IMG/VR virus record: IMGVR_UViG_2737471860_000010
Location: 1-17,563 of that record
Length of the DNA stretch: 17,563 nucleotides
Direction: 5' to 3' (one strand)
DNA from: a virus
Taxonomy: Duplodnaviria > Heunggongvirae > Uroviricota > Caudoviricetes
Notes under the pieces: model-generated
The model's database searches: none
What the model saw: the letters and a program-made list of their open reading frames with translations, nothing else
Told to the model about the DNA's origin: nothing
Translations under genes and position numbers: made by a program
Shown: one piece after another, positions 1 through 17,563 of the stretch
Position numbering within the stretch: position 1 is the first letter of the stretch
Layout: every line of letters starts with the position of its first letter

Positions 1-993
1 CTAATCGATGGACAGTTTATGGACACTTTCAGCCAGCGGATTAAAGTTGATTGCGTCCTGTAAAAAGTCCGGTGAAAAATGCGCATAAGTCATTGTTTGC
101 TGAATAGTGGCATGTCCCAGAATCCGTTGCAGGGTAACGATGTTTCCCCCGTTCATCATGAAATGCGTGGCGAACGTATGACGCATCACATGAGTAGCCT
201 GTCCTTTTGGCAAATCAGGCTTCACCTCCTGGAGGATCTCGCGAAACCGGAGATAATCGACATCGTACAGCGGCCCGGTTCGGCGGGTTTTAATCAGCGA
301 GAGCACGGCATCAGACACCGGAACCGAACGAGACTTCCCGTTCTTGGTGTTGAAGAACGTCACGCGATTACCGACGATATGCTCCCCGCGTAATTCCGCC
401 GCCTCACCCCACCGAGCTCCCGTAGAAAGACACAGAATGGCGACACGACGCGCATCACCTTCGAGTCGCTCAAGAAGCCGATCAATCTCATCATCAGAAA
501 GAAAGGCCATTTCTGTGTTCTGAACTTTCAGTTTGCGTATACCGCGTACAGGGTTCGCGTTGTGAAAAACCTCCGTCTCAATCAATACTGAGAACATCGT
601 TGACAAAACGCACAAGTCACGATTAATGCTGGACGGCATTAATCCGGACTGTAATTTCTCTGACCGATATTCAAGCATAAATTTTCGCGTCATCTGGCTG
701 GCGCGTGGATCTCCCATTTCACGTATCACCTTTTCCAGCCTGACCCTGTAGGAATCTCCGTAAGGCTGATTACGTCCGTCAAGCATCCACCAGTCCTCTA
801 TCAGTTCAGATAACCGCCGCTGATCAGCTGGTTTTGCCTGCCACGGCTTGTCATGAAAATTCTGTAAAACATACCTCTCAAACTCCTGGGCCTTCGATTT
901 CAGGGTGAAGGTTTTTCGAATCCGCTTACCCTCAGCACCCTGCGGTCTTACATCAACCTTATAACGTCCGTCTTTGAGTTGCTTAATCGACAT
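1..993 (-). CDS. int: Tyrosine recombinase / integrase, P2 Int family (330 aa)
   Basis: ORF track 1..1053 (-). Chosen start is the internal ATG (rc 'cat' at 991-993, MSIKQLKDGRYKVDVRP...) preceded by a GGAGGGG Shine-Dalgarno. Product carries blocks typical of P2-type integrases (ARWGEAAELRGEHI, HVMRHTFATHF, TLQRILGH, QQTMTYAHF). Stop codon is at the window edge (1-3). Confidence 0.9.
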   Translation of the reverse strand: MSIKQLKDGRYKVDVRPQGAEGKRIRKTFTLKSKAQEFERYVLQNFHDKPWQAKPADQRRLSELIEDWWMLDGRNQPYGDSYRVRLEKVIREMGDPRASQMTRKFMLEYRSEKLQSGLMPSSINRDLCVLSTMFSVLIETEVFHNANPVRGIRKLKVQNTEMAFLSDDEIDRLLERLEGDARRVAILCLSTGARWGEAAELRGEHIVGNRVTFFNTKNGKSRSVPVSDAVLSLIKTRRTGPLYDVDYLRFREILQEVKPDLPKGQATHVMRHTFATHFMMNGGNIVTLQRILGHATIQQTMTYAHFSPDFLQDAINFNPLAESVHKLSID

Positions 994-1062
994 GATTAGC
1001 CCCTCCAACGGATAAATTAACCAAGCACTCCTTGCGAAATGCAATTCGCTCAATGTGTAGCG

Positions 1063-1404
1063 TCAGCCAGCATTGCGGCCTGATCGGGGTGATTTTTGGA
1101 TAGCGTCGGTTGAAGCCTGATCGCCCTCCGACTGAGAAGAGCCATCAAGAGAGAGAGCCGGGGCTATTTGCCCGGCGGCAGGTAGCGTTTTATCCTTTAA
1201 TAACCACAACATATACTTTTCGAATCGATCTACCTGCAAAACAGTCTCAACGATTTTTGCTCTGGCGCTTTTTTGCCCTGATTCATAGTTCCTTATGGCT
1301 GCTAAAGATAGTCCTGTGATATCAGCAAACTGCTTTTGTGTTAGCCCCTCTGCCTTACGTATTTGACGCAACTTTTCCGCATAGTCTATTGACAAGATAA
1401 CCAT
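1063..1404 (-). CDS. C: Immunity repressor, P2 C-like HTH protein (113 aa)
   Basis: ORF track 1063..1497 (-). Chosen start is the internal ATG at 1402-1404 (MVILSIDYAEKL...) with a GAGAGG SD. HTH segment LTQKQFADITGLSLAAIRNYESG and C-terminal ...KYMLWLL...GQIAPAL resemble the P2 C repressor as recalled. Lies between int and a divergent early operon. Confidence 0.75.
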   Translation of the reverse strand: MVILSIDYAEKLRQIRKAEGLTQKQFADITGLSLAAIRNYESGQKSARAKIVETVLQVDRFEKYMLWLLKDKTLPAAGQIAPALSLDGSSQSEGDQASTDAIQKSPRSGRNAG

Positions 1405-1500
1405 TTGAGTATTAACCTCTCGCACAAAGATAACCGTACGATTATCTTTACAAACCAAAACAAACCATAACAAGGCGCGATAAGCGCACCAACGCAAGAG
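1389..1500. promoter_or_regulatory. Lysogeny-switch region between C and the cox-like gene, with repeated GATAAC motifs
   Basis: TTGACA at 1389-1394 followed at once by AAGATAACC (1394-1402). A second AAGATAACC at 1426-1434 forms a 24-bp near-palindrome (1426-1449) with TTATCTTT. Tandem CAAACCAAAA/CAAACCATAA at 1451-1470. GGATAAC at 1492-1498 lies in the RBS region of the cox-like gene. Confidence 0.5.
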
Positions 1501-1508
1501 GATAACAA

Positions 1509-2036
1509 ATGCGGAACATCATTGCCGATAAAGAGTTATCTGACCTCCCGCCACTTCAAGAAAGTGACGCACCAAGCGACTCCATTAACGCCGCCAACGA
1601 TGGCGAACACCAGGAAAGTAAGCCTCGTCGCACTTACAAAAGAGGAGCAACACTTCGACTAGATGGACCAATCGCCGGACTTTGCTCGCTGGAAAAAGGT
1701 GCTGCATATGTCGGGTTAACAAAACTGGCACTACGTACTGCCGTGGCACGTGGACAAATGCCAGGGCATAAAACACGTACAAACCCGGAAGATGAAGATT
1801 CAGACGGCGTATGGTGGTTTAACGCCAAAGAGTGGGACAAGTTGGCCGACGAACTACCAGAGTGCGAACCACCAGAATGGCACAACTGGAAAAGCTACTG
1901 GACGTATGACCGCCAGAAAAGAAAGTTCTCTCCAGCAGACAAAGAAGACTGCCAAACCGTTAACGGAAAACGGGTTTATATGGGTAGAAGCTCAAAACTG
2001 GAAAAACGCAGGGAACACGAGAGCGATTTATCATAA
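1509..2036 (+). CDS. Cox-like HTH early regulator / excisionase candidate, unusually long (175 aa)
   Basis: ATG at 1509 preceded by AGAGGA SD. Divergent from the repressor gene, the position of cox in P2. Central segment LEKGAAYVGLTKLALRTAVARGQMPG...GVWWFNAKEW resembles the P2 Cox HTH region (recalled), but has ~50 aa N-terminal and ~60 aa C-terminal extensions. Confidence 0.6.
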   Translation: MRNIIADKELSDLPPLQESDAPSDSINAANDGEHQESKPRRTYKRGATLRLDGPIAGLCSLEKGAAYVGLTKLALRTAVARGQMPGHKTRTNPEDEDSDGVWWFNAKEWDKLADELPECEPPEWHNWKSYWTYDRQKRKFSPADKEDCQTVNGKRVYMGRSSKLEKRREHESDLS

Positions 2037-2117
2037 GCAACATCAATAGCGTCGACGCATTCTTTGCACGCCCGAAAGAACAGCGAGATGCATGGTTACT
2101 GTAGCTGGGGCTTTGAA

Positions 2118-2525
2118 ATGACAAACCACGAAGACAAAGCACTACTGGAACGACTGGAAAATCTGAAAAACGAAAAACCACACCAGAAGCTTTTGCTGGT
2201 TTTCCCGGGAAAACCGCAGATTGAAATCAGCGTTGACTACCACGAATTACACAGAACATTCGCTGGTCTGATGGCATTAAAATCAAAGCTTCAGAATGGC
2301 GAAGATTTAAAAGATGTCGCCCTGCGTCCCGACGATGAATACGGCCATTTTTGTCGTGATGATGCAGGAACTATTGGAATGATTTTAGAACCTGCATGCG
2401 GTGTCATGCTCCGTTTCCCTGCAGAAGAAGCCTTTGAACTTTATCGGCAAATTTTAAGTAATGACAACATGGTTATTGAGGTCGGAAATGTGCCAGAGAA
2501 AATCTCCGGCACAGAAGTTAATTAA
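2118..2525 (+). CDS. Hypothetical early protein (135 aa)
   Basis: ORF track 2064..2525. Start set at ATG 2118 (MTNHEDKALLERL...) downstream of a GGGG run; alternative ATG at 2088. No recognisable motif. Confidence 0.5.
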   Translation: MTNHEDKALLERLENLKNEKPHQKLLLVFPGKPQIEISVDYHELHRTFAGLMALKSKLQNGEDLKDVALRPDDEYGHFCRDDAGTIGMILEPACGVMLRFPAEEAFELYRQILSNDNMVIEVGNVPEKISGTEVN

Positions 2526-2704
2526 TCAGGAAAAATATATTTGCTTGCCTGAGGATATTTTTTTAGCGTGAGTTTACGCACTTCGCGCATAAGCTTACGA
2601 ATGGTATTTGATGGTTCTCCTTTATTCGGAGGATTAACCGGCGCTTTCTCTAATACAGAAATTGCCGCATTTAGCGCATCAATAACCTTTTCATCATAGG
2701 ACAT
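2522..2704 (-). CDS. Small hypothetical protein (60 aa), antisense to the early operon
   Basis: ATG (rc 'cat' at 2702-2704) preceded by a strong SD (AAGGAATAAAAT-ATG on the minus strand). Stop overlaps the stop of the convergent 2118..2525 gene by 2 nt. No recognisable motif. Confidence 0.4.
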   Translation of the reverse strand: MSYDEKVIDALNAAISVLEKAPVNPPNKGEPSNTIRKLMREVRKLTLKKYPQASKYIFPD

Positions 2705-2846
2705 ATTTTATTCCTTTGTGGTTAGTAAAACACGCGCCATTCACAGCCCCTTCAAGACTGCAGGCGGTGGAAAAATACCACAAAACCATGCGCCGGGCAT
2801 GGCTAAAACCCGGCACAAATTCGCAACAACAGCGGGATATTTTTGT

Positions 2847-3194
2847 ATGAAGCAACAGCACAATTCTTCACAGCAGCGCTTCCGCAGCAATGCAGAACGC
2901 CACGCTAACCGTTTCTCCACCAGTGCTGCCAGCACAAAACGCTACAGCCTGCAGGAAACACACGCCACACCTGACGGGTATCTGGTTAAACAAACAGGTA
3001 AACACACCTGGCTGATTAATGATGCCGGAATTGTCATACACAGAGGCGCACGCAACCCGATTACCGGAAACACCTGTTATTACCTGACTCGCGGTGATGA
3101 CCAGTTCGGACAGGATTTCACATTACACGAAGCATTGCGCACGGTTGATCGCTTAATTGCAGGTCGTAGTTTTCAACATCCATGGGGGAATTAA
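2847..3194 (+). CDS. Hypothetical early protein (115 aa; start uncertain)
   Basis: ORF track 2718..3194 opens with GTG. In-frame ATGs at 2799 and 2847; neither has a clear SD. No recognisable motif. Confidence 0.4.
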   Translation: MKQQHNSSQQRFRSNAERHANRFSTSAASTKRYSLQETHATPDGYLVKQTGKHTWLINDAGIVIHRGARNPITGNTCYYLTRGDDQFGQDFTLHEALRTVDRLIAGRSFQHPWGN

Positions 3195-3197
3195 TCC

Positions 3198-3452
3198 ATG
3201 ACAACAACGACAAAAGATATGGTAGAGATAGCCTCGGCCTACACTCTTATCATACACCGACTCATAGATAATAATGCCCGTGATGCATTAAATACGGTGA
3301 AACCTTTATCGGAAGCAAAAAGCGATATTATCAGCGGATTAAAGTCACTACAGGAATGCGCACGCTATGCAGGTGATCACGCCGCATACATGGCCATTAA
3401 CGATGCAATTGAGCGCATTGAATCAGGTAAATCATTAAGAGCTTTTGTTTAA
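3198..3452 (+). CDS. Hypothetical early protein (84 aa)
   Basis: ATG 3198 preceded by a GGGGGAA SD-like run; compact spacing with flanking genes. Confidence 0.55.
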   Translation: MTTTTKDMVEIASAYTLIIHRLIDNNARDALNTVKPLSEAKSDIISGLKSLQECARYAGDHAAYMAINDAIERIESGKSLRAFV

Positions 3453-3472
3453 GTATTTTCCGGGGAAATACA

Positions 3473-3715
3473 ATGGACAAAGAATATAAAGTTCTCATTA
3501 ATAAAGCCCTTGAACGCTTTAATTTTCGCCTGAGTATGTCAGGAGTTGCCGCCGAACATGCAGCCAGAGACTCACTGACCAGGGCAATCCGCAGCCTGTA
3601 TGACACGGCTTTTTACGCTGACGATTTAGATGCACTCAATGAGCTGGCTGAGCTTGTTCGTGATGCTGAATGTGGAGTGCATATCAAACCATACGTACTT
3701 GGGAGCGCCGCATGA
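3473..3715 (+). CDS. Hypothetical early protein (80 aa)
   Basis: ATG 3473 preceded by a GGGGAAA SD-like run. Its stop overlaps the next ATG in an ATGA arrangement. Confidence 0.55.
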   Translation: MDKEYKVLINKALERFNFRLSMSGVAAEHAARDSLTRAIRSLYDTAFYADDLDALNELAELVRDAECGVHIKPYVLGSAA

Positions 3716-3837
3716 ATATATTTATTTCCTGGCTGATTCTTATTATTTCCGTGCTCTGCGCGATTGGCATCGTAAGAATTATTGATTCCGTAAAAGATAT
3801 CGAATCATTATTTACTGGCGAAAAACGCCGTAAATAA
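3712..3837 (+). CDS. Small hydrophobic peptide (41 aa), single predicted TM helix
   Basis: Not in the ORF track (under 60 aa). ATG 3712 overlaps the stop of the upstream gene (ATGA). Translation read from sequence: MNIFISWLILIISVLCAIGIVRIIDSVKDIESLFTGEKRRK, a hydrophobic core with a charged tail. Confidence 0.4.
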   Translation: MNIFISWLILIISVLCAIGIVRIIDSVKDIESLFTGEKRRK

Positions 3838-3917
3838 AACGCCAGATTAAACAGGAAAACCAGCAAACAATCCGCACCCGCGGAGGAATTCACTCATCTT
3901 GAAAACGGAGAAAAACA

Positions 3918-4196
3918 ATGTGCAGCAATGAAAAAATCAGCGAAATGTTTACCAGCAAGGAAGTTATCACAGCCACACAAAAAGCGCTGGCAGAACTGAT
4001 TAATGCAAGAAAGAAAGTGCTATCGGAAATGGACTACGATAACAGCCCATCATTTTTTGTCAGCCAGACGTTGCAAATAGAAAACATGCTCATGACGTCA
4101 GCAAACAACATCATCGGCGCACTCCATGCGAAAACCCTCCGCCTTGAGCGCGAACTGGCAGAACTCCGGGCACAGTCAGGTCGCTTTTCAGCATAA
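3918..4196 (+). CDS. Hypothetical early protein (92 aa)
   Basis: ATG 3918 preceded by ACGGAGAAAAACA. Product looks helical; no recognisable motif. Confidence 0.55.
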   Translation: MCSNEKISEMFTSKEVITATQKALAELINARKKVLSEMDYDNSPSFFVSQTLQIENMLMTSANNIIGALHAKTLRLERELAELRAQSGRFSA

Positions 4197-4209
4197 AGGG
4201 GGCGGGACG

Positions 4210-4461
4210 ATGCACAACATATTCACTGCCACAAGGCGAACCATGCTGACGCATTTCACCGATGCCGTGGGCCGCGAATTCATGGTGGAAAGTTATTTGA
4301 TCACAACAACCACGCCGTGCCCGTCAGACGCTGATTATCTCTACATCCATCTGACTGACGGCACACAAATCACAGCAGTCGCAAATACCGTACGCGAAGT
4401 GATGACCATCCGGGGAGCATGGAAATCAGAAAGGCACGGCTATGGAGAACTGCAACCATGA
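4210..4461 (+). CDS. Hypothetical early protein (83 aa)
   Basis: ORF track 4126..4461. Start set at the internal ATG 4210, preceded by AAAGGGGGCGGGACG. Confidence 0.5.
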   Translation: MHNIFTATRRTMLTHFTDAVGREFMVESYLITTTTPCPSDADYLYIHLTDGTQITAVANTVREVMTIRGAWKSERHGYGELQP

Positions 4462-4670
4462 TCAGCAAGTACACCACCAACGCACGCAAACCCGGAAAAG
4501 ATGCACGCCACCACATCGCTGTACTCCGCAATCTGCTGATGGAGGAAATCGACGACTTCACGGCAACGCTGAGCGGTCCTGGCGCACCAGTAACACCGGG
4601 TGAGATCCACCGCGAGCTTAAACGCCGTATTGAAAACGCCATTGATTACACCCTGAACCCGACCGAATAA
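4458..4670 (+). CDS. Hypothetical early protein (70 aa)
   Basis: ORF track 4419..4670. Start set at ATG 4458, which overlaps the upstream stop (ATGA) and follows GGAGAA. Confidence 0.5.
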   Translation: MISKYTTNARKPGKDARHHIAVLRNLLMEEIDDFTATLSGPGAPVTPGEIHRELKRRIENAIDYTLNPTE

Positions 4671-4696
4671 CCGGCACAGGCACGGAGGTTATCACG

Positions 4697-5251
4697 ATGA
4701 TACTTCAACCAATGGGGATACCAGGCAAAGCCCCTGCGCACGTGAAACCATGGACACGGCAGGAAGACGAGATGCTTACCTCGCTTTATCAGGAAAACAG
4801 CACATACCAGATGGCTGAACGAATTCAACGCACCCGCAGCGCAGTTATGCACAGAATTCGTGTTTTACGTGATCGTGGATTAATTGGTCGCAAGAGAAAG
4901 ACGCTGAGCAGAGAAGAAATCAATTTTCTCATCAGAAACCGTCACACCAGAACAGCGCAGGAAATGGCAGTCATGGTGGGATGTACCCGTCGCACAGTAC
5001 AGGAACACCTGAGTAAACGTGGTTACAGACTGCAGAAATGCGGAGATCTGCACCACCTGACCAGATACAGCGATCGCCTGGTGGAACTGGTAACAGAACT
5101 ACGTGATGAACAGTGTATGACATTCGCCGCGATAGCAAAACACATCAATCACACACTGCAAATAAAAGCGACCACTAACACAGCATATCTTCTTTACAGT
5201 CGCCGCCGCACTGCCGACGACATTGTGCTGTACGAACTGCTACCGGACTGA
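4697..5251 (+). CDS. Putative DNA-binding protein with repeated HTH-like segments (184 aa)
   Basis: ATG 4697 preceded by GGAGG. Three helix-turn-helix-like segments (…STYQMAERIQRTRSAVMHRIRVL…, …TAQEMAVMVGCTRRTVQEHL…, …MTFAAIAKHINHTLQIK…). The last ~18 nt of the gene lie inside direct-repeat copy 1. Confidence 0.7.
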   Translation: MILQPMGIPGKAPAHVKPWTRQEDEMLTSLYQENSTYQMAERIQRTRSAVMHRIRVLRDRGLIGRKRKTLSREEINFLIRNRHTRTAQEMAVMVGCTRRTVQEHLSKRGYRLQKCGDLHHLTRYSDRLVELVTELRDEQCMTFAAIAKHINHTLQIKATTNTAYLLYSRRRTADDIVLYELLPD

Positions 5252-5281
5252 GTAATCGCCATGCACACACAAAAACCGCTT
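5234..5281. repeat. Direct repeat copy 1 (~48 bp) upstream of the dam cassette
   Basis: GAACTGCTACCGGACTGAGTAATCGCCATGCACACACAAAAACCGCTT. First 42 nt are identical to copy 2; the remainder matches after a 2-nt difference in the A-run. Confidence 0.9.
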
Positions 5282-5328
5282 TCATGGGATTTGTTGACAC
5301 ACGAAACCTGTAACAAAGAGGCCGCGTT

Positions 5329-6348
5329 ATGAGCAAAGAACTGTTATCCGGCACACCGCTGAAATGGGTGGGCGGGAAAAGCCGCATCATGAACACACTG
5401 AAGGCGCATCTGCCAGAAGCGGACTGCCTGGTTGAGCCGTTCGTGGGTGGCGCATCGGTATTCATGAACACCAGTTACAGCCGATACATCCTGGGTGATT
5501 CCAATGGTGCGCTGATTAATTTCTGTCGGGCAGCACGGGACAACACTGACTGTCTGATCAACGAAGCAAAAGACCTGTTCCTGGAACACAATAACAGGAC
5601 TGACTATCTCGCTATCCGTAACACCTTTAATGCAGAGAATCATGCATTCCTGAGCACGGGAATAAGCGACCGTCGCGAATTACGGCTGGCCGCCATGTTT
5701 TTATACCTCAACCGGCACTGCTTTAATGGCCTGTACCGGGTGAATGAAAAAGGGGATTTTAATGTCCCATTCGGTGGCTACCGGGCTCCCTACTTCCCTG
5801 AACGGGAAATCCGCGCATTTGCAGACAAGGCAAACAGCACCAGAACACTGCTTGTTCATGGCGATTTTCAGAAAACGCTGAACACTGCCAGTCACCTGTT
5901 CAGCATAGGTAGTACGCTTTGCGTGTACTGCGATCCCCCTTACCTGTCATTCAGTGGCCGGGACAATTTCACCGCCTACGAAAAACCCTTCACGAAGGAC
6001 GAACACGTTCGCCTGAGAGCAGCGCTTGACCGTCTTTCACAGGAAACAGGTGGAATGACCAGCATAACCATTTCCGGCTCCGACACACCGGAAGCACGGC
6101 GCATTTATCAGGGCTACCGGATGAACCGCATCCAGGCACCGCGAAGCGTTGGCGCAAAAACCCGAAAACCAGCACCGGAGGTTATCGCCACCCTGAGACA
6201 GTGCGACGCCTGTGGTCGCCATGGCGGCGGCTACTGTCCGGACTGCGGCACGGTGACGGGAGATACAACTTACAGCGCGATGTTTACCTCTTCCACCGCA
6301 GAACAACCGCTGATGCCGTACTCCGTGAACTGCTACCGGACTGAGTAA
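5329..6348 (+). CDS. dam: DNA adenine methyltransferase, Dam family (339 aa) with a C-terminal Cys-rich extension
   Basis: ATG 5329 preceded by AAAGAGG. Strong resemblance to E. coli Dam as recalled: PLKWVGGK, CLVEPFVGGASVF (AdoMet motif), FLYLNRHCFNGLYRVN, DFNVPFGGY, and catalytic DPPY (…VYCDPPYLSF…). C-terminal tail contains CDACGRHGGGYCPDCG. Confidence 0.85.
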   Translation: MSKELLSGTPLKWVGGKSRIMNTLKAHLPEADCLVEPFVGGASVFMNTSYSRYILGDSNGALINFCRAARDNTDCLINEAKDLFLEHNNRTDYLAIRNTFNAENHAFLSTGISDRRELRLAAMFLYLNRHCFNGLYRVNEKGDFNVPFGGYRAPYFPEREIRAFADKANSTRTLLVHGDFQKTLNTASHLFSIGSTLCVYCDPPYLSFSGRDNFTAYEKPFTKDEHVRLRAALDRLSQETGGMTSITISGSDTPEARRIYQGYRMNRIQAPRSVGAKTRKPAPEVIATLRQCDACGRHGGGYCPDCGTVTGDTTYSAMFTSSTAEQPLMPYSVNCYRTE

Positions 6349-6376
6349 TCGCCATGCACACACAAAAAAACCGCTT
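6327..6376. repeat. Direct repeat copy 2 (~50 bp) at the 3' end of dam
   Basis: GAACTGCTACCGGACTGAGTAATCGCCATGCACACACAAAAAAACCGCTT. Same sequence as copy 1 with A7 instead of A5. Confidence 0.9.
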
Positions 6377-6463
6377 GCCATGCCGTAATCAGTCGGGTTA
6401 CATTCCCGCTGCACCTTATAAAACGGGTGCCGGGTTTCGCAGCCTGCTGACTACATACGCGCA

Positions 6464-6484
6464 CAACCGCGCCAGCGGTTTTTT
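6464..6484 (+). terminator. Candidate intrinsic terminator (short GC stem plus T7 run)
   Basis: AACCGC-GCCA-GCGGTT followed by TTTTTTT. The stem is only 4 GC plus 2 AT pairs, so it would be weak. Confidence 0.4.
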
Positions 6485-6664
6485 TGTGCGTACTGCATTG
6501 CCACGTCTTTTTCGCATCAGAATTATGGCGGGGCGTACGGGGCCGACTTCGGTCGGGCCGGGATCGTATGTAGCCGGTACTGCGAACCTCGTACGTCTCG
6601 CCACCCACAGTTTCGCAGCTCTGGATGGTGAGTTTTTAAAACTTACTACATACGAGGCCACACC

Positions 6665-6892
6665 ATGGCAAACCGCAAACAACAGCGCGCCCGCGCTGAG
6701 CGCCTTCACATCCGCACCGAAATCAACCGCAGACTTTTCCGCGCATCACGCGTCGCGCAAATCATGCACATCAATATGCTGCATGAGCGCACTCACGCCC
6801 TGTCAAACCGTTACTGTGCCGCTGTTTTCAGCTACCTGGCGGATGATCTCGCGGAACTGCAGAACCTTATCAACCAGCAACACCACCACTAA
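6665..6892 (+). CDS. Small basic hypothetical protein (75 aa)
   Basis: ATG 6665 preceded by ACGAGG. Ends just before the RBS of the next gene. Coding status is uncertain because it lies in a GC-rich, ORF-dense region with overlapping frames. Confidence 0.35.
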   Translation: MANRKQQRARAERLHIRTEINRRLFRASRVAQIMHINMLHERTHALSNRYCAAVFSYLADDLAELQNLINQQHHH

Positions 6893-6960
6893 ACAACATC
6901 CTGAAGCCATCCCGCACCCGTACGCGGGAGGCTTCCGCACGTCTGTTACCGGAGGTTCAC

Positions 6961-7374
6961 ATGAAGAACGTTAAGGAACTTTCAGATATTCAGGATTTTT
7001 TTAACTGGATGTGGTCGGTGGATCCACACCTCGCCTCCCGCCTCAATGACTGGCATGACTATTACCGCCGCGCCTGTAAACAGGCAGCCAGCAGTATCAC
7101 CACATCAGGTGATTTCTCCTTCACCGTTGATGACCGTTACCGTGTTGACGTCAGAGACCTGAATCACAGCCTGAATCTGGGCCTGTTCCACATCAACGGG
7201 CACGACCACAGCGTAATCAGTTGGTCATCGTCAGAAATGGCGCTCGTACTGGACATGACAACCCACAGCGTGGCAGTGAAAGGGATTAAAACGGCAGAAG
7301 GCTTTATTGACGAATACCGGCGCCTTCTTGTGCTGTACCGTGCCGCATTTCAACGGGCAACTGCCGGGGAGTGA
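6961..7374 (+). CDS. Hypothetical protein immediately upstream of replication gene A (137 aa)
   Basis: ATG 6961 preceded by GGAGG. Stop at 7372-7374, 5 nt before the A start. Confidence 0.65.
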   Translation: MKNVKELSDIQDFFNWMWSVDPHLASRLNDWHDYYRRACKQAASSITTSGDFSFTVDDRYRVDVRDLNHSLNLGLFHINGHDHSVISWSSSEMALVLDMTTHSVAVKGIKTAEGFIDEYRRLLVLYRAAFQRATAGE

Positions 7375-7379
7375 GCGCC

Positions 7380-9908
7380 ATGAACACCAACCGCGAATGG
7401 GCCTGGTCATGGAACGCTCCACTGCCCGTTATCGACCCGGAAACCTTCGGCAGAGCGTTACCACAGAAGCCGACGGCATTACGCAGGGCAATTCAGAGCT
7501 ACATCAACGAAGACATCCGGATTAATGCCCGGCTGGATGAAGAAACCGTCGTCTTCCTGACAAGCACAGAAAAAGGCAGGCAGATTAATTCGCACCTTCA
7601 TCACGACGAAGAGCGGCAGATACGGCTGGAAAAGCTGGCCAGGTACAGACGCGATAACCCACCCACGCTGGTATCCGAGGCCATGGCAGAGCTGCGCGCC
7701 CTTCCGGCCTTTCTCGCCGGACCGTTGATTCGCAGGCTGGCGTTCTTCAGACGCAAACAGGACGATGCCCGTCAGAAAGAACTTAAGAACAACAGCGCAT
7801 ACGCAGCGGATAACTTCGTTCGCCACGGGCTGCGCGCCCGTCTGAAACGCATCAGACAGGTGAATGAACGGTTTGCCACTACAGCATTTAAGGCCACCGC
7901 TGCCCGCGAACGACTGGATGAACTCCTGATACTCCCGCAACTGGAGCGCGACGACATTCAGCGCCTTGCCACCCTGACCGCCACCGCGTTTTCCGCCGCA
8001 CTGGAGCGCGCATTTGATGAGGCCATCAAAAGGACCGGAAAGGGGGATGATGACCTGTACACCTGGCTGCTGACCTACCAGCCGCTGGCACATATGGCGT
8101 TAAAACTGGGTGTCACCCCGCCCTGCTGGCCGTCGCTGGAAATCAGACCCGACCGCCGCACCGCCCCCGACCTGGAACAGGTGCCGGGTGCAGTCATGCG
8201 TCTTTCCTGCGCGAACTGGTGGAACGGTCAGTTAAGACACCTTCGCGACATCTGGCGGGAAGAGCTGTTACGCGCCGCAGGTCTGGTGTCACGTAAGGAG
8301 TCGGTATACATCAGCCATGAAGCGTTACTGGACTGGCGCGAAAAACGCCAGCGCACCCGCGATTTTCTGAAAGCCTGGGATGTCGAGAACGAAGAGGGAG
8401 AGCGGTTCAGCCTTGAGGATATCTACTGGGCCGGACTCGCCAATCCGCGCAACCGTCGCAACGAGATGATGGCCTGCGTCCGGGGAATGGAGCAGGTCGC
8501 CGAAGCGCGCGGCGATGTGGCGTTTTTCGTCACCGTCACCGCCCCTTCCCGTTTTCACAGCGTGAACGATGACGGCAGCCTGAACCCGAAATTCTGCGGG
8601 GCAACGGTACGCGATGCCAGTGATTACCTGGTTTACAGATTTTTCGCTGCCGTCCGCAAGGCCATCAGCAAAGCCGGGCTGGGCTGGTACGGTGTACGCA
8701 CCGTGGAGCCTCACCACGACGGCACACCGCACTGGCACATGCTGGTATTCACCAGTCCGGAAAACGAAGCCCGTATCACTGAAATCATGCGCAACGCCGC
8801 CATCAGGGAGGACCGTGCAGAGCTGGGTGATGATATCTCCCCGCGTTTTAAATGCGAAAAAATCGACCCAGCAAAAGGCACCCCGGCAAGCTATATCGCG
8901 ACCTATATCGGTAAGAACCTGGACGCCAGCGTATTTATGGGGAATGACCCGAAAACCGGCAAACCATACGCAGACAGGGAATCAGGCAAAACAATGGCAG
9001 AAACCGTGGAGAACGCCATCGGCTGGGCGACCCTTCACCGCATCCGCCAGTTCCAGTTCTTCGGTATCCCGCCACGCCAGGTATGGCGCGAACTCCGCCG
9101 TCTTGCCGGGCAGATAGCCCGTAACCCGAAGGCACCACAGCGCCTCGATAATGAAGACATTGACGCCATACTGGCCGCCGCTGATGTGGGATGTTTTGCC
9201 ACCTACATCACCAGGCAGGGTGGTGTACTCATTCCCCGCAACACGTACCTGGTCCGCACCGCATACGAAACCGCCGAAGAGGCCAACGACTACGGCGAAT
9301 TTCCGCAACGTATTTACGGTGTCCGTGCACCGTCACTCGGGGAGCAGTACACCATATGCACCCATCCGGACACCTGGAAACTGGTCAGACGTAAGCCGGA
9401 AGGTGAAGACAGCGCCAGCGAAACTGATTTTGACGTTGAGGGCGACTTTGTCGCCCCTTGGACTCGTGGCAATAACTGTCCCCATGACCAGAATTTAACC
9501 AGTAATGCCACGCCAGAAGGGCAACAGGACAGACGCAGGGAGCAACGACTTACCCTGCCGGAAGGTGATTTAACCGAATGGCTGAGGTCGCTGACACCGG
9601 TACAGAGAAAACAACTCACCCGGCAGTTGAAAAACCCGCCACCTGACACAGAAACCGTGAAAAACGGCGGCATCAGTGCGCCCACTGACGGCGTTCGCGT
9701 GGATGTCGCACTGACAGCAGAGCCACACATCACCGCACAAATCACCTGCGAACTCGATGCACTGGGCGTACAACTGCCTGACGCAGCCATTATTTCCGTG
9801 CGTAACGGGGCCCGTGTTCTCCTGGATGACGGGCGCACCGCGTACTGGAACGACAACACCCGCCGCATTGAGCTCAACCCTGCACAGAAAACGGAGGGGC
9901 CACAATGA
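7380..9908 (+). CDS. A: Rolling-circle replication initiator, P2 gpA family (842 aa)
   Basis: ORF track 7371..9908 opens with GTG; first ATG is 7380, preceded by GGGGAG. HUH-like motif (…TPHWHMLVFT…) and the tandem-tyrosine active-site block (…SYIATYIGKN…) are characteristic of phiX174/P2 A-type initiators. Confidence 0.9.
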   Translation: MNTNREWAWSWNAPLPVIDPETFGRALPQKPTALRRAIQSYINEDIRINARLDEETVVFLTSTEKGRQINSHLHHDEERQIRLEKLARYRRDNPPTLVSEAMAELRALPAFLAGPLIRRLAFFRRKQDDARQKELKNNSAYAADNFVRHGLRARLKRIRQVNERFATTAFKATAARERLDELLILPQLERDDIQRLATLTATAFSAALERAFDEAIKRTGKGDDDLYTWLLTYQPLAHMALKLGVTPPCWPSLEIRPDRRTAPDLEQVPGAVMRLSCANWWNGQLRHLRDIWREELLRAAGLVSRKESVYISHEALLDWREKRQRTRDFLKAWDVENEEGERFSLEDIYWAGLANPRNRRNEMMACVRGMEQVAEARGDVAFFVTVTAPSRFHSVNDDGSLNPKFCGATVRDASDYLVYRFFAAVRKAISKAGLGWYGVRTVEPHHDGTPHWHMLVFTSPENEARITEIMRNAAIREDRAELGDDISPRFKCEKIDPAKGTPASYIATYIGKNLDASVFMGNDPKTGKPYADRESGKTMAETVENAIGWATLHRIRQFQFFGIPPRQVWRELRRLAGQIARNPKAPQRLDNEDIDAILAAADVGCFATYITRQGGVLIPRNTYLVRTAYETAEEANDYGEFPQRIYGVRAPSLGEQYTICTHPDTWKLVRRKPEGEDSASETDFDVEGDFVAPWTRGNNCPHDQNLTSNATPEGQQDRRREQRLTLPEGDLTEWLRSLTPVQRKQLTRQLKNPPPDTETVKNGGISAPTDGVRVDVALTAEPHITAQITCELDALGVQLPDAAIISVRNGARVLLDDGRTAYWNDNTRRIELNPAQKTEGPQ

Positions 9909-10336
9909 CCCGTTTTTACTGCACCATGCAGCGCCAGCGCTTTGACAACATGATGCGCCAGCGCACGCCATTACTGACTCTGAACAACATTGCCACGAGA
10001 CCACAACCCGGCGATGAACTGGAAATCACAGTGGTCAATCCTGACCGCACCACGAAAACCACCATTACAGATATACTCAACAGACGGCCGGGAAATGAAC
10101 ATAAGAGCTGGATTGTCTCAGTTCGTACCCGCCGTTCGCCGGAGGAGTCGGAGCCGTGCACACCTGCAGGGAAAATCATGCAGAAGTACCACGAAGAACA
10201 GGCACACAAACACAACGCAGCACTGGCCAGAACACTGAATGTCGTCAATCGCAAGGCCGCCCTGGCGGGAATGGTCTTTTCACCACAACGCAATTCATTC
10301 GCCAGGCCGACACAACACCGGAGAACACCACAATGA
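9905..10336 (+). CDS. Hypothetical protein translationally coupled to A (143 aa)
   Basis: ATG 9905 overlaps the A stop (ATGA) and follows GGAGGGG. Basic product with no recognisable motif. Confidence 0.6.
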   Translation: MTRFYCTMQRQRFDNMMRQRTPLLTLNNIATRPQPGDELEITVVNPDRTTKTTITDILNRRPGNEHKSWIVSVRTRRSPEESEPCTPAGKIMQKYHEEQAHKHNAALARTLNVVNRKAALAGMVFSPQRNSFARPTQHRRTPQ

Positions 10337-10824
10337 ACGAAGTCGATTATCAGGCGTTGCGTGACACAGCAACGGCAACAGAAAAAGTGGCAACACCAAA
10401 GAAACTTCTGGCATTTCGTATTAAGGCCACACCATCGGTGGTACTGGCTCTCCTGGACGAACGGGACAGGCTCAGGGATTACGTTAACCTGTACGAAGGA
10501 GAAAAGTGGCATTACTTTCAGCTCGCCGGGTCCGAGGCTGAACGTGCAGATAAAGCAGAAAAAGAACTGGGAAAAGCGAAGCTGCGCATCGCTGAGCTGG
10601 AAGAAATCGCGACTGACTATGCGCTGAAATTCCAGAAAGCCCAGGATGCACTAAAGCATGCAGTCTTACTGCACAAAAACACATCAAGGAGCTTTACGGT
10701 TTTCCTGCCAGAAATCAGTGAATACTTCATCGACGATGTGTTTCAGCCTTTACGCTATGAACGGGATATTGAAAAAGCCGTTATCCTGGCAGGTGGTGTG
10801 GTCAAATGGCATAACAAGAAATAA
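10333..10824 (+). CDS. Hypothetical coiled-coil protein (163 aa)
   Basis: ORF track 10156..10824. Start set at ATG 10333, overlapping the upstream stop (ATGA). Central heptad-like region (…AERADKAEKELGKAKLRIAELEEIATDYALKFQKAQDALK…). Confidence 0.6.
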   Translation: MNEVDYQALRDTATATEKVATPKKLLAFRIKATPSVVLALLDERDRLRDYVNLYEGEKWHYFQLAGSEAERADKAEKELGKAKLRIAELEEIATDYALKFQKAQDALKHAVLLHKNTSRSFTVFLPEISEYFIDDVFQPLRYERDIEKAVILAGGVVKWHNKK

Positions 10825-10831
10825 TTAAGAG

Positions 10832-10876
10832 AACCGGGAACAGGTGCGCAAATTCTTTGTGCGCCTGTTCCCGGTT
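10832..10876. terminator. Long hairpin between convergent gene ends (candidate bidirectional terminator)
   Basis: AACCGGGAACAGGTGCGCA / loop AATTCTT / TGCGCCTGTTCCCGGTT. About 19 bp of stem with two G-U pairs, sitting between the stop at 10824 (+) and the stop at 10957 (-). Confidence 0.6.
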
Positions 10877-10956
10877 GGACAAGCAAAGCGCGTCAGAAAA
10901 TGGATGAGCAGAACATGCACAATAAAAGGCATTTACACAGAATCCTAAACAGGCTC

Positions 10957-11583
10957 TCAACGTACGGTTCTTATCCTCCGGATATCCATTCTGACAATCT
11001 GGTCACGAGGGATCCATGTCGCCAGATTGCCAGACTGCTTATCCATTACGTTATCATATTTCATCCATTCACGACTGTTATTATCTCTGTAATGTGTGAC
11101 ATAAAGAGTAATGTCACCATTGTTACCAAGCGTCAGTGGCCCATTTGGTAGCTGTTCAAAATCAGCCGATAAAAGAGAACGTAATACCGAGCCATCTTTC
11201 AGAAATACTAAAACCTCTGTTACAGGAAAATCAGTCTGTTCAAACATCGACTGCCACGCAGAACTACTACTGTCTGACCATGAGATATCATGCTTTCTGA
11301 GGAAGCGGTACATCCATGCTCGTGCATATTTACGCCAGTATGCGCCACTCGCCACAGCATATAAAACCGTTGGAAGTGTAGCCGTCCAGTCATCAACACC
11401 TGCCCATACAAATGCATGGTAAACCATAGCGGAAAACATGCCAAAAATCAGGGTGGAAAACGTTATCTCTGTAGGTTTATGACTATCGTTGATCCCAACA
11501 GTTGATATGAAATAGCCAATATATCCACAGGAAAGCGTGACAAGTGCCTCCCATGGTAAATTCAAAAGAGAAGAGTCCAACAT
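10957..11583 (-). CDS. Membrane protein with 2-3 N-terminal TM helices and a ~110 aa soluble C-terminal domain (208 aa); candidate effector of a cargo system
   Basis: ATG (rc 'cat' 11581-11583) preceded by GAGGGT, 21 nt after the stop of the zinc-finger gene. Hydrophobic segments WEALVTLSCGYIGYFISTVGI and ITFSTLIFGMFSAMVYHAFVWAGV, plus a weaker third. Followed by a long hairpin. Confidence 0.7.
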   Translation of the reverse strand: MLDSSLLNLPWEALVTLSCGYIGYFISTVGINDSHKPTEITFSTLIFGMFSAMVYHAFVWAGVDDWTATLPTVLYAVASGAYWRKYARAWMYRFLRKHDISWSDSSSSAWQSMFEQTDFPVTEVLVFLKDGSVLRSLLSADFEQLPNGPLTLGNNGDITLYVTHYRDNNSREWMKYDNVMDKQSGNLATWIPRDQIVRMDIRRIRTVR

Positions 11584-11604
11584 CAGTTACCCTCATCACC
11601 ACAC

Positions 11605-11862
11605 TCATCCAGCCTGCAGCAATTCCAGCGCCATCTGCTTTTCTTCCGGGCGCATGCGTTCTATCAGTAATTTCAGTACACCGTTATCCAGACCGCTTGG
11701 GACAAGCGTATGAGAATAGGTCAGATTCATCACCCAGGTATGCCCACAGTCAAGCCGGGTACAGCGGTAATATACATCGGCAAAATGGTCCGTTTTCCAT
11801 ACGGTTTTTTCAATAATGGCCACCGAACCACAGCAATGACACCGTGCCTTTTGTCTGCGCAT
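11605..11862 (-). CDS. Ogr/Delta-type zinc-finger protein (85 aa)
   Basis: ORF track 11605..11928. Start set at the internal ATG (rc 'cat' 11860-11862) with a strong SD (GGGAGGTGGAAC-ATG). C-x2-C-x22-C-x4-C spacing (CHCC…YYRCTRLDCGHTW) matches P2 Ogr as recalled. An alternative ATG at 11926-11928 overlaps the Q stop. Confidence 0.65.
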   Translation of the reverse strand: MRRQKARCHCCGSVAIIEKTVWKTDHFADVYYRCTRLDCGHTWVMNLTYSHTLVPSGLDNGVLKLLIERMRPEEKQMALELLQAG

Positions 11863-11927
11863 GTTCCACCTCCCGACAGATTGCTTCGGTCGTGGTGATT
11901 TTAACCGCTCTCGTCCTGTACAGCACA

Positions 11928-12977
11928 TTATCTGCCCTGCTCTTCAAAATTAAGGTCAAACACCACGCGCCCGAGGCGGAGAATATCACGGTCACTGTTG
12001 ATACTTTCCATTATCAGCCGTCGCATGGGGATCACTTCATCACGGTAGTACGCTTCGCGTGATTTGAGCGGATCACCAAGTCCGGCAGTATTGGCTGGAA
12101 TAATGCCAGCCAGCCCTGGCGGGAAACGGTGCGCAACAAGTTGGTCCTGCGCACTGATATTCTTGATATTCAGAAATTCATCTTTGGTACCGGTATCACC
12201 AACAGGAATTACCTTCACCCCCTCAGCATTCCCTCCGGGTATATTAATAAACATGGATTTAAAATTTCCTGCGCCTTTTGACTGTTCAATTTTTTTACGA
12301 AACTCATCCTCGAGCTCAGGCGACATATCAGGATCCGTGGTATATAAAATGTAACCGAGGTGTGCGCCGTTTTTAAAATATTTACGGCGGAACCGGGTGG
12401 CATCCACATTAAGCATGGCGGACTCCATACCATGGATATAGTCCGGAACCCCATATACCTGTTGTTGCGGATCGTAGATGGCAACAAAGACCACTTCATC
12501 AGGTCCATATACCGTGTCATCCATAGCCATCTGCACGATCACCGTTCCACCGTTACTGTTGCGGCGCAGATACAGGGAGGGTAGCGTGACAAGCCTGACC
12601 ACTTTCCCGAAACCATTGCGCACTTTCAGCAGTCCGACATCACCGAATATCAGCAGGTTGGTGACAGCAGCTGTCATTGCCGCGTGACTCATGCCGCCAC
12701 CACTTTTAAATCCCTGCATAATCATATTAACCCGCGCACGTAACACTGCCCCATGATAGGGGGCAATATTGGCCAGTACGGCAAGGTCCATCCGTTCAAC
12801 AGGCGGCTGGTAATAGCCGTTATAACCGTCCCAGAATGTGCCGTTATAACTTCCCCAGGCAGCAACTGGCTCGGGATCACCAAATTCAATCAGGCTCATT
12901 TTTTTGCCTGCTGACTGTCCTTGCGTATTCACTGCGACATCACCTTGCTGCCGGCACTGTTTATTCTTTTTAGTCAT
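11928..12977 (-). CDS. Q: Portal protein, P2 gpQ family (349 aa)
   Basis: ORF track 11928..12983 opens with TTG; first ATG is 12975-12977 (MTKKNKQ…), 8 nt inside the 3' end of P. Length and position (downstream of P, divergent from O-N-M) fit P2 Q. Confidence 0.85.
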   Translation of the reverse strand: MTKKNKQCRQQGDVAVNTQGQSAGKKMSLIEFGDPEPVAAWGSYNGTFWDGYNGYYQPPVERMDLAVLANIAPYHGAVLRARVNMIMQGFKSGGGMSHAAMTAAVTNLLIFGDVGLLKVRNGFGKVVRLVTLPSLYLRRNSNGGTVIVQMAMDDTVYGPDEVVFVAIYDPQQQVYGVPDYIHGMESAMLNVDATRFRRKYFKNGAHLGYILYTTDPDMSPELEDEFRKKIEQSKGAGNFKSMFINIPGGNAEGVKVIPVGDTGTKDEFLNIKNISAQDQLVAHRFPPGLAGIIPANTAGLGDPLKSREAYYRDEVIPMRRLIMESINSDRDILRLGRVVFDLNFEEQGR

Positions 12978-14748
12978 CAGCAAAAACCCACGTTGATTTG
13001 CGTTTATTTTTGTAATTCAGCGGCTCATTACTGAGCGCATGGGCAATAGCGAAAAACACATCCGCATGGCCGGTTTCCTCACTACGTTCTGCCGTAAAGG
13101 TAACTTTGTTGCCACTGCCTGTGGTTTCCTGGCGAATGGCCATGAATGAAGCCGGAATATCCTTTGCCTCTTCATCCCATTCGATGCGCCGGGCATCCAC
13201 CACATCCAGCATTTTCATCACCAGACGATTTTTACTCTCAACGCTGTAATGAATGGCCACGGTTTCACGGCGGGCAAATCCCTGAACAAGTTCATAAACG
13301 CCATACCCGAGCCCGGTGACATCTATCCCGATAAAGGTCATGTTATAGCGGGATTTAATGGCGCGGATACGTTCAGCCATATACTGAAATGACATGCTGC
13401 GCCAGTGATGTTTTTCCAGTACACGAAAGCGTTCCCCTTCGACCAGTGGCGGTGCCACCACCACAAACGTGGCATTATCCCCCCCTCTCGCCGGGTCAAA
13501 ACCGCCCCAGACCTCACGATTACCGAACGGCGCCGGTTCATCAGGATTGAAGTCCTCCCATATTCGGGGGTCAACACCACAACGCTCCAGATCTTCAAAA
13601 CGGAAAATGCTCTCCTTGTCGTCCACGAACTGGCACATAAACAACATCCTGAACGCGGTCTCACTGTATCGTTCGCGCAGTTCGTTGATATCGGCAAGGT
13701 TAAATCCACCGGCAATGGCATCTTCCAGCGTCACCACGTAACGCCACTGCCCGTCAGGACATTCGCGCCCACCGTCACGCAGCTCATCAAAGGACGGGAA
13801 TTCAACCTGTTTACGCTTCGGATCTCCGCGTCGCCATTCATCACCGGACCAGAACGCGTATCCCTGGTGTGTTTTACCGGACGGTGTAGAAAAATAGGTC
13901 AGACGCCACCGCGAGTGTGTGGCCATACCGGAAGCAACCGTATTAAGACGTTCAAAGCCGGGGATCCACAGATATTCATCAATGTACACGTGACCACTGT
14001 TTGACTGTGCGGTGTTACTGTTCGTTGCCAGAAAATACAGCTCAGCCATATTACTTAACCTGACAGGATTACCCTTAATTGCGATCCCAAATTCTTGCTG
14101 TGCAATTTTAACAATATAGGTACGAAAGACTTCCGCCTGACGTTTTGAAGCGGACAGAAATATCTGAGTGTCGCCAGTTAATACAGCATCTTCGAAAGCT
14201 TCAAAGGCAAAATAAAAGGTTGCACCAATCTGACGGGATTTAAGCAAATTACGTACACGGCGAATTTTGTTTTTCCGAAGGTGTAACTGATAAGCGAACA
14301 GTTTTTTAGTAAACGGTTCAAAACTCTCTGCCGTCAGTCCGGAAATATCATTAGCCTTACGTCGGCGTTCTTTTTTACCGCTTTCACTGTTACCACGGGA
14401 TACCGGCGAACTGTCTGCCATCTCAACAGACATATGTTCAATTTCTGCCATTCGTTCTGTATGTCTGTGTCTGGCAGACATCAGTTTCACATGGTGCCCG
14501 ATAAGACGATCAAGTTCATCCCGCTCTTCCTGACTTTTATGTTCACGCTCTGTCAGCGTCATCACACGACGGGCGATCACCTCCTCCACACCTTCGGTAC
14601 TGAGCTGCGTATACCACTCATATTTTGTTGCCCAGTAATAAACAATACGCGGACTGTTAAGCCCCAGCTTTTTTTGTATTTCTTTCGGCGTATACCGTTT
14701 CAGATACAGCGCACGGGCAGCAGCTATCACTTCATCAGAATAAGCCAT
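12970..14748 (-). CDS. P: Terminase large (ATPase) subunit, P2 gpP family (592 aa)
   Basis: ORF track 12970..14892. Start set at the internal ATG (rc 'cat' 14746-14748, MAYSDEVIAAARALYLKRYTPKEIQ…) preceded by ACGGAGGAG. Length matches P2 P; divergent from O. Confidence 0.88.
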   Translation of the reverse strand: MAYSDEVIAAARALYLKRYTPKEIQKKLGLNSPRIVYYWATKYEWYTQLSTEGVEEVIARRVMTLTEREHKSQEERDELDRLIGHHVKLMSARHRHTERMAEIEHMSVEMADSSPVSRGNSESGKKERRRKANDISGLTAESFEPFTKKLFAYQLHLRKNKIRRVRNLLKSRQIGATFYFAFEAFEDAVLTGDTQIFLSASKRQAEVFRTYIVKIAQQEFGIAIKGNPVRLSNMAELYFLATNSNTAQSNSGHVYIDEYLWIPGFERLNTVASGMATHSRWRLTYFSTPSGKTHQGYAFWSGDEWRRGDPKRKQVEFPSFDELRDGGRECPDGQWRYVVTLEDAIAGGFNLADINELRERYSETAFRMLFMCQFVDDKESIFRFEDLERCGVDPRIWEDFNPDEPAPFGNREVWGGFDPARGGDNATFVVVAPPLVEGERFRVLEKHHWRSMSFQYMAERIRAIKSRYNMTFIGIDVTGLGYGVYELVQGFARRETVAIHYSVESKNRLVMKMLDVVDARRIEWDEEAKDIPASFMAIRQETTGSGNKVTFTAERSEETGHADVFFAIAHALSNEPLNYKNKRKSTWVFADD

Positions 14749-14824
14749 AACTCCTCCGTATAAATAAACTTCGACCATTTTCGAAAAAGGTCTTTCTGAA
14801 GACGAACAGCAGAATTCAGTTATT

Positions 14825-14848
14825 TTCGGATATACCGGTTTATCCGAA
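14825..14848. promoter_or_regulatory. Near-perfect 24-bp palindrome in the divergent P/O promoter region
   Basis: TTCGGATATACCGGTTTATCCGAA, 22 of 24 positions symmetric. About 100 bp upstream of the O start and ~77 bp upstream of the P start. Confidence 0.5.
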
Positions 14849-14933
14849 TACAGCAGAAATAAACAGGATGACGCCGGCACAGGATTATTCATCTAATACC
14901 CGCAGTACGGTTTTATCAGTGAATAAATTTCCT

Positions 14934-15806
14934 ATGACGAAACAGAAAACAGACTGGGTTGTGGTCGCCACCTCGGGAAAGGCTGTTGACGGTCGCGATA
15001 TTGAAGAAAAATGGCTGACAGATGCCGCAGAGGTCTATAACGCGGAAGAATACACTGCCATGCTCTGGCCATATCATGCTGACCCTGGCTGGCGTGCCTT
15101 CACCAACAACTACGGCACAATTGAGGAACTGAAAACCGAAAAATTCGGCGACAGGATCCAGCTCAAAGCCCGCATTGTGCCGAACCGTTTCCTCCTGGAA
15201 GCCAACAAAGCCGGACAGAAGCTGTTCACATCCGTGGAAATCAGCGATGACTACATGGGCACCGGCAAATTCTGGCTCAGTGGTATCGCTGTCACCGACA
15301 CACCGGCCAGCATTAACACCACCCGCCTGCACTTTTCACAGGGTAACGCTGTCCGCATGGGGAATGCAGAAACGCTGAATTTCACGCTGCAGCCTGATGA
15401 TGAGCAGGCCAAACGGGGCTTTTTCTCCCGCTTTTTCACTTCGTCACCTCACAAACAGGAAGAGGCACCAATGAACCAGGAACAATTTAACCAGATGATG
15501 AGCGCCATTCAGCAGACCGGAGATCGCCTGGACAGACTGGAAAATCAGTTCAGTCAACTGTCAGCGCAGGAGAAATCAGAACCTGACGCAGAAAAGACAA
15601 CGAATGCACAGGATAACACGCAGAAGACTGAAGGCACTGAAGCCACCTTCACCCAGTCAGAAGAGCAACTGCAGAAAATGTTTTCCACCATCGTGAATAT
15701 TGCACAGAAGGTGGAAAATCTTGAAACCGCATTCAGCGAACTCAGCCGTGAAGCCACCACCATTCCTGGAAGAGCGCCGGAAACCAACACGTTTAAACTG
15801 ATTTAA
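14934..15806 (+). CDS. O: Capsid scaffolding protein, P2 gpO family (290 aa)
   Basis: ORF track 14868..15806. Start set at ATG 14934 (MTKQKTDWVVVATSGKAVDGR…), which aligns with the P2 O N-terminus (…GDTCDGR…) as recalled. Block …AGQKLFTSVEISDDYMGTGKFWLSGIAVTDTPAS… is characteristic. Confidence 0.85.
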   Translation: MTKQKTDWVVVATSGKAVDGRDIEEKWLTDAAEVYNAEEYTAMLWPYHADPGWRAFTNNYGTIEELKTEKFGDRIQLKARIVPNRFLLEANKAGQKLFTSVEISDDYMGTGKFWLSGIAVTDTPASINTTRLHFSQGNAVRMGNAETLNFTLQPDDEQAKRGFFSRFFTSSPHKQEEAPMNQEQFNQMMSAIQQTGDRLDRLENQFSQLSAQEKSEPDAEKTTNAQDNTQKTEGTEATFTQSEEQLQKMFSTIVNIAQKVENLETAFSELSREATTIPGRAPETNTFKLI

Positions 15807-15816
15807 GGATAAAACG

Positions 15817-16845
15817 ATGCTGACACCAAAAGCCACCGAACTGATCCGACAGAATATCGACGCCGTTCATCGCAATTTCCGCAATTGCCAGACCTCTGAC
15901 GGGAAATCATTCTCATTAACTGAACCGCTTTCAACAGCCATTCGCCTGGCACTGATGGAAAACCTGGCTTTCCTCAGTCTGATCACCATGATGGATGTAC
16001 CACATCCGAAAGGTCAGGTTATCAATATTGGCGACTCTGTACTGCGTACCGGGCGCGTGAAAGACGGACGTTTCACCAAAGGGTCAACGTTTGACGGTAA
16101 TACCTTCGAACTGGTCGAAACCGATTCCTGCAACATCATTCCATGGGACACACTGGCCATCTGGGGCAATGTGGGAAGCCAGCAGGAATTTTTCAATCTG
16201 ATGAACAACGCCGCGCTTCACAACTTTGCCGAAGATATTTTACGTATCGGCTTTAACGGGGCCAGCGTGGCCGAAAACTCAGATCCGGAAACCAATAAGC
16301 TCGGTCAGGACGTCAATATTGGCTGGCATCAGATCGCCAGAAACTGGGGGGAAGAAGAAGGACGTACCTCAAAAATTCTGACAGACCCGGTCACCATTGG
16401 CGAGGGCGGTGATTTTATTGGTCTGGATGCTGCAGCATCTGACATTATCCGAAGTGCCATTCCTGCGCAATGGCAGGATAACCCAAACCTTGTTGTCCTG
16501 GTTGGCGCTGACCTGCTCGCTGCGGAGGAGGTCCGCCTCTACAACAAAGAGGATCGCCCGTCAGAGCAGGTTGCCGCACAGCAACTGAGCAAAAATATTG
16601 CCGGTCGCCGCGCCTTCTGTCCGCCATTCATGCCCGGAAAACGTCTTGTGGTCACCACACTGCAGAACCTGCAGGTGCTGACGTTGCAGGGCTCGCGTCG
16701 TCGTCGCGCAGAAGACGTCAGCGATCGTAAACAGTTTGAGAACAGCTACTGGCGTTATGAAGGTTACGCCCTTGGGAATCCGGAGCTGTATGCAGCGATC
16801 GACGAATCAGCCGTCACAATCGTAAATGCAAAAGGGAAAGACTGA
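15817..16845 (+). CDS. N: Major capsid protein, P2 gpN family (342 aa)
   Basis: ATG 15817 preceded by AAGGA. Blocks …LRIGFNGASVAENSDPETNKLGQDVNIGWHQ…, …EEGRTS…, …GEGGDFIGLDAAASD… resemble P2 N as recalled. Follows O directly. Confidence 0.9.
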   Translation: MLTPKATELIRQNIDAVHRNFRNCQTSDGKSFSLTEPLSTAIRLALMENLAFLSLITMMDVPHPKGQVINIGDSVLRTGRVKDGRFTKGSTFDGNTFELVETDSCNIIPWDTLAIWGNVGSQQEFFNLMNNAALHNFAEDILRIGFNGASVAENSDPETNKLGQDVNIGWHQIARNWGEEEGRTSKILTDPVTIGEGGDFIGLDAAASDIIRSAIPAQWQDNPNLVVLVGADLLAAEEVRLYNKEDRPSEQVAAQQLSKNIAGRRAFCPPFMPGKRLVVTTLQNLQVLTLQGSRRRRAEDVSDRKQFENSYWRYEGYALGNPELYAAIDESAVTIVNAKGKD

Positions 16846-16855
16846 GGGCTGAACC

Positions 16856-17563
16856 ATGACACCGTTTCAGCGTCAGCGTGAAAGACAACTTGCCGGACAA
16901 AAGGCTGCCGGACTGCAGACACAACAGGCAGGTCATGTTATGCACGACAGCCAGCATATCATGCTGCTGGCGCTGGAGCAGGATTTGAAGCGACTGCATG
17001 ACATTGAACGTATTGCTGACAAAGTTGAAATGAAACGCACCGTTCTGCTTCCACGCTGGCTGCCACATGCACAGGCTTACCTGGACAAGGGACGCGTGTA
17101 TCAGAATCCTGTGCTTGTTTATTGCGTGATCTGGCTGTTTGACACCGGTCAGTTTGAACACGCGCTGCAGTGGGCAGATATTGCTATCGCTCAGGGGCAA
17201 CGAATGCCGGAAAGATTCCGGAGCGGACTGCCCACCTTCGTGGCACATTTCATTCTGGAATGGGCTGAACATGAAGCAGAGCGGGGAAACGGATCAGAGC
17301 CTTACTTTTCACAGGTCTTTGACAGGGTACGCCATACCTGGCAGATAAATGAGCGCCTGACGGCAAGATATTACCGGTTTGCCGGGCTTCAGTTACTGAG
17401 AAACGGCAACGATAAACCACTGGCCAGCACCATCAGTGACCAGAACATACTGATAAAAGCGGATGAACTGCTGGCAACGGCAGAAGCGCTGCATCCAAAA
17501 ATTCAGGTAAAAACACACCGTCAGCGTATCGCGATGCGACTGCGGGCGTTACTGGCGGAATAA
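16856..17563 (+). CDS. M: Terminase small / endonuclease subunit, P2 gpM family (235 aa)
   Basis: ATG 16856 preceded by GAGGG. Blocks …LLPRWLPHAQAYLDKG…VIWLFDTGQFEHALQWADIAIAQGQRMPERF… resemble P2 M. The stop codon is the last triplet of the window. Confidence 0.8.
   Translation: MTPFQRQRERQLAGQKAAGLQTQQAGHVMHDSQHIMLLALEQDLKRLHDIERIADKVEMKRTVLLPRWLPHAQAYLDKGRVYQNPVLVYCVIWLFDTGQFEHALQWADIAIAQGQRMPERFRSGLPTFVAHFILEWAEHEAERGNGSEPYFSQVFDRVRHTWQINERLTARYYRFAGLQLLRNGNDKPLASTISDQNILIKADELLATAEALHPKIQVKTHRQRIAMRLRALLAE

Follow-up and report, generated by a model that had tools for sequence, protein, structure and literature searches.

A dam gene between two copies of a junction in a P2-like prophage, probably joined there by two illegitimate crossovers

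Morons of lambdoid phages (HK97/HK022-type) are accessory transcription units, and in the c4 system of P1/P7, copies of the RNA target are located both before and after the RNA gene. The contributions of illegitimate and relaxed homologous recombination to phage mosaicism are debated (De Paepe et al. 2014, PMC3945230), and in Gifsy-1 read-through of the isrK terminator matters (PMC4825925). Here we analyzed a dam methyltransferase gene located between an HTH regulator gene and an isrK/C4 RNA module in a 17,563-nucleotide stretch of a Caudoviricetes genome (IMG/VR record IMGVR_UViG_2737471860_000010; hereafter the window). The features are listed in Table 1, and identity profiles along the window against its relatives were based on BLAST.

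Table 1. Features of the dam region, numbered from the first letter of the window
Feature	Coordinates	Strand	Description
HTH / Myb-like DNA-binding gene	4697–5251	+	184 aa, intact; ORF, Pfam HTH_11 and related, PHROG 323
Repeat copy 1	5234–5281	+	48 nt, A5; HTH 3' end of 18 nt (stop TGA 5249–5251) plus 30-nt spacer
ParE-like 3' remnant	5282–5328	+	47 nt; 5282 is the first base aligned by BLAST to L015 and L016
dam	5329–6348	+	339 aa, D12-class Dam methyltransferase; native part to 6291, then chimeric 18-aa C-terminal tail
Right junction	6286–6292	+	Microhomology ACCTCT (6286–6291) common to dam 3' end and HTH 3' regions
HTH 3'-end remnant	6293–6326	+	Diverged; read out of frame as Dam tail
Repeat copy 2	6327–6376	+	50 nt, A7; remnant HTH end (former stop TGA 6342–6344)
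Conserved arm ACACACAAAAAAACCGCTTGC	6358–6378	+	Left edge of isrK module; inverted repeat I1, RNA folds
isrK promoter-like site	6375–6404	+	TTGCCA, 18-nt spacer, TACATT; consensus match only
isrK-family RNA	6411–6485	+	Rfam RF01394, 62.8 bits (gathering 50); intrinsic terminator stem-loop 6465–6480, U-tract after
C4 antisense RNA	6521–6608	+	Rfam RF01695, 79.8 bits (gathering 45)
Derepression-protein gene	6665–6892	+	75 aa; PF25738, 30.7 bits; annotated 'derepression protein' in P88 and E. coli records

A preliminary description of this DNA had reported a direct repeat of about 48 bp on both sides of dam, with A5 in one copy and A7 in the other. This was borne out: the A-run, followed by CCGCTT in both copies, was the sole difference between them, and the unbroken identity was 42 nt (5234–5275 = 6327–6368). 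A search with these 42 nt as a probe, allowing up to three mismatches, found exactly two sites, which were the two repeat copies, and none of 200 dinucleotide-preserving shuffles yielded two probe matches. For about 30 nt further upstream of the repeats, a weaker similarity of about 50% was detected (repeat family D1: 73 nt at 79%). The ORFs confirmed the two readings of the repeat given in the same description, since the HTH protein ended in ...DDIVLYELLPD*, with its final 18 nt forming the start of copy 1, and Dam ended in ...PYSVNCYRTE*, encoded partly by copy 2 in another frame. Copy 1 was cut off after two T, which in phages with a single copy are the first bases of the –35 hexamer of isrK, and copy 2 also contained the dam stop TAA (6346–6348) and the spacer running on into this hexamer. 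In a terminator scan no terminator-like site was found in either copy on either strand, and a sigma-70 consensus scan, which a weak or non-canonical promoter could escape, found no promoter-like site from 5250 to 5330. In all dam-bearing assemblies examined, the tract was A5 in copy 1 (19 loci) and A7 in copy 2 (17 loci). Slippage at this homopolymer, to which the preliminary description had drawn attention, and phase variation were thus rejected. Three relatives (L020, L025, and L026) had a different linker allele in copy 2, which suggested that the perfect repeat identity in the window may be secondary. The repeats very probably represent a duplicated recombination junction, with approximately 50–85 nt of the insertion site doubled.

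The DNA between the repeats pointed to a foreign source. The insert (5282–6291, about 1.0 kb) was a fragment of the exo/ParE-like/dam block of other P2-like E. coli prophages, and its homology to two of them, L015 and L016, started exactly at 5282, inside the ParE-like gene, and ended at 6285–6308. Its left end was thus 47 nt before the end of the ParE-like gene, which overlaps the start of dam in L015 and L016, and its right end fell short of the native dam stop by a few codons. In L003, L015, and L016, the neighbors of dam were exo or ParE-like genes together with hypothetical genes, and no repeats flanked it. The Dam protein showed 87–92% identity with the Dams of these three prophages, and the closest dam match was 91.5%; the actual donor was not found. 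The left illegitimate junction, 5281|5282, had the sequence CCGCTT|TCATGGG and was blunt, without microhomology. MAFFT paired 5296–5328 with the 5' region of isrK; however, an origin of the dam leader from isrK was rejected because the counterpart of 5282–5328 in L015 and L016 belongs natively to the ParE-like gene and dam. The HTH gene upstream of this junction belonged to a PHROG of transcriptional regulators, its counterpart in L002 was annotated as SANT/Myb-like, and the allele of the window occurred in none of the 5,426 complete E. coli genomes surveyed.

At the right joint, GTTTACCTCT|TCCACCGC, 4–6 nt of microhomology (CTCT or ACCTCT) were found, and base 6292 matched neither parent. The HTH remnant that follows showed about 70% identity with L002/L032-type alleles and about 50% with the resident HTH gene; its best match was 25/34, and the parental HTH allele was not found. 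Because the insert ends just before the stop of dam itself, dam reads out of frame through this remnant, whereas native Dam homologues end FGNH*, FTSAHP*, or FATANT*, 15–17 residues earlier. The approximately 35 nt upstream of copy 2 matched the resident HTH gene at only about 50% and the next 48 nt were identical, so a one-step duplication in a single genome is insufficient; either the parental HTH genes were of two alleles, or gene conversion or replacement followed later. No intermediate was found in which one junction occurred without the other.

The Dam protein scored 174.1 bits against PF02086 (cut-off 22) over residues 13–270 and matched PHROG 56 DNA methyltransferase at 8.6e-86. It had a DPPY motif (D202, P203, P204, and Y205), which was invariant in the alignment, and a C-terminal CxxC...CxxC segment. 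The best solved relative was E. coli Dam (2g1p, E = 3.5e-50), and DpnM (2dpm) was found at 6e-35. From this similarity, the phage enzyme is predicted to be a GATC-type orphan Dam. The insertion was stable and widespread: the identical protein was present on 18 contigs, and 339-aa versions with the chimeric tail were present on at least 70 E. coli contigs. The GC content was 0.50–0.59 across dam and 0.48–0.57 in the flanks, indicating no composition shift. No terminator-like site followed the dam stop (6348) before the isrK promoter was reached (6375), the next one being the terminator of isrK. Having no signals of its own, dam would most likely be cotranscribed with the early operon.

The preliminary description had suggested that dam was inserted, or can be excised, by recombination between the repeats, and sites with one repeat copy were indeed found. 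In more than 50 related prophages, including L002, L004, and L023, the HTH gene and isrK were directly adjacent, the former running into the latter through a single copy with A7 in every case. All 32 IMG/VR contigs with the motif were single-copy with A7. Among complete E. coli genomes, at least 19 had a contiguous HTH–linker–isrK arrangement, and the dam insertion was present in 0 of 5,426. The single-copy state extended to HTH alleles of only 47–76% protein identity and to a Citrobacter phage, and the Salmonella and E. albertii loci had one module edge with other genes upstream. The relative L023 encoded an identical HTH protein, and it had upstream DNA of 98.8% identity, the same TAATCGCC linker allele, and A7. 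Downstream, L023 was only about 88–91% identical, with 86–89% over most of 6400–6883 and about 70% in gene A, indicating that it was not a simple deletant of this phage. The downstream DNA of L011 and L023 was 93–96% identical, and in L011 the module switched within 10 nt after copy 2; no perfectly isogenic pair of filled and empty sites was found. In the filled state, the polarity of the insertion was marked by the truncated remnants of foreign ParE-like and HTH genes. In terms of these sequence comparisons, dam is a derived insertion relative to the HTH–isrK junction.

What was read directly from sequence comprises the repeat with its fixed A5 and A7 tracts, the two junctions, the empty sites, and the context of the donor; the order and number of recombination steps given here are those that we infer. 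A dam fragment of about 1.0 kb was, in all likelihood, joined into a P2-like prophage by two illegitimate crossovers that left the junction duplicated. The ancestral order (P2-like, Xuanwuvirus/P88-type) would have been the HTH gene, a 30-nt spacer, the isrK promoter, the C4 RNA, the derepression gene, and replication gene A. The left crossover would have been blunt, just after CCGCTT and inside the isrK –35 hexamer, and the right crossover would have joined the last codons of dam, at 4–6 nt of microhomology, to an HTH 3' end about 85 nt upstream. On the map of the recipient, the right crossover is placed upstream of the left one, and for this reason the HTH 3' end and spacer would now be present on both sides of dam. 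The recombinant probably survived because the HTH ORF was kept intact at copy 1 and the region upstream of the isrK promoter at copy 2. Having lost its own stop, dam is read for 18 more codons, out of frame with the HTH remnant that it crosses, and stops in the spacer. For A5 itself, an origin as a crossover product was considered because the donor has CAAAAAC nearby; however, the CCGCTT after the A-run of copy 1 is recipient sequence, and a separate 2-nt loss is therefore needed. This loss would have become fixed in copy 1, which is no longer upstream of the promoter. The 42-nt perfect identity could allow a rare RecA-type deletion back to the single-copy state, and present-day excision through the repeats is possible.

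The opposite polarity, with dam ancestral and the single-copy phages, or at least L023, arising as deletions by homologous recombination between the repeats, has some merit. The junction of L023 was exactly the predicted product (same HTH allele, same linker allele, A7, and isrK promoter), and the 42-nt identity exceeded the approximately 25 bp usually quoted as the minimum for RecA-dependent recombination in E. coli. Nevertheless, the single-copy state occurred with HTH alleles of 47–76% protein identity, in the Citrobacter phage, and in 32 of 32 IMG/VR contigs, and a single module edge was preceded by other genes in Salmonella and E. albertii. The two gene remnants in the filled state show the direction of the event, and the downstream DNA and gene A of L023 were too diverged for a direct deletant. 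We therefore consider this order of events improbable. Even less likely is a reading in which the repeats are no recombination scar but independent copies of some functional element (a terminator, a UP element, or an RNA arm) that selection has maintained behind both genes. The preliminary description had named a conserved structured element such as a shared terminator as its own alternative, and one part of this stood: the right 20–27 nt (ATGCACACACAAAAAAACCGCTT) was the conserved edge of the isrK module, invariant across P2-like modules, kept with different upstream genes, and complementary to the isrK terminator. On the other hand, neither copy had a terminator-like site on either strand. 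Furthermore, the left 28 nt consisted of the HTH coding end and a spacer specific to the allele, and dam reads this stretch in another frame, which indicated copying by descent rather than convergence, and copy 1, which normally would have a promoter after it, had none and its A-tract had decayed to A5 in all relatives.

The notion of a mobile cassette (integron-like, transposon-like, or a moron with its own signals), with the repeats as recombination sites, agrees with a single accessory gene between direct repeats and with the existence of empty sites; it is nonetheless hardly tenable. The neighbors of dam were the HTH regulator, small hypothetical proteins, the derepression protein, and gpA, with no adjoining recombinase or transposase, and the sole integrase was that of the prophage at 1–1053. 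The repeats did not travel with dam, which occurred without them in L003, L015, and L016; the motif was never duplicated elsewhere (32 IMG/VR contigs), and the insert ends cut through genes. The moron-style reading of the preliminary description also had to be abandoned, because a gene without its own promoter, terminator, or unusual composition is not a classic moron or mobile cassette. Joining of a dam fragment by two illegitimate crossovers remained the best explanation of the duplicated junction.

The conserved edge was part of an isrK/C4 module with a regulatory architecture of its own. Three-way covariation supported complementarity of the C4 loop (6565–6573) with 6451–6459, the one C4 target site contained in the isrK RNA, and with 6646–6654. 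The derepression-protein gene is presumed to be the target of the C4 control, and in tblastn its matches were restricted to Xuanwuvirus-type phages; no kinship with P4 epsilon is therefore proposed. The conserved arm was complementary to the 3' half of the isrK terminator and its U-tract (6471–6491), and the A7 tract of copy 2 was located at about –47 to –41 from the isrK start. Neither the arm nor its terminator partner varied across 31 distinct P2-like segments or in the Salmonella, E. albertii, and Citrobacter loci, and the arm was kept in the P88, Salmonella, and E. albertii loci despite different upstream genes. A scan of genome contigs yielded only three loci. With both arms invariant, covariation could lend no support to an arm/terminator helix.

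The right part of the repeat may be an anti-terminator arm or a UP element. Specifically, CACACAAAAAAACCGC (6359–6374) is a doubtful but conceivable candidate for a promoter-selective anti-terminator arm. Early transcripts initiated upstream would contain the arm, fold it onto the 3' half of the isrK terminator and the U-tract, and read through to the C4 and derepression genes and replication gene A. Transcripts from the isrK promoter, lacking the arm, would terminate as a short sRNA. If this were true, the duplication would have been tolerated by keeping one complete arm-plus-promoter unit before isrK.

Taken as a whole, the locus appears to be a well-resolved but ordinary case of phage genome patchwork, in which dam was probably acquired from a related P2-like prophage by sloppy recombination. 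The gain of an accessory gene could be read at the base level, with donor-type context, empty site, both joints, what appear to be staggered crossovers, and a chimeric tail. For the mosaicism debate it would offer a concrete case of illegitimate joining beside a conserved boundary at which relatives again exchange modules, by homologous recombination. Direct repeats that flank a phage gene are, by themselves, no sign of a mobile cassette or a phase-variable switch. The more interesting lead adjoins dam: the isrK/C4 module, an RNA-immunity system that occurs in many specificity alleles and whose upstream arm, complementary to the terminator, is conserved.

As at other phage mosaic joints, ancestry changed sharply at gene boundaries and truncated gene remnants were left at the joints; one joint had a few bases of microhomology and the other none, and relatives such as L011 reused the conserved flank. 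The present locus differs in that staggered crossovers would have left a duplication of about 85 nt (48–50 nt near-perfect) around the insert, and in that an empty site from the same lineage and the donor-type context are both available. Like lambdoid morons, dam is an accessory gene between two genes that are adjacent in relatives; however, it has no promoter, terminator, or base shift of its own and lies in the orientation of the early operon, with which it is probably cotranscribed. The protein resembles the orphan Dams of temperate enterobacterial phages (the L003, L015, and L016 block) in that the D12 domain and the DPPY motif are both intact, and in its C-terminal CxxC...CxxC segment. 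By these marks it is an ordinary orphan Dam, and GATC is methylated by the host in any case, but here the gene follows the HTH gene, lies directly before isrK, and encodes a chimeric 18-aa tail. With the P1/P7 c4-icd-ant system and Gifsy-1 IsrK, the module shares isrK and C4 RNAs at the Rfam level, and its C4 loop covaries with two targets, one upstream in isrK and one in the ribosome-binding region of the downstream gene. In contrast to P1/P7 and Gifsy-1, the module is located in a P2-like early operon upstream of gene A, would control a small 'derepression protein', and has an upstream arm complementary to the terminator that is absent from the lambdoid isrK-C4 modules.

By gene content, the window represented the early region of a P2-like prophage, and the source names of identical proteins gave Escherichia coli as the host. 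The pair of ~48-bp direct repeats reported in the preliminary description was real: the two copies, which differed in the length of an A-run (A5 or A7) and started 1,093 nt apart, matched without interruption over 42 nt, with CCGCTT after this stretch, and this two-match result was obtained in none of 200 dinucleotide-preserving shuffles. Since the last bases of copy 2 were the first two of the isrK -35 hexamer, the repeat consisted of the 3'-terminal 18 nt of the HTH gene and the entire 30-nt spacer up to the isrK promoter.

Features of the window, in window coordinates
Feature	Position	Strand	Details
Integrase	1-1053	minus	
HTH_3 repressor	1063-1497	minus	
Resident HTH gene	4697-5251		
Repeat copy 1	5234-5281		48 nt, A5
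dam	5329-6348		
Repeat copy 2	6327-6376		50 nt, A7
Promoter-like site	6375-6404		TTGCCA, 18-nt spacer, TACATT; directly 3' of copy 2
isrK-family RNA with intrinsic terminator	6411-6485		62.8 bits
C4 antisense RNA	6521-6608		79.8 bits
Derepression-protein gene	6665-6892		75 aa; PF25738
Replication gene A, last gene of the early operon	7371-9908	plus	PF05840
Long ORFs	past 10.9 kb		read as P2-type packaging and capsid genes from size and order

The dam product was a Dam-family enzyme (PF02086, 174 bits) with a DPPY motif at residues 202-205, and its closest solved structure was E. coli Dam (2g1p, E = 3.5e-50). Native Dam proteins ended in FGNH, FTSAHP, or FATANT; the Dam of the window carried 18 extra residues (STAEQPLMPYSVNCYRTE) derived from an out-of-frame HTH remnant, with its TAA codon (6346-6348) in the spacer. 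Because of this read-through, the same DNA was read in two frames, as had been described, with the HTH ORF ending in YELLPD and the dam ORF in VNCYRTE. The identical Dam was found in 18 contigs, and 339-aa versions with the chimeric tail in at least 70 contigs. Other P2-like prophages (L028, L030, L035, L036, L039, L043, L047, and L051) had, ~1 kb 5' of the HTH gene, the gene for a distantly related Dam (44-47% identity); adenine methylases therefore entered the early region more than once and at differing positions.

Related prophages with an empty site and a single repeat copy were found. In L002 (E. coli OkiPb01677) and L004 (LH50-c), a 555-bp HTH homologue led through a single A7 copy to the isrK promoter without a gap. 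The related locus L023 encoded an HTH protein identical to that of the window, was 98.8% identical in DNA to window positions 3707-5281, and had the same linker allele (TAATCGCC) in one A7 copy, without dam. A survey of IMG/VR with a degenerate 28-nt probe matched 32 contigs, all with a single A7 copy followed by CCGCTTGCCA, and in nearly all of them the copy was preceded by an HTH homologue with a protein identity of only 47-76%. The contiguous single-copy layout was present in at least 19 complete E. coli genomes, and dam was inserted at this site in 0 of 5,426. Among the matches listed, dam was present at 9 of the 10 places with the identical HTH protein. Empty sites are the norm; occupation of the site is a derived condition found in one lineage, yet a well-established one.

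In the P2-like E. coli prophages L015 and L016, the dam block comprised an exonuclease gene, a ParE-like gene, dam, and hypothetical genes; the block of L003 was without the ParE-like gene. The window aligned with L015 and L016 from precisely 5282 onward, a point 47 nt short of the 3' end of the ParE-like gene, which placed the left joint at CCGCTT/TCATGG, a blunt joint with zero bases in common. Native dam sequence extended to 6291 (...GATGTTTACCTCT, as in L016), and HTH-gene 3' sequence followed from 6293 (CATCTCT/ACCACCGC in L002 and CACCTCT/ACAACCGC in L036); the microhomology at this right joint was 4-6 nt. In the E. coli Bongo-type prophages L003 (4277-4483) and L044, a 68-aa hypothetical gene downstream of dam ended in an HTH 3' remnant and the same linker, which represents an independent fusion at this boundary. 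On the recipient map, the right crossover was ~85 nt 5' of the left one, so that the intervening segment is present on both sides of the insert. This is a junction duplication from staggered illegitimate joining, which could have occurred by, e.g., template switching or unequal exchange of two P2-like genomes residing in the same host. The arrangement keeps the HTH ORF complete at copy 1 and the whole upstream context of the isrK promoter at copy 2.

The preliminary description had proposed a moron-style cassette, inserted or excisable through the repeats; its observation stood, and its interpretation only in part. Since a sequence scan found neither a promoter-like nor a terminator-like site belonging to dam, and there was neither a base-composition anomaly at dam nor a recombinase near it, nothing marks dam as an autonomous unit, and its expression is likely to occur by co-transcription with the early operon. 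From what is generally known of RecA-dependent recombination, a perfect match of 42 nt should permit homologous deletion at low frequency, and the predicted product would be an L023-type junction. L023 itself was not a direct deletant of the window phage, because its identity downstream was no more than 86-89% across most of 6400-6883 and ~70% in gene A. No slippage polymorphism was visible at the A-tract: in all dam-bearing relatives examined, copy 1 had A5 and copy 2 had A7, and A7 occurred at every single-copy site. The A5 tract reflects a fixed loss of 2 nt in the copy that is no longer followed by a promoter.

The ~35 nt upstream of copy 2 (6293-6326) were only ~50% identical to the resident HTH gene and 70-74% identical to L002/L032-type HTH alleles, which indicated that more than one HTH allele was involved in the history of the locus. 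Either a fusion of dam with the HTH remnant formed in one phage and was later combined with an L023-like phage, or a replacement of the upstream HTH gene followed. The dam-bearing loci L020, L025, and L026 had in copy 2 a linker allele resembling those of L002 and L032, and their repeats therefore matched at only 44 of 48 positions. The full match of the copies in the window may be either the original state or the result of a short gene conversion. L011, a related locus, was 100% identical to window 5282-6385 and then diverged sharply, with another C4 specificity and another gene A, and L023 diverged from the window at the same place. The conserved boundary after copy 2 is reused for module exchange in relatives. 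The mosaic breakpoint lay at 6377-6386, immediately 3' of copy 2.

The competing explanation, that the repeat is a conserved structured element, held for its right part only, which was all that loci with unrelated upstream genes retained: CACAAAAAAACCGCTTGCC in P88 and Salmonella, with an SPFH gene upstream, and ATGCACACACAAAAAAACCGCTTGCC in E. albertii, with a third kind of upstream gene. Across 31 distinct segments, conservation rose stepwise toward the -35 hexamer, from ~55-70% in the HTH gene body through 82-87% in its last 45 nt to 100% from the A-tract through the -35 hexamer; the search pattern itself fixed positions 0 to +27. The repeat is, in part, also a conserved element. The spacer at 6358-6378 was 90% complementary over 21 nt to 6471-6491, the 3' half and U-tract of the isrK terminator. 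In the predicted fold of a read-through RNA (6340-6500; -60.9 kcal/mol, z = -4.5), the long-range helix between these two stretches replaced the terminator hairpin; the helix was still predicted with 301 nt of context and also in L023, and the terminator was predicted to form in RNA starting at isrK +1. P2-like modules had the complementary arm, and lambdoid isrK-C4 modules lacked it. Both arms were invariant in the 31 P2-like segments as well as in Salmonella, E. albertii, and Citrobacter loci, which gave no sequence variation for a covariation test of the helix. We regard it as rather doubtful that the right part of the repeat would act as an anti-terminator arm, as this folding suggests; a reading of the A7 tract (approximately -47 to -41) as an UP element is equally simple.

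A 206-aa ORF (6354-6974) running across isrK, C4, and the derepression gene was called as a protein in several public assemblies ('Phage_ASH', faint), and as a 386-aa version in L023; it is probably an over-call and overlaps two Rfam-level RNAs. A second promoter-like site at 6498-6526 (TTGCCA, 17-nt spacer, AATTAT) reached just into the 5' end of the C4 RNA, so that C4 may have its own promoter besides read-through from isrK. The C4 loop at 6565-6573 (CGTATGTAG) had two complementary sites, both CTACATACG, one in isrK (6451-6459) and the other at the ribosome-binding region of the derepression gene (6646-6654). In L011, the loop and both targets were changed together (CTTTGCTAG and CTAGCAAAG), and the same three-way covariation was seen in Salmonella, E. 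albertii, and 'Vagococcus' loci (L064, L065, and L066). More than 10 C4 specificity alleles occurred among P2-like prophages; by analogy, they look like P1/P7-type heteroimmunity alleles exchanged between otherwise identical prophages. L065 (NZ_JBQPOM010000071.1), labelled Vagococcus sp., carried an enterobacterial P88-type isrK, C4, and derepression module with ~81% protein identity, which suggested that this assembly is contaminated or mislabelled.

The dam locus exemplifies the mosaicism of phage genomes through illegitimate joining, here at the conserved boundary of a module, a process under general debate (PMC3945230). It resembles a moron only in that an additional gene, dam, separates two genes that are ordinarily neighbours; it differs in having neither its own promoter, its own terminator, nor a composition shift, and dam likewise fails the tests of a mobile cassette. 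The RNA module adjoining copy 2 is a member of the C4 and isrK Rfam families. In the c4 immunity system of P1 and P7, target copies lie on either side of the RNA gene, and the C4 module of the window, with its flanking targets, would work alike. In Gifsy-1, transcription past the isrK terminator is known to be important (PMC4825925).

What the first reader, a model, noticed from the sequence alone, without database searches (positions are those of the whole stretch)
9905..10824. Two unknown genes translationally coupled to the 3' end of replication gene A
Both start codons overlap the preceding stop (ATGA at 9905 and at 10333). The products are a basic 143-aa protein and a 163-aa coiled-coil protein with no motif I recognise. 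They lie on the A side of the same variable junction and are closed off by the 19-bp hairpin. They could be early accessory genes (anti-repressor or host-takeover type) or part of the cargo.
Basis: partly seen in the sequence, partly recalled or inferred. Interest (0 to 1): 0.5.

Follow-up and report, generated by a model that had tools for sequence, protein, structure and literature searches.

The report
Two accessory genes coupled behind P2-type gene A
Both genes behind the replication gene of this P2-like E. coli prophage are real: the first is a backbone gene matching phage P2's orf91 in position and predicted fold, the second is an already-named ead/Ea22-like gene that opens the variable cargo region, so the finding is largely ordinary.

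Summary
ORF1 (9905-10336, 143 aa, pI 11.0) and ORF2 (10333-10824, 163 aa) each start in an ATGA start/stop overlap, each preceded by a GGAG(G) ribosome-binding site. A 21-nt-arm hairpin (10832-10876) follows them.

They are not fully unknown. ORF2 passes the Pfam Ead_Ea22 threshold, and its exact sequence is already annotated "ead/Ea22-like family protein" in NCBI. Its N-terminus matches lambda Ea22. Its C-terminal half matches gp56 of the P2-like phage P88.

In five cargo arrangements the ORF1 homologue always follows A, and similarity between loci stops exactly at its stop codon. ORF1 is backbone. ORF2 is the first gene of the known A-Q hotspot.

Likely roles, both inferred: a nucleic-acid-binding accessory made alongside A, and an Ea22-type early modulator. 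Neither gene resembles a known anti-repressor or defence protein.

The parts
7380..9908 (+). Replication gene A (rolling-circle initiator), 842 aa from the ATG at 7380; the open frame begins at a GTG at 7371
   Evidence: Pfam Phage_GPA E 1.4e-105 and phrog_91 'nicking at origin of replication'. The start follows the gene calls in L004-L011.
9893..9908 (+). Coupling junction 1: GGAGG (9893-9897), 7-nt spacer, ATGA overlap (9905-9908) of the A stop and the ORF1 start
   Evidence: Read directly from the sequence. The same GGAGG...ATGA is present in L001, L002, L018 and L020, and P2 A/orf91 has GGAG...ATGA.
9905..10336 (+). ORF1, 143 aa, pI 11.0. An ASCH/PUA-like beta-barrel is predicted for residues 1-75, a long helix for 87-124, and a disordered basic tail after that. 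Backbone gene; positional and fold-level counterpart of P2 orf91.
10320..10336 (+). Coupling junction 2: GGAG (10320-10323), 9-nt spacer, ATGA overlap (10333-10336) of the ORF1 stop and the ORF2 start. This is also the left edge of the variable region.
   Evidence: The alignment of window, L002, L020 and L004 is conserved up to A(A/G)TGA, with GGAG invariant, and unrelated after it. Different cargo genes start at the same overlap.
10333..10824 (+). ORF2, 163 aa, ead/Ea22-like protein: a short N-terminal module, a roughly 80-residue helix (coiled coil) and a small alpha/beta C-terminal domain. First gene of the variable cargo.
   Evidence: Pfam Ead_Ea22 38.7 bits against cut-off 27. 625 homologues, nearly all named ead/Ea22-like. 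39% identity to lambda Ea22 over residues 1-51; hhalign probability 98.3%. 72% identity to P88 gp56 over residues 85-162. Model. Frameshifted in L008.
10832..10876 (.). Hairpin between the convergent gene sets. It pairs perfectly as + strand RNA (two G-U pairs) but has no U-tract on that side. On the - strand it is followed by a U-rich tail.
   Evidence: It occurs only in loci that carry the ORF2 cargo, L004-L011. Only sub-threshold chance hits to eukaryotic miRNA/snoRNA models.
10957..11583 (-). Context: convergent 208-aa cargo gene, apparently three hydrophobic (membrane-type) segments followed by a soluble domain, function unknown
   Evidence: phrog_12870, unknown function, E 2.4e-83. Translation. 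No PADLOC or NCBIfam hit.
11605..11862 (-). Context: Ogr/Delta-like zinc-finger late activator next to portal gene Q, on the right side of the variable region
   Evidence: Pfam Ogr_Delta E 1.6e-11. Gene calls.

Best explanation
The two ORFs are the last two genes of the early replication operon of a P2-like E. coli prophage. They are read on the same transcript as gene A, and each is translated through a conserved ribosome-binding site plus ATGA start/stop overlap.

ORF1 is a backbone gene and the local equivalent of P2 orf91. It is predicted to be a small ASCH/PUA-like beta-barrel followed by a basic helix. I infer that it is a non-enzymatic RNA- or ssDNA-binding accessory protein, made alongside the cis-acting initiator A and close to the origin inside gene A.

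ORF2 is the first, exchangeable gene of the known A-Q diversity hotspot. It is an Ea22-type protein with an N-terminal cap, a coiled-coil stalk that probably forms oligomers, and a swappable C-terminal domain. By analogy with lambda and Stx-phage Ea22, I infer that it is an early, dispensable modulator of the lysis/lysogeny outcome or of host physiology, acting through an unknown partner.

The hairpin ends the module, and it also terminates the convergent minus-strand cargo gene.

Shown here: the gene structure, purifying selection, family membership of ORF2, the fold prediction for ORF1, the synteny, and the exact boundary of the variable region. Inferred: co-transcription, nucleic-acid binding by ORF1, and an Ea22-like role for ORF2.
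For: Structure and coupling. No + strand promoter-like or terminator-like site between A and the hairpin.

Backbone against cargo: the ORF1 homologue follows A in five different cargo arrangements, and homology ends at its stop codon.

ORF2. The three-part Ea22 architecture, its tetramer state and its pro-lysogenic phenotype come from PMC10834534 and PMC7093339. Ead_Ea22 and DUF3850/ASCH genes are already listed among A-Q hotspot arrangements in PMC9122126 Table S5A. ORF2 is frameshifted in one otherwise intact copy (L008), so it is dispensable for prophage carriage.
Against: ORF1 has no statistically supported sequence link to DUF3850/ASCH. There is no Pfam hit. hhalign against P2 Orf91 found nothing. 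Against a diverse DUF3850 profile it gave E 0.022 and probability 2%. The K-x-x-E-x-R / N-D-R motifs conserved in my 11-sequence DUF3850 alignment are absent from ORF1.

The ORF1 model rests on a shallow alignment (18 sequences, Neff about 1.5), and only 2 of 5 models were confident.

No function is known for P2 Orf91 itself.

ORF2 shares only its N-terminal 51 residues with lambda Ea22. Its C-terminal domain has no match among solved structures, and that part of the model has low confidence (pLDDT 56-74). Phenotypes from lambda's exo-xis region may not transfer to a P2-type phage.

No transcript data are available. The hairpin has no U-tract on the + strand, so termination of the early transcript there is not assured.
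Confidence: 0.6

Rival explanations
1. ORF2, alone or together with the convergent 208-aa membrane protein, is an anti-phage defence or superinfection-exclusion cargo of the A-Q hotspot, not a modulator of the phage's own development.
For: The A-Q interval of P2-like prophages is a documented hotspot enriched in defence systems (PMC9122126). ORF2 lies in the exchangeable part. It is mosaic. The hairpin travels with this cargo.
Against: No PADLOC model matches ORF1, ORF2 or the 208-aa protein. ORF2 sits in the early lytic operon, coupled to ORF1, so it should be silent in a repressed lysogen. The P2 exclusion genes old and tin have their own promoter on the other strand. The same paper notes that many hotspot genes have other functions. 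Characterised Ea22 proteins affect the phage's own lysis/lysogeny choice.
Confidence: 0.15
2. ORF1 and ORF2 form an anti-repressor or induction module, comparable to Tum of phage 186 or epsilon of P4, which both lie in or act on this part of P2-type genomes.
For: In 186 and related phages the region just after A carries the SOS-controlled tum anti-repressor operon.
Against: There is no sequence or profile similarity to DinI/Tum or to any regulator. No promoter-like site lies ahead of the genes. Genes expressed only as part of the already derepressed early operon cannot start derepression. A different nested ORF elsewhere in the window (6665-6892) carries the Pfam 'Derepression' signature.
Confidence: 0.05
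3. The ASCH-like fold of ORF1 is a modelling artefact or a convergence. On this view ORF1 is an orphan basic protein unrelated to orf91, for example a partner of A or a DNA-binding protein that works through its basic helix and tail.
Confidence: 0.2

Closest known systems
Bacteriophage P2 Orf91 (NP_046796, Pfam DUF3850/ASCH)
   Same: It lies immediately downstream of replication gene A, with its start in an ATGA overlap with the A stop behind a GGAG. It is the last + strand gene before convergent cargo. Its beta-barrel is of the same PUA/ASCH type as the ORF1 model, and both point to PDB 3iuw. Its function is unknown.
   Different: No detectable sequence similarity to ORF1. ORF1 lacks the DUF3850 K-x-x-E-x-R / N-D-R motifs and adds a roughly 40-residue basic helix and tail. 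The ORF1 family is confined to a narrow E. coli prophage lineage, whereas DUF3850 is found in 569 phage records across many hosts.
Lambda Ea22 and the Stx-phage Ea22 proteins (Pfam PF13935 Ead_Ea22)
   Same: ORF2 passes the family threshold. It shares the N-terminal M-S/N-E-I/V-x-x-Q-A-L-R ... V-L-x-L-L-D-E module with lambda Ea22. It has the same three-part plan of short N-terminus, long coiled coil and small C-terminal domain. It is an early-operon, non-essential gene.
   Different: ORF2 sits in a P2-type phage behind gene A, not in the exo-xis region under pL. Its C-terminal domain is unrelated to the solved lambda domain. Pro-lysogenic activity has not been tested.
gp56 of P2-like phage P88 (Xuanwuvirus, YP_009877445)
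   Same: 72% identity over ORF2 residues 85-162, covering the end of the coiled coil and the C-terminal domain. It is also located in the A-Q interval of a P2-like phage.
   Different: The N-terminal half differs. In P88 it follows partition genes and is not coupled to an orf91-like gene.
A-Q diversity/defence hotspot of P2-like prophages (Rousset et al. 2022, PMC9122126)
   Same: ORF2, the hairpin and the 208-aa gene occupy this interval. Ead_Ea22 and DUF3850/ASCH genes are already listed among its arrangements.
   Different: That study took everything between A and Q as the locus. Here the left edge is placed precisely at the stop codon of the orf91-like gene, which belongs to the backbone.

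Membership tests
Ead/Ea22-like (Pfam PF13935), for ORF2 | Scores above the curated Pfam gathering threshold | tested here: met
   38.7 bits against a cut-off of 27, E 1.9e-9, residues 16-118. Homologues carry PF13935 and the name ead/Ea22-like. The exact sequence is so named in NCBI.
Ead/Ea22-like (Pfam PF13935), for ORF2 | N-terminal module homologous to lambda Ea22 itself | tested here: met
   BLASTP 39% identity over residues 1-51, E 2e-7. hhalign probability 98.3%, E 1.4e-14.
Ead/Ea22-like (Pfam PF13935), for ORF2 | Three-part architecture: short N-terminus, central coiled coil, separate C-terminal domain (PMC10834534) | tested here: met
   AlphaFold model: helices 6-18 and 22-31, one helix 34-115, a small alpha/beta unit 122-159. 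The oligomeric state cannot be tested with these tools.
Ead/Ea22-like (Pfam PF13935), for ORF2 | C-terminal domain of the lambda type (solved by NMR) | tested here: not met
   No sequence hit to any PDB chain and no Foldseek hit with E <= 0.001. The literature says C-terminal domains differ between lambda and Stx-phage Ea22, so this does not exclude membership.
Ead/Ea22-like (Pfam PF13935), for ORF2 | Pro-lysogenic effect on phage development | not testable with these tools
   Needs deletion and complementation assays as in PMC7093339.
ASCH / DUF3850 (PUA-like superfamily), for ORF1 | Match to the Pfam ASCH or DUF3850 model | tested here: not met
   No hit at E <= 0.1 for the window protein, nor at E <= 1 for two homologues. 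P2 Orf91 hits both models.
ASCH / DUF3850 (PUA-like superfamily), for ORF1 | [quoted passage not shown] | tested here: met
ASCH / DUF3850 (PUA-like superfamily), for ORF1 | Profile-profile sequence homology to DUF3850 | tested here: inconclusive
   hhalign E 0.022, probability 2%. The alignment is collinear (residues 6-75 against 8-78) around G-D-x-L. Nothing was found with the less diverse profile.
ASCH / DUF3850 (PUA-like superfamily), for ORF1 | Conserved K-x-x-E-x-R and N-D-R motifs of DUF3850 | tested here: not met
   The motifs are present in all or nearly all 11 aligned DUF3850 sequences. ORF1 has R-Q-R-T-P-L-L-T-L-N-N-I-A-T-R at that place.
Positional orthologue of P2 orf91, for ORF1 | First gene after A, with its start overlapping the A stop | tested here: met
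   An ATGA preceded by GGAG(G) is found in the window, L001, L002, L018, L020 and P2.
Tum/DinI-type or epsilon-type anti-repressor | Sequence or profile similarity, and an own (LexA-controlled) promoter | tested here: not met
   No such Pfam, NCBIfam or PHROG hit. No + strand promoter-like site in 7000-12200.
Known anti-phage defence system | Match to a PADLOC model | tested here: not met
   No family matched at E <= 0.1 for ORF1, ORF2 or the 208-aa neighbour.

The most novel reading that the evidence does not exclude
An ASCH/PUA-type protein translated directly after the rolling-circle initiator A could be a functional partner of A that nobody has recognised. The pairing is seen in P2 and, with no detectable sequence similarity, in this lineage, and an ASCH-type gene also abuts A in a 186-like phage. 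Such a partner might bind the displaced single strand, an RNA, or Dam-methylated DNA at the origin; a Dam-type methylase lies in the same operon.

Separately, its conserved GGAG-ATGA end may work as a fixed docking point that puts whatever cargo gene lands there under early-lytic translational coupling.
Probability: 0.15. Interest if true: 0.55.

Novelty: new member of a known kind. Interest (0 to 1): 0.27.

Why it matters
The result tidies the annotation of a common E. coli prophage type. ORF2 needs no new explanation, because it is an Ea22-family gene in the known A-Q hotspot.

ORF1, now 'hypothetical protein' in 74 public contigs, can be described as an orf91-like, ASCH-fold protein.

Two points may help people who study P2-like hotspots. 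First, the hotspot's left edge is the stop codon of the orf91-like gene, not the end of A. Second, the first cargo gene is often plugged into a conserved ribosome-binding-site/ATGA junction. That would express it with the early lytic genes instead of in the lysogen, which argues against a defence role for that first gene.

The recurrent pairing of A with an ASCH-type gene gives a concrete handle on the still unknown function of P2 orf91.

Tried and rejected
- Megablast of 9600-11000 and tblastn of ORF1 against 50,697 phage records found nothing. No close relative of this lineage is in the phage collection; the best A protein match is 52-54% identical.
- An exhaustive HMMER profile search with the ORF1 family over 1.84 billion representatives gave only 3 true relatives and 2 weak repeat-like hits, so no remote family was reached.
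- PDB sequence searches gave nothing significant for ORF1 or ORF2.
- hhalign of the ORF1 family against P2 Orf91, against close Orf91 relatives, and against a diverse 11-sequence DUF3850 alignment was never significant.
- Foldseek of the ORF2 model against the PDB gave no hit; the long helix dominates the model.
- PADLOC and NCBIfam gave nothing for ORF1, ORF2 or the 208-aa gene.
- The Rfam scan of 9500-11700 gave only sub-threshold hairpin look-alikes.
- A search for the P2 cos sequence in the window found nothing with up to 3 mismatches. I did not locate cos.
- The antisense 198-aa ORF (9916-10512) was considered as the real gene and rejected on composition and on the + frame substitution pattern.
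Full report
**What is there.** The window is a P2-like prophage of E. coli. An integrase-side early region runs rightward into a Phage_GPA replication gene (A, 7380-9908; Pfam E 1.4e-105). Both start codons sit in an ATGA that also holds the preceding stop codon. Each start has its own ribosome-binding site inside the upstream gene: GGAGG 7 nt before the ORF1 ATG, and GGAG 9 nt before the ORF2 ATG. ORF1 is basic (pI 11.0) and ORF2 is near neutral. The inverted repeat after ORF2 has 21-nt arms (10832-10852 / 10856-10876). It folds at -41.7 kcal/mol as + strand RNA, z = -8.

**Are they genes?** Yes. Against two diverged E. coli homologues, ORF1 differs mostly at third codon positions, with dN/dS of 0.20-0.28. 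Gene A gives 0.18-0.31 in the same comparisons. Indels in the family alignment are whole codons. The longer antisense ORF (9916-10512) translates to a Cys/Phe-rich sequence with no support. ORF2 has 625 database homologues. The exact proteins are already in NCBI: ORF1 as 'hypothetical protein' on 74 contigs, and ORF2 as 'ead/Ea22-like family protein' on 35 contigs, under adjacent accession numbers.

**ORF2.** It passes the curated Pfam threshold for Ead_Ea22 (38.7 bits against 27). It is a mosaic.
- Residues 1-51 resemble lambda Ea22 (39% identity; hhalign probability 98.3%) and Stx-phage Ea22 proteins.
- The middle resembles Sb32 of phage ST64B.
- Residues 85-162 are 72% identical to gp56 of the P2-like phage P88, which also lies between A and the packaging end.

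The AlphaFold model shows two short helices, one helix spanning residues 34-115, and a small, low-confidence alpha/beta domain. This is the three-part plan described for Ea22: N-terminus, coiled coil, C-terminal domain, and a tetramer in solution (PMC10834534). The C-terminal domain matches no solved structure by sequence or fold. That fits the reported diversity of C-terminal domains in this family. In lambda and Stx phages, ea22 is an early, non-essential gene whose deletion speeds induction and raises progeny, so it is called pro-lysogenic (PMC7093339, PMC10834534). ORF2 carries a 1-nt insertion and frameshift in one otherwise identical prophage copy (L008), so it is dispensable for carriage.

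**ORF1.** Sequence methods say little. It matches phrog_14984 (unknown function) over its full length. It has no Pfam, NCBIfam or PADLOC hit. There are 17 clusters, all from E. coli, and only three true relatives among 1.84 billion representative proteins.

**Link to P2.** In phage P2 the gene after A is orf91. It also starts in an ATGA overlap with the A stop. It is a Pfam DUF3850 + ASCH protein, and it matches 3iuw by sequence (E 5e-11). So a model built without any synteny information lands on the structure that represents the gene at the same place in P2. I take ORF1 to be the positional and fold-level counterpart of orf91.

I could not show homology by sequence. hhalign gave nothing against Orf91 or its close relatives. 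Against a diverse DUF3850 profile it gave only E 0.022 and probability 2%, although that alignment is collinear and centred on a shared G-D-x-L motif. The conserved K-x-x-E-x-R and N-D-R motifs of DUF3850 are absent from ORF1. The function of Orf91 is listed as unknown (PMC3091744). DUF3850 is widespread in phages (569 records). In a 186-like Yersinia phage a DUF3850 gene abuts A on the upstream side. An association between A and an ASCH-type gene therefore recurs.

**Backbone or cargo?** I examined five different arrangements: the window and L004-L011, L001, L002, L018/L019, and L020. In all of them the ORF1 homologue directly follows A with GGAGG...ATGA. What follows ORF1 differs each time:
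- the Ea22-like gene plus a 208-aa membrane protein;
- a hypothetical gene plus a YafO toxin;
- a 100-aa gene, IS600 and an HTH/PIN pair;
- MarR-like, TumE and HVO_A0114 genes;
- four small unknown genes.

A nucleotide alignment is conserved up to A(A/G)TGA, with GGAG invariant, and unrelated beyond it. In L002 and L020, unrelated cargo genes start in the same overlap. So ORF1 belongs to the A module. ORF2 is the first gene of the A-Q hotspot described by Rousset et al. (PMC9122126), whose tables already list Ead_Ea22 and DUF3850/ASCH genes there. The hairpin occurs only with the ORF2 cargo.

**How it most likely works.** No + strand promoter-like or terminator-like site lies between A and the hairpin. 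Both genes are therefore probably read on the early transcript and translated by ribosomes that terminate on the upstream gene. This is inference; there are no transcript data.

For ORF1 I propose a small nucleic-acid-binding accessory protein, made alongside the cis-acting initiator A near the origin inside gene A. This rests on the fold class, which mostly comprises RNA binders and modified-base readers, and on its basic helix. It probably has no DUF3850-type catalytic or ligand site. For ORF2 I propose an Ea22-type coiled-coil oligomer that presents a variable C-terminal domain to an unknown partner and tunes the lytic/lysogenic outcome.

The hairpin pairs better as + strand RNA (two G-U pairs) but lacks a U-tract on that side. 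On the minus strand it is followed by a U-rich stretch. It probably terminates the convergent 208-aa gene, and stabilises or partly terminates the early transcript.

**Rivals.**
- Defence cargo. The location favours it. Against it: no PADLOC hit, and placement in the lytic operon rather than behind its own promoter as for old/tin.
- Anti-repressor. There is no similarity and no promoter, and the position is illogical because these genes are expressed only once the early operon is already derepressed.
- ASCH fold as artefact. This is possible given the shallow alignment, but the convergence on 3iuw argues against it.

**Verdict.** One gene is a member of a named family. The other is a divergent equivalent of a known but uncharacterised P2 gene. 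This is mostly ordinary prophage anatomy. The modest new points are the fold assignment for ORF1 and the base-precise, coupling-competent left edge of the hotspot.

Noticed in passing
window 10921-10960: About 36 bp between the hairpin and the stop of the 208-aa gene match hundreds of E. coli genomes at 97-100% (762 records, up to 21 places per genome, 119 on plasmids). In NZ_CP021339 the match lies right at the 3' end of an IS256-family transposase pseudogene. It looks like a solitary end remnant of an IS256-family element inside the variable junction.
   Followed up: partly
window 10957-11583 (-): The convergent 208-aa cargo gene appears to have three hydrophobic segments followed by a soluble domain. 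It matches phrog_12870 (unknown function) with no PADLOC, Pfam or NCBIfam hit. Its only phage relative is a 31%-identical hypothetical protein in a Synechococcus phage. It is a better candidate than ORF2 for a lysogen-expressed exclusion gene.
   Followed up: partly
window 6665-6892 (+), nested in ORF 6354-6974: In related loci the gene callers choose either the 206-aa ORF or a nested 75-aa ORF, and the latter carries Pfam PF25738 'Derepression'. Which of the two is real was not examined, nor whether it is an epsilon-like anti-repressor.
   Followed up: no
L016 3004-3285 (Yersinia phage vB_YpM_MHG38): A DUF3850 gene 39% identical to P2 Orf91 lies immediately upstream of A and overlaps it by 10 nt. 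This is where phage 186 has orf84, whose translation is annotated as needed for A translation. ASCH-type genes thus sit next to A on either side in different P2-like phages.
   Followed up: partly
window 9922-9940 and 9946-9964: A 19-nt direct repeat (84% identical, 24 nt apart) inside ORF1 encodes the tandem peptide T-M-Q-R-Q-R / N-M-M-R-Q-R, in and just after the predicted first helix. It looks like a small internal duplication.
   Followed up: no
L008 6429-6921: The ORF2 copy in this E. coli genome has a 1-nt insertion after nucleotide 300, which shifts the frame, while ORF1 and the hairpin are intact.
   Followed up: yes
window 10877-11927: The P2 cohesive-end sequence is absent from the window even with 3 mismatches. 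An Ogr-like gene and the 208-aa gene lie downstream of Q where P2 has cos, so the packaging site of this lineage is unlocated.
   Followed up: partly
window 7380-10336 against L001 and L002: Divergence is uneven across the A/ORF1 boundary. Window against L002: A has dS 1.37 and ORF1 0.69. Window against L001: A has dS 0.38 and ORF1 0.70. This suggests past recombination near the junction.
   Followed up: no

Follow-up and report, generated by a model that had tools for sequence, protein, structure and literature searches.

An Ogr/Delta-family zinc-finger gene and an optional membrane-protein cassette at the end of the portal-terminase operon of a P2-type prophage

In P2-like prophages, the interval between the replication gene A and the portal gene Q has been reported as a hotspot for defence genes (Rousset et al. 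2022, PMC9122126), and the supplementary tables of that study contain 'Ogr_Delta' entries (PMC9122126). In the prophage analysed here, the same interval holds two genes that run leftward, one for a small zinc-finger protein with an Ogr-like cysteine pattern and one for a membrane protein. The question raised by this locus is whether the two genes act together as anti-phage cargo, as the original prediction proposed, or whether the zinc-finger gene belongs to the core of the phage and the membrane gene is an optional neighbour.

The window, meaning the whole 17.5-kb stretch of DNA that was analysed, corresponds by its gene content to the left half of a P2-type prophage. It opens with the integrase gene (1-1053, minus strand) and an HTH repressor gene (about 1063-1400, minus strand), followed by the genes for Cox (1509-2036) and a Dam methylase (5329-6348) and by the replication gene A (7371-9908; Pfam Phage_GPA, 353 bits). 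Two small genes of the early operon come next, orf143 (9905-10336) and an Ead/Ea22-like gene that ends at 10824. The membrane gene (10957-11583), the zinc-finger gene (11605-11862), the portal gene Q (11928-12983; Pfam Phage_portal, 55.5 bits) and the large terminase gene P all lie on the minus strand, opposite to the gene A early-operon side. Gene P spans 12970-14749, with its start read from the sequence; Terminase_6N/6C was detected on the identical gene in locus L003. The four genes are arranged as a leftward late operon in the order P, Q, zinc finger, membrane gene, with P first and with the stop codon of Q abutting the zinc-finger region, while O, N and M are rightward genes beyond P.

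Joining L003 with L051, which lie on one contig, yields a merged prophage of 35,654 bp, extending from the integrase gene to serS. The end of this prophage adjoins serS, and a related prophage in E. coli STEC316 adjoins dmsA. Together with a tail protein identical to one that NCBI lists under Escherichia coli, these neighbours make E. coli the very probable host. The tail module is HP1-like (DUF2586, HP1_Orf24, DUF2590), and the phage has a holin of its own (Phage_holin_3_2) next to an M15 endolysin, away from the membrane gene. A megablast search of the region against phage records returned no match, and protein-level searches alone were informative. Among complete E. coli genomes, relatives are found at about 75% identity and this prophage itself is absent.

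The zinc-finger gene encodes 85 amino acids on the minus strand and is assigned to the C4 Ogr/Delta family by PF04606, phrog_603, its single copy and synteny. The translated protein begins MRRQKARCHCCGS and contains C8-x2-C11-x22-C34-x4-C39. This zinc-binding motif, C-x2-C-x22-C-x4-C as defined in PMC3931495, is read here as CHCC-x22-CTRLDC, with one occurrence in a regex scan. The strong Shine-Dalgarno (SD) sequence described in the original prediction is likewise present, as GGGAGG (11869-11874) 6 nt upstream of the ATG. An alternative 107-aa form would start at 11928, in a 1-nt overlap with the portal stop codon (TAATG); gene callers prefer the 85-aa form in 10/10 loci. Against Pfam PF04606 (Ogr_Delta), the protein scores 44.4 bits over profile positions 1-47 of 47, above the curated cut-off of 26.3, so that the resemblance goes beyond chance. 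It also matches phrog_603 ('transcriptional regulator') with an E-value of 5.7e-31. In motif and size class it agrees with P2 Ogr, 186 B and P4 Delta, and like them it is a single-copy gene of a P2-type phage; identity to P2 Ogr is about 22% (BLASTP E 1e-4).

In P2, the ogr gene follows D, and the zinc-finger gene of this prophage follows Q. On that basis the gene had been regarded as out of place and a canonical ogr had been expected after D. None is found beyond the tail genes. A six-frame scan of the merged 35,654-bp prophage for C-x2-C...C-x2-5-C detects no second Ogr-type C4 gene, tblastn with the zinc finger against the same sequence matches this gene alone, and tblastn with P2 Ogr gives nothing significant. 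Nor does Ogr_Delta appear in any gene called rightward of the capsid gene. The original prediction had named in advance, as the first half of what would count against it, that this gene be the only ogr of the phage, and with no second ogr this is what was found.

The position of the gene is equally regular. By tblastn, homologues occur in 133 phage records at one place per record, including Salmonella SW3 and SI7, Cronobacter ESSI-2, Yersinia YenM_324, Aeromonas phiO18P and Vibrio K139 and Kappa, with further homologues in phages of Burkholderia, Pseudomonas, Haemophilus and Pasteurella. In SW3, K139 (orf13) and ESSI-2, the homologue lies immediately 3' of the portal gene on the same strand, a position identical to that in the window, and it also directly follows the portal gene in STEC316 and in loci L044-46. 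The STEC316 copy is 93% identical and occupies the same place, with no other Ogr-like gene annotated in that prophage. An ogr homologue of K139 located between the portal gene and the replication endonuclease gene has been described, with the same position for Smhb1 (PMC8537503). In HP1/K139-type P2-like phages, the zinc-finger gene therefore normally closes the leftward P-Q late operon, the expectation of an ogr after D is wrong for this lineage, and what appeared displaced by comparison with P2 belongs to a known family at a position already described for K139-type phages. Taken together, membership of the Ogr/Delta family, the single copy and the conserved position next to the portal gene indicate that the zinc finger is most likely the core late-gene activator of this prophage.

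Activators of the Ogr/Delta family work through RNA polymerase alpha. If the zinc finger of this prophage acts as P2 Ogr and 186 B do, it would bind the DNA of the late promoters, recruit RNA polymerase and thereby activate the late genes. The P/O intergenic region, from about 14750 to 14933, is where divergent late promoters would be expected. P2 late promoters carry the consensus TGT-N12-ACA (PMC3931495), whereas a motif search finds none in the P/O region of this prophage; across the window, the motif has 2 matches (6944 and 12557) versus 5.2 expected by chance. What the P/O region carries is a perfect dyad, TTCGGATA-N8-TATCCGAA (14825-14848), which occurs once in the window and nowhere else in the 35.6-kb prophage. 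E. coli STEC316 and Vibrio K139 show its 8-bp arms in the corresponding position without a mismatch, ESSI-2 shows them with 2 mismatches and SW3 retains one half-site, while the central 8 bp differ between phages. For Smp131, it has been proposed that PP and PO are both served by one palindrome (PMC3931495). From the sequence, we infer that the dyad is a candidate operator of the zinc-finger activator, an assignment that is new since the classical TGT-N12-ACA motif is missing from this region. As the likely target, this single conserved dyad between P and O would drive the divergent P and O promoters. Because the zinc-finger gene lies downstream of P-Q, the activator would then reinforce its own synthesis.

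A second site of possible relevance to the activator lies in the spacer between Q and the zinc-finger gene (11863-11927, minus strand), which contains TAAAAT (11898-11903) in addition to the SD sequence GGGAGG. The window, STEC316, L044, SW3 and ESSI-2 all retain the string G(G)T(T)AAAATC amid divergent DNA. TAAAAT resembles a -10 element, with a poor -35, and a consensus sigma-70 scan calls no promoter in this spacer. Judged from its sequence, the spacer may serve as a promoter of the activator gene.

Downstream of the zinc-finger gene, the second gene of the interval encodes the 208-aa inner-membrane protein, a member of phrog_12870 that lies near DUF6338. Its ATG (11581-11583) is separated from the zinc-finger stop codon (11605-11607) by 21 nt, and this gap includes the ribosome-binding site GAGGG at 11590-11594. 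The gene runs leftward between the portal gene and a long hairpin, as had been read from the sequence at the outset. The hairpin (10832-10876) sits between the convergent transcription units and consists of two 21-nt arms, 10832-10852 and 10856-10876, which are 90% complementary and enclose a 3-nt loop. With a T-rich run in the leftward direction, it is the likely terminator of the P-Q-zinc-finger operon, with or without the membrane gene, and it is common to prophages that carry the gene and prophages that lack it. A consensus terminator scan does not list it; the arms exceed the 20-pair count of that scan.

Comparison with close relatives separates the two genes. In three sister prophages (L028, L033 and L035), the portal, zinc-finger, Ead and A genes are the same and the membrane gene is missing, while the other seven loci of the same search (L029-L032, L034, L036 and L037) carry it. 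Junction alignments against these three delimit a cassette of 661 bp (10940-11600, minus strand) that comprises the ribosome-binding site and the membrane ORF alone and that is replaced by 13 bp in the sister prophages, whose zinc finger is identical. On one side, identity extends up to 11601, 4 nt beyond the zinc-finger stop codon; on the other, a block matching at 11/12 positions (10939-10928) is followed by near-identity from 10925 onward (104/106). Both forms coexist on one 5.4-Mb contig, where two of three prophage copies carry the membrane gene and one does not. Across the assembly collection, the exact zinc finger occurs in 310 blocks and the exact membrane protein in 176. The membrane gene is thus an independent accessory cassette beside a zinc finger that is always present, either inserted between the activator stop codon and the operon terminator or, in the forms that lack it, precisely deleted from there. 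The A-to-Q slot is variable, as anticipated in the original prediction, and cargo status holds for the membrane gene and not for the zinc finger.

The cassette leaves 17 nt upstream of the membrane ATG, and a consensus promoter scan, itself crude, makes no call between 11583 and 11862. As no promoter or terminator of its own is found here, the membrane gene is probably transcribed together with the activator gene, although a weak internal promoter may still be present. For the same lack of an own promoter, the gene is unlikely to be expressed in the lysogen in the way that tin and old are. The anatomy of the operon therefore suggests that the membrane protein is made during lytic growth and that the quiescent lysogen does not produce it. 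Like tin, old and other gpA-gpQ cargo, the membrane gene is an optional A-Q insert in a P2-like prophage. It differs from tin and old in lying on the late-operon side, in having no promoter of its own that could be found and in showing no similarity to catalogued defence genes.

The distribution of the membrane family reaches well outside this prophage type. Sequence searches recovered 32 and then 80 homologues from Enterobacterales and Alphaproteobacteria, and an exhaustive profile search gathered 508 clusters, nearly all of 200-215 aa and matched end to end. The protein matches phrog_12870 over its full length (E 2.4e-83), which is a catalogued, uncharacterised family without an assigned function. 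A homologue with 60-80% DNA identity is carried by 130/5,426 complete E. coli genomes, in every case annotated as 'hypothetical'. One homologue, 73% identical, occupies the equivalent place, 24 nt after an Ogr_Delta gene, in a diverged E. coli lineage whose cargo is ParM/StbB; STEC316 belongs to this lineage and is without the membrane gene. Compared codon by codon with the 73%-identical homologue, the window gene agrees at 68 codons and shows 83 synonymous and 57 non-synonymous changes at the others, and this excess of synonymous changes points to purifying selection on the membrane gene. The neighbours of Alphaproteobacterial homologues are generic mobile-element genes only (resolvase, DUF4815, DUF4145). 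Among phage records, the membrane family is found in one, and that record is absent from the zinc-finger matches listed. In most other cases the homologue occupies the extreme end of a Mu-like prophage, immediately behind Mor, and no Ogr gene is present.

These data bear directly on the proposal that the zinc finger is a DNA-binding sensor for a membrane effector and that the two form an anti-phage module occupying the tin/old slot as cargo. The genes lie side by side in one orientation with 21 nt between them, this adjacency recurs with the 73%-identical membrane protein in a second E. coli prophage lineage, and the interval itself is a reported hotspot (PMC9122126), all of which would agree with such a module. 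However, other genera conserve the zinc finger as a single-copy gene at a fixed position without the membrane gene, prophages with an identical zinc finger can lack the membrane gene, and the membrane family mostly occurs without any Ogr gene. Neither protein has a match in PADLOC (0 matches for both), so no known defence family is recognised. A two-gene module is already largely refuted by this distribution and is very improbable. The claims of a functional pair, of a defence module and of a misplaced Ogr are accordingly not supported, and what remains is an ordinary core regulator and one accessory gene. The locus is probably best described as two unrelated things side by side, the late activator of the phage and an optional membrane-gene cassette.

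The Mu-like setting of the family offers a second view of the membrane gene. The hosts are full-size BcepMu-type transposable prophages, as seen from 10-kb flanks and from the annotated genome of E. coli CD306, and these same data rule out that the loci are short satellite-like elements. The early operon of the BcepMu-type prophages reads toward the prophage end, and this end is the same at six different insertion sites. That the gene recurs immediately behind a middle or late activator in two unrelated kinds of temperate phage is the most suggestive finding of this analysis; operon ends that are permissive insertion points could equally account for it. No description of this membrane-protein architecture or of its association with activators was found in the searchable literature, which is not a demonstration of novelty.

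In the Mu-like prophages, an intrinsic terminator is located about 55 nt upstream of the ATG of the membrane homologue and is followed by a possible extended -10, so that the homologue seems to have its own expression signals. Lytic-only expression would then not be a family-wide property. Such an arrangement would suit a superinfection-exclusion protein for which an undetected promoter allows synthesis in the lysogen as well, in the manner of P2 tin and old, HK97 gp15 and P22 SieA, and an accessory inner-membrane protein at the operon end of a temperate phage has the classical profile of a moron. In the window, by contrast, the 17 nt before the ATG leave no promoter room in the cassette and no promoter-like site is called inside the zinc-finger gene, while a transcript running constitutively through the activator gene would carry the risk of turning on the late genes. 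Exclusion operating from the lysogen is thus unlikely for the present prophage, and production of the membrane protein together with the activator remains the preferred reading.

A convergent, hydrophilic ORF of 43-53 aa (phrog_15726) abuts the membrane homologue in the Mu-like prophages. It recurs in L044, a P2-like lineage of E. coli, and is absent from the window. Its leader folds over its own SD sequence and AUG (z-scores between -3.6 and -4.8 in 3/4 loci). The conserved neighbour, its hidden start and its absence here would be consistent with the membrane protein being the toxic half of a toxin/regulator or abortive-infection module, whose partner phrog_15726 has been lost in this prophage and which is kept silent by late-only transcription. 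Single members of the family show weak matches to the CptA toxin and to '2TM effector' models, the latter being PADLOC models matched by 2/50 family representatives (E 4e-4 and 4e-3). These toxin and effector matches are at noise level, however, the small protein is low-complexity and poorly conserved as well as hydrophilic, and the membrane gene is intact without the small ORF in the 176 collection blocks. A toxic role of this kind is accordingly a doubtful one, and the reading of the membrane protein as a factor of lytic growth is retained in what follows.

The structure of the membrane protein was predicted with AlphaFold. A model from a 48-sequence alignment has a mean pLDDT of 82, with about 85-92 in the C-terminal domain, and supersedes an earlier model from 21 sequences in which the C-terminal domain was poor (pLDDT 60). 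The model contains three transmembrane (TM) helices at residues 11-28, 37-60 and 65-97, where two or three had been anticipated, and a β-rich C-terminal domain at residues 121-203. Across the family, the mean counts of lysine plus arginine are 0.2 for the N-terminus, 1.8 for loop 1, 0.06 for loop 2 and 5.6 for the segment after TM3. The predicted topology is N-out and C-in, which places the C-terminal domain in the cytoplasm as a putative Sm-like β-barrel. In the model, this domain shows an N-terminal helix and a five-stranded bent β-sheet that superpose on Sm/LSm/Hfq. Comparison was made with the Sm/LSm/Hfq ring proteins and with proteins that combine three TM helices and a small β-barrel (the MscS β-domain and the short NfeD protein YbbJ); hhalign against YbbJ was negative.

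Similarity searches add little to this picture. The window protein has no match in Pfam, a profile search of PDB sequences returns noise only, and the viral structure library yields one strong match, to an uncharacterised protein of 197 aa. The nearest catalogued family is DUF6338 (PF19865), whose members are, like the window protein, integral membrane proteins of about 200 aa. It is weakly matched by 11/21 close relatives and 8/50 distant representatives (best E 2e-6 to 9e-6), while the window protein itself gives no match at E up to 1 and does not reach the gathering score, so the family is near DUF6338 but outside it. The literature found on DUF6338 amounts to one incidental mention.

The predicted membrane part recalls class I holins such as lambda S105 and P2 Y, which share three TM helices, an N-out/C-in topology and a basic segment after TM3. 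Like them, the protein is phage-encoded, and its gene would share the late-gene transcript here. In the viral structure library, the TM part is matched best by proteins annotated as holins, and one family representative weakly matches Phage_holin_9, so that a role in lysis timing, as a holin-like protein, antiholin or similar factor made with the late genes, has to be weighed. The fold matches are weak (E 0.02-0.5), however, and of a kind typical of any three-helix bundle. Class I holins measure about 70-110 aa and are encoded beside the endolysin, whereas the window protein, at 208 aa, is twice the holin size, carries a predicted folded Sm-like cytoplasmic domain, and is encoded by a dispensable gene that is not adjacent to the endolysin gene. 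The phage already has Phage_holin_3_2 beside its M15 endolysin, and the Mu-like prophages place the gene at the end opposite to the lysis genes. A dedicated lysis-timing function is therefore rather unlikely.

The Sm-like fold typically forms six- or seven-membered rings, and a ring-shaped membrane complex is proposed on this ground. The membrane protein would be made only alongside the activator transcript, during lytic growth, and its Sm-like domain would drive the ring assembly of three-TM subunits in the inner membrane. The best guess for the membrane protein is hence an oligomeric inner-membrane factor made during lytic growth. More specifically, and only tentatively, such a ring might alter permeability or block DNA entry and so act as a lytic-phase exclusion or lysis-tuning factor. 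A broader proposal, in which ring-forming three-TM proteins constitute an accessory class whose synthesis is wired to Ogr in P2/HP1-type phages or to Mor in BcepMu-type phages and which serves as an activator-triggered exclusion or abortive-infection device, is improbable on the present data.

In conclusion, an Ogr/Delta gene that lies in the gpA-gpQ "defence hotspot" of HP1/K139-type P2-like prophages is most likely the late activator of the phage, which corrects a plausible mis-annotation. Hotspot surveys taking everything between gpA and gpQ would count the activator as cargo. The conserved P/O dyad provides a concrete candidate operator for the activator of this subgroup. Near-isogenic prophages with and without the 661-bp cassette, such as the three copies in GCA_031626895.1, constitute a clean natural experiment, and the function of the membrane gene is directly testable. 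If the activator-triggered device were real, a resident prophage would fire a membrane-disrupting or entry-blocking effector once its own activator, or that of a superinfecting relative, appears.

In the interval between the replication gene A and the portal gene Q, the cargo that truly differs from one lineage to the next lies on the early-operon side. In the window, this side (9905-10824, plus strand) is occupied by orf143 and an Ead/Ea22-like gene. The corresponding stretch lies at L002:17979-19930 and in L044-L046; in the E. coli relatives it is filled by ParM/StbB partition genes, together with Rrf2-type, ClpX-zinc-finger or unknown genes. A single 5.4-Mb contig of one genome, GCA_031626895.1, harbors three copies of this prophage at different sites (L032, L033 and L034). 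The membrane cassette is present in two of these copies and absent from the third. In the L032 copy, the A gene is disrupted, and the terminase gene P and Q are not called.

The membrane-gene homologue is abutted by a conserved, convergent small ORF of 43-53 aa, phrog_15726, with the N-terminus MTTQNNK..DYSE.PKG (L044:5636-5767, L047:5636-5791, L016:6643-6795 and L054:20637-20798, all on the minus strand); none is found in the window lineage. Its leader folds into a long hairpin in which an upstream anti-SD pairs with both the SD and the AUG. The loci differ by compensatory changes in this hairpin, and z is -3.6 to -4.8 in three of the four. A homologue of the membrane gene also occurs in BcepMu-type transposable prophages of E. 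coli, examined in L038-L043 and L054 (E. coli CD306, 553397-593746), whose early operon (transposase, MuB-like, Gam, gp16, Mor) is directed toward the prophage end. They sit at six different insertion sites, among them cirA, a lambdoid tail region and an IncFII plasmid. In them, a terminator hairpin precedes the membrane gene by ~55 nt, an arrangement that resembles the layout of the Mu middle promoter. Among GenBank phage records, only L001 (PP438431.1, 'Synechococcus phage Ssp-JY41') contains a homologue of the membrane protein, at record positions 94-726 and with 30.7% identity across 95% of the query length. Since the homologue sits at the extreme end of a 20-kb record in which nearly all genes are hypothetical, the host assignment looks worth checking.

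In the spacer between the portal and zinc-finger genes, a TAAAAT hexamer (11898-11903, minus strand) is kept in the window, STEC316, L044, SW3 and ESSI-2 despite divergent flanks, and may be the -10 element of an activator-gene promoter. The apparent 'LKS' conservation in the 107-aa zinc-finger frame arises because this hexamer is conserved. The divergent terminase/scaffold (P/O) promoter region contains a perfect dyad, TTCGGATA-N8-TATCCGAA (window 14825-14848), in one copy per prophage; the classical TGT-N12-ACA was not found in this region. Locus comparison (L002:23221; K139, L014:780; ESSI-2, L015:1056, with two mismatches) reveals a variable spacer between arms that are kept from E. coli to Vibrio K139.

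On the plus strand, Rfam matches above the gathering score identify isrK (6411-6485, 62.8 bits) and C4 antisense RNA (6521-6608, 79.8 bits). Because both fall within the mechanically listed 206-aa ORF 6354-6974, this ORF may not be a real gene. In sister prophages, a 75-aa 'Derepression' protein is called in the region, which suggests an antirepressor switch under antisense control, in the style of P1/P7.

Follow-up and report, generated by a model that had tools for sequence, protein, structure and literature searches.

In bacteriophage P2, the cohesive-end site (cos) adjoins the 3' end of the portal gene Q: in the P2 record, cosL occupies positions 1-19 and Q ends at position 187, so that 168 bp, which include a terminator, separate the Q stop from a 19-nt cos. 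The stretch of DNA analyzed here (the window, 17,563 nucleotides in length) is the left half, from int to gpM, of a P2-like prophage, and the question that it raises is where such an element keeps its cos when no such site is seen beside Q, and what the 65 bp between Q and the following gene represent. A sequence-only reading of the window, whose premise regarding the position of cos in P2 agrees with the P2 record, had suggested that the site is divergent, that it has been displaced, or that the element is rearranged or defective, and had counted the gene following Q as cargo.

Gene content and affinities of the prophage

The genes of the window that bear on this question are as follows.

4-993, minus strand: integrase
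7371-9908: GPA replication protein, preceded by early genes and followed by two small genes
10957-11583, minus strand: 208-aa gene, PHROG 12870 (unknown function)
11605-11862, minus strand: predicted Ogr/Delta-type zinc-finger late-gene activator (ogr), 85 aa in its short form, 107 aa if read from 11928
11928-12977, minus strand: portal gene Q, 349 aa as called in the identical public contigs, with its TAA stop at 11928-11930
12970-14748, minus strand: large terminase gene P, 592 aa as called, from Pfam Terminase_5, Terminase_6N and Terminase_6C and gene calls
16856-17563, plus strand: small terminase gene M, the final gene of the window, with PF05944 in gene calls

Beyond P, the plus strand carries the genes for the scaffold (O), the capsid (N) and the small terminase (M). 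The identification of Q is supported by matches to Pfam Phage_portal and to PHROG 68 (portal, E=2e-111), as well as by the gene calls in three public contigs (L017-L019), and its open reading frame extends from 11928 to 12977 or 12983. Q, P, O, N, M and ogr are all intact in the window, and the head and packaging genes are of full length both in the window and in L017-L019, which are 98.5-99.94% identical to it (98.5% for L017, 99.94% for L019). The assemblies that hold these contigs are attributed to E. coli from protein names and from the flanking genes serS and dmsA, between which the prophage is inserted. In a set of 5,426 complete E. coli genomes, the Q-ogr region has relatives at 76% identity only; in public assemblies, the gpM protein of the prophage is indexed in 183 blocks and its integrase in 36, and the lineage is widespread. 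One copy of the prophage (L020, GCA_031626895.1) is split by a Mu-like element, and in a relative, E. coli STEC316, the portal and terminase genes are annotated as frameshifted pseudogenes.

A megablast search of positions 9900-13000 against phage records returned no match, nor did a distant blastn search of the predicted cos region of the lineage (described below) against the phage collection, and because these DNA searches were empty, the comparison was made through proteins and synteny. The top tblastn matches of the portal are to vB_YenM_324, Pasteurella phages, HP1/HP2, phiO18P and ESSI-2, at 45-56% identity, and with 51.6% identity to the portal of Yersinia phage vB_YenM_324 and 55.9% to that of HP1, the protein is nearer to the HP1 group than to P2. 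Further genes known from HP1 are present in the right arm of the lineage, namely HP1_ORF34, Phage_HP1_Orf24 and an orf35-like gene. Judged by its proteins and gene order, the prophage belongs to the HP1/phiO18P/ESSI-2-type branch of the P2-like phages (Peduoviridae) and not to the P2/186 type.

Location of the cos site

No trace of a P2-type cos is found in the window. The P2 19-mer GGCGAGGCGGGGAAAGCAC has no match at three or fewer mismatches anywhere in it, a sensitive blastn search (word size 7) with the 287-bp joined P2 cos region returned chance matches only (at most 16 nt, E of at least 0.24), and the 19-mer richest in G or C between 9900 and 12000 reaches 10 of 19. The absence of a P2/186-like cohesive end, which had been claimed for 9900-12000, thus holds for the whole window. 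With regard to placement of the P2/186 type, no 19-nt G-rich cohesive end lies within about 200 bp of the Q stop, and there is no non-coding interval with a terminator after Q, the distance from Q to the ogr ATG being 65 nt. A search against known cos regions likewise found no cos core in 11863-11927 or the adjacent gene ends, in agreement with the earlier reading.

Between GPA and ogr, a second non-coding stretch (10825-10956) contains a conspicuous structure.

10832-10878, no strand assigned: long GC-rich hairpin, between the convergent early (plus-strand) and Q-ogr (minus-strand) units

This hairpin was considered as a cos and rejected, being a plain inverted repeat similar to no cos region. 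It is retained in L022, which is without the neighboring 208-aa gene, its Rfam matches are to generic miRNA hairpin models only, far below threshold, and it is probably a bidirectional terminator.

In the branch to which the prophage is assigned, the records of the named phages locate cos elsewhere. In the HP1 record (Haemophilus, Hpunavirus, NC_001697), cosL lies at 1-9, attP at 251-694 and int at 698-1711, whereas orf35, the final late gene, runs to position 32163 in a record of 32355; the site is therefore next to attP/int, after orf35, and 10 kb away from Q, which is found at 10757-11794. In phiO18P (Aeromonas, Bielevirus, NC_009542), cosL (1-16) and cosR (33970-33985) show the same 16 nt, CTCATCCGCTCCCGCC, at both ends of the record, with int at 609-1661 and an orf35-like baseplate gene that ends at 33770. 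The linear record of ESSI-2 (Cronobacter, Seongnamvirus) has a 15-nt terminal direct repeat, GCGGGTGCGGTGTAG, known from this record only, and the termini are situated in the interval that separates the orf35-like gene from int; the record of vB_YenM_324 is in prophage order, with an ESSI-2-type core located internally, downstream of the orf35-like gene. A literature search retrieved no paper describing the ends of ESSI-2 and none on vB_YenM_324. For PV94, a related Vibrio phage, 16-nt 5' overhangs have been shown experimentally (PMC3986222), while the ends of K139, a relative of phiO18P, are reportedly not cohesive but terminally redundant (PMC3986222), so that the end structure can vary within the branch. 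Over the branch as a whole, cos is thus placed away from Q, in the interval from the last tail gene (orf35-like) to attP/int, which in the prophage becomes the end opposite int.

The corresponding end of the window's lineage is represented by a right-arm locus (L102), which was reached via the DUF1353 protein encoded just after the tail-fibre assembly gene, leading to P0122. It derives from a different assembly than the window-identical contigs, and its linkage to them is a 6.7-kb overlap at 99.3-99.8% identity (99.8% over 6.7 kb to L017, 99.3-99.4% to L018, L019, L021 and L022). Other candidates for the right arm were set aside: three IMG/VR contigs of the same phage (L023, L066 and L069) stop in the tail-fibre or cargo region, and the orf35 homologues P0006, P0009 and P0010 come from relatives of 70-75% identity or from contigs that are interrupted upstream. 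Positions 10570-13582 of L102 encode, in order, an orf33-like protein of 234 aa, an HP1_ORF34 protein (PF25759) and an orf35-like protein of 579 aa; the last gene ends at 13582, and a non-coding stretch of 737 bp separates it from a hok gene (14319-14465), beyond which lies the host serS. Within this interval, positions 13700-13800 read GACGTAAAGTGTCACGTCACGTAAACCGCG-CTACCCCCTCCAACCCGC-GGGTTTTGTGTTGAAACGCTTTTTCAGTTTT, the middle part of which is the predicted cos core.

13741-13758 of L102: predicted cos core, CTACCCCCTCCAACCCGC, with ACGTAAA repeats before it, TTTTTCAGTTTT after it, and CGCG and GGG as its immediate flanks

A distance of 159 bp separates the end of the orf35-like gene from the predicted core downstream of it, and attR lies about 1 kb farther out; through the chain of overlaps, the core corresponds to a window position of about 34,631, or about 17.07 kb past the right end of the window. 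In a MAFFT alignment, L102 13690-13850 aligns with the ends of ESSI-2, phiO18P and, weakly, HP1 in their joined form, as well as with STEC316, an IMG/VR relative and the internal site of vB_YenM_324. Common to these sequences is a C-rich core that starts with CTAC or CTCA and ends with CCCGC; it is preceded by two or three copies of ACG(T/G)AAA, and the block TTTTT(T)CA(G)TTTT comes about 25 nt after it. The 16-nt cohesive end of phiO18P aligns with the L102 core, but the two sequences differ (CTCATCCGCTCCCGCC versus CTACCCCCTCCAACCCGC), and the core of ESSI-2 and vB_YenM_324 is different again (CTACACCGCACCCGC). HP1 shares the ACGGAAA/ACGTAAA repeats before a C-rich core, although its cos end is much shorter, its genome is AT-rich and the similarity of its cos region is weak. 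The repeat motif is found at the same relative position in 15 relatives. When L102 is compared with a relative (L028), the 18-nt core shows no difference and the 100 nt that follow it are 91% identical, as against 67% for orf35 and 51-66% for the outer flanks; the conservation of the core beside a diverged orf35 points to selection on the DNA itself. The predicted core is 3 nt longer than that of ESSI-2, and the nick positions are uncertain by a few bases as a consequence. Finally, a 20-nt att core, AAAGCGCCTGCGGGCGCTTT, corresponding to the serS terminator, has one copy at a distance of 84 nt past the stop of int (L159) and another beside serS (L102), and since it is found at both sides, the cos-like site is inside the prophage.

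By homology and position, then, the interval between orf35 and hok in L102 is predicted to hold the cos of the lineage, which would consist of the ACGTAAA repeats, CGCG-CTACCCCCTCCAACCCGC-GGG and TTTTTCAGTTTT, upstream of hok and attR. With it, the organization of the prophage is of the HP1 type in the affinity of its portal and terminase, in the orf33-orf35 homologues that come last, and in the cos homologue before att.

A cos that lies within the window but has diverged beyond recognition, for instance in the Q-ogr spacer or in 10825-10956, could be argued from the fact that these are the only non-coding stretches from gpA to Q, which is the interval that contains cos in P2 (PMC9122126), and from the strongly conserved short motif that the spacer carries. 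However, the spacer and 10825-10956 show no similarity to any of four cos regions (those of P2, ESSI-2, phiO18P and L102), the second contains the plain hairpin at 10832-10878, and the L102-type core, exact or degenerate, is absent from the window, whereas a clear homologue of the phiO18P/ESSI-2 cos, which is defined in those phages by experiment or by the termini of the record, is present elsewhere in the same lineage. In addition, ESSI-2, phiO18P and HP1 have the same Q-proximal layout and their ends map elsewhere. We regard a hidden cos in the window as very improbable.

We assign a similarly slight chance to the loss of cos from a rearranged or defective prophage. Some relatives are indeed decayed, as illustrated by the frameshifted Q and P of STEC316 and by L020 with its Mu-like element, but the full-length head and packaging genes in the window and in L017-L019, together with a right arm whose tail module is complete and whose cos-like core is conserved within intact att repeats, speak against decay, and in gene order the prophage does not differ from the sequenced phages phiO18P, ESSI-2 and vB_YenM_324. 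The earlier suggestion of a rearranged or defective element is thus unsupported, with Q, P, O, N, M and ogr intact and the same layout in HP1, phiO18P and ESSI-2. Of the two other options that had been offered, 'divergent' is apt insofar as the cos sequence of the lineage differs from that of P2/186, and 'displaced' is apt as a description, in that the site is not beside Q, but not as an event that has taken place in this element. The missing cos beside Q is normal, because the HP1/phiO18P/ESSI-2 branch keeps its cos at the far end of the tail genes. It is likely, in our judgment, that the window derives from an intact E. coli prophage of the HP1 type, with its cos after the orf35-like gene near att, and that the 65 bp are the upstream region of ogr.

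The Q-ogr junction and the late activator gene

The gene behind Q is not cargo. Its product matches Pfam Ogr_Delta (PF04606) with 44.4 bits (cut-off 26.3) and PHROG 603 (transcriptional regulator, E=6e-31), the latter over residues 5-106 of the long form, and its translation contains a C-X2-C-X22-C-X4-C zinc motif (CHCC...(22)...CTRLDC), the spacing of which is that of P2 Ogr. Because the PF04606 match is above the cut-off, the gene is predicted to encode an activator of the late genes of the Ogr/Delta type, that is, a core regulatory function. A gene of the Ogr type directly follows Q in phiO18P, ESSI-2, vB_YenM_324, SW3, E. coli STEC316, E. albertii, Edwardsiella and dozens of IMG/VR prophages, and its recurrence in so many relatives makes the Q-ogr junction a conserved core feature of the branch. 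The only true accessory ('moron') gene of the interval is the 208-aa gene, which has no Pfam match and a GC content of 43%, compared with about 50% in its neighbors, and which is missing from L022 (otherwise 97-99.9% identical) and from L021 (91% identical from ogr onward). No PADLOC match was obtained for the accessory genes.

The elements of the junction itself are as follows.

11863-11927, minus strand: Q-ogr spacer, 65 nt, without cos; putative ogr leader/promoter region or 5' end of the 107-aa Ogr
11869-11873, minus strand: Shine-Dalgarno sequence GGAGG, 6 nt before the ATG at 11862, read from the sequence
11898-11903, minus strand: conserved TAAAAT hexamer, proposed -10 element of an ogr promoter, 35 nt before the ATG, with 5 of 6 positions as in TATAAT

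The 65-bp spacer, the start supported by a Shine-Dalgarno sequence and the overlap of stop and start that the sequence-only reading had described are all confirmed from the sequence and the list of open reading frames. Positions 11930 to 11926 of the minus strand read TAATG, in which the TAA stop of Q overlaps an ATG (11926-11928) that is the in-frame start of the 107-aa open reading frame at 11605-11928. The ATG supported by the Shine-Dalgarno sequence is at 11860-11862, and a reading begun at 11863 meets stops; in E. coli relatives, the Shine-Dalgarno sequence is kept as GGGAGGTGGAA. Within 11863-11927, there is no Rfam match, no unusual fold (z = -1.0) and no terminator between Q and ogr.

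The most conspicuous feature of the spacer is the TAAAAT hexamer, which is invariant 32-38 nt before the ogr ATG in eleven aligned enterobacterial lineages (the window, STEC316, L109, L113, L132, L153, Edwardsiella, ev239, vB_YenM_324, ESSI-2 and SW3) that are about 45-80% identical to each other. In Edwardsiella, a 1-nt difference breaks the long reading frame, and the hexamer is nevertheless kept at the same distance from the ATG; furthermore, the third codon positions that fall within it (xTA, AAA) never vary in any of these lineages, even though roughly half of the positions around the hexamer do. Its retention in a broken frame and its fixed synonymous positions indicate that it is the DNA, rather than a peptide, that is conserved. 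Relatives in the Pasteurellaceae have TGATATAnT, which resembles an extended -10, at a similar position. TAAAAT is thus most likely the -10 element of a promoter belonging to ogr itself. The best candidate for a -35 near TTGACA at a distance of 16-19 nt matches 4 of 6 positions and most candidates 2-3 of 6, most lineages have no TG at -15/-14 as would be expected of an extended -10, and a consensus promoter scan did not call an ogr promoter.

The spacer could be translated instead, or as well, because an in-frame ATG or GTG overlaps the Q stop or lies just after it in most lineages, leaving an N-terminal extension of ogr open. According to this alternative, the 65-bp 'gap' is coding, a 107-aa Ogr is made by translational coupling at TAATG, and TAAAAT is conserved for the L/V-K-S peptide that it encodes. 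The frame is open to a start at or near the Q stop in the window, in the STEC-type E. coli and E. albertii clade, and in L113, L132, L153, ev239, ESSI-2, vB_YenM_324 and SW3, RefSeq lists long forms of about 106 aa for vB_YenM_324, ESSI-2 and SW3, and the PHROG 603 match cited above takes in nearly the entire 107-aa form. Against these observations must be set the behavior of the hexamer in the broken Edwardsiella frame and at synonymous positions, which argues for selection on DNA over peptide, as well as the divergence of the extension, in which the window and E. albertii share about 50% identity, versus about 90% for the Ogr core. The internal ATG also has a strong GGAGG, and the short form was chosen by gene callers both for the identical contigs and for phiO18P. 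A coding spacer is, on balance, a possible but rather unlikely account of the junction. It may be noted that the coding and promoter readings are compatible with each other.

In the preferred account, ogr would have its own promoter, with TAAAAT (11898-11903) as the -10, followed by the GGAGG ribosome-binding site and the ATG at 11862, and would in addition be transcribed by read-through from the P-Q late operon, which is possible because ogr lies directly behind this operon and no terminator intervenes. Such putative dual expression would parallel that of P2 ogr, which reportedly has its own promoter and is also transcribed by read-through from the upstream FETUD late operon. As for the late promoters on which the activator might act, the TGT-N12-ACA dyad that P2-type late promoters carry near -55 is not found in the divergent region between P and O, and the two matches in the window, fewer than expected by chance, are both inside genes. 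Another dyad, TTCGGATA-N8-TATCCGAA, is present in the P/O region at 14825-14848, and it does not recur elsewhere in the late region.

If both starts were in use, the gene might yield two isoforms of the activator, one of 85 aa from the TAAAAT promoter, with a transcript that would begin within the spacer, and one of 107 aa made only from late P-Q read-through via coupling. The co-occurrence across many lineages of a stop-start overlap (TAATG, TGATG or ATGA), an open frame and a frame-independent hexamer is compatible with two isoforms and does not demonstrate them, and we consider the proposal doubtful; if true, a two-isoform ogr would be a built-in switch between early and late forms of the activator.

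Comparison with named phages and implications

A close parallel among the named phages is phiO18P, in which the left part of the genome has the same order as in the window's lineage (int, early genes, rep and an ogr-like gene, followed by portal and terminase in the opposite orientation and then by scaffold, capsid and terS), while its right arm resembles L102 in leading from the tail genes to an orf35-like baseplate gene, cos and att/int. The distance from the portal stop to the start of the regulator is exactly 65 bp in phiO18P, as it is in the window. The differences are in the portal, which is about 53% identical, in the spacer between Q and ogr, which is without TAAAAT, and in the Aeromonas host and the integration site, which is tRNA-Leu-like. 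ESSI-2 and vB_YenM_324 also resemble the window, in that Q is directly followed by an Ogr-like gene with a start codon overlapping the stop of Q, and both carry TAAAAT, at 32 nt upstream of the internal ATG, but their portals are 45-52% identical and they have no hok module. HP1, which shares homologues of Orf24, Orf34 and orf35, differs in that no Ogr-like gene is annotated after Q, this position being taken by 366 bp and a terminator.

With P2 and 186 (Peduovirus and Eganvirus), the window has in common the head module (Q and P on one strand, O, N and M on the other), the GPA replication protein, an activator of the Ogr/Delta type and a hotspot for accessory genes between gpA and gpQ (PMC9122126). 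In P2 this defence hotspot has been described as cos-adjacent (PMC9122126); in the window's lineage, the accessory gene is still found in the gpA-gpQ interval, but the interval is not adjacent to cos. The architecture described here is ordinary for a known branch and is documented in the GenBank annotations of HP1 and phiO18P, whereas the predicted cos core of this E. coli prophage lineage and the frame-independent TAAAAT upstream of ogr are new.

In P2, ogr is found at the other end of the late region, where it adjoins attP, and in comparison with P2 the two positions are effectively swapped in the window's lineage, with ogr beside Q and cos beside att. P2 is the usual template for annotation, and a large branch, which includes HP1, phiO18P, ESSI-2, vB_YenM_324 and many E. 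coli, Edwardsiella and Yersinia prophages, instead has the second arrangement. The lack of a cos beside the portal gene in elements of this branch is consequently not to be taken as a sign of decay, and the predicted cos core provides a target for the mapping of virion ends and a search target for satellites that might hijack this group of phages.

Repeats, toxin gene and attachment site around the predicted cos

The cos of this lineage is predicted from homology and position, and in phages from Haemophilus to E. coli the motif ACG(T/G)AAA is found immediately upstream of the cos core, in two to four copies. Beyond it, in the locus that carries the right arm of the lineage (L102), a hok/gef-family toxin gene is placed between the predicted cos and attR.

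L102, 13711-13736: ACG(T/G)AAA repeats 5' of the cos core
L028 (a relative), 18575-18615: the same repeats
L015 (HP1), 3240-3356: the same repeats
L155 (phiO18P), 33900-33969: the same repeats
L102, 14319-14465: hok/gef-family toxin gene
L016 (E. coli STEC316), 5766-5906: hok/gef-family toxin gene, found also in L093-L097 and L100
L159 (int-side locus), ~4077-4096, and L102, ~14722-14741: att core, AAAGCGCCTGCGGGCGCTTT

The repeats are plausible candidates for the recognition repeats of the small terminase, gpM. The toxin gene is kept in relatives from E. coli, Yersinia enterocolitica and metagenomes, lying ~740-830 bp past the orf35-like gene; the phage therefore has a hok/sok-type module adjoining cos. 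The att core itself is the 20-nt palindromic terminator of serS; the inserted prophage is flanked by serS on one side and, at its int end, by dmsA.

A separate observation concerns the RefSeq record of Escherichia phage ESSI2_ev239 (NC_049392.1), the last ~70 nt of which consist of a poly-A run and Illumina/Nextera adapter sequence (reverse complement, CAAGCAGAAGACGGCATACGAGAT...AGATGTGTATAAGAGACAG). This terminal sequence is adapter contamination of a reference genome. The adapter is joined directly to phage DNA at GCCCCCGCCTGCGG, within the cos-homologous region, and this junction may happen to coincide with a physical end of the DNA.

Late promoters and ogr

The divergent P/O late-promoter region of the window, in which the P2-type TGT-N12-ACA element was not found, contains a perfect dyad that occurs only once in the late region.

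14825-14848: dyad TTCGGATA-N8-TATCCGAA

It is possible that this dyad is a binding site for the Ogr-like activator of the lineage. In the Edwardsiella prophages (L006, L007, L128, L129), the spacer between Q and ogr holds a small upstream ORF (MVKKWVKF...), which overlaps the start of ogr, lies 1 nt out of frame with it and resembles the N-terminal extension of other lineages; it represents either the decayed form of such an extension or a leader peptide in its own right.

Interrupted relatives and variable intervals

A single 5.4-Mb contig (GCA_031626895.1) carries three prophages (L020-L022) with identical gpM. In L020, everything 5' of capsid gene N, itself truncated (296 versus 342 aa), has given way to a Mu-like element with homologues of MuA, MuB, Gam and Mor. 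The 76%-identical relative in E. coli STEC316 (NZ_CP041431.1) looks decayed, in contrast to the window: its portal and large terminase genes are frameshifted pseudogenes according to RefSeq, and its scaffold gene is broken into three ORFs.

A second hotspot of variation separates the tail-fibre module from orf33. The orf33-like gene of L102 lies directly 3' of the DUF1353 gene. L069, a copy of the same phage, has ~1.7 kb of AT-rich DNA after its DUF1353 gene (8990-10700), which contains several short hairpins, terminated by repeated stems of the type ccc(a/g)cag..tgtggg/tgcggg, and precedes low-GC cargo genes.

The interval between gpA and gpQ, a defence hotspot in P2 (PMC9122126), also varies.

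10957-11583, minus strand: 208-aa accessory gene matching PHROG 12870, a family of unknown function

This gene has a GC content of 43%, compared with ~50% for the adjacent genes, and its product, for which no family was matched in Pfam or PADLOC, has hydrophobic segments at the N-terminus. L022 is 97-99.9% identical elsewhere, yet precisely lacks the gene, as L021 likewise does. It is a variable accessory gene of this interval and a candidate for a role in exclusion or defence.
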